DNA from: Promethearchaeota archaeon
Lineage (GTDB): Archaea > Asgardarchaeota > Lokiarchaeia > Sigyniarchaeales > SOKP01
Direction of reading: 5' to 3'
Length of the DNA: 64,000 nt
NCBI GenBank assembly: GCA_016840085.1
Contig: JAEOTA010000004.1
Span: 1-64,000, forward strand
Position numbers and translations under genes: made by a program. Shown piece by piece: positions 1-64,000 of this stretch (positions are counted from its first letter, which is position 1; every line of letters begins with the position of its first letter). Below the pieces are notes generated by a model. The model ran no database searches, was not told the origin of the DNA, and saw nothing but the letters and a program-made list of their open reading frames with translations.

Positions 1-377
1 TCGACATCCATACCTAAATCATAAAGTTCAAATCCAGAGCTTAGTAATAAAGAACCAAGTATATTTTTTCCAATATCATGATTATCACCTTTTACAGTAG
101 CGAGAATTATTTTTACTTTATCTTCTGATCTGTCGGAAGCAGCTAAAACTGGTCTAAGGACATTGAAAGCTTCTTTCATCGTTTCTCCAGCAAGAACAAG
201 TTCTGTTAAATAGTACTCTTTCTCTTCATAACGACGACCTACCTCATCCATACCCTCTGTTAAAGCATCCAATATATCAAAAGGGTCTTTATCTTCATCT
301 AATGCTTCTTTTACGGCATCAGCAATATCATCTACCTCTAATTCAATTATAAGCTCTGTTAATTTTTCAAAATCCAT
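1..377 (-). CDS. Corrinoid (B12-binding) methyltransferase protein, MtbC/MtaC-like; 3' end runs off the window
   Basis: Not in the ORF track. Manual translation from ATG at 377: MDFEKLTELIIELEVDDIADAVKEAL...EGMDEVGRRYEEKEYYLTELVLAGETMK...ATVKGDNHDIGKNILGSLLLSSGFELYDLGMDV. It has the B12 cap domain and the DxHxxG motif. Confidence 0.93.
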   Translation of the reverse strand, partial: MDFEKLTELIIELEVDDIADAVKEALDEDKDPFDILDALTEGMDEVGRRYEEKEYYLTELVLAGETMKEAFNVLRPVLAASDRSEDKVKIILATVKGDNHDIGKNILGSLLLSSGFELYDLGMDV

Positions 378-823
378 ATATTTCTACTCTTCTTTATTAA
401 TTTAATTCCCTAATTTATAATTGGTAATTAATAATCCTTTAAATTTTATTTTAATCAAAAAGTAATTCAATTCAAAATATACTATTTCTATAAAATTCAA
501 AAAGGAGAATGAGGGAGATGAGAAAAAATCAAAATCTTAATAAGCTAGTGTAAGATTTTGGGATAAAATTTTGGTACCATTTTAATTAGGAAATTTCCTC
601 AATTGTGCGAATTGCGCTATTTAATTATAGGGGATATTTTTTATGTTTTCTCACTTTCCCTCTGAAATATTAATATGATATTTTAATATTTAAATTTATT
701 TTTAATTTGAACATAAATTATAAAATGCAATATTAATTTCTTAATTAAAAATTGATTAATTTGGATATTTTTATTTAGAATCTTCTTAAACCAATATTAA
801 AATCAGTACTTCATTTTAAAAAC

Positions 824-1615
824 TTGCCAGATAATGAATATTCAGCTGGAAGAAAGGAAGACAAACCTGAATTAGAAGAAATCCAAGAATTTGAGGAAGA
901 TGATTTCAAAAAGGAGCTTAACGAAGAGAATATCATTGTTTTTGGAGAAAATCTTGTTAAAGATTATGAAATAGGAGATTTTATAGTGCGGGCAGTAGAT
1001 AATGTATCATTGAAAATAAAAGTAGGCGAATTTATTGCCATAATGGGACCTAGCGGAGCTGGTAAGACTACTCTATTAAATTTACTTGGAGGATTAGATT
1101 CCCCTAATAAAGGAAGAATATATAATCAAGGTGTTAAAATTTCTGATATGAATCAAGAGTCTTTAACCACTTTTCGTTTAATGAATTCAGGTTTTATTTT
1201 TCAGAACTATAACCTTATCAGCTCTCTAACAGCAGAAGAAAATATAATGTTCCCCCTCATGCTTTCGGGCATGAAATTTGATAAACAGAGAGAGCGTGCT
1301 ATTAAATTATTAGAAGATGTGAGATTAGGAGATAGAAGAGAACATTTACCTTTTCAATTATCTGCTGGAGAACAACAGAGAGTGGCAATTGCTAGAGCAG
1401 TGGCAAATGATCCTCCTATAATTCTAGCTGATGAACCGACTGCTAATCTTGATAAGAAAACAAGCCAATTTATAAGAGATATTTTTAAATTGTTAAAGGA
1501 AGATAAAAAGACAATAATTATTGCTACCCACGATGATGAATTAATAGCATTGGCAGATAAAATTATTTCTTTTGATGAGGGGAAAATAATAAGTGAAGAA
1601 AGGATCTCAAATTAA
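824..1615 (+). CDS. ABC transporter ATP-binding protein (LolD/MacB type)
   Basis: Walker A GPSGAGKT, signature LSAGEQQR, Walker B ILADEPT, H-loop ATHD. Confidence 0.92.
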   Translation: MPDNEYSAGRKEDKPELEEIQEFEEDDFKKELNEENIIVFGENLVKDYEIGDFIVRAVDNVSLKIKVGEFIAIMGPSGAGKTTLLNLLGGLDSPNKGRIYNQGVKISDMNQESLTTFRLMNSGFIFQNYNLISSLTAEENIMFPLMLSGMKFDKQRERAIKLLEDVRLGDRREHLPFQLSAGEQQRVAIARAVANDPPIILADEPTANLDKKTSQFIRDIFKLLKEDKKTIIIATHDDELIALADKIISFDEGKIISEERISN

Positions 1616-1638
1616 AATTATAGAATGGTAAATCTAAG

Positions 1639-3549
1639 TTGTCCTCATTTGATTTTGCGCTAAAAGATTTCTACCGTAAAAGGAATCAAACTATCCCATA
1701 TTTAATAATTATTATTACTGTTGTATCTATAACTGAATTCTTGATTTATTTTACTACCTCATTGGGTTTAAATATATTGGTTCGCCCCTATTTCGTAAAT
1801 GAATTCTTTTTTTCAGGAAGTATAAATGATATTTTCAGCCAATATAATACATTGGTTCAGATTTTATTAATTATTCTTGCTATTATTATTGTTCTCGCAA
1901 TATCTACAACATTGGTTATTACAAAAAAAAAAGATATAGGTATAATGAGAGCGTTAGGAACATTGCCCCGAAAATTATATAATTTCTATTTTCTTGAAGT
2001 ATATATCATTTTTTTTATTGGTTTTGTCCTTGGCTTAATATTCGGTTTGATATCATTCGGAATTTTTAGTTTAATTATTAATTTTTTAGGATTCCCTATT
2101 AAATTTCAAATTGATTTAATATACACACCAATATTGTTCTTTTCCTGTTTATTTGGAATTTTCTTTATAACAGGATATACACTAAGAAAAATTGGAAAAC
2201 AAAAAATAATCAAAACTTTCTCTAAAGATATTCCCTATAATTTTGATGCTTCAAAGGAAATTAAGTTTATCCCTAAATGGCTTTCTTCATTAGGATTTAA
2301 TGTTAAGATTTCAATTATTAATACTTTAAGGAGAAAGGGTGAATTCCGAAGATATTTAATAGTTTTTTCTTTAATCTGTCTCATAATTTTTACTTTAGGA
2401 TTAGGAACAATTGTTTTAAGAACTTCCTCACAAACTTGGATACGTAAATCTCAAGGAGAAGATATTATTGCTTTAGGACATAAAGACGTTATAAACAATT
2501 ATTCTTTGATGTACAATATGTTCTCAGAGCCTGATATCTCGATAACAACAGAAACTATAAATTTTACAGATAAACACTATTTTTTCAACTTTAATAATAT
2601 TAGTGAGATTGAATATATTGATGAAATTGAAAAAATTGATAAAAGGATAATTAATTTTTATGATGTACAAGAAGGTTACGGTTTTCATTTTTTTGAAGAT
2701 ATTCAAGATTATAGAGTTGTAGGGCAAAGTAGAAGAGGATCTATTCCCATTATAGGCGTGAACCCAGAATATCTTATTCAAAACTTTGAAATTGAAGGTA
2801 AATTTTTCACAAATGAAGATGCATTTGATAACATGACAATTGGTGATGGTTTGGCGCTTAATTTCTTTGATTATGCTCTTGATCAAAGTTTAAAACTCAC
2901 GTCTTATGACAAAACATTTCATATTGCAGGTGTAGTAATTGATAGTTTTTATTCAGGGTGGGCAGGTTATGTAAGTTTAGATATTATTCAACAAGAACTT
3001 AATTTAACAAGAGAAATTAATCTTGTACTATTAAAGATTAGCTCAGATTCCTATGATAGAATTAAAGGAGAACTGACAAACATATTAAACAAATTAGGAC
3101 CAGAATTTACTCATCTGAGGTTAGACCATGTTTTTAATGAAAATCTAACCTTTTTATTTAATTTATCACTATATCCTTTATTTTTAATAATTATGGTTTC
3201 AATTATCGGTATTTTATCATTATATAACTATCAGAAATCATCTATCATGGATAAAGCTAGAGATTTTTTAATAATGAGAGCTATTGGGACTAACAATAAA
3301 TCTTTAAAAAAAATTTTGTTTTTAGAATCGATTTACGTCATTGTTCCTTCACTTTTATTAAGTCTGGGAATAGGTATGATCCTCAATTCTATTGTACTTT
3401 TTGCCCGAGTCCATTTACCCCCTTTATATATACCATTTATTATTTTTATGGTTCTTCTCGGAATTTTTACACTTTTTAATTTTTTGAGTCTAATTCCCAT
3501 TATGAAAAAAATTAATAAATTCTCAATTAAAGATTTCAATATTTATTAA
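1639..3549 (+). CDS. FtsX/MacB-like ABC permease
   Basis: Two hydrophobic blocks with DIGIMRALG / DFLIMRAIG FtsX motifs and an extracellular domain; directly follows the ATPase. Confidence 0.85.
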   Translation: MSSFDFALKDFYRKRNQTIPYLIIIITVVSITEFLIYFTTSLGLNILVRPYFVNEFFFSGSINDIFSQYNTLVQILLIILAIIIVLAISTTLVITKKKDIGIMRALGTLPRKLYNFYFLEVYIIFFIGFVLGLIFGLISFGIFSLIINFLGFPIKFQIDLIYTPILFFSCLFGIFFITGYTLRKIGKQKIIKTFSKDIPYNFDASKEIKFIPKWLSSLGFNVKISIINTLRRKGEFRRYLIVFSLICLIIFTLGLGTIVLRTSSQTWIRKSQGEDIIALGHKDVINNYSLMYNMFSEPDISITTETINFTDKHYFFNFNNISEIEYIDEIEKIDKRIINFYDVQEGYGFHFFEDIQDYRVVGQSRRGSIPIIGVNPEYLIQNFEIEGKFFTNEDAFDNMTIGDGLALNFFDYALDQSLKLTSYDKTFHIAGVVIDSFYSGWAGYVSLDIIQQELNLTREINLVLLKISSDSYDRIKGELTNILNKLGPEFTHLRLDHVFNENLTFLFNLSLYPLFLIIMVSIIGILSLYNYQKSSIMDKARDFLIMRAIGTNNKSLKKILFLESIYVIVPSLLLSLGIGMILNSIVLFARVHLPPLYIPFIIFMVLLGIFTLFNFLSLIPIMKKINKFSIKDFNIY

Positions 3550-3664
3550 CAATTTTTAATAATTTTTTAAAAACTAAAGAATACAAATAAATATTGATAA
3601 GATAAATTTTAATTTCTAAAATTTTATTAATAAAATAATTTCCAATTAAAGATGATTCTTAAAT

Positions 3665-4918
3665 ATGTCAGAAGAAAACGATTTAAAAGCAATAATTGGT
3701 GAACTAGAAAAGGAGTTGGAGAGTAAAGAATATGAAATTCATGGTTATCTCGATAAAATTGAAGAACTTGAAGAAAAAGTATTGAAACTAGAATTCCTTA
3801 TTCCAGAAGAAAGTGATAAAAAGAAAGGTAAAAAACAACAAGCTATAGATTCAAAACTCTCCTTTATTGAAGAAAAAGATAGAGATTTTAGAGATTTAAT
3901 GGATAGGATGGGTTTTTTGAGAAAAGAAAAAGTCCAACTTCAACAAGAACTTGAAAAAAAAGATAGAGAGATTAGAGAATTGAAAAAAGAATCGTCTGTT
4001 ATTAGAGTAGAGGATTTAAGAGAAAAAGCACCTTTAAACATCTTAGTAAAGGAATTACAAGATAAAGTAAATAAACAAAAATCATTAATCAACCGATTAG
4101 AACACCAGATTAAAGAAATTGGTAGCTTTAATGAAATTTTAAAAGAAAAAGACGATGAGATAGATACATACAAATCAGAAATTTTAGAATTGAATCAAAA
4201 ATTAAAAGATCTTAGTTCCTCTTCGGAAAGTAAAAATGGAGATTCAATAGCAAAAAAATTAATTGAAGATCTTCAAACTCAGTTAAATAAAACTAAGAGA
4301 CAAATAATAGAATTAAAACAGAAAATTGCTAAATATGAAAAAAAACAAAAAAAAAAAGAAAAAAAAGAAGAAGAAATAGTGAAAAAAGATAAAATTACCA
4401 AAAAAACGGTTCAACCTGAAGGTACATCTACTGAAACGATGATAACATTGCAAGATGACCTACAAAACAAATTAAATAAAGCAAAATTACATATTAATTC
4501 CCTTGAGGAGGAACTTAAAAAAATTAAGACTGAAAAAATCCCAGAACAAGGTAATTCTCAACAAGAATTGGAAGGAAAACTGAAAATGCAAAGAGAAATG
4601 GCAATTTTTTTACAAAAACAACTTGAAACAAAAGATGGTGAATTTGAAACAATAAAAAATGAAGCAGTACAAATTAAAAAAAGGTATCGACAATTAGAAA
4701 GTCAACTAAAAATTAAGGATCAAAAAATTGACGAGCTTTTAAACAAGTTAGAAGGTTTTTCTGCTCAGATTCAGCCAAAAGTTCAACCTCAGGTAATTTC
4801 AACAGAAGGTCCTCATTTAAATCTGAGATTAAATGAGCTTAAAAATATGATAGATGATTTGAAAAAACGAAATTATGAGCAAAGAATAGAGATCTCTCAA
4901 TTACGAAAAAAAATTTAA
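3665..4918 (+). CDS. Long coiled-coil protein of unknown function
   Basis: 417 aa, E/K/Q/L-rich heptad pattern throughout, no enzymatic motif. Confidence 0.75.
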   Translation: MSEENDLKAIIGELEKELESKEYEIHGYLDKIEELEEKVLKLEFLIPEESDKKKGKKQQAIDSKLSFIEEKDRDFRDLMDRMGFLRKEKVQLQQELEKKDREIRELKKESSVIRVEDLREKAPLNILVKELQDKVNKQKSLINRLEHQIKEIGSFNEILKEKDDEIDTYKSEILELNQKLKDLSSSSESKNGDSIAKKLIEDLQTQLNKTKRQIIELKQKIAKYEKKQKKKEKKEEEIVKKDKITKKTVQPEGTSTETMITLQDDLQNKLNKAKLHINSLEEELKKIKTEKIPEQGNSQQELEGKLKMQREMAIFLQKQLETKDGEFETIKNEAVQIKKRYRQLESQLKIKDQKIDELLNKLEGFSAQIQPKVQPQVISTEGPHLNLRLNELKNMIDDLKKRNYEQRIEISQLRKKI

Positions 4919-4953
4919 ACTTATTATAGAACTCATTATATTATTCATAAAGG

Positions 4954-5940
4954 ATGAAAATAGAACTTATTATTTTAGGATCAGCAGCGGCTACCCCTAG
5001 CAAAGAACGAAACTTGAGCTCTATAGCAATGCGGTATAAAAATAAAATCTTATTATTCGATTGCGGAGAAGATTTTCAACGTAGATTCGCTGAAGCTGGG
5101 CTTAAGTTTAATAAACCTCTTTTTATTTTCATATCTCATTTTCATGGAGATCATATACTTGGGCTTCCTGGATTTTTATTCCGTTTGAGTTTAAATGAAA
5201 GAACAGCTCCACTAACGATTTTTGGACCTCGAAACCTCTTTATTTATGTATATCTTCATAAAAAAATACTCGGGTTAAAAGCTAATTATCCGATAAAAAT
5301 TATTGAAATAGACCATCAAAACAGGAAATTAATCGAATTTGAAGGGTTAGATTCTGAAGACCCTAAACACACTTTAGATCTTAATGAAAATATAATATAT
5401 GATTCCAAATATTTTTCAATAAAATATACTCTCGTTGATCATTCTGTAATAACTTATGCTTACGCCTTCATTGAAAAACCTCGCTATGGTAAATTTAATC
5501 CAGATAAAGCGAGAGAATTGGGCATTCCAGAAAGCCGTATTTGGAAAAAATTGCAGGAAGGAGAAATTATTAATTTAAATGGACAAATTATTGATCCTAT
5601 TAAAGAAGGAATAGTTGGACCAAAAAGACCAGGTAGGAAAATAACATATTCAGGAGATTTAAAACCAACTAAAAGTTTAATAGATTTAGGAAAAGATTCA
5701 GACATATTAATACATGAAGCTACATTTTCAAAATTTTTAGCTGAGACTGCAAATGAAAAAAAACATTCTACTTCTGTAGACGCTGCATTAGATGCAAAAA
5801 AAATGAATGCGAAACAACTTATCTTAACGCATATATCAGCAAGATACCAAGAAGATGCTCAAAAATTACTTGAAGAAGCTAAAGAAATATTTCTTAATAC
5901 TGTTTTAGCTGAGGATCTTCTCAAAATTGAGTTGAAATAA
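4954..5940 (+). CDS. rnz: Ribonuclease Z
   Basis: HFHGDH metallo-beta-lactamase motif, DCGE, flexible arm, YSGD, HEATF, HST, THISARY. Confidence 0.95.
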   Translation: MKIELIILGSAAATPSKERNLSSIAMRYKNKILLFDCGEDFQRRFAEAGLKFNKPLFIFISHFHGDHILGLPGFLFRLSLNERTAPLTIFGPRNLFIYVYLHKKILGLKANYPIKIIEIDHQNRKLIEFEGLDSEDPKHTLDLNENIIYDSKYFSIKYTLVDHSVITYAYAFIEKPRYGKFNPDKARELGIPESRIWKKLQEGEIINLNGQIIDPIKEGIVGPKRPGRKITYSGDLKPTKSLIDLGKDSDILIHEATFSKFLAETANEKKHSTSVDAALDAKKMNAKQLILTHISARYQEDAQKLLEEAKEIFLNTVLAEDLLKIELK

Positions 5941-6002
5941 ATCATCCAAGAAATAAATATTTATAAAAAAAGAGAAAAATAAAAATATTTTTTATTTTAG
6001 GG

Positions 6003-6239
6003 TTATCCTCCTGCTATTTCCCCGCTTATCTTTAATTAAGATAAGCTATGGGGAAGGATAACCACTTCACTTTCGCTAGTGATGATGGTCTCTGGCGTGG
6101 CTTTTTTTCCATTTACGAGAATACCAAAATATTTATCTTCCAATTTGAGTTCTTTTAACAAATTAGCTACCGTCATGGTCTTTTCAGGAGTAAATGTTTC
6201 ATATAAGCCTGTCTCTAACAATTCTGAAATTTGTTTTAT
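6003..6239 (-). CDS. Ubiquitin-like ThiS/MoaD/SAMP-family protein, interrupted by an intron: join(6048..6239, 6003..6017)
   Basis: Beta-grasp pattern TVANLLKELKL...ILVNGK...SEVVILPH. The missing IAGG-stop (ATA GCA GGA GGA TAA) lies in frame 30 nt downstream. Probable ATA start at 6239 behind a GGTGG Shine-Dalgarno; the ORF track uses TTG 6221. Confidence 0.88.
6018..6047 (-). other. 30-nt BHB-type mRNA intron
   Basis: Minus strand CCCC-AT^A-GCTTATCTT-AATTA-AAGATAAGC-GGGG-AA^A: 4-bp central helix, two 3-nt bulges, 9-bp intron stem. Cutting after the 2nd nt of each bulge restores P-H-I-A-G-G-stop. Confidence 0.85.
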
Positions 6240-6452
6240 ATTAAACCACCTACAAAATTATTAATTATTATATATAATAATCTTGATCATATTTAATATT
6301 ATTTCCTTAGTCTAATATGTCTTGGATAATCTTAAATTCATAGTTTTTGAAGATTCATTTTCAATTTAGAAATTAACATCACCAAATTTTTTATTTTTAA
6401 TTTAATTTCAATACATAGTTTTTGTTTTTTTCAAAATTGAGGAGATCATACA

Positions 6453-8105
6453 ATTATTGAAGAGGAAGAATTCATAGATTACACAGAATTTTTAGAAAGA
6501 CTTAAAATATCTGAGTCTAATATTAGAAAAATTGATGATCCATTAGAGAGAAACAAATCAATAAAAGAGATTGTTGAAACCTCTATTAATTTTTCAAATG
6601 AGATTGCTCAGTCTGGAGAATTTTTTGAGGCTGGAGAATTTCTATATTCTGCTGCTCATATTATAGAAAGTCTTGACTTTGTCGAAAGTATTAAATTATA
6701 TAATCAAATTATTGAATTTTATAAACAACAAATTATTAATTATAAATTACAAGCTAGATTACATGAAATAGCAGAATTATACTTAAGGATTGCAGATTTA
6801 TATCACGAGAAAATTAAAGATAATCAACTAGAAAAAAAAAATATCCTAAACAGTATAAAATTCCTTAAGCAAGAAAGTAGATTATTAAAAGAGTTTAATG
6901 AAACACGGAAGCTTGCTCAAAATTACCAAAACATTGCCGAATTATATTTGAAATCAGAAGATTTTAAAAATGCTATTAAATTTTTCGGAAAAGTTATTGA
7001 GATTTCAAAATTATACAGTTATTATGATATGCTATCCTTCTCATATCAGCAGATTGGGGCATGTTATGAAGAAATTGATGATTATAACACTTCCCAAGAC
7101 GTAATTTTAGATGGAGTAGAATTTTTCTCAAACTTAGCTACAGAATTAGAGGAAAAAAATGATAATTTAACATTAACACAAATTTATCAAATATTAAAGA
7201 ATCTTCATAAAATTTTGGATGAAGAAGATAAATATATAGCTTTCTCTAAAAAAGAAGCTGGTGCTTATATCGATTTAGCAGAAAGATTAGAAAAAAAAAA
7301 GGAGAATTATCATAAGATCGCAAGATATTATCGTGGTGCAGGTTTGTGCTATAAGGATATAAAAAATAATTTAATCGAATGTGCTTCTTGTTTTATATTA
7401 GCAGGTAACTTTTCAGAAAAAATAAACGATTTACACCAAGCTGCTATAAACTTTTTTGACGGAGCCAACATGTTTAAGGAATTGAATAATCTTGAAATGA
7501 CTTATAAACATTTTATTAAAGCAGGAGACAACTTTTGGAGAATGGGAAGTATAAATGAATCCACCGAAAGTTATTTAAATGCATATGATATTGCTGTTGA
7601 AGGAGGATTAGAATTTAATAGTTATGGAATATTCAATCAAATTGTTAGAGGATTAAACAAAATCGCCGAAGAAGGCTTAAAAAATAAACAGTTTTATACA
7701 GCAGCTTCTCTTATCTTAGAAAGTATAAAATTTTATGAACAATTGGATACAGCAAAAGATTTTCTATTAAGAGAAATGGTCAATAATCTTTATCGCTATT
7801 ACTATAGAGCAGCAAATCTAAAGAAAATTGGATATTCTCATCTAGTTCAGAGCTATGTTTTAGCTTCGATATCATGCATTTTAAATGGTAAATTGGATAA
7901 AGCATGGAAAGTAATCTCGGAGATTAAACCTGAAGGAATAACTGTTAAAAAATACATCGAAATGATAAAAATCATGATTGAAAGAGTTTCTGATGGAAAA
8001 GAAGTAGAACTAAATAATTTTTCTTATGATTTAAGAAGATTAATTGAAAGCTCTGAAGAAATTATGTTTCTTTTAAAATTATTTAAAGGCTTTAAAATAA
8101 AATAG
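6453..8105 (+). CDS. Alpha-solenoid (TPR / alpha-SNAP-like repeat) protein, ~550 aa
   Basis: The frame of ORF 6948..8105 stays open 165 codons upstream to ATT at 6453 behind GAGGAG. Helical repeats such as ARYYRGAGLCY, ASCFILAGNFS, YKHFIKAGDNF. Confidence 0.75.
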   Translation: MIEEEEFIDYTEFLERLKISESNIRKIDDPLERNKSIKEIVETSINFSNEIAQSGEFFEAGEFLYSAAHIIESLDFVESIKLYNQIIEFYKQQIINYKLQARLHEIAELYLRIADLYHEKIKDNQLEKKNILNSIKFLKQESRLLKEFNETRKLAQNYQNIAELYLKSEDFKNAIKFFGKVIEISKLYSYYDMLSFSYQQIGACYEEIDDYNTSQDVILDGVEFFSNLATELEEKNDNLTLTQIYQILKNLHKILDEEDKYIAFSKKEAGAYIDLAERLEKKKENYHKIARYYRGAGLCYKDIKNNLIECASCFILAGNFSEKINDLHQAAINFFDGANMFKELNNLEMTYKHFIKAGDNFWRMGSINESTESYLNAYDIAVEGGLEFNSYGIFNQIVRGLNKIAEEGLKNKQFYTAASLILESIKFYEQLDTAKDFLLREMVNNLYRYYYRAANLKKIGYSHLVQSYVLASISCILNGKLDKAWKVISEIKPEGITVKKYIEMIKIMIERVSDGKEVELNNFSYDLRRLIESSEEIMFLLKLFKGFKIK

Positions 8106-8159
8106 ATTTGCCTTATTTATCCTTTTTAATAATTAATAAAATTATTACTATAACATTTT

Positions 8160-8822
8160 ATGAAGGAAATTGAAAAAATTATTTTAAGTTTTGATTTAGA
8201 TAATACTTTAATAGATAATAGAAAAGGGATTGTAAATTCATTTAATAATGCTCTTAGAAAGTTTAATATAGCGGAGATTGCTAAAGAGAAAATTGAAAAA
8301 ATGATTGGAACTCCTTTAGAAGAAATGTTTGCACAAGTTACTAAAATAAATCCTTCATTACTTGCTTCTGCTTTTCGTGAATTTTATGGGAAAAAGGGGC
8401 TATATCAATCTAAATTATTATCAGGTGTTAAAAACAAACTATATGAATTCGAAAAAGAAGGATTCACTTTAGGTATTATAACTTCTAAAAAGCAAGAAAT
8501 GGCAGAAAGGGTTGTAAAATATTTAGAAATTGACCACTTTTTTGACTATATCTTAGGAGAAACCGAGGAAAGAAAATCTTTGGGAAAATTGGATCCAAAA
8601 TTAAAAGAAATATTGGTAGAAAAGTATCCTGATCATAAGATTATTGTGATTGGAGATCACCCTAAAGATATAATGCTTTCTAATAATTTAGATTGCCCTT
8701 TTATCGGGGTACTCACAGGAAATCATTCAGCAGATCAATTAAAGCAAAATAAGATGGATAAAATTCTAATTTTAGATTCATTGAAAGCATTAACTATTGA
8801 TAAAATATTAAGCCTAATTTAG
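8160..8822 (+). CDS. HAD-family hydrolase (phosphoglycolate phosphatase-like)
   Basis: FDLDNTL motif I, ITSK motif II, IGDHPKD motif IV. Confidence 0.9.
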   Translation: MKEIEKIILSFDLDNTLIDNRKGIVNSFNNALRKFNIAEIAKEKIEKMIGTPLEEMFAQVTKINPSLLASAFREFYGKKGLYQSKLLSGVKNKLYEFEKEGFTLGIITSKKQEMAERVVKYLEIDHFFDYILGETEERKSLGKLDPKLKEILVEKYPDHKIIVIGDHPKDIMLSNNLDCPFIGVLTGNHSADQLKQNKMDKILILDSLKALTIDKILSLI

Positions 8823-8943
8823 ATTTTAAAAACTTATCTTTTGATAATATTTAAAAATGTGGATGAAAAAGAGAAAGTACGTCGAGAAATTAATTAAATA
8901 TATTTAAATTATTAAAATTAATAAGAAAAAATAGAAAAAAAGT

Positions 8944-10407
8944 TTAATCTTCTCCCCAAGATTCATACTCTTTCATGAATTCATCTGGCTTCCATTGGGT
9001 TTCCATAAATTTTGGGATACCAGAACTATCTCGAGGTCCTACAACTACAAAAGCGTTAGCTTCATCTTCTAAAGCTCCACTTAACCGAGCAGCCATGCCA
9101 GGAAGAATAAGAATTCGATGTTTAACTTTATCAAAAGCTCCAAATTCTTTTGCTGCTTCCGCTATACTGCCAGCATTAAATTGGCCACCAGCAACAGCGC
9201 TCTCTATTCCGATACCCTCAGAATCCACCACCAAAAGCCAACAATCTAAATTCGCTCCCTTCAAATCTTGTTCTACTGGGATTTTAGTCATTCTATAATT
9301 ACTGGTGACAAATATTGGAGCCATAGCCATATCCTCTGGTTCTCCTATCTTATAGAGTCCAGGATCAACAGCAGGATAAATTCGAGGATCTGAAAATACA
9401 CTTTGACGTAATGTCATTAATGCTAGAAGAGCCCAGATTTCTTCTTTCTTCTTACCAGTATGTAAAACAATCAGATTTGTATCAATAGATTCCATCATTG
9501 CACCCATTATTAATTCTTGATATTGATGTTCCCAAAGTTTTTTATCATCACTTATATCCATTAGACTCCAGTAAGAAGCTGGAACCCCCATTACAGCCCA
9601 ACCAGCGTTTACATTTTCTTTCTTTATAGCAGCAGTCCTTAATTGCATAATATTATCATAAGTTATTGAAAGATTACCAGAGCCATAATAGGTTCCTGAA
9701 TCCAAAACTATCTCTTTAACACCTAACTTTTGCAAGGTAGCACTTAAAGACATTAATTCATCTAAATTATTAGAAAAAATTGCGACAGATAAACCATTCT
9801 GCACAGCAAATTTACCAATTTGCTCCCATGTATCTTTCGTAATAGCATATAATAAAGGCTTTTTATCTTTAATCTCTTCAGCACCAGCTAATAATATATC
9901 TGCATTAATACTACAGAGCATTATGGGAAGATTGGAAATTTCAGTAATTTTCTTAGCTGCTAATTTAAATTGATCAGCATCTCCAGAAACATTCCTTAAA
10001 GCAATTCCATCCAGGGTAAGTACATCACCAATTCTTTCTATTTTAAGATCTGTAAGATATTTGACAGTCTCTTCTAAATCGGGGTCATCATCAGCAATTT
10101 CCATAAAAATTGCCGTTTGATTATAATAAGTAAGCTGATGCCGCATTAATACCTCTTCTCCTCCAACTGTAACTGCGCGATCTCCAGTTCCAATAATAAC
10201 TGGTTTCTGAGGTGGTGTAATAAGTATAATAAGCTTTTCTCTATTTTTTGCTTGTTTAGGATCCTGCATTAAATGAGGACAGTCTTGTACTCTAATCTTT
10301 CTTTCGAGGATGTCAGTTGCGAATGCCATACATGTGTCATATCCACATTCTTTACAATTTGATTTGTCCAAAAGAGCATAAATTTCTAACGGACTTGGTC
10401 TAGCCAT
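8944..10407 (-). CDS. cdhE: Acetyl-CoA decarbonylase/synthase gamma subunit (corrinoid FeS protein large subunit)
   Basis: N-terminal NCKECGYDTCMAFA...CP FeS domain, GGEEVLMRH, C-terminal LILPGMAARLSG...VVVGPRDSSGIP. Confidence 0.93.
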   Translation of the reverse strand: MARPSPLEIYALLDKSNCKECGYDTCMAFATDILERKIRVQDCPHLMQDPKQAKNREKLIILITPPQKPVIIGTGDRAVTVGGEEVLMRHQLTYYNQTAIFMEIADDDPDLEETVKYLTDLKIERIGDVLTLDGIALRNVSGDADQFKLAAKKITEISNLPIMLCSINADILLAGAEEIKDKKPLLYAITKDTWEQIGKFAVQNGLSVAIFSNNLDELMSLSATLQKLGVKEIVLDSGTYYGSGNLSITYDNIMQLRTAAIKKENVNAGWAVMGVPASYWSLMDISDDKKLWEHQYQELIMGAMMESIDTNLIVLHTGKKKEEIWALLALMTLRQSVFSDPRIYPAVDPGLYKIGEPEDMAMAPIFVTSNYRMTKIPVEQDLKGANLDCWLLVVDSEGIGIESAVAGGQFNAGSIAEAAKEFGAFDKVKHRILILPGMAARLSGALEDEANAFVVVGPRDSSGIPKFMETQWKPDEFMKEYESWGED

Positions 10408-10598
10408 TTTATCAACCTTTTTAAAATTCTTTTTTACTCTCTAGAAAATATTCAATAAGTATGTGTAGTCTAATTGTAAATTGAATTAAAAATTTGGTTT
10501 TTTCCAAGCTATGATAATTTCAACCTCTCTTATCAAGATTTAATTCCAAAAGTGAAGTAGTAGAAAATTATTAAAAAATTTTCGAATTTAATTAATTA

Positions 10599-12041
10599 AT
10601 GGCTAAAGATCAAAATCACTTTGCTGATCTTCATTCTTTATTTTATCCTAAACATATAGCTTTTATTGGAGCTTCAGAAAGTTCAGCTTTAGGTTCAATG
10701 TTATATTTGAACTCCTTTAAAGAATCTATATGGTCAGATACTTTTTATCCCGTTAATCCGAAACATGAGAAAATCTTAGATTGGAAATGTTATCCCTCTG
10801 TTTTAGATGTTCCTTATTCCATAGATACAGCCTATATCTCATTAAAAACTGAATTTATACCAAAAGCTTTAAGAGAATGCGTAAAGAAAGCTATTAAGTG
10901 GGTAATTATTTTTGCATCTGGATTTTCTGAAACAAGAGACCCTAAGGGGAAAGAATTAGAGAGAGAATTACTGGAAATAATCAAAAATACAAATACAAGA
11001 ATAATTGGACCTAATTGTTTGGGACCCTTTAATGCTGAAATCGGAATGACATTTTCATATGCTTCTCAAAGAGGAAATCATGGAGGTGTATCTTTCATGT
11101 CACAATCAGGAGGGCATTTAACTCAATTATTTAATGTCGGATATAAACGGGATATTAGATTCAATTTAGGTATTAGTTTTGGTAATCAGATTGATATGAA
11201 TTGTGTAGATTTCATAAAATATTTTCGTAATAATCAAAAAACGAAATTGATTGCCGCATATTTAGAATCTTTTGGTTCAGCAACAGGTAGAGAATTATTT
11301 TCAGAGCTTAAAAAAACAACAGAAAGAAAACCTGTGATATTATGGAAGGGAGGATATACGAAAGAGGGAATAAGAGCCGCTTTTTCTCATACCGGTGCTA
11401 TAGTTTCTGATATAGATCTATGGGAAGCTATGGTTAAGCAAACTGGGACAGTTTTAGTAAAAGATAATGAACAATTTTGGAATGCAATTAAAACTTTTGA
11501 ATTAATTTATCCTAATTATCTTCCCAGAGGGGATAATATTGGAATTATAACTCCTGGCGGAGGAGCGTCTGTTAATTTGACCGATTTGTTTGCTAATCAA
11601 AACTTTAAAGTTCCAATATTAACATTAGAATCTCAATCCAAAATTGCAGATATTCTTCCAGATGTAAATGTTAACATTAAAAATCCCGTTGATCTTGGTG
11701 CTTCAGGCTTCATATTGGATATTTTTACAAAATGTATTAAGGTTGTGGCTAAAGATCCCAAAATTGATATCATTATCACATCTTTATGGCCAGATCATAT
11801 ATATCGCCATGCTTTTAAGAGAATACTCGAAATCCGTGATCTTACCTCAAAACCACTTGCTCTCTGTCTACCAACTATGGCTGATGACGGGATCCTAGCA
11901 AAAAGGTTTGATTCAGCAAAAAAAATATTGCATAAAAAAAGAGCTTTATATTTCTTATCATTAAGAGATGCTGCTCGGAGTATGGCATTTATTTGTCAAT
12001 ATTCTAAATTTTTGAAATCCCATAAAGCGATTTACTCTTAA
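10599..12041 (+). CDS. Acyl-CoA synthetase (NDP-forming) alpha subunit / CoA-binding protein
   Basis: IAFIGAS, YPVNP, GPNCLG, SQSGG, SHTGA phospho-His motif, NPVDL. Confidence 0.9.
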   Translation: MAKDQNHFADLHSLFYPKHIAFIGASESSALGSMLYLNSFKESIWSDTFYPVNPKHEKILDWKCYPSVLDVPYSIDTAYISLKTEFIPKALRECVKKAIKWVIIFASGFSETRDPKGKELERELLEIIKNTNTRIIGPNCLGPFNAEIGMTFSYASQRGNHGGVSFMSQSGGHLTQLFNVGYKRDIRFNLGISFGNQIDMNCVDFIKYFRNNQKTKLIAAYLESFGSATGRELFSELKKTTERKPVILWKGGYTKEGIRAAFSHTGAIVSDIDLWEAMVKQTGTVLVKDNEQFWNAIKTFELIYPNYLPRGDNIGIITPGGGASVNLTDLFANQNFKVPILTLESQSKIADILPDVNVNIKNPVDLGASGFILDIFTKCIKVVAKDPKIDIIITSLWPDHIYRHAFKRILEIRDLTSKPLALCLPTMADDGILAKRFDSAKKILHKKRALYFLSLRDAARSMAFICQYSKFLKSHKAIYS

Positions 12042-12969
12042 GTGAAAAAATATAGAATAAAATGATTATTTCTTTTATTTTTATTAGATAATATATAGAT
12101 CCATTAAACTAATATTTTAAAGAAAGAGATAAGAAGGAAAACAAAATTCAAAATTTTGAGAGAACAAGACAGTTAAAGGCGAAATCCAAGGTACGATTTT
12201 AAATTTTGCATCTCTTCTTACTCATGGTTCTAAATTTAAGTATAAAAATCCTAATGTAATTTGGATCAAAATCTTCATAATTACAAACTTAGTTAATTAC
12301 ATATGTATACTAATAAAGCATTCAAATCGATACTCTTAATTTAGTCTGAATTAAATCTCGTTTTAAAATAATGTAAAACTATATCCACTTCCCTTTTTGA
12401 TATCATATTTTAAAGATTCTTTAGGTAAAATTTTACCCTAAGTAAATCGGCAACTTGGTTTACTATATCAGATTTTTACTAGTGTTTTCCTCAATTGACT
12501 TTCATGTCAGTGATCCACGAAATCGAAATTTTGTGTTATTTAAAAATTATCAATCAGAGAAGAACGCTCCTACTCTTTGATCTCACCGATGAGGAAAATA
12601 TTTATAAGTGATACTCCTTATTTTCTTTTCTTAATTAGCTCAAAATAATAAGGAAAAACTACATATTTAAAATAACATTAGATACTTTTTAAAGTTTGCA
12701 TGGATGAGGGAAAAAATATCCAGAGTTAGGCAAGACTAGATTTATTCCTCCAACTTTTATAGTTGGAGGATAACTCTTTTTATTTATTCATTAAAAATCT
12801 AAACAGCATAATAGTCCTGGTTAATCTCTTTATCCAATCAATATAGATTAGGTGTAAGCCTTTCTGTAAACCTATTGAGAAATATATAATGCTGAAATTA
12901 TCTAATTTCTATTTTTCATTTTAAAAGTAAGTAAAAAAAATAATATGTTTTTAAAATTTAAGTACCATT

Positions 12970-13506
12970 CTAATAATATTCAGTTTTGAATATCATTAAC
13001 GCGAAAAAGCTGTAAAAGACTATATTTATTAGACAACTTAATGTAATATTAGCTACAATTTCTTGAAATGACGCCCATCCAAATGTTGTATCTAACGTAT
13101 CTTGAAATGTTAGACTTAATAATGCCCCAAGTATTACTACTACACTACTAATAATGGCAGTTAAAAGCCAACCACTGAAACATTGCAATTTTGATTCTCC
13201 AAAGTTTCCAGCTAGAATAGCAGCTACCAAAGGTGCTATTAGATATCCGAGTCCTAAAAGTAAATTATCCATATTATTATTTAATAAAGGATCTATTACC
13301 AGCCAATTTAAATTATTAAACGGAATACTCACAATAGAACCAAATAAGTAATATAAAATCATTAAAGGAGCTGCTTTAATGGAAGACAAAAGATCATCAA
13401 ACCCTACTGGAGAGAGTAAATAATATAAAATAGTAAATATAAAATTTAATCCAACAAAAGCTACCAAGCTTAGCAAAAAGGCTTTACCAAACCCCATTTT
13501 ACTCAA
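12970..13506 (-). CDS. Hypothetical integral membrane protein
   Basis: 178 aa, about 4-5 hydrophobic segments. Confidence 0.7.
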   Translation of the reverse strand: MSKMGFGKAFLLSLVAFVGLNFIFTILYYLLSPVGFDDLLSSIKAAPLMILYYLFGSIVSIPFNNLNWLVIDPLLNNNMDNLLLGLGYLIAPLVAAILAGNFGESKLQCFSGWLLTAIISSVVVILGALLSLTFQDTLDTTFGWASFQEIVANITLSCLINIVFYSFFALMIFKTEYY

Positions 13507-13688
13507 GTTCCCTAATTTGTTTATTTTATTATGAAAATGTAAGATTCGATTTTATTTGATATATAAATAATTAACTTTTTAAATTTTAGGGTAATTAGAA
13601 TTGAAATTATTCTTTATTTTAAAATATATTAATTTTGTCAACCTTTCAAATTTAAATAGTTTTCTTCTGTTATTATATTGAGAATGCT

Positions 13689-14714
13689 ATGAGAAACAAG
13701 GAGCATTTTACTCTTGGGAAATTTAAACATAAATATTTAGCAGACTTACTTTCAAATCTAGAAATTCAAGATAATAGAGTAATTATGGGCTCTAAAATTG
13801 GAGAAGATGCTGCTGTGATTGATATTCCTGGTGAAAATTATCTAGTTGTGAAAACAGATCCTATTACATTTGCGACAGACCAAATTGGTTATTATATAGT
13901 AAATATTAATGTAAATGATCTAGTTTGTACAGGAGCTAAACCTAAATGGTTTCAATCTACAATATTATTGCCTGAAGAAAACACAACAGAAGAATTAGTT
14001 GAAGGTATATTCACAGATATCCATAACACTTGTAAATCTATGAGAATCACTGTTATTGGAGGACATACAGAGATTACTCCAAATCTGGATCGACCTTTAA
14101 TAATTGGTTCATTATTAGGAGAAGTTAAGAAAGAAAAGCTAGTGCTTACTTCTGGTGCTGAACCAGGAGACGCACTTATTTTAACCAAAGGTATATTTAT
14201 TGAAGGGACCTGTATTATTGGGAGAGAGAAACAAAATGAATTACTAAAACATAATTATGATCTTAGCTTTATAGAAAGATGTAAAAATTATCTTTATAAA
14301 CCGGGTATCAGTGTTTATAAGGAAGCGTTATTAGCAAATAAACACTTTAAAATAAAAGCCATGCACGATCCCACCGAAGGCGGAATTTATACTGCTATAG
14401 CTGAAATGACCATTGCTTCAAATACAGGAGCTTACATTGAAGAAAAGAAAATAATTATTTTACCAGAACCAAAAATTTTAAGTAAAATTTTTGATCTTAA
14501 TCCATACAATACTATATCCTCTGGATCATTATTAATTGCTGTGAATCAAAAAGATTCATCTAATGTAATTGATCTATTAAGAAAAAATAAAATAGTTTCA
14601 GAGCAAATTGGTACTTTTGTTTCTAAAGATAAAGGTTTGAAAGTTAAGAAATCAAATGGTAAAAAAAGTTTGCTTAAATACTCAGAAACTGACGAAATTA
14701 CAAAAATTTTCTAA
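13689..14714 (+). CDS. AIR synthase/HypE-like (PurM superfamily) protein
   Basis: GEDAAV, KTDPIT, NVNDL, GGHTE, MHDPTEGG, ISSGSLLI. Confidence 0.88.
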   Translation: MRNKEHFTLGKFKHKYLADLLSNLEIQDNRVIMGSKIGEDAAVIDIPGENYLVVKTDPITFATDQIGYYIVNINVNDLVCTGAKPKWFQSTILLPEENTTEELVEGIFTDIHNTCKSMRITVIGGHTEITPNLDRPLIIGSLLGEVKKEKLVLTSGAEPGDALILTKGIFIEGTCIIGREKQNELLKHNYDLSFIERCKNYLYKPGISVYKEALLANKHFKIKAMHDPTEGGIYTAIAEMTIASNTGAYIEEKKIIILPEPKILSKIFDLNPYNTISSGSLLIAVNQKDSSNVIDLLRKNKIVSEQIGTFVSKDKGLKVKKSNGKKSLLKYSETDEITKIF

Positions 14715-14867
14715 ATAAATCTCAAATTAAATTTATTCTATAAAATTGTCCTTTTTAGTTGACCAATATTTTTATTTTTTAAATTTTATTTATAATATAA
14801 ATAATCCTAAGAATTAAGGGTTGTTTAAATTTGAATATAATTTTTCTAATCAAATAATTGGTTAAAG

Positions 14868-16793
14868 TTGGTTAACATAGAATTACCTGAAATCTTAGAT
14901 TTCTTGAAAGTACAAGTCAATGGAAAAGAATTTAACCTTAAATTAGAAACTAACATTTTTTCTGATATTTTAAATAAAAAAAAAGAAGAGTATGAAGAAT
15001 TTAAGAAAACCATCAAATCAAAGTGGGATGATTTTAATCGTAAAAATGAAGAAAGGATTATAAAAAAAACTTTTACAACCTTCTTCTATAATAATTTTCA
15101 CGATTTTTTTAAATTTTTTATCTATAAATTTTTTGGATTTGATAAAAAATCATTGAAACTAGTTATTAAAGAAAAGATATCTGATAAAATATTATTTTTA
15201 GAATATAATTATTTTTTAACTCATGAAGAAGAAACTCATTTTGATAACACTTCTAAAGATTTAAAAGGAGGAATATTCTATGGCTTTTCATTTACTACGG
15301 GATATCTTTATTTTCTAATTAAACTCTTAGGTATGATAATTAGGAAAACAATTCAAGAAAAATTATTTATATTGCTTGATGGAGTTATAGTTAGAGAAGA
15401 AGAAAACAACAATACATTGAAATTTATGATAATTATAAAGGATAGTAAGGATGAAATTTTCTATAGCTACTATAATATGGTTCTGTATTATTTTCTCAGA
15501 CATTTCAAAGGAATTCCAGAAGATTTTTATAATAAATTACTAGAGGGAAGAGAAAAACTATATCAAACAGCTATAGAAGAATATTCGTATGCTAAAGAAA
15601 AATTAGTTGATTTATTATATTATTTTTACAAAAAGTGTAATTTATTACAAAGTTTTTCACCTTTATTGGATTTCTTTAATTTTGTAGGCTCACGTGTAGA
15701 AGATTCTTTATTTCCTAAAGTAGAGACTATTAGAAAAGAGTTCCTTTCAAATTTAGATTATGGCATTGAGAAAAAGAATTCATTAATTAATTTTTTTAAT
15801 TTTCTTGATAGAAAATCCACGTTATACTCTACATTTCAAGCAAACAACTTACCATCTCCAAAATCACAGTTAAATCTATTCTTATTATATATGAAATACT
15901 ATTTTGGGAGTGGCCTTGAAGCACTAGAAGTAAGTGATTTACTTTTCTTACCAAAAATTTTTAAAACTACGTTAGATCAACATAATAAGAACGTAGATGA
16001 TGTAATTGGAGCTAATTTCATTAATGAAATAAACAATTTTCTGAAATTTATTTCTGCTTTATCTAATATTGAGAACATTAATATTTTCTTCCAAAAAGTC
16101 TTTAAAAAAAACATTTCGCAATTAAATTATGGTTTTTTCAAAACATTCTTAAAAAGTTTTAATTCAAATTTTGCTAACGAAATCGATCAAGAAAATATTC
16201 TTCTTTCCGAAAATTCTAATAATACTCCTTTTACTTTTAATATTATTGTAGACCACATATGTAGGATGCTTTACGTACTAATTGATAAGATCTTCCTTAG
16301 AAATACACCAGATGAAGCATCTGTAAATTTCATTGACCCTCGAGGTCGATATATTGGTAAAAATATAGCCTTACGAGTTTTAGAACTATATGTTTTTCAA
16401 GATATTAACTATTCTGATGATGTTTGGCCAGATTACATAATCAGTTTAAATAAAGAATATTTTAAAGAGGAGTTAAAGAGATTTGATGTTAAAATCCCTG
16501 ATACGCATTTCTATACTGATGAAGAATTAATTCAAATTATGCTTACTTATAATATTCAATCATTCTCTGATCAGCCTTTTTTCGAGGAATGGATAATTTA
16601 TGAGATTATTATACCTTTGCATAATCTAATATCGAATATACATAGATCTGTGAGAGACCCATCAAATGAAATTGAAGTTTATGAGAAATTAAGTGAATTT
16701 TTCCTTTCAGATATTGAAGATAAAGAAACCATAAAGGATTTTAAAGTTATCTGTCAACAACTTGCTCCTTTTTGGAAACAATTTAAGTTTTAA
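14868..16793 (+). CDS. Hypothetical protein (641 aa, helical, F/Y-rich)
   Basis: Long ORF with the codon usage of the window; no motif recognised. Confidence 0.7.
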   Translation: MVNIELPEILDFLKVQVNGKEFNLKLETNIFSDILNKKKEEYEEFKKTIKSKWDDFNRKNEERIIKKTFTTFFYNNFHDFFKFFIYKFFGFDKKSLKLVIKEKISDKILFLEYNYFLTHEEETHFDNTSKDLKGGIFYGFSFTTGYLYFLIKLLGMIIRKTIQEKLFILLDGVIVREEENNNTLKFMIIIKDSKDEIFYSYYNMVLYYFLRHFKGIPEDFYNKLLEGREKLYQTAIEEYSYAKEKLVDLLYYFYKKCNLLQSFSPLLDFFNFVGSRVEDSLFPKVETIRKEFLSNLDYGIEKKNSLINFFNFLDRKSTLYSTFQANNLPSPKSQLNLFLLYMKYYFGSGLEALEVSDLLFLPKIFKTTLDQHNKNVDDVIGANFINEINNFLKFISALSNIENINIFFQKVFKKNISQLNYGFFKTFLKSFNSNFANEIDQENILLSENSNNTPFTFNIIVDHICRMLYVLIDKIFLRNTPDEASVNFIDPRGRYIGKNIALRVLELYVFQDINYSDDVWPDYIISLNKEYFKEELKRFDVKIPDTHFYTDEELIQIMLTYNIQSFSDQPFFEEWIIYEIIIPLHNLISNIHRSVRDPSNEIEVYEKLSEFFLSDIEDKETIKDFKVICQQLAPFWKQFKF

Positions 16794-16809
16794 ATATAAG
16801 CTAATTTTA

Positions 16810-17316
16810 TTATTCAATATTAAAAATTTTTAAAAATTTCTGAAAATCTTTTTCTATATCAATTATTGGTGTATTTGAAAAGCGTTCTAACTTGAGGTTT
16901 GATAAACAAATTATTCCAGAAATCATTTTTATATTTCCAGTTAATTGCTCATCAATCTCCTCAAATTTTTTGATACATAGAACAGTTGGATTGTTTAGAT
17001 TCCTAAATCCTTCAGTTAAACATATATCTATTTTGTAAGGCCCATTTTGAAGCCAATTTATAGTCTCATCTATAAATTTATCACTAAATTTTGAAAATAC
17101 AGCGATCTCTCTATTCTCATTTTCAATGACCGAATAAGTTGCTCCAGCTTCAGTAAATTTATAAGAATCTTTTCCTTCCTTATCAACTTGGTGATCTTTT
17201 ACATTTTTAATAACTGCAACATTATAATTTAAGTATTCTTTAAGTAGTTTTATTGCTTTTACTATAAAATTTGTTTTACCTGAACCAGAATATCCTACAA
17301 TACCTATTATTTTAAT
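16810..17316 (-). CDS. mobB: Molybdopterin-guanine dinucleotide biosynthesis protein B
   Basis: Missed by the ORF track. Manual translation (ATT)KIIGIVGYSGSGKTNFI...VAVIK...DKEGKDSYKFTEAGA...DICLTEGF, 168 aa. An in-frame TAA sits two codons upstream of the ATT. Confidence 0.88.
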   Translation of the reverse strand: MKIIGIVGYSGSGKTNFIVKAIKLLKEYLNYNVAVIKNVKDHQVDKEGKDSYKFTEAGATYSVIENENREIAVFSKFSDKFIDETINWLQNGPYKIDICLTEGFRNLNNPTVLCIKKFEEIDEQLTGNIKMISGIICLSNLKLERFSNTPIIDIEKDFQKFLKIFNIE

Positions 17317-17540
17317 GAGTTACTCACTCTTTTAGACTATATCACTAACATATACACTTATTAAAGAAAAAAAAATATCTAAGTTTTCTTAAATAATAAA
17401 ACTTTTAAAATTAGTTTGTTCTAAACAAATATTTGTTTTTTCATCGGATAATATTAAAATAAAAATATTATAATATCTTCCGATTTAATATTTATTTAAA
17501 TAAGACTTTTCTAAAGTACTGAAAATATTAATATAAATTA

Positions 17541-19532
17541 ATGTCTACTAAAAAAGAAAGGATTGTATTTGACGCAAATTTCTTTATTTGCATGTTGCGA
17601 ATAAAAGCGCGAAGTATATTAAAAAATTTAGAAAAAGCTGGAGAAGATTTAAAGTACGAGTACTATATCTCTGAAGTTGTATTTGATGAGATTAGAGCAC
17701 CACCAACGTACAAAGAGAAGTTAAAGACCATCATAAATGTAAAAAAAGTATCTAATGTTGAAGTTGATGCTGTTAAAGATGATCTTAGTCAATATAACAT
17801 TAAATTTCCTGCTCAAGATCCTGATCTCTCATTAATTTATATTGGAAAGAGACTATTAACTGAAGATGAGTCACTACCAGTTCATCTTGTTACTGACGAT
17901 TTTAAATTAGTAAAAAACGCAGGTTTTCTCTATAAAGGTAAAATCAATATTTTATCTCTTTCTAGCTTTCTTCTAAAATTACAGAAATCAACAAACAACT
18001 CCCAAATGAGAACTTATTTCAAAGATATTTGGAAACGAAGCTTAAACTATACTTTATCTTATATGATTGAGCGTTCTAAGATTTATCCTGCTGAACAAAA
18101 AATAACTTGGATAATTGAGAGAGCTGTGGCTGTTACGGAGGATTCAGTTATATCTAGCGATATTGAATTAGAAAATCCAGATGTGGGTGTAAAGTTTGAA
18201 GTAGGAACTTCAAAATATGCTGAAGAGATTAAAATTGCTGAGAAATATATTGCTAATCAGGATCTTCCTCAGAGCGAAGAAGAGAAGGTAGTAGGTATTT
18301 TGAAATTTCTTGAAAACTTGAAAATATCACGAGAGTATGTAATTCGAGCTCGTGAAGCAATAATTAAAAGTGTACCAAAAGAAGCAGTTAAATCCTTAAA
18401 AAAAGGTAATGGATTTTTGGTCTCTTTACTTCAAGTAGCCTCAGGGCAATTAACTGATTTAAAGGATTATAAAATTGTTGAACAATTAATATGCTCTGAA
18501 ATAAGTAAAATGGAATTTTTACGAGCATTTTTATTAGTTTCTCTTGGTAGAGTAAATGATGCAATTGATTCACTTGAAAGAGCAGCTCTTTTTTCAACAA
18601 TTATTTATAATTATAAAACTTGTTTAACTCTAAATTACGTAAAAGCATTAATCCTTCTTTTTCATGGATTGTACGAAAATGCTATAAGGCAATATAATTT
18701 TACAGAGGAGTTAGCTGATATATATGAAGATAGTATGTTAAAATTAAAATGCTTAATAGGTAAAGCTATAGCTCTTTATATACAAGGTGAAGATAAGAAA
18801 GCAGCAATTACGATAATGGAGGAAATATCAACTATGGATTTAGATGAAAATTTCCTAGATGCAATTATTGTGTTTAGTGAGCTTGGTGATTATTTCTTGG
18901 CAATGGGGCATTCTCAAATCGCTGCTAATTTATATAATCAAGCTTTAGAGATATCTATTGACTATAAATTAGGATTTAAAAGTGAGATTTTGATAGGGAA
19001 ATTAAAAAGAGCTTATATAGCAACCGTACTAGAAGGTTATAGCACAGAATATATGATTGATAAATTGGATCTTTTATTAGATAAAGCTTATGCCGTTAAG
19101 GATGTAGAAAAATATAATGAACAAATAAAAAAGATATCTAGCTTTAATATGCTTTTTTATACCCCTTTTGAATACATCTCAGGAAAGAATAAGATAATAC
19201 CTTACTTTAAACTTCCAAAAGAACTTAAAGAAGATTACTTAGAAGTTGTATATTTTGAAAAAAATAAGCAAAAAGAAGATGTAATTTTTTTCATCGTTTC
19301 TCATTATGAATTAGGTTTACTAGGGATTAGATTAAAAACAAGTGAAAATGTTTCTGGAATAGCAGAAAATTATTCTTTAAAAATAAAGCCAACAGCTAAA
19401 GTAAAGATTTATAAACCAGACGAAAATTTAAGAGAAAGTTACCTAATACGGGCTATTATTGAAATAACAGCTAAGGATCAGGTTTTAATTGAATATACTC
19501 TTCCTTCCTTTTTTAAACAATTAAATTTATGA
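17541..19532 (+). CDS. PIN-domain nuclease fused to TPR-like repeats
   Basis: N-terminal IVFDANFF...SEVVFDEI...QDPDLSL...LVTDDFKL (PIN acidic tetrad), then TPR-like helices (LGDYFLAMGHSQIAANLYNQALEI). Confidence 0.75.
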   Translation: MSTKKERIVFDANFFICMLRIKARSILKNLEKAGEDLKYEYYISEVVFDEIRAPPTYKEKLKTIINVKKVSNVEVDAVKDDLSQYNIKFPAQDPDLSLIYIGKRLLTEDESLPVHLVTDDFKLVKNAGFLYKGKINILSLSSFLLKLQKSTNNSQMRTYFKDIWKRSLNYTLSYMIERSKIYPAEQKITWIIERAVAVTEDSVISSDIELENPDVGVKFEVGTSKYAEEIKIAEKYIANQDLPQSEEEKVVGILKFLENLKISREYVIRAREAIIKSVPKEAVKSLKKGNGFLVSLLQVASGQLTDLKDYKIVEQLICSEISKMEFLRAFLLVSLGRVNDAIDSLERAALFSTIIYNYKTCLTLNYVKALILLFHGLYENAIRQYNFTEELADIYEDSMLKLKCLIGKAIALYIQGEDKKAAITIMEEISTMDLDENFLDAIIVFSELGDYFLAMGHSQIAANLYNQALEISIDYKLGFKSEILIGKLKRAYIATVLEGYSTEYMIDKLDLLLDKAYAVKDVEKYNEQIKKISSFNMLFYTPFEYISGKNKIIPYFKLPKELKEDYLEVVYFEKNKQKEDVIFFIVSHYELGLLGIRLKTSENVSGIAENYSLKIKPTAKVKIYKPDENLRESYLIRAIIEITAKDQVLIEYTLPSFFKQLNL

Positions 19533-19536
19533 TGTT

Positions 19537-19809
19537 TTATTCTCTCCTTAAACTTTTATCTCTTTGACTTATTTGATGAGAATGAATCGCACAGCTTATA
19601 CAGTAATATTTGGTCTTAGTTGGAGCCTGAATTATTGTACCTGCTTTTTTCAATTCAGCATACATCCTTCCATCAACTAAAGAAACTCTCCTTGTTACGG
19701 CTTTCGCTTTACTTCGGGCGACAAAGCGACCACATTTACTACATTGAACTTTATTATATTGACCTTTTCTAGAACCACTTTTACCGCCACTTTTTCTTTT
19801 TTTCGGAAT
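19537..19809 (-). CDS. rps26e: Small-subunit ribosomal protein S26e
   Basis: Missed by the ORF track. (ATT)PKKRKSGGKSG...VQCSKCGRFVARSKAK...YYCISCAIH, 90 aa. Confidence 0.95.
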   Translation of the reverse strand: MPKKRKSGGKSGSRKGQYNKVQCSKCGRFVARSKAKAVTRRVSLVDGRMYAELKKAGTIIQAPTKTKYYCISCAIHSHQISQRDKSLRRE

Positions 19810-19956
19810 AAAGATCAGCTAGTTTTAATTTTTGTTTATTAATTATATAATTTCTAAAGAAATTGAATTGGACAAAACTTAAAAAATTTATTCTTTCATT
19901 TAGATTATTAAGAGAATCAATAAATTTCTAAAAATACTTGACTTCATTAATTGGAA

Positions 19957-20673
19957 TTAGCTTTTTTGGGTTTCTGCTTTACTTAAAGACTTGAATGTAT
20001 ATATTAAACGCTGAACAATAGTTATAATCAATAGAATTATAAAACCCAAGATGAAAAATAAAAAAAACCAAGTAACTGGTGTTGATGATATGATGGGGTT
20101 AAATACAATCCAGGGTGTTCCAATAATAAGTGCTGAAAAATGATATATCCATGTTTCAACGCTTAGAGCAACCATAATTAATATTATTCTTTCAGCCCGC
20201 TCCATGAAACCAACACCTCTCATATCAATACCCTCATTTTCAGCTCTAGCTCGAATATATGAAATCATTATAATTAAAAACATTATCAAATAACCTAACA
20301 AAAAATTAACAAAACCTCCATAAACTAATCCGAGAATCAATAGGGCATCTGATAATCTATCCAAATTTGAGTCAAGAAATGCACCTGTTTTAGTCATTTT
20401 GCCAGTTTTTCTTGCTACAGCACCATCAAAAACGTCAAATGCCCCCGCCCAGAAAATTAGGAAGGGTACAAGCCAAGCAAACCAAAATAAATTATGAATA
20501 AAGTTTAAAGCTATTAGAAAAGTTGCTCCTAATGATAATAAAAACCCTATCAATGAGAGAATATTAGGAGAAAATTTATGTTTAATTAAAAAAGTTATAG
20601 GGCGATCTATAAATTTACTAAGGAGTTGTTTTTGATTTACTCTTTTTTTATTCAGATTTTCGAGATCGCTCAA
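19957..20673 (-). CDS. pgsA: CDP-alcohol phosphatidyltransferase (archaetidylinositol-phosphate synthase-like)
   Basis: DVFDGAVAR...GAFLDSNLDRLSD signature; SYIRARAE; GFMERAER. Confidence 0.9.
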   Translation of the reverse strand: MSDLENLNKKRVNQKQLLSKFIDRPITFLIKHKFSPNILSLIGFLLSLGATFLIALNFIHNLFWFAWLVPFLIFWAGAFDVFDGAVARKTGKMTKTGAFLDSNLDRLSDALLILGLVYGGFVNFLLGYLIMFLIIMISYIRARAENEGIDMRGVGFMERAERIILIMVALSVETWIYHFSALIIGTPWIVFNPIISSTPVTWFFLFFILGFIILLIITIVQRLIYTFKSLSKAETQKS

Positions 20674-20736
20674 ATTGAATTCAAAGCCTTAATAATGTGA
20701 TTATAATTTTAAAAGAACTTTATAATAAAAAATTTA

Positions 20737-21333
20737 TTATAATGCTATTAGGTATAATTTTAACAACCGAATAACGGAGGAAGCTAAATATGATTGGGTT
20801 CCTATGCTGATTTTTGGAAGCTTTAATGCTAATAATTCCTTAGAATCAATAAACTCACCCCCTTGACTTCCTACTATGAAAATAATATTTTCTCTTTCTT
20901 GCATCTTACTTCTCAATTTGAAAAAATTTTCTCCTTTTTCATCTAAAATATATAAAGCATATTTCAAATTTCTAAAGTATTTTATAGCATCCATTATTCT
21001 CTTTTCAGATTTTTTTATTAAACTCAAAGGATTAGAATCTAGATTTTTTTTTTCGGAATTTTTTTGGAGGAAATCAACAAAATAATCTGTTAGAAGTATT
21101 TCATTCTTAGGAAAATTCTTATAATTAAATAACTCTGGTTCAAAAATAAATGTCCCATAGTTATCTAAAAATATCCATATCTGAATATTTTTTTCGAAAG
21201 CATTCTGATCTAATATTGCTGAAAGAATGCATCTTGAAATCACATCTAATCGACCAGAAGATCCGGGAATATCCTTAATTGTGTAGTGATCAATATTAAC
21301 TGTAGCCGATTTAATGAAAAATATTATATTCAT
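20737..21333 (-). CDS. trmY: tRNA pseudouridine(54)-N1 methyltransferase (SPOUT)
   Basis: DIPGSSGRLDVISRCI motif; C-terminal ISIGTQSYLASSVI knot. Confidence 0.82.
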   Translation of the reverse strand: MNIIFFIKSATVNIDHYTIKDIPGSSGRLDVISRCILSAILDQNAFEKNIQIWIFLDNYGTFIFEPELFNYKNFPKNEILLTDYFVDFLQKNSEKKNLDSNPLSLIKKSEKRIMDAIKYFRNLKYALYILDEKGENFFKLRSKMQERENIIFIVGSQGGEFIDSKELLALKLPKISIGTQSYLASSVIRLLKLYLIAL

Positions 21334-21438
21334 AATTTGCTTAAGCTTAATCTTAATTATTTTTAAATTTATAAGAATTAAAATCTTATATTTAAAATAA
21401 TCTTATAATTAAAAATAAAAATGGATGTGACTATATAA

Positions 21439-22254
21439 GTGGGGTTAAAATCTAAGAAAACTAATCCCATGAGAACTGAAGATATTTTCGAACCTGATAG
21501 TAGTTATGCTATAGAAGTAAAAGAATTAAAGAAATATTTCAAAGGAAAATTTGAAACCGTCAAAGCTGTAGATGGAATTTCATTTAAAGTTAAATATGGT
21601 GAACTATTTGGGTTTTTAGGACCAAATGGCGCAGGTAAAACTACAACAATAAATATGTTAACAGGGTTATTAAAACCGACAGAAGGAACTGGAGCTGTAG
21701 GAGGTTATGATATAACAAAAAACTTGAATAGTATTAAACAAATAATAGGTGTGTGTCCACAAGAACCAGCAACTTTTAAATTTCTTACTGGTAAAGAAAA
21801 TATAGAGCTTTTTGGTAATCTGCACTTAATCGCTAAGGAAGTACTAAAAAACCGAACAAGCAAACTGTTAGAAACATTAGATTTATTAGAAGCTAGTAAA
21901 CGAAAGACAAAAGGTTATAGTGGGGGGATGGTTAGACGCTTAAATCTGATAATAGCATTAATTAATAATCCAAAAATAGCATTTCTTGACGAACCAACAG
22001 TAGGGATGGATCCCCGAGCTCGTCGATCGACATGGGAATATATTGGATCTCTCAAAAACGAAGATAAGACAATTATATTAACCACTCACTATATCGAAGA
22101 AGCTGAAGCACTTTGTGATAAAGTAGCTATTATTGATTATGGTAAATTGATAGAACTTGGTTCACCTAAAGAATTAATGGAAAAATACGAGGCTGTAAAT
22201 TTGGAAAAAGTGTTTATGAAAATAACAGGTAGAAGAATCGTGGAGGGGATATAA
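21439..22254 (+). CDS. ABC-2 type ATP-binding protein (DrrA-like)
   Basis: GPNGAGKT, YSGGM, FLDEPT, TTHY. Confidence 0.92.
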   Translation: MGLKSKKTNPMRTEDIFEPDSSYAIEVKELKKYFKGKFETVKAVDGISFKVKYGELFGFLGPNGAGKTTTINMLTGLLKPTEGTGAVGGYDITKNLNSIKQIIGVCPQEPATFKFLTGKENIELFGNLHLIAKEVLKNRTSKLLETLDLLEASKRKTKGYSGGMVRRLNLIIALINNPKIAFLDEPTVGMDPRARRSTWEYIGSLKNEDKTIILTTHYIEEAEALCDKVAIIDYGKLIELGSPKELMEKYEAVNLEKVFMKITGRRIVEGI

Positions 22255-22255
22255 G

Positions 22256-22996
22256 ATGAAAATACAAAGAGTTTTAGCTTTAACAAAAATGGAACTTAAA
22301 AAGGTTGTTAGAGAACCTGCTTATTTGTTTTTAATGTTATTATTTCCCGCGGTTCTTACATTAATATTTGGATTCTCTTTTGGAGATCCTGAACTTGGTA
22401 TGTCTTTTGACTCTATGGTTCCTGGTCTATTTGCATATGCTTGTATTTTTATAATAATGACTGTAGCTCAATCTTTTGCTGACGAACGAGAAGAAGGACT
22501 CTTAAAAAGGATGAATACAACACCAATGACTTCGGGTGAATTCATGGGAAGTAATATAATCTCTAATATGATAATAGCCATTATACAAGTTATAATAGTC
22601 TTTTTATTATCTCTTTTAATGGGTTTTGAGCATCATGGTGATTTTAGTGGAATTATATTGGCATTTCTTATCATAGCTTTATTTTCTTTAAGTTCTGTTG
22701 GATTAGGGCTTATAACAGCAACTATTTCAAAGACTTCTGGAATAGCCACAGGGATATCATTTATATTTATTCTTCCTCAGATGTTTTTTGGAACCTTTAT
22801 ACCAATTACTTCAAATACTCGAGCTATAGCTATGTTTCTTCCAAGTTATTATGTGACTGATGCTTTAACTTCAATCTTTGCTGGTGACCCATTAACTAAT
22901 ATAAATATCTTAGTCGATCTTGCTTTTATCTCAATAATTAGCGTAGTAATTGTAATTATTGGGATACAATTATTCAAAAAATTCGGGAATAAATAA
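22256..22996 (+). CDS. ABC-2 type permease
   Basis: Six TM segments, EREEGLLKRMNTTP motif, coupled to the ATPase. Confidence 0.9.
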   Translation: MKIQRVLALTKMELKKVVREPAYLFLMLLFPAVLTLIFGFSFGDPELGMSFDSMVPGLFAYACIFIIMTVAQSFADEREEGLLKRMNTTPMTSGEFMGSNIISNMIIAIIQVIIVFLLSLLMGFEHHGDFSGIILAFLIIALFSLSSVGLGLITATISKTSGIATGISFIFILPQMFFGTFIPITSNTRAIAMFLPSYYVTDALTSIFAGDPLTNINILVDLAFISIISVVIVIIGIQLFKKFGNK

Positions 22997-23310
22997 AAAG
23001 AGTGGTAAAATTTACTTTAATAAATTTAAAATATTTATATTTATTTCTCTTTATTTGATACTTTTTTTATAATGGATAAATATAAAACCAGAATTTAGTT
23101 TAATAGCTTAAAATTTAAGTGCAAAACAAATTTTGAATCTATTATTCCATATCTGGTTTGAAAAATTGATCTCTATGTTTATCTTAAAAATAATTACACT
23201 AAATTTCATATTATTTAAAAAAGAAATTCTTAAATTTTTTAAAAACTTACTTGATATGAAAAAATTATAATTTAGTATGAAATTAAAAAATAATCGAGTT
23301 ATTAACTAAG

Positions 23311-25287
23311 ATGACTCATAAAATTGTCTATCCCTTTACAGCTATAATAGGCCAAGATTTAATGAAACTAGCTCTGATATTAAATGCAGTAAATCCAAAA
23401 ATTGGAGGTGTATTAATTCGTGGAATGAAAGGAACTGCTAAATCAACTGCTGTCAGAGCTTTGGCCGAAATTTTACCTGAAATACAATATATTAAATCAT
23501 GTTCATTCAATTGTAATCCCTCAGATCTAAAAGAAATGTGTCATTCTTGTCAAGAAAGATATCAAAACAATCAAATTAATGAGAATGACATCGATACTAA
23601 AAAAATGAGGGTTGTTACTCTTCCTATAAATGCAACTGAAGATAGAGTAGTTGGTACAATTGATATTAAAAGAGCATTAAAGGAAGGATTGAAATTTTTA
23701 GAACCTGGAATTTTAGCTGAAGCTCACAGAAACATTCTTTATATTGATGAGGTTAATCTTTTGGCAGATAACGTTGCAGATATTTTGTTAGATAGTGCTG
23801 CTATGGGATTAAACATAATTGAACGTGAGGGAATTAGTTTTCATCATCCTTCTTGTTTTATTTTAGTTGGAACAATGAATCCCGAAGAGGGAAATTTAAG
23901 ACCCCAACTCCTTGATCGATTTGGATTGAGTATTGGCGTTGAAAGAATTAAAGATGTTGAGAAAAGGGTACAGATTATTAAAAATGTTGAGGAATTTCAA
24001 AACAATCCTCATTTGTTCTTTAAAAAATTTGAAAAAGAACAAAATAACTTAAGATGTAAGATTATTAATGCTAAAGATCTCTTAAACCAAGTGACTATTT
24101 CAGAGGAATTCTTAAAAACAATTGCCAAAATCTGTATTGAATTTGAAACAGATGGCCACAGAGCAGATATAACAATCACTCGCACAGCTAAAACTTTAGC
24201 CGCATTTGAAGGAAGAAATGAAGTAACTGAAGAAGATATAAAAATTGCTGCTAAACTTGCTTTAAATCATAGACTAAAAAAATTACCTTTTGAAGATTAT
24301 TCCTTAGATGAACAGGATATTGAAAGTTTTTTTAATAAAAAAGATAATTCCAACGAACCTGAAAATGAAAAAACTATCGAAGAAAATCTTGAGAATAATC
24401 AAATTTTTAATACTCAAGAAGAGGTTTTTGGGATAGATGATTCAGTTAAAACAGAAGATTTAATTAAAGAGAAAAAATACAGGAAAAGGTTAAATGTGTC
24501 TGGTCAAAGAGTGGCACATCCCACTAACGATTCAAAAGGTAAATATATAGGGGGTATTAAGCCTAAAAAGTTCAATTTTTCTTATTCTAATAGTATTGCT
24601 ATTAATGAAACCATAAATAAGGCTGCCTTAGATTCTGAAAATCAAGAATTAATCAAAAATGGGAAGAGTATCCTCATTAAGGAAGATCATATTCATTTAA
24701 AAAAAAGAAGGGGAAAATCAAGTTATTTAGTTATTTTTTGTGTTGATGCTTCTGGCTCTATGGGCGTTAATGAACGAATGAAAATTGTCAAAGGTGCAAT
24801 TTTTTCCCTTCTTCAAAGTAATTATATTTATAGAGATAAAGTATCTCTTGTAGTTTTTAGAAAAGATAAAGCAGAGGTGATATTGCCGCCAACAAGGAGT
24901 ACTGATTTAGCATATAAGTTATTGAAAGATATTCCAACAGGAGGGACTACTCCATTAGTCTCAGGACTAATGAAATCAGTTGAAATTGCCCTCGAAGAGA
25001 TTCGTAAGAAGACTGGATATATCCCCTTAATTGTTCTTCTGACAGATGCAAGAGGTAATGTATATTTCAATGATGCAGTTGAAGATATTATTAAAGCTGG
25101 TAAATATATCGCTAAAAATGAAATTAATATGATCATTATTGATACTGAAAGTTCAGAAATCAAATTAGAAATTAGTAAAAAACTATCAGAAGTATCAAAT
25201 GCAGCTTATTACCATATCGATAATCTAAATGAAGTCAATCTAAACCGAGTTTTATCTTTAGAGGGAATTTGTGAAGATAAGGATTAA
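23311..25287 (+). CDS. Class I chelatase AAA+/vWA subunit (ChlD/BchD-like)
   Basis: [35 protein letters not shown]; C-terminal v[26 protein letters not shown]. Confidence 0.92.
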
Positions 25288-25308
25288 AACATTTTTTGTT
25301 ACTTTAAA

Positions 25309-28300
25309 ATGATTGATAAGAAGATTCCAAAAATAACACTTGTTTCTGCTACTGTATTTGCTAGATGGCTAACAGAGGCAATCTCAGAAATTTACAAAGA
25401 AATGGGAAAAGTATTTGAATTTAAAATATACTTCTTGAATGATATTGAATCTGAGAAAACGAATAAAGAGGATTTTATTAAAGAGATTTATGATTCTGAT
25501 ATATTACTTATTGATTTAAGAGGAAATTGTTTAACTGCAGAGATAATAGTCGAAACGTATAATAAAATGGAAAATGAAGATCCTGAACTATTTAATTCGA
25601 AAATTATTATATCTTTAGTAGGAGGAAACAGTGAAATCCGAAGATTAACTAAAATGGGATCATTTTTAGCACGAAAGATACCTTCACCCGAACAAAAGGG
25701 ATACGGAACCGATGAAATCCCTGATTTGACCAATGCTGTAAGATTTGGTAAAAGAATGAGTTCCTTTATTAAAAATCTTGGTCGATTTTTTCCTATTAAA
25801 GTATTAAGACACGCAAGATATTGGGTTCTGATGATGGATTACTGGGTATATGGCTTGGCAGGTTTAGCAGAAAACCATAAAAATATGATCTTATTTTTGC
25901 TTAAACATTACTTAGGATATAAGAATATAGAAGTCCAGAATCCGATTAAAATTCCATCATTTGGGATTTATGATATTAATTTAAATCGATACTTTGATGA
26001 TTTAGAAGATTATTTAAGAGTTAAACCCCTTAATGTACAAAAACAAACAATAGGTTTATTTTTTTATGGAGGATTATATTTTGAACAATCATTGCCTATT
26101 GTAGAAGAATTTATTCAGAACCTAACAGACTTTAATATTATCCCTGTTTTTTCTGACGTCTTAACGAACTTAGAAGCTCATAAAAAGTTTTTCTTCAAAG
26201 ATGGTAAGAGTATAGTTAGTGGTGTTATAAATCTTCAATATTTCCAATTGAATGGGGGACCTTTTGGGGGGGATGGATCTATTACTTTAGATCTGTTCAA
26301 AGAAATGAATGTCCCTCACTTCAACCCCATTATTCAATTTGATATGCCTTTTGAAGAATACATTAAATCCAAAGAAGGAATTATTCCTATTAATCAAATA
26401 ATTGCTGTTGTGATGCCTGAACTAGATGGAAGGTTTGAAATGAATACTGTTGGATGTATCAAAAATTTAGGATATTCTGAACAAATTCATTCTGATGTAC
26501 TTGAAGTTACACCTATAAGTGAAAATATCTTTTTAGTCTGTAATCGAATTAGAAAATGGTTAAATTTAAGACAAAAATTAAATTCAGAGAAAAAAATTGC
26601 TTTAATCATTTATAATTATCCTCCTGGTGAAGATAAAATTGGAAACGCAGCATATTTAGATGTATGTGAATCTGTTCGCAATCTAATTAATAAACTCGTT
26701 AACGAGGGTTACAATGTAAAAAATATCCCTGAAGATAAAAACCTTGCTGATATTTTTATTGAAGGAGGATCAATTAATAAAGCAAAACATGTAGCGATTT
26801 CAAATTTTAAAGGAGTAATTTTAAATAAAGAGGATTATTTAAAGTTGATTTCCGATTTACCAGAAGAATTAAAACAAGAAATTTATGAATACTGGGACAC
26901 TCCGGTTGGTAAAATAATGACCCAGAATTCAAGCATACAACTACCAATCATTAAATTAAATAATCTATATTTATGCTTACAACCCTCTCGAAGTACAGTT
27001 TCGGGGGATTCTACTGAATACCATAATAAAAATTTGCCACCACATCATCAATATATAGCATTTTATAGATATCTTGAAAGAATACTTAATGTAGATGCTA
27101 TTATTAATATTGGAACCCATGGAACTGAAGAATTTTTGCCAGGTAAGGAGTGCGCAGGAGGTATTAGCGATTTTCCAATTAATTTATTGGGAGATATTCC
27201 AAATCTCTATTACTACCATATTACTAATACAAGTGAATCTGCAATAGCAAAAAGGAGAGCTAATGCATTGATCATCAATCATGCTGGCCCATCTTTTAAA
27301 AATTGTGATTTATATGAAGAAATAGAATATTTAGAAATATTACTAAAAGAATATTTATCTGAATTCAATTTTAATATTCAAAATCCTTCAAATGGTATGA
27401 AATCTGAAAGAATTGAAGACTTAGAAAAAGAAATAAAAGATTTAGCAAAAAAGTTAGAATTAAAATATAATAACTTCTCTGAATTAGAGGATGTATTGTA
27501 TCGTTATAAAACATCCATAATACCTATGGGTCTTCATATATTGGGTAAAAAATATGACCTACAAGAGAAAAAAGATATTATTAAAATGATAATATTACAT
27601 TCTGTAGAAAAACCAGATGAAATCGACATATTTCTTTCAAAATTATTCGAAAATGAAAAAGAGAAGGCAGAAAAACTTGATATTTTTATAGATCAAATAC
27701 TAAATCAAATTAACTCTGCTCTGAATACAAATAATATTGATATTACAAAAATCTCTAAATCAATTGAATTATTCAACCATATTAGTGATCAAGAAATTAA
27801 CTATTTTGTTAAATGGATAATTGATTTGGTAAATAGGATGGATAATTCAATGGAAATGGATAATTTAATTCATGCATTAGAAGGAGGGTATATTCAGCCA
27901 GGGTTGGGTGGAGATCCTATCAGATCTCCTCATATTTTTCCAACAGGTAGAAATTCTTATGGTTTTGATCCCAGATTAATCCCTAATAGTACCGCTTATA
28001 AAAGAGGATCAGAAATCGCAGAAAATTTATTAAAAAGATATTATAAAGAAAATGGTACATATCCTGAAACGGTTAGTGTAGTTTTATGGGCTTTTGAAAC
28101 AATGAAGACTGGTGGAGAAACAATAGGACAAATTTTTAATTATCTAGGAGTAAGGGCTGTAAAAAATAAATCTATTTGGACAACTGAATTTGAAATCATC
28201 CCTTTAGAAGAGATGACTCATCCTAGAATTAATGTTCTTACTACAATCTGCGGAATATTTAGAGACACTTTCCCTTATTTATTAGATTTAATTAATCGTG

Positions 28301-29118
28301 CAATTGAAGCAGTAGCAGAATTAGATGAGCCTTTTAACAAAAATTTTATCAGAAAAACCTATATAGAACTCAAAAATCAAAGAGTTGAAGCGCCCATTGC
28401 AAGAGTTTTTGGTCCGCCTCCTGGTAAATACAATACAAATCTTACTGATATTATCTCTGCTGGAAAATGGAATGAAGAAAAAGAATTAGTTGATGATTAT
28501 ATTAATAATATGTGTTTTGCATATATGAAAAATCAAAAAGTTAAAAAAAGCCCGAAAACTTTCACTCAAACAGTGGGTAAGGTTAATTTAATGAGTCAGA
28601 TTAGAGATTCAAGTGAATACCATATTACAGATTTAGATCATTACTATGAATTTACGGGAGGTTTAGCTAGAACACATGAACAACTTAGCGGTAAAAAAGC
28701 AAATGTATATATTGCTGATACTTCAAGAAAGAATATTCAAGTAGATCGTCTGGAAGACAGTATAAAAGAGGGAACAATTACACGCAACTTGAACCCTCAA
28801 TGGATAAAATCCATGTTGAAACATAAATATCATGGAGGCCAAAAAGTTGCTGAACGTTTTGAGAATGTTTTAGGACTTGCAGCAACAACTCATGATGTAG
28901 ATAATTGGATTTGGGATAAAAGCTATCAACAATATGTAGAAAACGATGAAATTCGAGAAGCACTTATCGAAAATAACAGATTCGCAATGATGGATATCAT
29001 TAAAAATATGCTGCAAGCAGATGATAGAGATTATTGGGACGCAACTGAAGAACAGACTGACAATTTAAAGAGATTATATTTAGATTTAGAAAACTGGGTT
29101 GAGTCTATTTATCAATAA
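25309..29118 (+). CDS. cobN: CobN/ChlH-family chelatase large subunit
   Basis: VMPELDG, YNYPPG, PPHHQY, GTHGTEEFLPGK, PTGRN, ICGIFRD, DLDHYYE, LNPQWI. Confidence 0.92.
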   Translation: MIDKKIPKITLVSATVFARWLTEAISEIYKEMGKVFEFKIYFLNDIESEKTNKEDFIKEIYDSDILLIDLRGNCLTAEIIVETYNKMENEDPELFNSKIIISLVGGNSEIRRLTKMGSFLARKIPSPEQKGYGTDEIPDLTNAVRFGKRMSSFIKNLGRFFPIKVLRHARYWVLMMDYWVYGLAGLAENHKNMILFLLKHYLGYKNIEVQNPIKIPSFGIYDINLNRYFDDLEDYLRVKPLNVQKQTIGLFFYGGLYFEQSLPIVEEFIQNLTDFNIIPVFSDVLTNLEAHKKFFFKDGKSIVSGVINLQYFQLNGGPFGGDGSITLDLFKEMNVPHFNPIIQFDMPFEEYIKSKEGIIPINQIIAVVMPELDGRFEMNTVGCIKNLGYSEQIHSDVLEVTPISENIFLVCNRIRKWLNLRQKLNSEKKIALIIYNYPPGEDKIGNAAYLDVCESVRNLINKLVNEGYNVKNIPEDKNLADIFIEGGSINKAKHVAISNFKGVILNKEDYLKLISDLPEELKQEIYEYWDTPVGKIMTQNSSIQLPIIKLNNLYLCLQPSRSTVSGDSTEYHNKNLPPHHQYIAFYRYLERILNVDAIINIGTHGTEEFLPGKECAGGISDFPINLLGDIPNLYYYHITNTSESAIAKRRANALIINHAGPSFKNCDLYEEIEYLEILLKEYLSEFNFNIQNPSNGMKSERIEDLEKEIKDLAKKLELKYNNFSELEDVLYRYKTSIIPMGLHILGKKYDLQEKKDIIKMIILHSVEKPDEIDIFLSKLFENEKEKAEKLDIFIDQILNQINSALNTNNIDITKISKSIELFNHISDQEINYFVKWIIDLVNRMDNSMEMDNLIHALEGGYIQPGLGGDPIRSPHIFPTGRNSYGFDPRLIPNSTAYKRGSEIAENLLKRYYKENGTYPETVSVVLWAFETMKTGGETIGQIFNYLGVRAVKNKSIWTTEFEIIPLEEMTHPRINVLTTICGIFRDTFPYLLDLINRAIEAVAELDEPFNKNFIRKTYIELKNQRVEAPIARVFGPPPGKYNTNLTDIISAGKWNEEKELVDDYINNMCFAYMKNQKVKKSPKTFTQTVGKVNLMSQIRDSSEYHITDLDHYYEFTGGLARTHEQLSGKKANVYIADTSRKNIQVDRLEDSIKEGTITRNLNPQWIKSMLKHKYHGGQKVAERFENVLGLAATTHDVDNWIWDKSYQQYVENDEIREALIENNRFAMMDIIKNMLQADDRDYWDATEEQTDNLKRLYLDLENWVESIYQ

Positions 29119-29296
29119 AAAAATGAATTTTTAAATTAATAAATTGATCCTAATCTTAATAAATTACCAGATTCTAAAAATCTTCTATTTTCCTTAGCAA
29201 CAAAGATTTGAATCCGGATTCAAGTTAATCTTTTTCTAATAAAATAACTTTAAATAAAACTAAAATATAAATTATTAAACTTCAAGCCTTTTTTAT

Positions 29297-29791
29297 ATGC
29301 ATTTAGTTCTTACTTTTTTCCATCAAATTAAGGGACCAAGCGTATATCTATCTTATCCCGAAGTTGAGCTAGAAGAAGATATCATCAGCTCTCTAATTAA
29401 ATTTTTTGACCTTGAAATCAACGAAACCTTTTTCGAAATTGTTCTAATCACAAAAAGAAAGAAAATAATAAATCTTCACTTTCAAATTCCTTCTCAGTGG
29501 GCACGTGGAAAGAAAGAATTTGTAATGCTCTCTCTTTTAATGAAAAAAGAATATGAAAGTGAACAGTTTTATGCGTTTTTGGTTGATGCTTCATACAGAA
29601 TTTTAAATACTGATAATGTTTATAAAGCCTTCTATAAATTTGATGATTTTCGAGATGATAACGATATTGAGATAGACCTTACTTTTGAGCAAATAAAGAA
29701 AATACTTATTAATTGTTTAACCCGCTTGATAACCAGAATAGAGGATAAGATTAAAGGAGTAAACAAAAAAGAACCTTTTCCTTTTTCCTAG
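29297..29791 (+). CDS. Hypothetical protein, possible longin/uDENN-like fold
   Basis: N-terminal LVLTFFHQIKGPSVYLSYP resembles the uDENN/longin FxxxxGP start; FQIPSQWARG motif. Confidence 0.55.
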   Translation: MHLVLTFFHQIKGPSVYLSYPEVELEEDIISSLIKFFDLEINETFFEIVLITKRKKIINLHFQIPSQWARGKKEFVMLSLLMKKEYESEQFYAFLVDASYRILNTDNVYKAFYKFDDFRDDNDIEIDLTFEQIKKILINCLTRLITRIEDKIKGVNKKEPFPFS

Positions 29792-29832
29792 AAATAAAAA
29801 TCTTTATAATTAAATTAAACTATTAATATCTT

Positions 29833-30146
29833 GGGACATCAATGACGGAATAATTGCATATTCGAGGGCACATTGAAGCGTTCTGCTAATGATTATGTGT
29901 GCAAAGAACTGCAGACATCCAGAGTAAAAATAATCAATAATATTTAACTGCAAATACATGGGCTCTTAACTTAGCAAAGGTAAGTACCAATGCGATGAAG
30001 ATTAGGGCAGTATCCAACATGCAGATATGATTATGTCCCATTCGCGCATAGAGATTATTGCCTTGCATAGAGAACATTTTTGATTTAAAGGTAATACCTT
30101 AAAATGAGAAAATAGAGTTAGTGTTTTTAGGCTAAATCTATGCGTC
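29833..30146 (+). ncRNA. Candidate structured non-coding RNA, family unassigned
   Basis: TTTATAAT box at 29803-29810; closing stem GGGACAT/ATGTCCC (29833-39/30033-39); several internal hairpins with G-U pairs on the + strand, a K-turn-like motif, and a second domain closed by GCGCATAGA/TCTATGCGT; no ORF of 60 aa or more. Confidence 0.55.
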
Positions 30147-30164
30147 TAAAAAATAAAAAGAGAA

Positions 30165-30635
30165 TTATAACAATCCAATTGTATCCGATCTAAATAATTC
30201 TTTAACTTCTTTACTTATTTCTCCTTGATCTACCTGCAAATATCGATTTAAAATAGTAGATATTGCGGGAGCATATTTTTTCATAATAGCTCTAATGAAT
30301 CCAATTTGAACATTCCGATCAGTACTGATACATAGTACACCTTTTCCTACTTTTATTGCAAAAATCATACCTTCATAATATTCAGTAATTTGTAAATCAA
30401 TATTACCATACCCTAAAATATGGCCTTGCTCTTCACCTGCAATAAAAACAGCTCCCCCTATAGCACCAATTTTCTTAATTGAAATATTCTGATGATCAGA
30501 AAATTTAAACTTAGATTGACTTAATATAGTAACACCAGTATCATCTATTATAATAACGTTATTTAATCCTGGCGCGCTATTAATGATTGAAGTAAGTATT
30601 TTTTTTAATTTAAATTCGTCATCAGAATAACTCAA
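30165..30635 (-). CDS. Roadblock/LC7 domain protein
   Basis: VIIIDDTGVTILS...IGAIGGAVFIAGEEQGHILGYGNIDLQITEY...GFIRAIMK pattern. Confidence 0.85.
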   Translation of the reverse strand: MSYSDDEFKLKKILTSIINSAPGLNNVIIIDDTGVTILSQSKFKFSDHQNISIKKIGAIGGAVFIAGEEQGHILGYGNIDLQITEYYEGMIFAIKVGKGVLCISTDRNVQIGFIRAIMKKYAPAISTILNRYLQVDQGEISKEVKELFRSDTIGLL

Positions 30636-30824
30636 ATATTTGTCAACCTATTAAAATAAATAACTAAATTAAATGGTTTTTTTTAAGTTATAAAAATATT
30701 TATTAAAACCTAACTATATATAATTTCCTTAGACCTACTTTAGTTAATAAAGAAATTATTTTTATAAAAATTTAAGTAGGTTGTTTATTTTTCTACGGTC
30801 CGCAAGAAAAAATTATATGTAGCC

Positions 30825-31211
30825 CTAAAAAAGTTCCTGTGATTTAAGTAAACCTTTTAACGGTTTCATTCGGCTTTTATAATCTTTAGTTTTTTCTAAT
30901 AAGATTAATAATTTGTAATTTTTTGTCTTATCTAAATTTTTTTTGATCTGAACCAGTTTATTATCCTCTATAAAGTCCCGATTTTTGGTAATCGCAGATA
31001 ATGCTAAAGTGTTTTCAAGGATCCATAATTTTTTAGAAATTTTTGATGCAACTGGAAATCCATGACGATCAGTAATAACTCCTGCCACAAAATTTGGAAA
31101 GTTCTTTTCTATCCTGTATAAGAAATATTTAACTTCACTTTCATTTATAATGGTATTGTTTATTGGTTTATCCAATTCTATGACACCTAAATTGTCAATT
31201 TGATCTATCAA
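30825..31211 (-). CDS. Roadblock/LC7-like small protein
   Basis: FVAGVITDRHGFPVASKI motif typical of roadblock N-termini; divergent C-terminus. Confidence 0.6.
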   Translation of the reverse strand: MIDQIDNLGVIELDKPINNTIINESEVKYFLYRIEKNFPNFVAGVITDRHGFPVASKISKKLWILENTLALSAITKNRDFIEDNKLVQIKKNLDKTKNYKLLILLEKTKDYKSRMKPLKGLLKSQELF

Positions 31212-31375
31212 TTAGATCAAATTAATAGAACATTAAATGTTATAATATGAAGATAATATGATTAGAAGCAAAAAATAAATAAAATTATTTTTTTAACTGA
31301 AAAGTGATTGATTAAATAATATTATTTATCTATTAATAAGTTCAAAAAGAAAAATCAGATTTTTAAAATCCTTGT

Positions 31376-32353
31376 TTATTTATTGTTCTTTTTCAACGAA
31401 ATTCCAATTTTCAAATTTTCCACTAACTCACTAAAGCGATTTCGAACAGTTACTTCTGTTACACAACTTACACGAGCAATACTCCTCTGTGTTCGTCGTT
31501 CATTAGATAAAATACATGATGCATAAATTGCAGCTGCGCATACCCCTGTAGGACCTCGTCCTGAAGTTAAGCCTCGATCTTCTGCCATTCTTATAATTGT
31601 TTTTGCTATTTTATGGCATTTTGTAGTCAAATCCAATTCAGAAATAAATCTCGTAAGAAAATCAAGTGGTTTTGTGGGATTTAAATTTAAATCAAGTTCT
31701 TTCGAAATAAATCGAAAAGATCGACTAATCTCCTTCTTATCAACACGAGCTACATCAGCAATCTCATTTAACGTCCTTGGTACTTTATACATTCTACAAG
31801 CCGCATATAAGCTTGCAGCAGCAACACCTTCAATACTTCTACCGCGAATTAGATGTGCTTCTACAGCATCTCGATAGATTTTAGCAGCACATTCTCTTAA
31901 GTTTTTCTGAAGATCTAAGTTGGAAGCCATTCTGTCGAGCTCACTAAGAGCAAATGTAAGATTTCTTTCTGTTGCATCTGATACTCTGATTCGACTCTGC
32001 CATTTTCGAAGACGATAGATCTGTCCCCTTAATTTAGCAGGTATTTCTTTGCCAAATATATCTCGATTTTTCCAATCAATCATGGTACTAAGTCCTTTAT
32101 CATGTATCATATAAGTCATAGGAGCACCAGTTCTAGTTCTCTTTTTTTTCTGATCCGCATCAAATGCTCTCCATTCTGGTCCCCGATCAATATGTTTTTC
32201 AGAATGAACTAAGCCACATTCTTCACATACAAGTAATCCTCTATTTTCATCAAAGAAAATAGCTTTACCACATTCAGAGCAAATACCACTTTCTATACAC
32301 AAGTTCTCATTTGATGCAGAATTTATTTCTCTCCAACTTGAAATAGAACACAC
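31376..32353 (-). CDS. tfb: Transcription initiation factor IIB
   Basis: Zn ribbon CSEC...[15 protein letters not shown], two cyclin repeats ([36 protein letters not shown]). Confidence 0.97.
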
Positions 32354-32397
32354 CTTTTTTAACTATATTCTTTTATTTTAAAAGAATTTTTGGAAAA

Positions 32398-32649
32398 TTA
32401 TGCTATTTTAGTATATAATTTGGTATTTGGTTCAAATGGTTGATTAGGTAAAGTCTTTATCGAAATAAAAGGGAGATTAAAGGGACCAAAGATATCTTTT
32501 ACATTGCCAATTTTTTCATATTTTTCATTATACACTGGTTGTTTGAAAATTTTTTCGAGACTCTTATTCCACTGTTTAGCTCTAAAGATTTGATGTTTTT
32601 TAGATTTTCCGATGTAGAAAAGATTTAATTTAACCCAGTTTTTTTTCAA
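32398..32649 (-). CDS. gar1: H/ACA RNP component Gar1
   Basis: IGNVKDIFGPFNLPFISIK motif; typical position upstream of tfb; probable TTG start at 32649 (ORF track extends to 32721). Confidence 0.8.
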   Translation of the reverse strand: MKKNWVKLNLFYIGKSKKHQIFRAKQWNKSLEKIFKQPVYNEKYEKIGNVKDIFGPFNLPFISIKTLPNQPFEPNTKLYTKIA

Positions 32650-32801
32650 AAGAGTCCCTTGCTTTAGCAATGAGATTAACATAAAAGATGGTGAGTAATA
32701 TTTAAATATAATGGTTTTCATTATTTTTTCTTACAAAAATGGAAATTAATAACTTAATAATCTAATTACAATTTAATCGAATTTTTTATTTAGAAAAAAT
32801 T

Positions 32802-33902
32802 TCAGCAATAATTTTTCTGTAGTTGATATTTTCTCTTGCAATCACATTCAAATCTATTTTGTTCCAACTCACTTAAATTTTGAGAAAGAACAAAATTCTT
32901 AAGTAATAGCTTTGCAGAATTCTCACATTCTCTTTTTAAGCAATTATGTATCCCTCTTCTCGTTCCAGCACCACTAGGATCAGACAAAATTCGAACTTTA
33001 TCTAAATCTTTTTGTGTTAGTGATTTTTTTAAACATTTAAATAGGGAATAATACCACGGAGGTCTATATCTATTTTGATACCAGAGATATTCCACAAGAG
33101 TGCCTTTTTGTATGTTCAATGGATTAATCGATATTGTATTTATTTCTAGTTCAATTAGTTTTCTAATTGAATTTACACAATCATCTATAGCAGCTTGTTC
33201 ATTAAGAAATGGTGGTTTAAATAATAAATAAGCTTTTACACCTATATTATACTCTTTACATTCTTTATATACTTCTTTAAAATCTTCGAATAGAAATCCC
33301 TTATTAATATAATTGTTTCTAATATAATCATTCACAGTTTCAAGTCCAATAGCGATCTCAACATATTTTTCTTTTAGAAATTCTTTTATCTCAGAAAGGC
33401 TCTCTGTAGTTATATATTCTAATCTGCTTTCTATGACGAATTCTTTAATATTTTCGATTTTTGCAATTCTTTCATAAATAGTTCGCCTAACATCTTCAGT
33501 GATTTCTTTTTCATCAAAAAAACTTCCCGAATTAAATATTTTTAATATATAATTATCATGATCCTTTTCTATCTCGCTAATTTTAGTGTTAATAGCATAA
33601 TTAAATTGATTTATAACTTGAGATTGATCAACATCATCAATATTTGCATCATTTACATATCCACACATCGTACATCCACCAGTTTCACCTAATGACCAAC
33701 TACATCCTTTTGTTCTCAGGATAATTGTGAATTGCTTTCCTATTTCATTAATAAGTCGATCTTTTTTTATCCAAAAAGCAATAGGTTGATTTAATTGTTC
33801 TTTTCCATATTTTTTCTTGTTTTTTAGAGTTTTTTCTCTAAAAAATTTAACTTTTTCTGCAATATATTCATTATATTCTTTTAAATTACTATTTTTTATC
33901 AT
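32802..33902 (-). CDS. Archaeosine biosynthesis radical SAM enzyme RaSEA
   Basis: LRTKGCSW...GGCTMCG, IFNSGSFFD, YLLFKPPFLNE, YRPPWYYS; overlaps arcS. Confidence 0.88.
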   Translation of the reverse strand: MIKNSNLKEYNEYIAEKVKFFREKTLKNKKKYGKEQLNQPIAFWIKKDRLINEIGKQFTIILRTKGCSWSLGETGGCTMCGYVNDANIDDVDQSQVINQFNYAINTKISEIEKDHDNYILKIFNSGSFFDEKEITEDVRRTIYERIAKIENIKEFVIESRLEYITTESLSEIKEFLKEKYVEIAIGLETVNDYIRNNYINKGFLFEDFKEVYKECKEYNIGVKAYLLFKPPFLNEQAAIDDCVNSIRKLIELEINTISINPLNIQKGTLVEYLWYQNRYRPPWYYSLFKCLKKSLTQKDLDKVRILSDPSGAGTRRGIHNCLKRECENSAKLLLKNFVLSQNLSELEQNRFECDCKRKYQLQKNYC

Positions 33903-35979
33903 TGATTTTAACTATTCTCCCAGTTTTTGAATTCCTTATAAAATTCGAACCAACTATTAAATTTCCGGTTCCTATTACATCGTTTTTTTCCTTATTTATA
34001 ATGAACGTAAAATTGTTTGGGATTAAATCTTGACTGAAATCTATGATCCCCTTTCGAAATAATGTATTACCTTTAATGTGATCTGCATCAAAGACAATCG
34101 TATTTGAATCTATAGAATAGGGTACTTGAATTAATCGATTAATTCCCTTAAGTGTTAAATCTATTTGGCCTGTAGAGGATTTAAAAACTCCCAATCTTTC
34201 CTTGCTTTTTAAATCTATTAAATTAATATTACCATTAGACTTAAGTTTGATTTGTATTAATTCTTGTGAAATTACTCTCATTCCTGAACCGACACCAAAC
34301 TGATAATCTAATATTTTAATAAATTTTCGAATCCACGATTTTGTTAAAAAATCTCCTTTCTTTAACTGTTGTTTAGGGTTATACTTATCCTTGTATTCAC
34401 TAATTAAATATTCTAATGATTGAAGGGATTCTTTTGATGTTAATTTATCTGAAATTTTTGTAAAAAAGAATTTATGAGGTAATTTAGATTTAGCTCTCTC
34501 AACAATCTCATGATATTCATTTTTAAGATGACAAACAATCGGAATATCCTTATCATATTTTTCTAGCATTTTTACGAGCATTTTAGCAGCGATATTCAAT
34601 TCTTCATTATTCCAATCTCCTGTAACTGAAATATCATACGAATTAACAGGATAAATATTTTCAAATTGTCTTGGAATAACTCCTAAAGGTGAAGTCAGAA
34701 TAAATTCTTGGAAATTTGGAAATTCTGAAAATTTTCTTATTCTTTCATAAAATAATTTATGAGATTTAGATTCAGAATAAGGCTTTTTAGCTGAGCATGG
34801 AAGTAATATGATTAAAGTGGTCCATGGTTCAGGTTCAAAATTTATTATTGCTCTTTCTCTAAATTCTTTAAAATCTGGTCGATTATATGAAGATGGTCCA
34901 AGGCATCTAATTTTTCTATTTTTTATAGTTATAGGTGTTTCATATCTCATTAGATTAAAATATTCTTTATCTAACATTTTCAAAATTGAGATTAAATTAG
35001 TATCATCACACGTAGATTTTTCGACAAAGGCTCTATAATCTTCATAATTTAAATATTGGTTAATTTTATTCATGTAATTAGTTGCCGATATTATATTATG
35101 GAGACATAATAAATCTATTTTCTCAGAAGAATATTTAATATCAAAAAGATTCATTAATTTTCCTTTACAAGCAACACAAGTACAAGGTAAATACCTCACT
35201 TTATATATTGGAAGAAGATACTCTATCGTGTCATAGAAATTTTCAGCTGACAAATATAATAAATAAGAACTGTCAATTAGATCCACGCCTAAATATATTA
35301 AAATAGGATAAAATTTAGGGATTATCCTACCTGAAGCCATTACAACGAGATTGTTGTCCAATTCAGTTTTAATCTCAGAAATAACCCTTGAAATACCTCT
35401 AAAATTACTAAAATTATCAAAAACATCAGATAAGTTTAACAATTTAATATTTTCATTCTGAATTATAATTGGGATATAGAGTTTAAACAATTCAGAATAA
35501 TCAAAAACTTTAATCGTTATGCCAAAATTAAGATTTGGATATTTTTTTAAGATATATTTGATCTTTTTAAGATATTCTTTTATTTCTTTTTCTGCAAAAT
35601 CTTTGTTAATAGATGTTGTAGGAATATTAAAAGGTAATATTGATATTATCTTGTCTTCAGAGAAGATTTCTAAATTTCTTATTAAAAGATCTTCAAAATT
35701 CTCCAAAGTTCCATTAGAAGAAAAAATAAATCCTGTATCCTTGAATTTTTCACGAAGAAATCCAATTTTTAAAAATATCTCTTTTGAAATAATGAAGAGC
35801 TTGTGATTTTCAAATTCTTGTATAAAACTAAATTGTTTCATTAATGAATTTTTTATAGGAATAATTATATTTGGAGTGTTTATATATAGCTTCCGATCTC
35901 TAGATAATGATATCCGCCCTATTCTTGAATAACCTATCCTACTGGCTTTTAATTCAAAAAAATAATTCATACTTTTCAA
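33889..35979 (-). CDS. arcS: Archaeosine synthase ArcS (TgtA2-like, C-terminal PUA)
   Basis: GVDLID, CTCVAC...HN, LLPCSAKKPYSESKSH, ILTSPLGVIPR, YDISVTGDW, DYQFG. Confidence 0.9.
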   Translation of the reverse strand: MKSMNYFFELKASRIGYSRIGRISLSRDRKLYINTPNIIIPIKNSLMKQFSFIQEFENHKLFIISKEIFLKIGFLREKFKDTGFIFSSNGTLENFEDLLIRNLEIFSEDKIISILPFNIPTTSINKDFAEKEIKEYLKKIKYILKKYPNLNFGITIKVFDYSELFKLYIPIIIQNENIKLLNLSDVFDNFSNFRGISRVISEIKTELDNNLVVMASGRIIPKFYPILIYLGVDLIDSSYLLYLSAENFYDTIEYLLPIYKVRYLPCTCVACKGKLMNLFDIKYSSEKIDLLCLHNIISATNYMNKINQYLNYEDYRAFVEKSTCDDTNLISILKMLDKEYFNLMRYETPITIKNRKIRCLGPSSYNRPDFKEFRERAIINFEPEPWTTLIILLPCSAKKPYSESKSHKLFYERIRKFSEFPNFQEFILTSPLGVIPRQFENIYPVNSYDISVTGDWNNEELNIAAKMLVKMLEKYDKDIPIVCHLKNEYHEIVERAKSKLPHKFFFTKISDKLTSKESLQSLEYLISEYKDKYNPKQQLKKGDFLTKSWIRKFIKILDYQFGVGSGMRVISQELIQIKLKSNGNINLIDLKSKERLGVFKSSTGQIDLTLKGINRLIQVPYSIDSNTIVFDADHIKGNTLFRKGIIDFSQDLIPNNFTFIINKEKNDVIGTGNLIVGSNFIRNSKTGRIVKINDKK

Positions 35980-36092
35980 TAAATACGACTAAATTACTGA
36001 ATTAATTTTTTTCTATTTAATTTATTGAAATATTCTAAAATTATTAAGAATTCACTCATTGGAAATTAATATATCTTTAAAGTCTTATTTTT

Positions 36093-37415
36093 TTAAAAAA
36101 TCAGAAAATTTGTATATAATTTTAACTCATCTAGGACAAAATGAGTAAAAGTGTCTTCGATTTCTTCTGTTAGATAAAGTTGTCTTATGAAATTTCCATA
36201 TTCCTCTATTTTCTTTACACGAACAATAGCTAATAAACCATATTGTTCGCCTATCCGAAAAAGATCAGTAATGTTTTTGTTATTTTCTAATTTGAAGGCA
36301 AGTTCATTGTATTTGGATGGATCTTTTGGTTTAATTCGGAGTATATACTTACCTTTAAAACCTATTTCTTTCGGAGAGAAATCAACTGTGTAATTTAGAA
36401 TTACACCTTGACGTTCAAGTTTTTTAATTCTATTATGTATCGTTGATTGTGATATTTCATCATTATGTTGTTCCTTAAAGATTTTTTTTATTTCGTATGT
36501 TGATATTGGTTTAAGTCCTTGCCCATCCCGCAAAATTTTTAATATTTTATAATCAATATTGTCTATTTTAAGATTTAGATCGATGTTTTTCTTATCTATT
36601 TTTATCCCAATCTTCCTTATAGCTTTAATTATCTTATTTATTACGTGTTCAGCGTCTGTAGTCTCTCTTAAACCGCTTACAATTATTTTACCATTTGAAG
36701 AAATTAAAATGGTTGTGTTAATTTTTTCAAGCTTCATAACAATACCCGGAAATTTCTTGGGATTATATTTAATATCCATATGATTTCGACCGATCAGATT
36801 TAAATCAATTTTCTCTGCAAGTTCTACCTCTGCATTCTCAATTATATAATCTGAATTAGTATCATAATCTTTTTTCTTTTTCAATATGAAATTTAATTGT
36901 TCTACGAGCTCCTCTTCAAAAGTCATATTTAAGCTCCTTAAGCTAATTCCATTTGTTTTAAACACCTTAATGGTTTCAATGATCTGATATTTTTTAAAAT
37001 ATGATCGCGCCATAATTTTATCAATTGTATTTAATATCTGATAATATTCCTCGGGGGATTTAAAGATAAATAAGGCGAATAGAGAAAATTCTCCAAAAAT
37101 ACCATCTAACATTTTTATCTGGGGGATATTCAGCAATTCCTCAACAAGTTCAGGCTCTTTTGGGTTAGTTTTAATTTCAAGCATGACATATTTTAGATTA
37201 TTCGGCCTAAGATTTGGATTAATATTAATTGTAAAATTAGTAATTATTTTTCGATCCCTTAAATTATCAAGCTTGTTTTGATATGTTTGTCTAGAGATAC
37301 CTATCGCACGGGAATTTTTTGAAATAATAAATTTGGTTTTTCCACTTAAATTTTTTATAAAACGCTGGACTTCTACTCGATCTTTATTATTGTTCATAAT
37401 ATAACAGTTTTGCAT
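36093..37415 (-). CDS. Tandem Lrp/AsnC regulator with an internal single TBP-like repeat
   Basis: Two wHTH+RAM units (GISRQTYQNKLDNL...; DNIDYKILKIL...ISQSTIHNRIKKLERQGVI) flank KYNPKKFPGIVMKL...TILISSNGKIIVSGLR. Confidence 0.82.
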   Translation of the reverse strand: MQNCYIMNNNKDRVEVQRFIKNLSGKTKFIISKNSRAIGISRQTYQNKLDNLRDRKIITNFTININPNLRPNNLKYVMLEIKTNPKEPELVEELLNIPQIKMLDGIFGEFSLFALFIFKSPEEYYQILNTIDKIMARSYFKKYQIIETIKVFKTNGISLRSLNMTFEEELVEQLNFILKKKKDYDTNSDYIIENAEVELAEKIDLNLIGRNHMDIKYNPKKFPGIVMKLEKINTTILISSNGKIIVSGLRETTDAEHVINKIIKAIRKIGIKIDKKNIDLNLKIDNIDYKILKILRDGQGLKPISTYEIKKIFKEQHNDEISQSTIHNRIKKLERQGVILNYTVDFSPKEIGFKGKYILRIKPKDPSKYNELAFKLENNKNITDLFRIGEQYGLLAIVRVKKIEEYGNFIRQLYLTEEIEDTFTHFVLDELKLYTNFLIF

Positions 37416-37535
37416 TTTCTTTTAGAAATATTAATTATATGTAAAACCTATTATAAAAATATTTGCACTTAACCAAAAATAGCTTTATTAATTAATTAAA
37501 ATTATAAAGTTTATAACAATAAAAGTGAATTTTAA

Positions 37536-38804
37536 ATGGTAAATTATAAAGTTGCCGATGAAAGTTTAGCAGAAAAAGGAAAGGAAGCACTATATATTGC
37601 AGAAAATAAAATGCCTGTAACCGCGAAAGTTCTGAGAGATCGTTTTGCTAAAGAAAAACCATTGGAAGGTATCACAATAGCAGGCTGCCTTCATGTAACA
37701 AAAGAAACAGGTAATTTGGCTCGCACTTTAAAAGCTGGAGGTGCTGAAGTATATTTATGTGGGAGTAATCCTCTCTCAACTCAAGATGATGTTACGGCTG
37801 CTCTGGTTCAGGAAGGAATAAATGTATTCGCATGGCATGGTAATACAGATGAGGAATTCTATTGGTGTATTCGTGAGTGTCTTAAGGCTAAACCCAATAT
37901 CCTAATTGATGATGGTGCCGATATGATTGTTACTGCGCATCAAGAGTTTGAAGATTTGATAAAATCGGGCACTATTATAGCATGCCAAGAGGAAACTACT
38001 ACGGGTGTTAAAAGATTTAGAGCGATGGAAAAGCAAGGAAAATTGAAGATACCTTTATTTCCTGTCAATGATGCTAGATGTAAGAATCAATTTGATAACG
38101 AGCTTGGAACGGGACAAGGAATTGTTTCTGCGATTTATGGAATGCATATTCTTTTTGCGGGTAAGGTTTGTGTGATTAGTGGATATGGACACTGTTCATC
38201 TGGAATGGCACTAAGAGCAAGGGGTCTTGGTGCTAACGTGGTTGTCACTGAAGTTGATCCGATTAAAGCACTTCAAGCTAAATTTGCAGGATATCAAGTT
38301 ATGCCTATAGCAGAAGCTCTACCAATTGCTGATATAATCCTAACAGCGACAGGGTGCAAACACGTGATTGCTCCGACAAAAGAGATGTTCAATAAGTTAA
38401 AAGACGGAGTAATTCTTGGTAATCTTGGACATTTTGACATTGAAATTCCAACCAAGGAATTATACGAATACGCAAAATGGATAAAACCTATTCGTTCTAA
38501 TGTGGAAGAATTGACCTTTCCTGATGGCAAAAGAGTTTATCTACTCGCCAAAGGGAGATTAGCTAACCTTGTTTTATCTGAGGGACACCCCAGTGAGATC
38601 ATGGATATGTCTTTTGCCCTTCAATCCTTAATGTCGGAATATATTGTAAAAAATAAAGATTCCCTAAAACCAGGTATGCTTGAGGTTCCAACTGATATTG
38701 ATGATAAAGTTGGTTTTCTAAAACTTAAAGCTATGGGTGTTGAGATTGATACCTTAACAACGGAACAATATAATTACATACACGGTTATGAAGAAGGAAC
38801 TTAA
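37536..38804 (+). CDS. ahcY: S-adenosylhomocysteine hydrolase
   Basis: GCLHVT, SNPLSTQD, DDGAD, EETTTG, VNDA, GRLANL, GHPSEIMDMSF. Confidence 0.96.
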   Translation: MVNYKVADESLAEKGKEALYIAENKMPVTAKVLRDRFAKEKPLEGITIAGCLHVTKETGNLARTLKAGGAEVYLCGSNPLSTQDDVTAALVQEGINVFAWHGNTDEEFYWCIRECLKAKPNILIDDGADMIVTAHQEFEDLIKSGTIIACQEETTTGVKRFRAMEKQGKLKIPLFPVNDARCKNQFDNELGTGQGIVSAIYGMHILFAGKVCVISGYGHCSSGMALRARGLGANVVVTEVDPIKALQAKFAGYQVMPIAEALPIADIILTATGCKHVIAPTKEMFNKLKDGVILGNLGHFDIEIPTKELYEYAKWIKPIRSNVEELTFPDGKRVYLLAKGRLANLVLSEGHPSEIMDMSFALQSLMSEYIVKNKDSLKPGMLEVPTDIDDKVGFLKLKAMGVEIDTLTTEQYNYIHGYEEGT

Positions 38805-39033
38805 TTTTTATTTTATTTTTTTTTTACCTGCTGTTCACCCTGATCAATATGAAGGATCTGGTCTTTAAATCTCCCATTCACTACACCATTTTTTAACATA
38901 ACCAGTTGATTTATTTTACATTTTGGTAATATTATTTAATGGCATATTCCATACTCAAATAAAAAATCAGAATAAAATTTTAAGTCTTTACCTTTCTTTC
39001 AATTACCTCTTCTTTTTTAAAGGTAATATTGTC

Positions 39034-39171
39034 TTAAACAAGACTTAATTCTTTACGTAAGTTATCGGCCAGGTCTCCTAATCTATTAGCTGTAGCTTTA
39101 ACCTCTTCCATTGATGCACTTTGTTGTTCTGTAGCAGAATTTATTTTCTTTATTGAAGAATGAGACGCTTT
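39034..39171 (-). pseudogene. C-terminal remnant of a methyl-accepting chemotaxis-like protein
   Basis: Translates as ...INSATEQQSASMEEVKATANRLGDLADNLRKEL*, an MCP methylation helix; the rest of the gene is absent. Confidence 0.6.
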
Positions 39172-39209
39172 AAATAAATAACTAAAAAAAGTATTAAAAA
39201 AGTTATTCT

Positions 39210-40826
39210 TTATTCAATTCTTTTAAGTTTTCTTAACCCGAATATAAAGATGGGAATAGCTATTAATGCTTGAATACCATTAAACCCTGCTAAGAATTCA
39301 TAAATCGCCCAATTTGAAGTAGGGGGTTCCGTAAATAGTGCGGCGATTAAAAAGATAAAACCTATGAACTGTCCCATTTGAATTGCTACGGTTATAAACA
39401 TATTCCCTCCCATATTTTTTCCTTTTTCTTCAAACGCAGGACGAAAACATTGTACTCCAATTGTTATAACGATTGCAAATATAGCAGAAAATAAAAAAGC
39501 GACAAAAGAAGATAGTATATCTATGAATTCAAATTCTAAAATGATACTGAGCGCAATTGTGAGTCCTATATCCATTAGAATTATTAATATTACCAGCGAA
39601 AACAAATAAGAATAGACCAGCCCGTTGACAGACCTAGGGGATTTCTTATATACCCAAAGTAGATCCTTAGAACCTACAAAGATATAACTCCCAAATATAA
39701 TACTCAATATAAATCCACCCATAAAGGTTCTTATTAATCTATATACTGCTGTAGTTATAAATTGACCACCCCCCATTTCAGGCACTATTAAGGGATACAC
39801 AATACCGAAAAAAGCAATGATTCCTATTGCGTAGACGAGTTTAGAAATATTTTCTTTTTTACGAAAGAATCCTTTAAATTGAACGATGACTAATCCTTCC
39901 CATTTTTTCCCGATAAACATCCTAAAAAATCCATATAGTTTACTCTCTTCTTCGATAATCGTAGCACCTTTTTCAGTACCCCCTTCTAGGCTATAAAAAG
40001 TATTTGCTTTCTTATATGAAAGATATAATACAAATAATGTTATGATAATAACTAATCCAATATTCATCCAAATATTTAGTATATAAGATTCCAAAAGCGA
40101 TGGCTCTAAGATATAAACAGCTATACTTGAAAACCAATATGCTGGATAAATAGAAAGCCAATTCTTAAGTTCTGGATGCTCTAGCAAATATTTAAAGAAA
40201 TATTGTAAACTATAGATAAGGGCGACCATTCCTATAGATATTATCATGAGCAGAACCTTGGCAAGATCTCGATATTTTTCCGAATCGGCGATTTTATGTT
40301 CGATCCAAGAAGATAGTATAGACCCTAACAACAATGCAAATAAACACATTCCAAAAACGTCAGTATAAATTACCAAAGTTTGTATGAAGGTTAGATCTAT
40401 AAGGGGATTGATGAGACCTACAATGGCAGGAGTAAGCCCAAGAACAAACAATAGCATAAACGGTAATTTTCCCACAAATTCTCCAAAAAAGATATCTCCC
40501 GCGGTTATAGGGGCTGCTAAAATCATCTCTTTATGACCAATCTCTGTTTGCCTATAGATAAAATTAAGCGGGTAGAGTATTATAATTATAAAGAATATCA
40601 TAAGCATATACTCAATGATTAACGCAACCGCAGGAACAATAATTGGTTTAAACTCCTCACTTTGAGCTAAAGTCGGCATAAAAGAATCAAATAATAATGG
40701 TGCTAAAATAAATCCCCATATCAATAACACACCATAGAGAATTACAAAAAAAAGCAGGCGATGTCTTCGAAATTTACTAGTTCTCCTTTTAAGTTCATTT
40801 TTTGCAATTACTTTCCATAAACCCAT
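39210..40826 (-). CDS. ABC exporter permease (multi-pass membrane protein)
   Basis: About 12 TM segments; downstream of the ATPase on the same strand. Confidence 0.8.
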   Translation of the reverse strand: MGLWKVIAKNELKRRTSKFRRHRLLFFVILYGVLLIWGFILAPLLFDSFMPTLAQSEEFKPIIVPAVALIIEYMLMIFFIIIILYPLNFIYRQTEIGHKEMILAAPITAGDIFFGEFVGKLPFMLLFVLGLTPAIVGLINPLIDLTFIQTLVIYTDVFGMCLFALLLGSILSSWIEHKIADSEKYRDLAKVLLMIISIGMVALIYSLQYFFKYLLEHPELKNWLSIYPAYWFSSIAVYILEPSLLESYILNIWMNIGLVIIITLFVLYLSYKKANTFYSLEGGTEKGATIIEEESKLYGFFRMFIGKKWEGLVIVQFKGFFRKKENISKLVYAIGIIAFFGIVYPLIVPEMGGGQFITTAVYRLIRTFMGGFILSIIFGSYIFVGSKDLLWVYKKSPRSVNGLVYSYLFSLVILIILMDIGLTIALSIILEFEFIDILSSFVAFLFSAIFAIVITIGVQCFRPAFEEKGKNMGGNMFITVAIQMGQFIGFIFLIAALFTEPPTSNWAIYEFLAGFNGIQALIAIPIFIFGLRKLKRIE

Positions 40827-40849
40827 TGTGAGAAATACCTCTTTTTATC

Positions 40850-41662
40850 TTATTTTTTCTGCTTTTTTTTTTTAGGAATATGGTTATTCATGTTTTTCTC
40901 GTCTCGCCACGCAAGTAGATCATCAATATGAGTTGCCCCAATTATTTTTAGATACGCATCTTCTAAATCTTTTGCACTCTGGGACTCAATGATCTCTTTA
41001 GGTTTTCCTTGTACCTTGAGCGCACCCTTATCGATTATACCAATTTTGTCGCACAATTCTTCCGCAGCATCTAATAAGTGCGTGCAAATGAAGATTGTCT
41101 TATCTGCTTTTTTCGCAAGCACAGAAATGAGGTCTTTTACCATTCTTGCTGCTGCAGGATCTAAATTCGAGGTAGGTTCATCGAGAAATATTATTTTAGG
41201 GTCTTGAATCAATGCCGCACATAGACATACTTTCTGTTTCATCCCCCGTGAATACCCCTCTAATAGGTCATTTTCACGCCCTTCCAAATCAAAAATATCC
41301 AGTAGTTCGTTAACTCTAGACGCAATCCTGTCTTCAGGAAGATAATATAATTCTCCTATAAATTCTAAGAATTCCTTTGCGGTTAGCTTCTGGTATAATC
41401 CAGGTGATTCTGGCAAGAATCCGCAGATCATTTTCACATCGCGACTTTGGGTTATAATATCAAAACCTCCCACCGTTGCGGTTCCCGCAGTAGGTCTTAT
41501 GATTGCGTTCAACATCCTAACAGTAGTCGTTTTCCCTGCTCCATTAGGTCCTAATAGTCCATAAGTCTGACCAAATGGAATCTCTAAATTTAATTCATCC
41601 ACAGCCACCACATTTCCAAAAACTTTTACAAGATTCGTGGTTTTTACCGCAAAATTATTCAT
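40850..41662 (-). CDS. ABC transporter ATP-binding protein
   Basis: GPNGAGKT, YSRGMKQK, FLDEPT; likely start at MNNFAV behind GGAGGAG (ORF track extends to 41722). Confidence 0.9.
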   Translation of the reverse strand: MNNFAVKTTNLVKVFGNVVAVDELNLEIPFGQTYGLLGPNGAGKTTTVRMLNAIIRPTAGTATVGGFDIITQSRDVKMICGFLPESPGLYQKLTAKEFLEFIGELYYLPEDRIASRVNELLDIFDLEGRENDLLEGYSRGMKQKVCLCAALIQDPKIIFLDEPTSNLDPAAARMVKDLISVLAKKADKTIFICTHLLDAAEELCDKIGIIDKGALKVQGKPKEIIESQSAKDLEDAYLKIIGATHIDDLLAWRDEKNMNNHIPKKKKQKK

Positions 41663-41961
41663 TTTTGTTTTTTCTCCTCCTCTTTCAATATTATTATCTT
41701 CTTTGATTACTATTAACCACAATTAACATTTACTAATCACAACTTTATTCTTTAAAATTTAAAGTTAAGCCTTAAAAATTTAGGTAAAGATTAATTTTCT
41801 CGTTATAAAATACGGACAATTCTAGAAAAAATTAATTATCATTTTGAGCAAGGGCATTATTCGGTGATTTTGGAGCACAATAAGTCCTGTTTACTATCCA
41901 TTCAAGCACTTGTCCAAAAACGCTACTTAAAACAACATTTAATCCAATTCGTATTATATGT

Positions 41962-42225
41962 TTGTTAGCTAAGGGAAGATTAGCAAATTTAGTTTTATCC
42001 GAAGGACATCCTAGTGAAGTTATGGATATGTCATTCGCTCTTCAATCTTTAATGTCTGAATATATAGTCAAAAATAAAGATTTATTAAAACCAGGCATTA
42101 TTGAAGTACCTGCTGATATTGATAACAAGGTTGGCTTTTTAAAACTTCAATCCATGGGTATAGAAATTGATGCCTTAACTGAAGAGCAATATAATTATAT
42201 CCACGGGTACGAGGAAGGTACTTAA
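41962..42225 (+). pseudogene. Duplicated 3' fragment of ahcY
   Basis: 87 codons colinear with 38541..38804; 11 amino-acid differences; lacks the catalytic and NAD-binding domains. Confidence 0.85.
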
Positions 42226-42292
42226 TTACAAAAATACCTAATTTCAATTTTTTTTTTGTCTAGTTTTTAAAATTAGCAAATAGATTTTTCTT

Positions 42293-43324
42293 TTATATTT
42301 TTGGATATAGAATATCTTTAACATTTACTTCTCCGTATATTTCAAAGGCAAGTTTTCTTAAACCCTCTAATCCAATCGGTTCCTCGATAAGTTTATCAGA
42401 TTGCCAAATTTTGATCTGTTGAAATTCATTTTTAATTTCTTTTAAATAATTTTTTTGTAAAGAGTGTATTTTTCCACAGAAATTACACGTCTTAGCATGT
42501 TCTTTGGGAATTAACATGTTTATATGAACTGCCTCTAAATTAATATACCGCTTTGTTAAATCTCTAGCTCTTTTAATTTCTTCAAAACTTGGTTTTTCAG
42601 CAATAGTTACAAGTCTAAGTGAACCTATATTGTGAATTAATTCAGAAATTCGTTCTCCTCGTTTTTCGAGATCTACTATCATATTGAATATTTCTCTTCC
42701 TAATTCCTTTCTTTCTTTATAATCATCAAAAGGTTTCGTAATATTTCTCCACATCTTTGAAACATTTCTAATAGCTCCTTTAATAGAGTTATAAAAGTTC
42801 AAGGAATATTTCAATACAACCTTAACTTGATCTTCTGGAATTTCAAAAAGTGTAATCATATTAGCAGTAGGAGGAAAATCAGCTATGATAATATCAAATT
42901 GCACATTTTGACTGTTCGTTTCTTCTGCATCTAAAATTTTCTGAAAAAACATAGCGTTCTTAAGTGCTAATGGAATAGAATCTGCTGTAAAAGTTGTGTC
43001 TATAAATTTCTCAACTTGAGGAATTAAACCTACAATTGGCATTTTCTTCATTAAAGTTTTCATTTTATCTATTAAATCAGTTGTATATTCTTCAGCATAG
43101 ATATTAGCATCTGGTTCAATACCCCAAAGATTATTTGTGAGAGGTGTTAATTTGTTTCCAATCTCCTGTTCAAATAGATCACTAAGATTATGTGCCATAT
43201 CAAATGAAATAAGAAGAAAGTTTTTATCTGGAAGGAGATCTGATAATCTTACAGCTGTTGCTGCACTTATTGTGCTCTTTCCTACCCCTCCTTTTCCCCC
43301 AAGGACTAATATAGCTTCTAACAC
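42293..43324 (-). CDS. ArsA/GET3-family ATPase
   Basis: GGKGGVGKST deviant Walker A, SFDMAHNLSD switch I, C-terminal CNFC, EPIGLEGL. Confidence 0.88.
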   Translation of the reverse strand: MLEAILVLGGKGGVGKSTISAATAVRLSDLLPDKNFLLISFDMAHNLSDLFEQEIGNKLTPLTNNLWGIEPDANIYAEEYTTDLIDKMKTLMKKMPIVGLIPQVEKFIDTTFTADSIPLALKNAMFFQKILDAEETNSQNVQFDIIIADFPPTANMITLFEIPEDQVKVVLKYSLNFYNSIKGAIRNVSKMWRNITKPFDDYKERKELGREIFNMIVDLEKRGERISELIHNIGSLRLVTIAEKPSFEEIKRARDLTKRYINLEAVHINMLIPKEHAKTCNFCGKIHSLQKNYLKEIKNEFQQIKIWQSDKLIEEPIGLEGLRKLAFEIYGEVNVKDILYPKI

Positions 43325-43827
43325 AAATAATCAAAACATAAAATTAAAATTTATATATCAAAGATAAATATGAAATAAAAAACTAATCAAATATTTAATA
43401 TTGTTTCGTATGAATTTGTCTTTTTGTCATGAAATTCGAAAATTAGCAAAAAATAAATTGAAGAATTAATTAAATTAATTAATAAATATTTTGTACAATT
43501 TCATGAATATATTATAATAAAAATTATTAATATCATTCATTAAATTATCAATCAAATTAATCAATCATATTAACACATCAAAAATATAAAACTTACAAAT
43601 AAAGTTATTAAAGAATTTTATCAATTAAATAAATTAAAATTATTATTCAGACTTATAAAACAAATAAGAAGTAGGTTCATAATTCAAGCTTAATAAAAAT
43701 TCATAATCTTATCTCAATAGATTTAATATTTAAGATAGTAATTAGAAATAATTAGTTTAACGTTATTTCTACTTCAAATGGTTATTTACTACTTCTATTA
43801 TATAGGTCTGCCTTAGATTTTAATTTA

Positions 43828-45051
43828 ATGAACAAATCAAAAAGGTATAATATAATAAAAAAGGAAGTGATAAAGATTACAGATCAATCAGATTTTACTA
43901 CGAAATATATTATAGAAGTTAAATTCAACATTAAAGGTGTTGTTGAGAAATCAGATATAGTTGGAGCAATTTTTGGGCAAACTGAGGGGCTCCTCTTAGA
44001 CCTTGATTTGAGAGACTTACAAAAGTCAGGACGAATAGGAAGAATAGAAGTAGAAAATGAAGCACAAGAAGGAATTTCTACGGGAATTATTAAAATCCCC
44101 TCTAGCCTTACGCGACGTGAAACAGCATTATTAGCTGCGACTGTAGAAACTGTTTCCCGCGTTGGTCCATGTGAAGCTGAGCTTACTCTTATTGAAATTC
44201 GTGATGTTCGTGAAAGAAAACGAAAAAAGATAATAGAAAGAGCAGCTGAGCTTTTAAAAGAATGGGATCAAAAATCTTTAGAACAGAGTGAAATAGAAGA
44301 AAAAATAGATACAGATATTAAACTAGGTGAAATAATTTCATGGGGTTCTGAAAAACTCCCAGCAGGTCCCGAAGTAGAAAGTGATCAAGATCTTATCATT
44401 GTTGAGGGACGCGCTGATGTGTTAAACTTACTACGGATAGGTATTAAAAATACTATAGCAGTTCAAGGAACTCAAATTCCTAAGTCAGTTATTAAATTAA
44501 CTAAGAATAAAGACACGGTTACTGCCTTTTTAGATGGTGATAGAGGAGGTACAATTATTCTAAAAGAACTCATGCAAGTTGCAAAAATTGACTATGTTGC
44601 TAGGGCTCCCAATGGGTATGAAGTAGAAGAATTAACAAGAAAACAAATGATTAAAGCTTTACAAAACAAGAGACCCGCAAAAACATATAAAGAATCGGAA
44701 GGAGACTACTTAGATAAAAAAAGATATGATAAAATGGAGGATAAACTACAAAAAACTTTAAAGAAGTTTAAAATAAAGAATGAATCTGAACTAATTGAAA
44801 TAATTAATACTATTGAAACAGGGCATGGTATTGGATTAAATAAAAATCTAGAGAAATTGTTTGATATCCCCGTTGGTGAAATTTTCGAAAAAATTAGAAA
44901 TTATAAAGAGGTACAGTTTCTAATAATTGATGGGATATTAACTAAACGTCTTCTTTCACTTTCTATGAATCTGAAAGTAAAATTTATAGCATGTAAAAAT
45001 AAAGAAGATAAGTTAATTGTTCCTGAAAATATAATTGTTTATTTATTCTAA
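43828..45051 (+). CDS. dnaG: Archaeal DnaG primase / exosome-associated protein
   Basis: GVVEKSDIVGAIFGQTEGL, IVEGRADVLNL, FLDGDRGG TOPRIM motifs; true start may be ATT at 43876. Confidence 0.95.
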   Translation: MNKSKRYNIIKKEVIKITDQSDFTTKYIIEVKFNIKGVVEKSDIVGAIFGQTEGLLLDLDLRDLQKSGRIGRIEVENEAQEGISTGIIKIPSSLTRRETALLAATVETVSRVGPCEAELTLIEIRDVRERKRKKIIERAAELLKEWDQKSLEQSEIEEKIDTDIKLGEIISWGSEKLPAGPEVESDQDLIIVEGRADVLNLLRIGIKNTIAVQGTQIPKSVIKLTKNKDTVTAFLDGDRGGTIILKELMQVAKIDYVARAPNGYEVEELTRKQMIKALQNKRPAKTYKESEGDYLDKKRYDKMEDKLQKTLKKFKIKNESELIEIINTIETGHGIGLNKNLEKLFDIPVGEIFEKIRNYKEVQFLIIDGILTKRLLSLSMNLKVKFIACKNKEDKLIVPENIIVYLF

Positions 45052-45089
45052 GTTTGAATGCTCTTTATTATTGTTCTTCACTATTAATA

Positions 45090-45329
45090 TTAACCAATTG
45101 GAAGGGCAACAGAAAAGATAAGCTGTATTACATAAGAAAGAGCGCCTAAAAGTAGGATTCCGATTCCACAAATCTTAAAAACCAAAAAATATTCTTTTTT
45201 ATCGGGCTTGTTCGCAATTTTCATAATTCTTTTTGAATTCTGGTAAAACAGACTTAATCTTTCATAAAGAGTTAGTTTCTTACTTTTTCCTTTTCTTTGG
45301 TATTTTTCATATTTCGGATAGCTTGACAT
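45090..45329 (-). CDS. secE: Protein translocase SecE/Sec61-gamma
   Basis: RIMKIANKPDKKEY followed by a C-terminal TM helix; next to ftsY. Confidence 0.9.
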   Translation of the reverse strand: MSSYPKYEKYQRKGKSKKLTLYERLSLFYQNSKRIMKIANKPDKKEYFLVFKICGIGILLLGALSYVIQLIFSVALPIG

Positions 45330-45489
45330 CCTTTTGAATTCTCACTAACAATATAATCTTTATATATAAAATTAAGGAACTTTTTTTAAATTATCGTTAT
45401 AAAAATATTGATTATATAATATCAAGTATCTTTGATACAAATAATTCTCTATCAAACGTTTAAAGATCAATAAATCTATAAATTATAAT

Positions 45490-46389
45490 CTAATTGATGT
45501 CAAGAATATTAGAAAGAAATAAATTTAGATCAAATGGTTTTAAATCGTCATAACCTTGACCTACACCTAGAAAAATGATTGGTTTCTTTGTTTCAAATGA
45601 AATTGATAAAGCAGCACCTCCTTTAGCATCAGCATCAAGCTTAGTTAGGATATTAGCATCAATTCCAACATGTTTTTTAAATTCTTTTGCTTGATACAAC
45701 GCATCATTTCCAGCAAGACTATCTCCTACAAACACAATTAAATCTGGTTGACTAACTCTACAGATTTTTTGCATTTCTTTCATTAAATTTTTGTCAGAAA
45801 CCTGGCGTCCGGCTGTATCTACCAAGACAACATCTATATTTTTAGCTTTCGCATGCTCTATTGTATCGTAGACGACAGAGGCAGGATCAGATTTATATTC
45901 ATGTTTAATAGTATTTATCCCCACATTATTCATGTGATACGTCAATTGTTCTATAGCTGCAGCTCGGAATGTGTCTGCAGCTGCGGCTACAATTGACAAT
46001 TGATTTTTCTTTAAATAATGTGCAATCTTTGCCATTGTGGTTGTTTTACCCGTTCCATTTACACCAAGAAAAACGATAATATATGGTGAATTTTGAGCTA
46101 TCTTTTTGTTTATTTCTTCTAATAGGTTTATTTCTTTATCAGGAGTCAAGATATTTATAATAATCTCTTTTAAAGTCTCAAATAATAAATTTTTAGTAGA
46201 GGTTAATCGACTAATTTGTTGTCCTTTAAACGATTCGATCATTTGATTACAAATTTCATCAGCTGTGTCAATAGCAACATCATTACTAATGAGTAATAGC
46301 TTTAAGTCGTTAATAGAGTTATCCATCTTCTCCTCGGTTAAACTTTTTTTAACAAAAGTCGAAAATACATTCTTTAATTTTTCAAGCAT
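45490..46389 (-). CDS. ftsY: SRP receptor FtsY
   Basis: GVNGTGKTT, DTFRAAA, DTAGR, TKLDADAKGG, GVGQGYDDL. Confidence 0.96.
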   Translation of the reverse strand: MLEKLKNVFSTFVKKSLTEEKMDNSINDLKLLLISNDVAIDTADEICNQMIESFKGQQISRLTSTKNLLFETLKEIIINILTPDKEINLLEEINKKIAQNSPYIIVFLGVNGTGKTTTMAKIAHYLKKNQLSIVAAAADTFRAAAIEQLTYHMNNVGINTIKHEYKSDPASVVYDTIEHAKAKNIDVVLVDTAGRQVSDKNLMKEMQKICRVSQPDLIVFVGDSLAGNDALYQAKEFKKHVGIDANILTKLDADAKGGAALSISFETKKPIIFLGVGQGYDDLKPFDLNLFLSNILDIN

Positions 46390-46452
46390 TTACTTTTTCA
46401 CAAGAATTAGCAAATATATAAATAGTTATAACAATGACAAATATCAAAAAAA

Positions 46453-46869
46453 TTACTTTTGACCAATAACTCCTTGTATGAGATTTGAAGTCTCTTGTAA
46501 ATTTATATCTAAATTTTGTAATTGAGTTCTTAAGAATTGAATCTGCTTATTATGTTGTTCAATCAGTTTATCAAGAAATTCAATACTACCATTTAAATCT
46601 CTTTCAATTACAACATCTTGAGTTACAGAAAGTAGTATTTTCTCGGGATTTTTAATGGATGCCTTGATACTAGCCAATCCACCAATTGGAACTAATATCT
46701 CATCTCCATCTTTTACACCCTCCTTCAAATTTTCTACCGTAGTTTTAGTGTTTAATATATTTCCAAGAGAAGCATTAATAATCTCTAACTGACCTTGATA
46801 CATACCTCGTTGCTCTTTTAAATATCTGAATTTTAACAATTGTTCCTGATAATTTTTAGAGGACTCCAA
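46453..46869 (-). CDS. pfdA: Prefoldin alpha subunit
   Basis: Coiled coils flanking EILVPIGG hairpins; conserved operon position. Confidence 0.92.
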   Translation of the reverse strand: MESSKNYQEQLLKFRYLKEQRGMYQGQLEIINASLGNILNTKTTVENLKEGVKDGDEILVPIGGLASIKASIKNPEKILLSVTQDVVIERDLNGSIEFLDKLIEQHNKQIQFLRTQLQNLDINLQETSNLIQGVIGQK

Positions 46870-46896
46870 TTTTATAACACCCGTTTAAATGATTAA

Positions 46897-47124
46897 TTAA
46901 TCTGATAATTCTCTTATAACATAATCTTGAGCTTCATCTAAAGTAATTTCTTTAATTTCTTGTATAGTGATCTGACGTCTATAAATACCTATCGATGTAA
47001 TTTGAGATAATACCTTTTCAATAGCATCTTCTTCTCTCAAAGCACGCACTTCTTTACGGAATAAATATTTTTTATGATTCTTTTTGTAGCTCCCAATAAT
47101 TCTATATATTTTTATCTTTGACAT
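46897..47124 (-). CDS. rpl18a: Ribosomal protein LX/L18ae
   Basis: KIYRIIG...FRKEVRALREEDAIEKVLS; position between eIF6 and pfdA. Confidence 0.9.
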   Translation of the reverse strand: MSKIKIYRIIGSYKKNHKKYLFRKEVRALREEDAIEKVLSQITSIGIYRRQITIQEIKEITLDEAQDYVIRELSD

Positions 47125-47223
47125 AGCTATTATAAATCTTTGTATCGTAGTTTATAGAAAAAGATAATACTTTAAAAATATTAAATTTTTCTTTTTATCT
47201 CTTGCTAAATTAAGTCTATGGTT

Positions 47224-47904
47224 TCATAAATTAAGAATAGAAGTAAGTCTCATGAGCTCAGGACCGGTTGAATCACTCCCAAATATTCCGCTTTTATCAT
47301 TTACAATTGCTCCTGAACTAAGATATGGTATCCCGCGATTAATTGTTGAAACATCAACCTCATTAACTTTCAAAATTGAACAAATATATTCAATTTCCTC
47401 ATCAGTAGCAAGTGGATGCACTAAACATCCATTATTATTAGCTAACGAAATTGAACCTGGAAGATAATTATCAGCAAATTCATAAACTACGGTCTCAACA
47501 TTTAAGACATCTTCAATTTCAGTTTTATAATCTTCTAAAAATGCACTAATTATAGCGCCCTTATCATTGCAAAGTATTAAATTCCCAAAGGCGTTATCGA
47601 TGGATTTTAATATAGCAATTTGTGAAGAATCATTTACTTCTTTCAAAATATCTTTTAATTTATTTAGCTCATCATCTTTAATAAGGTGTGGGACAATTAT
47701 ACCATATTTATTTGATGCTATATACACCCCTAATAAAATGGAATCGTTAATAGTAAGAGGATAAAAAGATTCCTGAAAAATAGTTTTAAATTTTTTTAAC
47801 TGTTGTATTAATAATGTAGGAGGATAAAGAATGTATGAATTATTAGCAGATAAATATACACCAATTAGACTTTTACCAAATATTTGAGATCTTAAAATTG
47901 CCAT
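47224..47904 (-). CDS. eif6: Translation initiation factor 6
   Basis: IGVY, GNLILCNDKGA, ANNNGCLVHP, TINRG, TGPELMR. Confidence 0.95.
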   Translation of the reverse strand: MAILRSQIFGKSLIGVYLSANNSYILYPPTLLIQQLKKFKTIFQESFYPLTINDSILLGVYIASNKYGIIVPHLIKDDELNKLKDILKEVNDSSQIAILKSIDNAFGNLILCNDKGAIISAFLEDYKTEIEDVLNVETVVYEFADNYLPGSISLANNNGCLVHPLATDEEIEYICSILKVNEVDVSTINRGIPYLSSGAIVNDKSGIFGSDSTGPELMRLTSILNL

Positions 47905-47913
47905 TTTTAGTTC

Positions 47914-48354
47914 CTAAGCTAAATATACCACACAAAGTCCATCAATATTCTTTGTAACTCTCACTTTTAACTTTCGTGGAGGTTTTTGAATTCCTTGTTT
48001 CCAGATTCGTTCGTTTACTTCTTGAGAAATAATTAAAGATTCTGGTTTAAAGTGACGAGTCATGAAATCTCTAAGATATCTTATTGATTTTTTAGCCCAT
48101 TTGTTTCTTGGGCCTTTTCTTGCTTTAGCAAGAGGGATTATATATATTCTTTCATCAATAATTTCTTCTTTAGGAACCTCTTCTTCCTCTTCTAGAATTT
48201 CAGCTTCTTCTTCAAAAACTTCACTTATTTCTTCCTCTTCAGTAATCTCATCTAAACTAAACTCTTCAATTTCTTCTATTTCTTCTTCGAGTTCGGATTC
48301 TTCTAGTTCTTCTTCCAAATCATCTAAACTAATTTCCTTTTCTTTCTTTGCCAT
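47914..48354 (-). CDS. rpl31e: Ribosomal protein L31e with acidic N-terminal extension
   Basis: ERIYIIPL...VNERIWKQGIQKPPRKLKVRV. Confidence 0.95.
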   Translation of the reverse strand: MAKKEKEISLDDLEEELEESELEEEIEEIEEFSLDEITEEEEISEVFEEEAEILEEEEEVPKEEIIDERIYIIPLAKARKGPRNKWAKKSIRYLRDFMTRHFKPESLIISQEVNERIWKQGIQKPPRKLKVRVTKNIDGLCVVYLA

Positions 48355-48388
48355 TTTTACTCAGAATACTTACATTTATAAATTATAT

Positions 48389-48550
48389 TTAATCTCTCTT
48401 TAATCTTGTATTCCTCCAGGATCTTCGAGTATATGGACTAGTTCTAAACTTCCCACCTGTCCTCATTGTCACCCAACTAGGTATTGATTTACTTTGTTTC
48501 ATACTTTTTGCTCTTCTTAATTTAGAAGGCAAATTTTTATTACGAGCCAT
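48389..48550 (-). CDS. rpl39e: Ribosomal protein L39e
   Basis: MARNK...KQSKSIPSWVTMRT...RRSWRNTRLK; the real start is the internal ATG at 48550. Confidence 0.93.
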   Translation of the reverse strand: MARNKNLPSKLRRAKSMKQSKSIPSWVTMRTGGKFRTSPYTRRSWRNTRLKRD

Positions 48551-48566
48551 TCTATTTTCCTTCTTT

Positions 48567-48908
48567 TTACTTTTTAATATTAAATTCTTTTTTTTTCCCC
48601 ATAGAGGATATTTGTTCAAGCAACTTTTTAAATGCTTTATCTGATAATGGAATAGAACCACTTAATCTTCCTGATTGAAGAAGCTGTATTAATTGTAATT
48701 CTATCTGCTCAGCAAATTGTGGTTTTACCATTCGAATATTTTCTAACCTTTGTCTTCCCTCTACGCTTAATATCTTCCTCATTAGTTGATATTTTTGGTC
48801 TTGATATTCTTTTTGCTGAGCTGCAGCAATTTGCTGCTGGACCGCTTGTTGTTTTAATTCTTCTAACTTTTTCCTTCTTATGCTCTCTAATTCTTCATCG
48901 TCACTCAT
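48567..48908 (-). CDS. PDCD5/TFAR19-family DNA-binding protein
   Basis: DEELESIRRKKLEEL...GRQRLENIRMVKP...IELQLIQL. Confidence 0.93.
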   Translation of the reverse strand: MSDDEELESIRRKKLEELKQQAVQQQIAAAQQKEYQDQKYQLMRKILSVEGRQRLENIRMVKPQFAEQIELQLIQLLQSGRLSGSIPLSDKAFKKLLEQISSMGKKKEFNIKK

Positions 48909-48941
48909 AACAGCTCACTCAAAATCATTAATCCAATATTT

Positions 48942-49367
48942 TTAACTTTTCTGCCTTAGAATCGTATATGCCGTCCTTTCTAGCAAACTTAACCCTTCAG
49001 GAGATACAACTCTTCCCAACCTTTCTTTATTTTCGATTAAATTTGCTTTTTCTAACTGTTGTAAGGCAACTCTTATAATTTTACCACCTGCTTTAGCAGA
49101 ATGCTTTAATCCCTTACCTTTTTTATTTTTTCCACCATAGAATTTTCTAAGTTTATTCACTCCTATAGGTTCAAATTTCTTAACTTTTCTAAGCAATGAT
49201 GCACATCGAATATACCAGAAGTTTTCTGAGTCAGCAGGAGCTAATTCTTTAAAAAATGCTGTCTTCCAAAATTCAGAACCTTGAGGCGGATTAATTTCAG
49301 GAAATTCTTTTAATTTCTCTGCTATTTCTTTTATTAATTTATCTGGCTGGACAACGTAGATCGACAT
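48942..49367 (-). CDS. rps19e: Ribosomal protein S19e
   Basis: WYIRCASLLRK...GVNKLRKFYGG...GGKIIRVALQQLE. Confidence 0.96.
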   Translation of the reverse strand: MSIYVVQPDKLIKEIAEKLKEFPEINPPQGSEFWKTAFFKELAPADSENFWYIRCASLLRKVKKFEPIGVNKLRKFYGGKNKKGKGLKHSAKAGGKIIRVALQQLEKANLIENKERLGRVVSPEGLSLLERTAYTILRQKS

Positions 49368-49471
49368 ATCAAATCAAATGCTCTTTAATATTTTCTAAGA
49401 TATTAATCTTTAATTCAATCGTTCTTTATTATATTTGATACGTTTTAAAAGTTAGAATAAATTAAAAATTT

Positions 49472-49765
49472 TTGTATTTTATGAGTTCTAGGACGATGGA
49501 TTATCAAAAAGAATTTAAAAAAGTGGTATTATCACAACCACATTGCATTTTAGGTAAAAAAGGAATTACTAATGACTTTATCAATCATGTAACTAAATTG
49601 TTAAAAAGATATAAAATAATTAAAATCAAAGCATTAAAGTCAGTTGCGACAAAATCGAATATAAAAGAATTGGCAAACCAAATTTCTCACTTAACTCAAT
49701 CTTTTTTGGTAGATATCAGAGGAAAAATATTTATTCTTTCTTTACAGAAGATAAATAAAATTTAA
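49472..49765 (+). CDS. YhbY/CRM-domain RNA-binding protein
   Basis: ILGKKGIT...IIKIKALKS...VDIRGKIFIL. Confidence 0.88.
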   Translation: MYFMSSRTMDYQKEFKKVVLSQPHCILGKKGITNDFINHVTKLLKRYKIIKIKALKSVATKSNIKELANQISHLTQSFLVDIRGKIFILSLQKINKI

Positions 49766-49795
49766 TTAATTAGTATTGACCCCTTGAGCTATTAA

Positions 49796-50149
49796 ATGCC
49801 AAAAAAAAACAAAAAGTCTAAATATCTTATAAAAAGAATAGCAAATTCTCGTATGCTTTATTTACTTCAAAGAGCTCATGAAATATTTCCTCAGAAAAAG
49901 GAATTAGCGAATAGATATGCCTATTTAGCTAGACGATATGCTCAAAGAGCAAAAATTAAGATCCCTGCTGAGTGGAAAAAACGTATATGTAATAAATGTA
50001 AAAATTTCTTATACCCTGGATTGAACTGTAGGGTAAGACTGCATTCACATAGAGGAAAAGGTTCTCACGTTTCTTTAACTTGTTTCGATTGCGATAAAAC
50101 TACTCGGTACTTCATTAAATTAAAAAATAATTCTGATAATAAGAATTAA
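49796..50149 (+). CDS. rnp4: RNase P protein component 4 (Rpp21)
   Basis: LANRYAYLARR...KRICNKC...PG...RVR...TCFDC. Confidence 0.93.
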   Translation: MPKKNKKSKYLIKRIANSRMLYLLQRAHEIFPQKKELANRYAYLARRYAQRAKIKIPAEWKKRICNKCKNFLYPGLNCRVRLHSHRGKGSHVSLTCFDCDKTTRYFIKLKNNSDNKN

Positions 50150-50174
50150 TAAAAAATAGAGATTGAAGTAATAT

Positions 50175-50849
50175 ATGCCTTTAATTATTATTCTTGTGGA
50201 ATGTGGACTGGAATTAATCCCTAAAAAAATAAGAAATCATTCTGCTGTCAGAAAAAATATCTCATCAAATATCTATTCTTCACAACTATTAGATAATGCT
50301 TTACATCATAGTGCTATGAAAGATTTAGAAAATCTAAAAAAAAGAGGGCGACCTGACATCGCTCATTTGTGTTTACTCAATGCTTTAGGCTCTCCATTAA
50401 ATAAAACTGGTAATTTAAGTCTATTTGTCCATACTATACACAATAAAATCTTTAGATTTAACCCTGAAATTAGAATCGCGAGAAATTTTAATCGATTTAA
50501 AGGATTAATGGCAAAACTATTGATTGATGGCAATATAAATTCAGATGGTATAGAATTGATTTCTGAGGTTGAAGGAGATTTACAAAATTTAATTGGTTCA
50601 TTTAATAATCCAGAAATTATTCTATTTTCAAGTAAAGGAAAATTAATTTATGACTATAAGAACTTATTTTTAGAAGATTTATCGAAAAATGTGGTAGCTA
50701 TTATTGGTGCATTTCAGAAGAGCACGTTCTCACAAAAACTTTTAAAACTCTCTACTAATTTAATTTCCATATCAAAGTATTCATTAGACGCATGGATTGT
50801 AACTAATAAGATTATTACATACTATGAGTTAAGTCATAAAATTCAATAA
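50175..50849 (+). CDS. nep1: SSU rRNA pseudouridine N1-methyltransferase Nep1/Emg1
   Basis: LLDNALHHSAM, KRGRPDIAH, SPLN, RNFNRFKGLM. Confidence 0.93.
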   Translation: MPLIIILVECGLELIPKKIRNHSAVRKNISSNIYSSQLLDNALHHSAMKDLENLKKRGRPDIAHLCLLNALGSPLNKTGNLSLFVHTIHNKIFRFNPEIRIARNFNRFKGLMAKLLIDGNINSDGIELISEVEGDLQNLIGSFNNPEIILFSSKGKLIYDYKNLFLEDLSKNVVAIIGAFQKSTFSQKLLKLSTNLISISKYSLDAWIVTNKIITYYELSHKIQ

Positions 50850-50891
50850 AATCACTAAAGTTATAAGAAATGGTGATTTTTATAATTATAA

Positions 50892-50963
50892 GCGCCGCTA
50901 GTCTAGGGGTTATGATTCTGGCCTTCCAAGCCAGTGACCCGGGTTCGATTCCCGGGCGGCGCA
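50892..50963 (+). tRNA. tRNA-Gly(TCC), intronless, CCA not encoded
   Basis: GCGCCGC/GCGGCGC acceptor stem, CTGGC-CT-TCC-AA-GCCAG anticodon arm, CCGGG-TTCGATT-CCCGG T arm. Confidence 0.97.
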
Positions 50964-51366
50964 TATTCTGATTTCAAATTTATCTGTTAATTTTTCTTTT
51001 TTTACTCATATTTAAATCTTTTTTTTATGATTATCTATTTTGTCTCTTATTCTCAAAAGTGGAATTATTCCCAACTCTTACTATATCGAATTTCTATTTT
51101 TATTTATATTAAAAATTTGATGATTTTTTGATAAAGAAATAAGCCGGTTTATATTTCAAAAGGCATAAAGTTAAATTTACAAACTTGTATGTTTTAATAG
51201 AAAAAACGTCATCTGAATATATACCATTTCCATATTGAATATTAGATCACTTTTTTATTTATTATAAATGGCGTTTTTTCATCTTTTTCCATTTTTTAAT
51301 AGCATATTTCAATAATCTTATATTTTTATCATAATTATTGAGTTTACAAATTCAATTCTTTTTAAA

Positions 51367-60600: not shown

Positions 60601-61749
60601 GATAATTTAATCGAGGGATTATTACTTAATTTTAAAAATTTAACTGCTTTAGAATGGATGGGATATTCATTGGACGGACAAGCCAATAAGACAATTTTAG
60701 GAAATGTTACCATTCCCTTACCCCACGATGGAATCCATACACTTCAGGTATTCGGGAATGATTCGATAGGAAATATACATGAATCAATAATAAGATATTT
60801 CACGGTTGATATTAATCCTCCTAAGATATTCATTAATCTCCCATATGAGAATGCTTTAATCAGTAGTAAATCTCCTAATTTTAACTTATCTATAGAGGGA
60901 CTATACATTAATACAACATGGTATACATTAGATAATGGCATCACAAATATTCCATTTAAAGGGTTAGCAGGACCAATCAACCAAACAGAGTGGAGTAAAA
61001 GACCAGATGGCCCTGTTACTATTAAATTTTATGCAAATAATACATATGGGAAAGAAAACTCTTCAGAGGTTATAGTTAATAAAGATACAAGTATCCCAAT
61101 AGTTACTATTATTTCACCAGAAATCGATGAATTCTTTGGGAGCGCTCCACCTACTTTTAATCTTTCAATTACAGAATTGAATCTAAACAAGACATGGTAT
61201 ACAATAGATAACGGAATTACTAACATCACTTTTAGTGGATTAACGGGAACTATTAATCAAGATGAATGGGATGGTAAAGTAGATGGACCAGTTACAATAA
61301 AATTCTATGCTAATGATTCTTTTGGATTTAAAGGATATGCAGAAAGAATTATTTATAAGGATACTACTAAACCAACTTCGCTAATATCTTTTATACCTCA
61401 TAGCGAAACAATAAAAGTGAATAAATCAACGCTTTTTACAATAACAGTTGATGATGGATTAGGATCAGGGATTTCTTTAATTAGATATAAAATTAATGAT
61501 TCTGCTTGGATAGATTATAGTGATCCCTTTGACTTATCTAACTATGAACCTGGTTATTATCTTATCACGTATTATTCTATTGATGTGGTAGGTAATATTG
61601 AAGCAGAAAATACAATTCTAGTAAAATTGGTGGGACTGCCTTCAAAAGAAGCGCCAGGAGGTATTCCAGGATATAACATTTATATCTTAATAAGTGTTTT
61701 TGGAGTTTCAATAATTCTACTTATAAAGCGTTATAGAAATTTTAAATAA
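57625..61749 (+). CDS. Large membrane-anchored surface protein (Trp-rich propeller repeats, CBM-like, LamG-like and Ig-like domains, IPGY-TM tail)
   Basis: Signal peptide; ten ~43-aa W-x-YTG...WDG-x-x-WW repeats; NNKWYHH...WYIDG LamG-like segment; C-terminal IPGY + TM + basic residues. Confidence 0.85.
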   Translation: MKSKLKQIIALIAIILLITFSSTIYINLYAYIDNTNNKSSTNPDENMSTLSSSSKSLIYHEDFNDTSSFWDLYDVPKRTMALSYLPSDDAYTSSADPYEYYGSQSQCKVTNEPEWTFSGESWFIGSHWTFPLDIFWDGSNWWLLDINYRIVKKYSSSWGYTGVHYDLSPQNDAPADIFWDGANWWMLSFDNIVYKYDASWGYTGISHDLSSEEDNAQTFFWDGNNWWTAGGGNQRIYKYDSSWSYTGISYDISILGIIPQDIFWWDGGYWWVLDSSISYIYLFDSDWVYTAISHDLSSQDNHPLSIFWEGTNWWMVGSNDIMVYKYDYTPWDNHEWIYTGISYDFNPIFYEPIDVFWGYGDWWILGLDSQSYNWRAYKYSSSWEFTGDQINLTPIVEEPIDFFFHDSAVIYVIGYNNSPTPAITRFSSDWDVFDISFELYEDGDPESICWDGTHWWMLGSENDRVYQYEDHFDYWMYTEVTYDIGTQNSNPRDIFWDGTNWWMLGGNGKIYKYTSSWDYTGISFPLSSQDSDPTSICWDNWYNHWWMLGADQGMMFKYLEPRGEEYSFIKKEFPYLYTNYTQNSNLRCYVNDGVFPSTIYSFSTSNFNEASIIWDNQPSEVDSLASSVVTGTGWATINLSHPFYYYLLKCDSNSIEFSSSEASSNHPTINYYLSKHYQGGGILYCQTNESEVLTLRSPNSYNFNLKKGDSIEITFNTTSSNKIDFNLRYTGIEQKSFTFSEMGNIDFTTRTVELILDEDMTIDQFEISGLFDVTKNLIIDEIRIYTPSIYIVTPENKTYTGPIDGYYPATYSFDEGALGEDPINWIVDETGGTCNVIGDIAGHKSVIELNDKSDPNQVRVSNYFNPQISGILEFWWMTNNVTKNSYFRLNQDNIIGVNLRISDGYFGYYDSSLHQIKIIENNKWYHHQVIFNASKDKYDWYIDGILEVNDANFDNPINLPNRLLFESHTTMNDYCTYYDAIGYSWDPNYNIGDNLIEGLLLNFKNLTALEWMGYSLDGQANKTILGNVTIPLPHDGIHTLQVFGNDSIGNIHESIIRYFTVDINPPKIFINLPYENALISSKSPNFNLSIEGLYINTTWYTLDNGITNIPFKGLAGPINQTEWSKRPDGPVTIKFYANNTYGKENSSEVIVNKDTSIPIVTIISPEIDEFFGSAPPTFNLSITELNLNKTWYTIDNGITNITFSGLTGTINQDEWDGKVDGPVTIKFYANDSFGFKGYAERIIYKDTTKPTSLISFIPHSETIKVNKSTLFTITVDDGLGSGISLIRYKINDSAWIDYSDPFDLSNYEPGYYLITYYSIDVVGNIEAENTILVKLVGLPSKEAPGGIPGYNIYILISVFGVSIILLIKRYRNFK

Positions 61750-61775
61750 TTACTACTTTTTTTTATATTTAACAT

Positions 61776-62369
61776 TTATAAGCTCTCTGAATTGTATCCC
61801 TTTTCCTTTCTTCTTGGATCTCTTATTATGAACTCGCGAAATACTTCGTTGTCATCATCAATAAACTCCCAAAACTCATTATATATATCTTGAAGGGTCA
61901 TTTTCTTATTTTTTGAATTATTTTCTTTGCTTTGGTGTTGATTTTCTTGTTCTGATTTATTATATACTCTATAACTATTTTGCTGATTATTGATATTAGA
62001 ATTTGCTTGTCGAGGTCTATATTCAAGATAATTACCTTCTAAAATTAAATTTTCGAATAGGTCTTTATCACTATTTTTGAAATTCTCGGAGTTAAGTTCG
62101 TTTCTTCTTGTTGTTGAATTCTCAAATTCGAAGTCTACTCGTTGATAGCCACGAACTGCGCAATTTTTATCAACAAATGCTTGAAATTGATGTTCACATA
62201 CTAAACCTTTGGCAATTGACATTGTAGTTAGACCTTTTGCTTGAGTAATAACTGATCTTGGAAAATGTAGTATTTTCTCAGCTTTACAAACTGGACAGAT
62301 GAACCTAATTTGAGTAGAATCATTCAAAGAAGTTGTATCTGCATTTTGAGTAGGTTTAGTAATAGCCAT
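61776..62369 (-). CDS. Hypothetical protein with putative Zn-binding N-terminal domain
   Basis: CPVC...CEHQFQAFVDKN-x-x-VRGYQRVDF, low-complexity N/Q linker. Confidence 0.7.
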   Translation of the reverse strand: MAITKPTQNADTTSLNDSTQIRFICPVCKAEKILHFPRSVITQAKGLTTMSIAKGLVCEHQFQAFVDKNCAVRGYQRVDFEFENSTTRRNELNSENFKNSDKDLFENLILEGNYLEYRPRQANSNINNQQNSYRVYNKSEQENQHQSKENNSKNKKMTLQDIYNEFWEFIDDDNEVFREFIIRDPRRKEKGYNSESL

Positions 62370-62475
62370 AATGACACCTTCTTTTAGTATTCAGAAATTA
62401 CAAATAAAAACCCCTTTATAAATATGAAGAGACTGAAATGATAAGTAAAACGCTGATCGGGAGAAAATTTAGAAA

Positions 62476-63024
62476 CTACGTGTTTTTGGGATCAAATTTT
62501 AAATTCATATTGGTTTTATCCAATTCAAAATTAATAATAAGATTAGATATCGAATCACTTTCTATCTTGAAAGAATGTTTACCTTTAGATAATAAATTAA
62601 GATTCTCTTCGTCTAACTTTATTAAAACACTAACTCTATCTCCTAATGCTATAGTTCTCCCGCTGAACTTACCCTTAAGGATATCATCCAATTTAAATGA
62701 TTCTTCCTTATGGTAAATGGTGAAATGATCTTTAATCATTTCTAAATTTATAGATTCTTTAGAAATTTTAATTTGGATCTCATCTAGAAATAATTTTGTG
62801 TGTTCAGATAAATCAAAATTATCGATATCAAAGCTTTTTATATCAAAATCTCCAATTTCAATGTTTTCAGGGACTACAAAAGGGATCAGTAAATTAATCA
62901 CTTTTATTTGTATCGAATCTACTTTTCCATCACCGGTGGTGTCGACGGTAAATACACATTTTTTAGGCGGGAAAAGTTTTTTAATTAATACTTTAAAAGA
63001 AGTTAAATCATATGGTATAAGCAA
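62476..63024 (-). CDS. Hypothetical protein
   Basis: 182-aa ORF behind GGGTGA; contains DTTGDGKVD, a possible Ca-binding loop. Confidence 0.65.
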   Translation of the reverse strand: MLIPYDLTSFKVLIKKLFPPKKCVFTVDTTGDGKVDSIQIKVINLLIPFVVPENIEIGDFDIKSFDIDNFDLSEHTKLFLDEIQIKISKESINLEMIKDHFTIYHKEESFKLDDILKGKFSGRTIALGDRVSVLIKLDEENLNLLSKGKHSFKIESDSISNLIINFELDKTNMNLKFDPKNT

Positions 63025-63050
63025 TCACCCCGATGATTTTTTTTATTTAA

Positions 63051-64000
63051 TTATATATCTACTTCAGAAATTTTTACAGGGCGATTATCTTCATATGATT
63101 TTTGAGCAGCTTTAGCTACGAGAACATCTTGCAGACCATCTTCCCCGTTTGGTAAAGGTTCTATATTTTTACGCAAGCATTCAAAGAAACTTTTCAATTC
63201 AGTTGCGTAAGATTCCATATATCTTTCTAAGAAAAAGTATGGAATCTTGTCTATATTGGTGCATTCTGCTGTGTAAATCCGAACGGTGTTAGTAGCCTCA
63301 TTATCTGCTACTACGCATCCTTTAGATCCAAACACTTCAACCCGTTGATCGTATCCATAAACTGCTTGACGAGTATTATCAATTATTCCTATAGCGCCAT
63401 TTTTAAATTTTAGAAGGGCAACAGCGGTATCTATATCTCCTACCTTACCAATTTCCGGATCAATAAGTACTGCACCAGTTGCATAGATTTCTTCTACCTC
63501 ACTCCCGGCTTGAAATCGTGCCATATCCCAATCATGAATCGTCATATCTAAAAACATCCCACCCGAGACCTTTATATATTCTATTGGAGGGGGAGCAGGA
63601 TCTCGAGAAGTAATTTTAACGATATGAGGTTCACCTATTTGACCAGAGGCAACTGATTCATGACACCTTATAAAATTACGATCAAAGCGTCGGTTAAACC
63701 CAACCATGAGTTTTATTCCCGATTTTTCAACAATTGAAAGTGTTTTTTTAATCCGTTTTATATCTGTATCGATAGGTTTCTCACAAAAGACATGTTTTTT
63801 TGCCTTGGCAGCTTCTTGAATAAATTTTGTATGTGTGTCTGTAGAAGAACAAATCACTACAACCTCAATTTTAGGATCATCAAAGATTTCATTTGGGTCC
63901 GAAGTGAGTTTTATCACACCCATTTCAGCCGCCCATTGTTTTAAGTCATCGTTTATTTTAATATCAGCTACAATTTTTAAATTAATATCAGATATCTTAT
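63051..64000 (-). CDS. iolG: Gfo/Idh/MocA oxidoreductase (inositol 2-dehydrogenase-like); 5' end outside the window
   Basis: HVFCEKP, VGFNRRFD, TSRDPAPPP, SGGMFLDMTIHD, YGYDQRVEVFG; frame open to the window edge. Confidence 0.88.
   Translation of the reverse strand, partial: KISDINLKIVADIKINDDLKQWAAEMGVIKLTSDPNEIFDDPKIEVVVICSSTDTHTKFIQEAAKAKKHVFCEKPIDTDIKRIKKTLSIVEKSGIKLMVGFNRRFDRNFIRCHESVASGQIGEPHIVKITSRDPAPPPIEYIKVSGGMFLDMTIHDWDMARFQAGSEVEEIYATGAVLIDPEIGKVGDIDTAVALLKFKNGAIGIIDNTRQAVYGYDQRVEVFGSKGCVVADNEATNTVRIYTAECTNIDKIPYFFLERYMESYATELKSFFECLRKNIEPLPNGEDGLQDVLVAKAAQKSYEDNRPVKISEVDI

What the first reader, a model, noticed from the sequence alone, without database searches (positions are those of the whole stretch)
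6003..6062. tRNA-type (BHB) intron in the mRNA of a ubiquitin-like gene controls whether the C-terminal Gly-Gly is made
Seen: the minus-strand ThiS/MoaD/SAMP-like ORF ends ...VVILPH-SLS* and lacks the diglycine. The DNA reads CTT CCC CAT [AGCTTATCTTAATTAAAGATAAGCGGGGAA] ATA GCA GGA GGA TAA. The 30-nt insert (6018-6047) folds as a 9-bp hairpin on a CCCC/GGGG 4-bp helix flanked by 3-nt bulges AT^A and AA^A. The exons add a 10-bp outer helix (GGTTATCCTT/GAGGATAACC) after a short loop, i.e. a relaxed BHB. Cutting after the second bulge nucleotide on each strand gives exactly LPHIAGG*. Established: this is the cleavage rule of the archaeal splicing endonuclease EndA, with RtcB ligation; the C-terminal GG is required for E1 activation, sulfur transfer and conjugation; the archaeal mRNA intron I know well is the one in crenarchaeal cbf5. 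Inference: an Asgard protein-coding gene needs endonuclease/ligase splicing. Because the unspliced form stops inside the intron, splicing could act as an on/off switch, conceptually like HAC1/XBP1 non-spliceosomal splicing. Pipelines would miscall this as a truncated gene.
Basis: partly seen in the sequence, partly recalled or inferred. Interest (0 to 1): 0.96.

Follow-up and report, generated by a model that had tools for sequence, protein, structure and literature searches.

The report
tRNA-type intron in Asgard ubiquitin-like gene
A small ubiquitin-like gene of an Asgard archaeon is interrupted just before its essential Gly-Gly end by a real 30-base intron of the kind archaea normally cut out of tRNAs; it is one of several such mRNA introns in this genome and comes and goes between close relatives, so it looks like a tolerated passenger that must be spliced out, not a dedicated on/off switch.

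Summary
Observation confirmed. The insert (6047-6018, minus strand) forms a 4-bp central helix, a 3-nt bulge and a 9-bp intron stem (fold z = -6.9). Cutting by the EndA rule gives a 68-aa ThiS/SAMP-like protein ending IAGG. Among 117 orthologous loci, 100 read straight through to IAGG and 17 carry a 30- or 32-nt insert at exactly this site. All 9 intron-stem pairs and 1 central pair show compensatory changes, exon 2 varies only synonymously, and an independent assembly has the same insert. The genus encodes a two-subunit EndA with the broad-specificity loop, and this genome has RtcB; its assembly lacks the EndA alpha locus. No spliced RNA was seen. The switch idea is unsupported. The intron is scattered on the gene tree (12 changes for 14 alleles) and absent from the nearest sister species. 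It is one of at least 8 similar 30-31-nt introns seen here, including rps3, cdhC, E1 and E2. Intron and flanks look horizontally exchanged. Papers searched give cbf5 as the only archaeal coding-region case. This scan noted the same intron, and many others, on other DNA before.

The parts
6246..6251 (-). Shine-Dalgarno-like AGGTGG upstream of the probable ATA start
   Evidence: a similar motif precedes the aligned start codon in 76 of 86 orthologues; function inferred
6048..6239 (-). Exon 1 of a ThiS/MoaD/SAMP-like ubiquitin-fold gene (probable ATA start at 6239; ends Leu-Pro-His)
   Evidence: Pfam ThiS PF02597 E 4.7e-6, above cut-off; found in 49 of 54 genomes of the genus, single copy in all but G026
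6018..6047 (-). 30-nt BHB-type (HBh') intron; in-frame TAA at 6038-6036
   Evidence: absent from 100 of 117 orthologous loci
6003..6017 (-). Exon 2: Ile-Ala-Gly-Gly-stop
   Evidence: codon positions 1-2 invariant and position 3 variable in 13 intron alleles
6054..6063 (-). 5' arm of the 10-bp exon-exon outer helix
   Evidence: 8-10 of 10 pairs in intron alleles versus a mean of about 6 in intronless alleles
6050..6053 (-). Central helix H, exon strand (CCCC)
   Evidence: 100% of cells paired, with a C-G to U-A double change in 4 of 13 alleles
6047..6049 (-). 3-nt bulge holding the 5' cut (after 6048)
6024..6046 (-). Intron stem h' (9 bp, 6046-6038 with 6032-6024) and 5-nt loop
   Evidence: all 9 pairs have changes on both sides; 94.9% of cells paired
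6020..6023 (-). Central helix H, intron strand (GGGG)
6011..6019 (-). 9-nt loop holding the 3' cut (after 6018)
   Evidence: makes the motif relaxed rather than strict
6001..6010 (-). 3' arm of the outer helix (Gly-Gly-stop codons and the start of the 3' UTR)
4954..5940 (+). Convergent neighbour, RNase Z-like gene (context only; linked in 65 of 117 loci, 6 of 17 intron loci)

Best explanation
A genuine protein-spliced (EndA/RtcB) intron in a coding mRNA. Shown: the structure, its conservation by compensatory change, the exact match of the predicted cuts to the intronless orthologues, and coding selection on exon 2. Inferred: the two-subunit, broad-specificity tRNA-splicing endonuclease cuts the pre-mRNA after the second base of the 3-nt bulge and of the 9-nt loop. 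RtcB then joins the exons, and translation gives a 68-aa ubiquitin-fold protein with a free Gly-Gly for activation by the MoeB/UbaA-like E1. Unspliced RNA stops in the intron loop and gives a dead, GG-less peptide. Splicing is therefore obligatory but most likely constitutive: the intron is one member of a genome-wide class of about 30-nt mRNA introns that persist because the tRNA machinery removes them. Less certain (about 0.6): the intron moves between lineages as a short DNA patch (intron plus about 15-20 flanking bases each side) by homologous recombination, rather than being ancestral and lost many times.
For: 17 of 117 loci carry an insert at the identical site and 100 read through. Covariation in 13 alleles: 93.6% of cells paired, 13 of 23 pairs with double changes, 0 of 500 shuffles as high, slid controls 44-54% paired. 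Two alleles are 32 nt, so frame is restored only by excision. Exon 2 changes only at third positions. The outer helix goes with the intron in 5.7 of 6 independent pairs, sign test median p 0.03. EndA alpha with catalytic His/Lys and an N-terminal insert resembling the crenarchaeal-specific loop is present in relatives; most of 54 genomes have two EndA-family genes. Asgard EndA is reported as (alpha-beta)2 with that loop (PMC5829648). RtcB is present, and this genome's tRNAs carry non-canonical introns of similar size. Motif-free comparison with G022: 6 of 7 stop-containing coding inserts are 30-31 nt. Mobility: this intron is 91% identical to that of L195 although third codon positions are only 34% identical; the best flank match is another intron allele for 15 of 17 alleles, while the best 5'-part match is intronless for 12 of 16. 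A single clade of intron alleles is rejected, AU p 3e-10.
Against: No spliced read, circle or peptide has been seen. The catalytic EndA alpha gene is not in this assembly; its neighbours, including V-ATPase subunit A, are missing too, which points to a gap but does not prove one. The 3' site is a 9-nt loop, not a 3-nt bulge. Similar flanks among intron alleles are partly forced by the outer helix, and the tree rests on only 150-170 columns, so mobility is not proven.
Confidence: 0.88

Rival explanations
1. Regulated splicing switch: the cell tunes removal of this intron to switch sulfur transfer or conjugation on and off, like HAC1/XBP1. A variant: alleles are gated either by splicing or by protease removal of a residue after Gly-Gly.
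For: All 14 distinct introns keep an in-frame stop although its codon and position change; a shuffled intron has one about 59% of the time, but the alleles are not independent. Free Gly-Gly ends: 10 of 14 intron alleles versus 16 of 94 intronless. The relaxed motif could be cut slowly. E1 and E2 of this genome also have introns. A regulatory role was proposed for cbf5 (PMC2738675).
Against: The intron is absent from 85% of loci and from the nearest sisters, and is scattered on the tree. 16 intronless alleles end in a free Gly-Gly with no gate, and 4 intron alleles are also capped. The intron/free-GG link is not significant in independent pairs (median p 0.125), and is expected anyway because the tail is physically linked and the Gly-Gly-stop codons form the outer helix. 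A stop-containing E2 intron was seen in only 2 of 97 E2 matches, and in none of the other Ubl-intron genomes. EndA is an essential housekeeping enzyme.
Confidence: 0.1
2. Translational recoding: stop readthrough or ribosome hopping across the hairpin makes a Gly-Gly end without splicing.
For: The 30-nt insert is in frame, so readthrough of one TAA would reach Gly-Gly.
Against: 32-nt alleles (L170, L195) break the frame. Some alleles have two stops, and stops vary among TAA, TGA and TAG. The insert's codons are not conserved while its pairs are. There is no matching take-off/landing codon pair, and the geometry fits the EndA rule exactly.
Confidence: 0.03
3. An unspliced hairpin insertion that inactivated the gene (pseudogene), or an assembly error.
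For: No RNA evidence. Two paralogues with intact Gly-Gly exist.
Against: Identical insert in an independent assembly. 14 diverged alleles keep the structure and the coding pattern of exon 2. The gene is single-copy in nearly all genomes. The same insert type interrupts essential rps3.
Confidence: 0.03

Closest known systems
cbf5 pre-mRNA intron of Desulfurococcales/Sulfolobales (Watanabe 2002; Yoshinari 2006; Yokobori 2009, PMC2738675)
   Same: Short intron inside a coding sequence with a BHB-like, often relaxed, motif; cut by a heteromeric EndA.
   Different: cbf5 is one gene, gained once and lost twice, and experimentally confirmed. This one is in an Asgard lineage and a different gene, is scattered among close relatives, is one of many per genome, and is unconfirmed.
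Non-canonical tRNA introns of Asgard archaea (bioRxiv 10.64898/2026.10.13.758758)
   Same: Same enzymes, motif classes (HBh' is scored canonical there), size range and repeated gains; route of arrival left open.
   Different: That preprint covers tRNA genes only: the word mRNA does not occur in its main text.
Haloferax HVO_1309 5' UTR BHB intron (PMC7714728)
   Same: An EndA substrate in an mRNA.
   Different: It lies in the 5' UTR and does not break a reading frame.
HAC1/XBP1 non-spliceosomal splicing (own knowledge)
   Same: Protein nuclease plus tRNA-type ligase on an mRNA, changing the C-terminus.
   Different: Uses the stress-activated nuclease Ire1 and a conserved site. No dedicated nuclease or conservation across the clade is seen here.
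ThiS/MoaD/SAMP small ubiquitin-fold proteins (host gene)
   Same: Pfam ThiS above cut-off, about 68 aa, Gly-Gly end after splicing.
   Different: Below the SAMP2, MoaD and ThiS equivalog cut-offs; best match is PRK06437. Most orthologues carry one residue after Gly-Gly.

Membership tests
Archaeal BHB (EndA/RtcB) intron | 4-bp central helix between exon and intron 3' end | tested here: met
   100% of cells paired in 13 alleles, with a compensatory change
Archaeal BHB (EndA/RtcB) intron | 3-nt bulge at the 5' site closed by an intron helix h' | tested here: met
   weaker in the 32-nt alleles
Strict hBHBh' subclass | 3-nt bulge at the 3' site closed directly by an exon helix | tested here: not met
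   9-nt loop; the motif is HBh'/BHL
Archaeal BHB (EndA/RtcB) intron | Cuts after the second bulge base regenerate the uninterrupted gene | tested here: met
   matches 100 intronless loci
Archaeal BHB (EndA/RtcB) intron | Broad-specificity EndA encoded | tested here: inconclusive
   alpha and beta in relatives, including G022, G030, G005, G009, G068; this assembly holds only the beta-like subunit, and the alpha locus with its neighbours is missing
Archaeal BHB (EndA/RtcB) intron | RtcB ligase encoded | tested here: met
   E 1e-166
Archaeal BHB (EndA/RtcB) intron | Spliced RNA in vivo or cleavage in vitro | not testable with these tools
   no RNA run could be listed
Self-splicing group I/II intron | Ribozyme core of hundreds of bases | tested here: not met
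   30 nt; no relevant Rfam match
HAC1/XBP1-type regulated intron | Site conserved across the clade | tested here: not met
   17 of 117 loci, scattered
HAC1/XBP1-type regulated intron | Condition-dependent splicing | not testable with these tools
   needs RNA data
ThiS/MoaD/SAMP ubiquitin-fold protein | Profile match and C-terminal Gly-Gly | tested here: met
SAMP2 equivalog | NCBIfam NF041919 cut-off | tested here: not met
   17.4 bits versus 70, on the intronless orthologue L002

The most novel reading that the evidence does not exclude
A Lokiarchaeia-type Asgard genus routinely splices coding mRNAs with its tRNA endonuclease and ligase. About 30-nt introns sit in many genes, including essential ones, and individual introns such as this one spread between species as short recombination patches while keeping a stop codon that disables the unspliced message. 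That would be a whole class of mobile mRNA introns in relatives of eukaryotes. The further step, that this intron is a regulated switch on ubiquitin-like activation, is not excluded but is only about 0.1 likely.
Probability: 0.6. Interest if true: 0.88.

Novelty: new variant of a known kind. Interest (0 to 1): 0.72.

Why it matters
In the papers I could search, cbf5 is the only archaeal coding sequence with a confirmed intron of this kind (PMC2738675, PMC7714728), and the 2026 Asgard intron preprint treats tRNAs only. A well-supported case in an Asgard ubiquitin-fold gene, with more in rps3, E1, E2 and cdhC of the same genome, means Asgard proteomes are mis-annotated as truncated or pseudogenes. 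It also means mRNA splicing by protein enzymes exists in relatives of eukaryotes. The site is a compact test system: 14 natural alleles and intronless sisters allow direct tests of cleavage rules, and of how such introns arrive, which the preprint leaves open.

Tried and rejected
Ab initio genome-wide BHB scan with a frame-restoration filter: no enrichment over shifted-length or wrong-bulge controls. The motif alone is too common, so I used a motif-free comparison with a 1.14-Mb sample of G022 instead; that misses shared introns and gives only a lower bound. No second copy or donor of this intron in the genome: best other match 15 nt. Rfam gave only a chance miRNA hit. The bacterial promoter/terminator scan was uninformative. 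Low-threshold ARAGORN was swamped by noise. Literature searches on Asgard SAMPs and on Promethearchaeum splicing returned nothing; most subscription journals are not searched. Rejected: readthrough, hopping, pseudogene, assembly error, pathway-wide gating with E1/E2, and a functional link to the RNase Z neighbour (present in only 6 of 17 intron loci). No structure or complex prediction was run, as neither bears on the question.

Full report
Observation. The minus strand reads Val-Val-Ile-Leu-Pro-His, then 30 bases (6047-6018) with an in-frame TAA at 6038-6036, then Ile-Ala-Gly-Gly-stop at 6017-6003. The minimum-energy fold is a 10-bp exon-exon helix, a 4-bp central helix, a 3-nt bulge, a 9-bp intron stem with a 5-nt loop, and a 9-nt loop on the 3' side (-35.2 kcal/mol, z -6.94). 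The motif is therefore HBh'/BHL, a class the 2026 Asgard tRNA preprint scores as canonical. An independent Logan assembly carries the same insert, and gene callers there stop at 61 aa. The host protein matches Pfam ThiS above cut-off. Its start is probably ATA at 6239: the aligned codon is ATA in 39, ATG in 21, ATT in 12, GTG in 6 and TTG in 4 orthologues, mostly behind a Shine-Dalgarno-like motif. The spliced product is 68 aa. The Asgard (Lokiarchaeia-type) assignment is my inference from a eukaryote-like E2, the two-subunit EndA, and relatives in LAZR01 contigs, which from memory are the Loki's Castle metagenome.

Comparative test. The gene is found in 49 of 54 genomes of the genus, single-copy in all but G026. 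Over 50 genome loci and 67 metagenome loci, 100 read directly His-Ile-Ala-Gly-Gly and 17 (14 distinct) carry an insert after the same His codon. Fifteen inserts are 30 nt and two are 32 nt. In 13 aligned alleles 93.6% of cells pair and 13 of 23 pairs change on both sides, including all 9 intron-stem pairs and one central pair. No shuffle of 500 reaches this, and slid structures pair 44-54%. Exon 2 is invariant at codon positions 1-2 and variable at position 3, so it is still translated; no allele with an insert had a decayed exon 2. The exon-exon helix has 8-10 of 10 pairs in intron alleles and about 6 in intronless ones, and goes with the intron in 5.7 of 6 independent pairs. The 32-nt alleles and the changing stops exclude readthrough.

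Machinery. Most genomes of the genus have two EndA-family genes. The alpha type keeps the catalytic His and Lys and has an N-terminal insert resembling the crenarchaeal-specific loop, consistent with the report that Asgard EndA is (alpha-beta)2 with that loop (PMC5829648). This assembly holds only the subunit lacking catalytic Tyr/His. The alpha gene's usual neighbours (one in 30 of 30 loci, V-ATPase subunit A in 18) are also missing, and only about 17 tRNA T-arms are found, so I read this as an assembly gap. RtcB is present. Several tRNAs here have 25-33-nt introns at non-canonical positions with the same geometry. A MoeB/UbaA-like E1, JAMM-family genes and two paralogues with intact Gly-Gly are present.

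It is not alone. A motif-free comparison with a 1.14-Mb sample of relative G022 shows an indel peak at 30 nt. Of 27 protein-level insertions, 7 contain stops and 6 of those are 30-31 nt. Five are interpretable: a small-GTPase-like gene (C24), cdhC (C4), a thymidine/AMP-phosphorylase-like gene (C9), and two in rps3 (C85); most show BHB geometry on the coding strand. These gene names rest on motifs I recognised, not on a profile search. Following earlier notes I also confirmed 30-nt stop-containing inserts in the ubiquitin-type E1 and E2. With this one, that makes at least 8 in the genome, a lower bound.

Distribution and origin. On a tree of the 5' part, intron alleles need 12 changes for 14 alleles and are no more clustered than shuffled labels (54 of 500); one clade is rejected for the genome set (AU p 3e-10). 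The nearest sister G076 is 187/200 identical upstream and 777/809 downstream, yet has no intron and shares a capped Gly-Gly-X tail with the next relative G024. The simplest reading is a recent gain here. Intron sequences are more alike (mean 73%) than third codon positions (50%), and this one is 91% identical to an allele whose third positions are 34% identical. Flanks of intron alleles match each other best in 15 of 17 cases, while their 5' parts match intronless alleles best in 12 of 16. This fits exchange of a short patch. The helix constraint and short alignments leave repeated loss of an old intron as an alternative.

Switch or passenger. For a switch: every allele keeps an in-frame stop, and intron alleles tend to end in a free Gly-Gly (10 of 14 versus 16 of 94). 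Against: 85% of loci lack it, ungated and doubly gated alleles both exist, the Gly-Gly link is not significant in independent pairs and is explained by linkage and by the outer helix, the E2 intron appears in only 2 of 97 E2 matches and not in the other Ubl-intron genomes, and the class also sits in housekeeping genes. I put obligatory, constitutive splicing at about 0.88 and a regulated switch at about 0.1.

What is known. cbf5 is the confirmed coding-region case, and other putative cases were predicted without confirmation (PMC2738675); a 5' UTR case exists in Haloferax (PMC7714728). The Asgard preprint finds repeated tRNA intron gains with no general route of arrival and does not mention mRNA. 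It works like the cbf5 intron and meets every sequence-testable feature of a relaxed BHB intron; it is not a strict hBHBh' motif and not a HAC1/XBP1-type element by conservation. Earlier unchecked notes of this scan report the same intron in another genome and many similar ones; I used them as leads only. Verdict: real, a new variant of a known kind, interest 0.72.

Noticed in passing
L053:473-919 (G044) and L051 (G040); G037 has a similar 153-aa frame: In a related family a paralogue of this ubiquitin-fold protein is fused through Gly-Gly to ribosomal protein eS31/S27a (PF01599, E 1e-20), like eukaryotic ubiquitin-S27a but with a ThiS/SAMP-type domain. It implies a protease that cuts after Gly-Gly.
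   Followed up: partly
window 6237-6239 (minus) and orthologues: Probable non-canonical starts: ATA in 39 and ATT in 12 of 86 orthologues at the position where others have ATG/GTG/TTG.
   Followed up: partly
L002, L005, L007-L050 and L161-L229: 78 of 94 distinct intronless alleles have one (rarely two) extra residues after Gly-Gly, of variable identity, so they need proteolytic uncapping; JAMM-family genes are present.
   Followed up: partly
G000 C78:52861-52890 (+) and C78 near 56854 (-): 30-nt stop-containing BHB-like inserts in the ubiquitin-type E2 and in the glycine-rich motif of the E1; a stop inside an E2 match was seen elsewhere only in G062.
   Followed up: yes
G000 C85 near 142161 and 142249 (+), C24 near 30581 (+), C9 near 138239 (-), C4 near 202482 (+): Further 30-31-nt coding inserts absent from G022: two in rps3, and one each in a small-GTPase-like gene, a thymidine/AMP-phosphorylase-like gene and cdhC. 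Another 30-nt difference near C85:141992 was not resolved.
   Followed up: partly
L137 near 15613 and L102 near 15854 (G022): 30-nt inserts present in G022 and absent from this genome; the first has a clear BHB and no stop in its best frame.
   Followed up: no
G000 assembly: Despite 98.8% marker completeness, the EndA alpha locus with V-ATPase subunit A is missing and only about 17 tRNA T-arms are found. C3:3700-11100 is GC-rich and looks like contamination.
   Followed up: partly
L039 and L008 (G026): G026 holds both an intronless copy and an intron copy identical to G005's, probably binning contamination.
   Followed up: no
window 6948-8105 (+): Divergent neighbour with a SNAP-family match (PF14938, E 9e-7), linked to the gene in 68 of 117 loci; its true start is probably upstream of the listed TTG.
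   Followed up: no

What the first reader, a model, noticed from the sequence alone, without database searches (positions are those of the whole stretch)
36093..37415. Lrp/AsnC - TBP repeat - Lrp/AsnC fusion protein
Seen: residues ~190-272 (nt ~36600-36848), IIENAEVELAEKIDLNLI...KYNPKKFPGIVMKLEKINTTILISSNGKIIVSGLRETTDAEHVINKIIKAI, follow one TBP repeat (consensus YxPExFPGLxxR...LIFxSGKxVxTG). They sit between two complete Lrp wHTH+RAM units. The first DNA-intercalating Phe (FPG) is kept, while the LIF Phe is replaced by Ser. Established: the Lrp-family activator Ptr2 works by recruiting TBP, and TBP normally has two repeats. Inference: a ligand-responsive regulator with its own half-TBP, which could dimerise into a promoter-specific TBP, act as a decoy, or be a protein-interaction module. 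It is divergent from ahcY and upstream of arcS-RaSEA-gar1-tfb.
Basis: partly seen in the sequence, partly recalled or inferred. Interest (0 to 1): 0.75.

Follow-up and report, generated by a model that had tools for sequence, protein, structure and literature searches.

The report
Lrp regulator carrying half a TBP
An Asgard archaeon's regulator gene beside the SAH-hydrolase gene carries one inserted half of the general transcription factor TBP; the fusion is real, conserved and apparently undescribed, but the half has lost TBP's central DNA-reading strand and is often deleted, so it is probably an add-on, not a private TBP.

Summary
ORF 36093-37415 (-) encodes two Lrp/AsnC units (wHTH+RAM) with one TBP repeat between them. 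The repeat scores Pfam E 2e-16, is 46% identical to the N-repeat of the genome's only TBP, and its fold matches TBP at Z 8.6-9.5.

This scan met the same family before on other genomes. I re-tested its main points here.

- **Distribution and context:** 73 species-level Asgard genomes carry the gene. It always lies head-to-head with ahcY and almost always upstream of arcS.
- **Origin and loss:** about half the genomes have the lobe. It arose once from the main TBP's N-repeat and was cleanly lost at least four times, between 6-7-nt microhomologies.
- **Selection:** the lobe evolves about three times faster than the Lrp units (dN/dS about 0.33, against 0.08 and 0.13).
- **What is lost:** no Lrp lobe has the strand-1 signature that every true TBP repeat here has (0 of 37). 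The window's copy also lacks the second Phe.
- **What is kept:** the stirrup, the first Phe and the basic residues of the outer concave face.
- **Promoter:** the conserved spacer has the same consensus with and without the lobe.

Best reading: this is a local, metabolite-sensing regulator of ahcY and of itself. The lobe is a dispensable accessory contact, more likely with DNA than with protein. A self-assembled "private TBP" is unlikely.

The parts
36093..37415 (-). Whole ORF (440 aa) of the double-Lrp regulator with the TBP lobe. The probable true start is the ATG at 37397 (434 aa).
   Evidence: The start is inferred from homologue N-termini and from stops or frame breaks in the upstream box in relatives.
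36936..37394 (-). N-terminal Lrp/AsnC unit (aa 8-160): a divergent winged HTH plus a RAM domain. It is the most conserved part of the protein.
   Evidence: FL11/PH1519 match at E 5.9e-5 over residues 10-127 of the 8-165 fragment, i.e. protein residues 17-134. The AF2 secondary structure is three helices followed by beta-alpha-beta-beta-alpha-beta. Consensus frequency is 0.85-0.90.
36849..36935 (-). Variable linker with a helix (aa 161-189). One subgroup of lobe-bearing relatives lacks it.
36591..36848 (-). TBP-derived lobe (aa 190-275): a shortened strand 1, helix 1, the stirrup YNPKKFPG, the sheet and helix 2. F222 is kept; S239 replaces the second Phe.
   Evidence: Pfam TBP E 2e-16. 46% identity to the N-repeat of the genome's own TBP. 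AF2 pLDDT 77.7 and VIA-align Z 8.6-9.5 to TBPs.
36096..36578 (-). C-terminal canonical Lrp/AsnC unit (aa 280-440): HTH_24 plus the AsnC_trans_reg RAM domain.
   Evidence: FL11 E 2.5e-14; the NCBIfam LysM-type model is the best Lrp match.
37416..37535 (.). Divergent ahcY/regulator spacer, strongly conserved across about 49 species. It holds two back-to-back AT-rich promoter regions.
37461..37479 (-). Box A (TTTTTGGTTAAGTGCAAAT), lying between the two TATA-like regions. It is the candidate core operator and is the only match in the genome at 70% or more of the maximum score.
   Evidence: At least 90% column conservation. One genome hit at 70% or more of the maximum score.
37401..37415 (-). Box B (ATGCAAAACTGTTAT), a conserved non-coding element just upstream of the real start codon. 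It is a candidate autoregulatory site and shares TGCAAA with box A, 54 bp away.
   Evidence: Stops or a frame break in L019, L020, L022, L024, L026 and L036 show that it is not coding.
37430..37446 (-). Box C (TTTTACATATAATTAAT), on the regulator's side. It forms an imperfect inverted repeat with box T.
   Evidence: inverted repeat I1.
37484..37502 (-). Box T (ATTTTAATTAATTAATAAA), the TATA-like palindromic element on the ahcY side.
37536..38804 (+). ahcY (S-adenosyl-L-homocysteine hydrolase), the divergent neighbour and the probable regulated target.
   Evidence: Pfam AdoHcyase E 2e-61. It is divergent in 70 of the 70 related loci that have upstream flank.
33889..35979 (-). arcS (archaeosine synthase-type TGT+DUF5591), the conserved downstream neighbour. 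The radical-SAM partner gene, gar1 and tfb follow it.

Best explanation
The gene encodes a single-chain double Lrp/AsnC regulator. Its two wHTH+RAM units probably fold into an intramolecular pseudo-dimer. It acts locally on the back-to-back promoters it shares with ahcY.

Inferred mechanism:
- It binds the conserved spacer. Box A lies between the two TATA regions, and box B lies at the regulator's own start.
- It responds through its RAM domains to a small metabolite, plausibly from the methionine/SAM-SAH cycle.

Shown history of the lobe:
- One copy of the N-terminal repeat of the lineage's main TBP was inserted once into the linker between the two units.
- It still folds as a TBP half and is under purifying but relaxed selection.
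- It lost the central strand-1 signature.
- It kept the stirrup, the first Phe and the basic outer half of the concave face.
- It has been precisely deleted several times without any change in the Lrp units or in the promoter.

Inferred role of the lobe: it is a dispensable accessory that works as a lone half-saddle. Most likely it adds a low-specificity minor-groove or bending contact on the AT-rich promoter DNA next to the Lrp sites, and so tunes the regulator without being needed for it.
For: Architecture and fold.

Local regulator:
- ahcY is divergent in 70/70 loci that have upstream flank, and arcS lies downstream in 68/73.
- The roughly 148-bp spacer is conserved at 80-100% per column across 49 species.
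- Box A has only one match in the 4.7-Mb genome at 70% or more of the maximum score.
- The genome holds no paralogue of the regulator.
- Box A and box B sit where archaeal Lrp activators (just upstream of BRE) and repressors (downstream of TATA) are known to bind (PMC2995911).

Single origin from the main TBP N-repeat:
- 46% identity to the N-repeat against 29% to the C-repeat.
- 36 of 37 lobes form one starred clade among main-TBP N-repeats, apart from the paralogue TBPs.

Accessory and dispensable:
- 37 lobe-bearing and 34 lobeless orthologues; the basal branches are lobeless and at least 4 lobeless clades are nested among lobe-bearing ones.
- The deletions are clean, between TTTTGAA-type microhomologies.
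- The spacer consensus is the same with and without the lobe.
- No Lrp-unit residue co-varies with loss.

Selection: dN/dS is about 0.33 for the lobe, against about 0.08 and 0.13 for the two Lrp units.

Lone half-saddle contacting DNA:
- The outer concave face keeps TBP's DNA-contact chemistry. The R98 equivalent is K/R in 95%, F99 is F in 100%, R105 is K/R in 83%, K120 is K/R in 95% and V122 is V/I in 91%.
- The exposed helix 2 and the loops are free to vary.
- The single TBP-like N-domain of RNase HIII is a substrate-binding domain by itself (PMC4132731 abstract).
Against: - No binding, ligand or expression data exist, and no RNA runs hold the locus.
- Strand 1 is shortened and carries Glu/Asp on the former DNA face. 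This could also hinder DNA contact.
- This genome's copy has Ser at the second Phe.
- The best-conserved stretch is the stirrup YNPE[KR]FPG, which is a protein-contact site in TBP. A protein partner would explain the conservation equally well.
- The promoter shows no element specific to lobe-bearing genomes.
- The full-length model is poor (pLDDT 60.6), so where the lobe sits relative to the HTH domains is unknown.
- The trees are quick searches, and the root rests on the choice of the most divergent lobeless group.
Confidence: 0.45

Rival explanations
1. The lobe is a protein-contact module. It presents the TBP N-stirrup and concave surface to a partner, which could be TFB, another basal factor, free TBP, or the regulator's own RAM surface. 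Ptr2-type Lrp activators use that RAM surface to touch TBP. On this reading the lobe acts as a tethered TBP mimic or decoy that modulates recruitment.
For: - The stirrup YNPE[KR]FPG is the most conserved surface stretch of a fast-evolving domain.
- Strand 1 lost the DNA-reading signature and became acidic.
- Archaeal Lrp activators contact TBP directly through RAM-domain residues (PMC2995911).
- Congeners also encode stand-alone single TBP repeats.
Against: - The lobe derives from the N-repeat, whereas TFB binds the C-terminal stirrup (established from TBP-TFB structures such as 1AIS; my knowledge).
- The basic residues that contact phosphate in TBP are kept at 83-95%, which a pure protein interface would not require.
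- No Lrp-unit residue changes when the lobe is lost, so no docking site within the same chain is visible.
Confidence: 0.25
2. The lobe is a slowly decaying passenger. A TBP fragment was captured by chance in a tolerant linker, is nearly neutral or merely a spacer, and is on its way to loss.
For: - Repeated clean losses leave the gene, its neighbours and its promoter unchanged.
- It evolves about three times faster than the flanking units.
- The second Phe is lost in about 14% of copies, this one included.
- Strand 1 has eroded.
Against: - dN/dS is well below 1 in most close pairs (median about 0.33).
- F222 and G242 are invariant, and several surface positions are 83-100% conserved across 66 sequences.
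- The reading frame is intact in all 37 species copies.
- The domain still folds confidently as a TBP half.
Confidence: 0.15
3. Two chains bring their lobes together into a TBP-like saddle that binds a TATA-like element in the spacer and nucleates TFB/RNAP there, as a promoter-specific TBP.
For: - Lrp proteins oligomerise.
- The spacer holds two TTAATTAA palindromes.
- The first Phe and most outer DNA-contact residues are kept.
- The genome has only one TBP gene.
Against: - The strand that forms the centre of the saddle and carries the N69/V71-type contacts lacks its signature in 0/37 lobes. It is present in 14/14 main N-repeats, 14/14 main C-repeats and 12/12 paralogue N-repeats.
- That strand is 2-4 residues shorter than in the parent.
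- Its outward face is Glu/Asp. This is typical negative design on an edge strand (my inference). A Glu at yeast V71 gives a TATA-binding-defective TBP (PMC1457003).
- Lobeless orthologues use the same promoter consensus.
- The window's copy has only one of the two Phe.
Confidence: 0.08

Closest known systems
Archaeal TATA-binding protein, N-terminal repeat (this genome's own TBP on contig C53; solved relatives P. woesei 1PCZ/1AIS, S. acidocaldarius 1MP9, M. jannaschii 2Z8U)
   Same: - 46% identity to the N-repeat of the genome's own TBP.
- Pfam TBP match above the cut-off.
- The same fold: Z 8.6-9.5; 1MP9 aligns 85 residues at rmsd 2.7.
- Shared motifs EKIDLN, YNPE+FPG, ILIFS.GK and GIK.
   Different: - One repeat, not two.
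- Embedded in a 440-aa regulator.
- The strand-1 signature is lost and the strand is shortened.
- Branches are at least ten times longer than those of the parental repeat.
- The second Phe is Ser in this genome.
Archaeal Lrp/AsnC (feast/famine) regulators: FL11/PH1519 (2CYY, 2E1C), LrpA (1I1G), LysM, Ptr2
   Same: - Both units have the wHTH+RAM layout.
- The gene lies next to its probable target, with conserved sites at activator-type and repressor-type positions.
- Ptr2-type members act through contact with TBP (PMC2995911).
   Different: - Two non-identical units sit in one chain, 30% identical to each other.
- A TBP repeat lies between them.
- The ligand and the binding sites are unknown.
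- The 2010 family review has no occurrence of 'fusion', 'fused', 'tandem' or 'domain architecture'.
Monopartite TBP-domain proteins (euryarchaeal single-TBP-domain proteins and haloarchaeal TbpA; Brindefalk et al. 2013, PMC3597702), and the TBP-like N-domain of RNase HIII (PMC4132731)
   Same: A single TBP-type domain that functions outside the two-repeat TBP. RNase HIII shows that one such domain can be a substrate-binding domain on its own.
   Different: - Those proteins are stand-alone, or are fused to a nuclease or a glycosylase, and most are old and very divergent.
- This lobe is a recent copy of the lineage's own TBP N-repeat, placed inside a transcription regulator.
SAH-responsive control of ahcY in bacteria (SahR repressor, SAH riboswitch). 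This is from my own knowledge and was not checked here.
   Same: A dedicated local control element next to ahcY and methyl-cycle genes.
   Different: - A different protein family, or an RNA element.
- The effector of the Asgard regulator is unknown.

Membership tests
TBP domain (Pfam PF00352) | Match to the TBP repeat profile above the curated cut-off | tested here: met
   59.9 bits against a cut-off of 22.9, E 2.1e-16, one stretch, profile positions 9-84 of 85.
TBP domain (Pfam PF00352) | TBP repeat fold (strand, helix, four-strand sheet, long helix) | tested here: met
   Lobe-only AF2 model with pLDDT 77.7 and pTM 0.71. TBPs are the top hits at Z 8.6-9.5 with 85-90 residues aligned.
TATA-binding protein proper | Two tandem repeats in one chain forming the saddle | tested here: not met
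   One repeat only. The genome's true TBP, with two repeats, lies elsewhere on C53.
TATA-binding protein proper | Strand-1 signature N-[IV]-V-[AG]-[ST] carrying the central minor-groove contacts (yeast N69/V71) | tested here: not met
   Found in 0/37 Lrp lobes, against 14/14 main N-repeats, 14/14 main C-repeats and 12/12 paralogue N-repeats. The strand is 2-4 residues shorter than in the parent.
TATA-binding protein proper | The pair of DNA-kinking Phe residues in each repeat | tested here: not met
   In this genome F222 is present but position 239 is Ser. Across the family the first Phe is kept in 100% and the second in about 85%.
TATA-binding protein proper | Binds TATA DNA and recruits TFB | not testable with these tools
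   This needs EMSA and in-vitro transcription.
Lrp/AsnC (FFRP) regulators | N-terminal winged HTH followed by a RAM (AsnC_trans_reg) domain | tested here: met
   C-unit: HTH_24 at 23.7 bits (cut-off 21.9), PF01037 at 53 bits (cut-off 25), FL11 at E 2.5e-14. N-unit: FL11 at E 5.9e-5 across both domains, and the matching secondary structure.
Lrp/AsnC (FFRP) regulators | Dimer or octamer assembly through RAM domains, and an effector bound at RAM interfaces | not testable with these tools
   The full-length model is too poor (pLDDT 60.6).
Ptr2-type Lrp activators that recruit TBP | A dimer site a few bp upstream of BRE/TATA, and direct contact with TBP | tested here: inconclusive
   A conserved box with a single strong genome match lies between the two TATA-like regions. 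Neither binding nor TBP contact can be tested here.
Monopartite TBP-domain proteins (Brindefalk 2013) | The protein consists of a single TBP domain only | tested here: not met
   The domain is internal to a 440-aa two-unit Lrp protein. Stand-alone single repeats exist in congeners but not in this genome.

The most novel reading that the evidence does not exclude
Effector-controlled oligomerisation of the double-Lrp body brings two lobes together into a TBP-like saddle on one of the TTAATTAA palindromes of the ahcY spacer. The regulator would then start pre-initiation complex assembly by itself. It would be a gene-specific factor with a built-in, ligand-gated general factor, and a living example of a TBP made from two single-repeat chains.
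Probability: 0.07. Interest if true: 0.9.

Novelty: new variant of a known kind. Interest (0 to 1): 0.55.

Why it matters
TBP is normally an untouchable core component, and its two-repeat form is thought to descend from a single-repeat ancestor. Here a lineage of Asgard archaea, the closest prokaryotic relatives of eukaryotes, has copied one TBP repeat into a bacterial-type, metabolite-sensing regulator and kept it under selection in dozens of species.

This offers three things:
- **A natural deletion series.** Orthologues with and without the lobe share the same promoter, so one can ask what a lone TBP half can do on DNA or with basal factors.
- **A candidate dedicated regulator of the SAH hydrolase gene in archaea.** My paper searches found none described.
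- **A clean case of domain gain followed by repeated microhomology-mediated loss.**

If the lobe proves to be only a tuning contact, the finding is a well-documented curiosity of domain shuffling. If it talks to the basal machinery, it is a new kind of link between specific and general transcription factors.

Tried and rejected
- I sent residues 186-282 as two copies with the family alignment. The verdict was 'no answer' (score 0.01), so I do not use it as evidence either way.
- **Expression.** No RNA holder is listed for 35900-38900. Only DNA runs from marine sediment and mangrove metagenomes hold it, so no transcription start or expression data were obtained, and read laying was not used.
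- **Full-length AF2 model.** With pLDDT 60.6 and pTM 0.33, it is too poor to place the lobe relative to the HTH or RAM domains. The Foldseek search on it only re-found the Lrp and TBP folds, with rmsd above 10.
- **Regulon search.** I scanned the whole genome with position weight matrices for the four conserved spacer boxes. Box A has no second site, and the hits for boxes B, C and T are weak AT-rich matches that I did not pursue. No regulon beyond the local spacer emerged.
- **Co-variation with lobe loss.** No Lrp-unit residue changes consistently in the four independent lobeless clades.
- **TBP half as a widely reused module.** A TBP-N-repeat plus Ras-type GTPase fusion in a congener turned out to be a single partial protein at a contig end, with no other member in the 5.8-billion-protein collection at similar length. 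It gives no support.
- **Literature.** Five searches found no description of an Lrp-TBP fusion or of an archaeal Lrp regulator of ahcY. The library lacks most subscription journals, so this is not proof of absence.
- **Position-by-position mapping of strand 1.** The mapping onto yeast TBP numbering depends on where a 2-4-residue gap is placed. I therefore claim only loss of the signature and the acidic face, not a specific V71-to-Glu substitution.
Full report
**What is in the sequence.**
The minus-strand ORF 36093-37415 is open and encodes 440 residues.
- Pfam finds one TBP repeat at residues 195-268, with E 2.1e-16 and 59.9 bits against a cut-off of 22.9. It also finds two AsnC-type RAM stretches and a winged HTH.
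- Against solved structures, the middle part matches archaeal TBPs at E 3e-21, and residues 280-432 match the full-length Lrp protein FL11/PH1519 at E 2.5e-14.
- The N-terminal part, searched alone as residues 8-165, matches FL11 over residues 10-127 of both proteins (fragment numbers; protein residues 17-134), at E 5.9e-5. It is 30% identical to the C-terminal unit.
- The FPG Phe (F222) is present, and the second TBP Phe is Ser (S239).
ahcY is divergent, and arcS, a radical-SAM gene, gar1 and tfb follow on the same strand.

One correction concerns the start codon. The first six codons (MQNCYI) overlap a conserved DNA box. In several relatives that box contains a stop codon or is out of frame, so the real start is probably the ATG at 37397.

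**Structure.**
- The full-length AlphaFold model is poor (pLDDT 60.6). Its secondary structure still reads wHTH plus beta-alpha-beta-beta-alpha-beta, then a TBP-type repeat, then wHTH plus RAM.
- The lobe folded alone with a lobe-plus-TBP alignment gives pLDDT 77.7 and pTM 0.71.
- Its best structural matches are TBPs at Z 8.6-9.5. The clearest is the N-terminal repeat of S. acidocaldarius TBP, with 85 residues aligned at rmsd 2.7 and 32% identity.

**Where it occurs.**
- The protein collection holds hundreds of relatives. All named ones come from Asgard (Promethearchaeota/Lokiarchaeia-type) metagenome bins and are annotated only as Lrp/AsnC proteins.
- In one-genome-per-species data there are 73 loci.
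- In all 70 loci with upstream flank, ahcY lies head-to-head 110-170 bp away. arcS follows downstream in 68 loci, and four of the five exceptions have almost no downstream flank.
- Counting the window's own gene, 37 copies have the lobe and 34 have a 9-15-residue linker in its place.
- The window's genome has one canonical TBP gene, this lobe, and no paralogue of the regulator.
- This scan had already met the family on other genomes, and its follow-ups reached similar conclusions. I re-derived the points below independently.

**Origin and history of the lobe.**
- The lobe is 46% identical to the N-terminal repeat of the genome's own TBP and 29% identical to the C-terminal repeat.
- I built a tree of 94 repeats. 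It held the main TBPs and two paralogue TBP groups from relatives, stand-alone single repeats, and the 37 lobes. In it, 36 lobes form one supported clade among the main-TBP N-repeats and apart from the paralogues. Their branches are at least ten times longer than those of the parental repeat.
- A second tree used the Lrp-unit columns only. There the deepest branches are lobeless. The lobe-bearing genes form a crown group with at least four lobeless clades nested inside, and the minimum is five state changes.
- This pattern fits one gain and repeated losses. It rests on a quick tree rooted on the most divergent group.
- The insert is flanked by short direct repeats, typically TTTTGAA, which encode the ...SFEE and ...NFEID junctions. 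Deletion between them gives exactly the lobeless linker sequence. That offers a simple mechanism for repeated clean loss.

**Selection.**
- Across 66 lobe-bearing proteins the consensus frequency is 0.85-0.90 in the two Lrp units and 0.57 in the lobe.
- In 14 close pairs, dN/dS has a median near 0.33 in the lobe, 0.08 in the first unit and 0.13 in the second.
- The lobe is therefore kept by selection, but under clearly weaker constraint.

**What the lobe kept and what it lost.**
- *Lost.* The strand-1 signature N-[IV]-V-[AG]-[ST] is present in 14/14 main N-repeats, 14/14 main C-repeats and 12/12 paralogue N-repeats. It is also present in 4 of the 5 repeats that are stand-alone or fused to a GTPase. 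It is present in 0 of 37 Lrp lobes.
- Pfam coverage of the lobes starts at profile position 5-14 rather than 1-3.
- The strand is 2-4 residues shorter than in the parental repeat, and one subgroup replaces it altogether.
- What remains of the strand alternates aliphatic residues with Glu/Asp on the face that binds DNA in TBP.
- In TBP this strand lies at the centre of the saddle, next to its counterpart from the other repeat, and carries the N69/V71-type contacts (established structural knowledge). A Glu at yeast V71 is used as a TATA-binding-defective mutant (PMC1457003).
- Because a 2-4-residue gap can be placed in more than one way, I claim only the loss of the signature and the acidic face, not one specific substitution.
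- *Kept.* The outer half of the concave face and the stirrup are retained. Y217 is Y in 89% and P219 is P in 94%. The R98 equivalent is K/R in 95% and F222 is F in 100%. The R105 equivalent is K/R in 83%, the K120 equivalent is K/R in 95% and the V122 equivalent is V/I in 91%.
- The second Phe is kept in about 85% of copies, but not in this one.
- Exposed helix-2 positions and the loops vary freely.

**The promoter region.**
- The ahcY-regulator spacer is unusually conserved for non-coding DNA in a 29% G+C genome.
- It contains an AT-rich palindromic TATA-like element on the ahcY side (box T).
- It contains a central block, TTTTTGGTTAA.TGCAAAT (box A), followed by a TATA-like run.
- It contains a second palindromic element (box C).
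- It contains TGCAAAA.TGT.AT directly before the start codon (box B).
- Boxes T and C form an imperfect inverted repeat, and the TGCAAA cores of boxes A and B are 54 bp apart.
- Box A is the only match in the whole genome at 70% or more of the maximum score, which argues for a dedicated local regulator.
- Known archaeal Lrp activators bind just upstream of BRE and contact TBP through RAM-domain residues. LrpA represses by binding just downstream of the TATA box (PMC2995911). Boxes A and B occupy such positions, but binding is an inference.
- The consensus of the spacer is the same in 35 lobe-bearing and 14 closely related lobeless loci.
- No residue in the Lrp units changes consistently when the lobe is lost.

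**Interpretation.**
The core function is that of a single-chain double-Lrp regulator of ahcY and of itself. It probably senses a small metabolite. The link to the SAM/SAH cycle rests only on gene neighbourhood.

The lobe is an optional add-on, and I rank four readings:
- *Lone half-saddle making an extra, low-specificity contact with AT-rich promoter DNA (0.45).* TBP's phosphate-contacting and wedge residues on the outer face are retained. A single TBP-like domain in RNase HIII is a substrate-binding domain on its own (PMC4132731).
- *Protein contact through the conserved stirrup (0.25).* This includes a tethered TBP mimic acting on the RAM surface that Lrp activators use for TBP.
- *Nearly neutral passenger (0.15).*
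The strand that would form the centre of the saddle is eroded and acidic, the lobe is dispensable on an unchanged promoter, and this genome's copy has only one Phe.

**Novelty.**
I found no paper that describes this architecture or an archaeal Lrp regulator of ahcY. Known single-repeat TBP proteins are stand-alone and much more divergent (PMC3597702).

It is a new variant of two known kinds, Lrp regulators and TBP-domain proteins, and not a new kind of system.

**Limits.**
- There are no expression or binding data.
- Both trees are quick searches with SH-aLRT support only.
- The full-length quaternary arrangement is unknown.

Noticed in passing
window 41962-42225 (+): An 87-aa ORF matches the C-terminal part of the AdoHcyase profile (positions 221-291, E 3.6e-9). 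It is a second copy of the ahcY 3' end, about 3.2 kb downstream of the intact gene and beyond an ABC ATPase and an unassigned 538-aa ORF. Earlier first-reader notes of this scan describe the same thing.
   Followed up: no
window 37401-37415 (-), and the same place in L009-L055: The conserved box TGCAAAA.TGT.AT often starts with ATG or TTG in frame, so gene callers add a false N-terminal extension 'MQNC...'. In L020, L022, L024, L026 and L036 it contains TAA, and in L019 it is out of frame. It is therefore a DNA or RNA element and not coding sequence.
   Followed up: partly
L123:947-1306(-), L124:989-1276(-), L126:885-1250(-) (congeneric genomes G007, G017, G011): Stand-alone ORFs of 96-122 aa consist of a single TBP repeat (Pfam E 4e-25 to 6e-16) with an intact or nearly intact strand-1 signature. 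They form their own clade next to the main-TBP N-repeats. The window's own genome has none.
   Followed up: partly
L127:3-731(-) (genome G017, contig C29, at the contig start): A TBP N-repeat (E 1.8e-20) is fused to a Ras/Roc-type small GTPase domain (E 1.2e-28). The protein is cut by the contig end. A database search found only this one protein with both domains, so it may be a one-off or an assembly artefact.
   Followed up: yes
relatives G001-G030: Most related genomes show 4-9 TBP-repeat matches, that is two to four TBP genes. These include two paralogue groups of 200-222 aa. The window's genome has a single TBP gene plus the lobe.
   Followed up: no
window 37499-37511 and 37541-37553 (+): An exact 13-nt direct repeat, AAATTATAAAGTT, has one copy in the ahcY promoter and the other just inside the ahcY coding start.
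   Followed up: no
window 39210-40826 (-): A 538-aa ORF with no Pfam family at E <= 0.001 lies next to an ABC-transporter ATPase gene (40850-41722), between ahcY and the duplicated ahcY tail.
   Followed up: no
L054, L057, L059, L061, L062, L068, L071, L074 (one lobeless clade): In this clade arcS lies about 830 bp downstream of the regulator rather than about 120 bp, so an extra small gene or insert sits between them. The ahcY-side spacer also has a different sequence.
   Followed up: no
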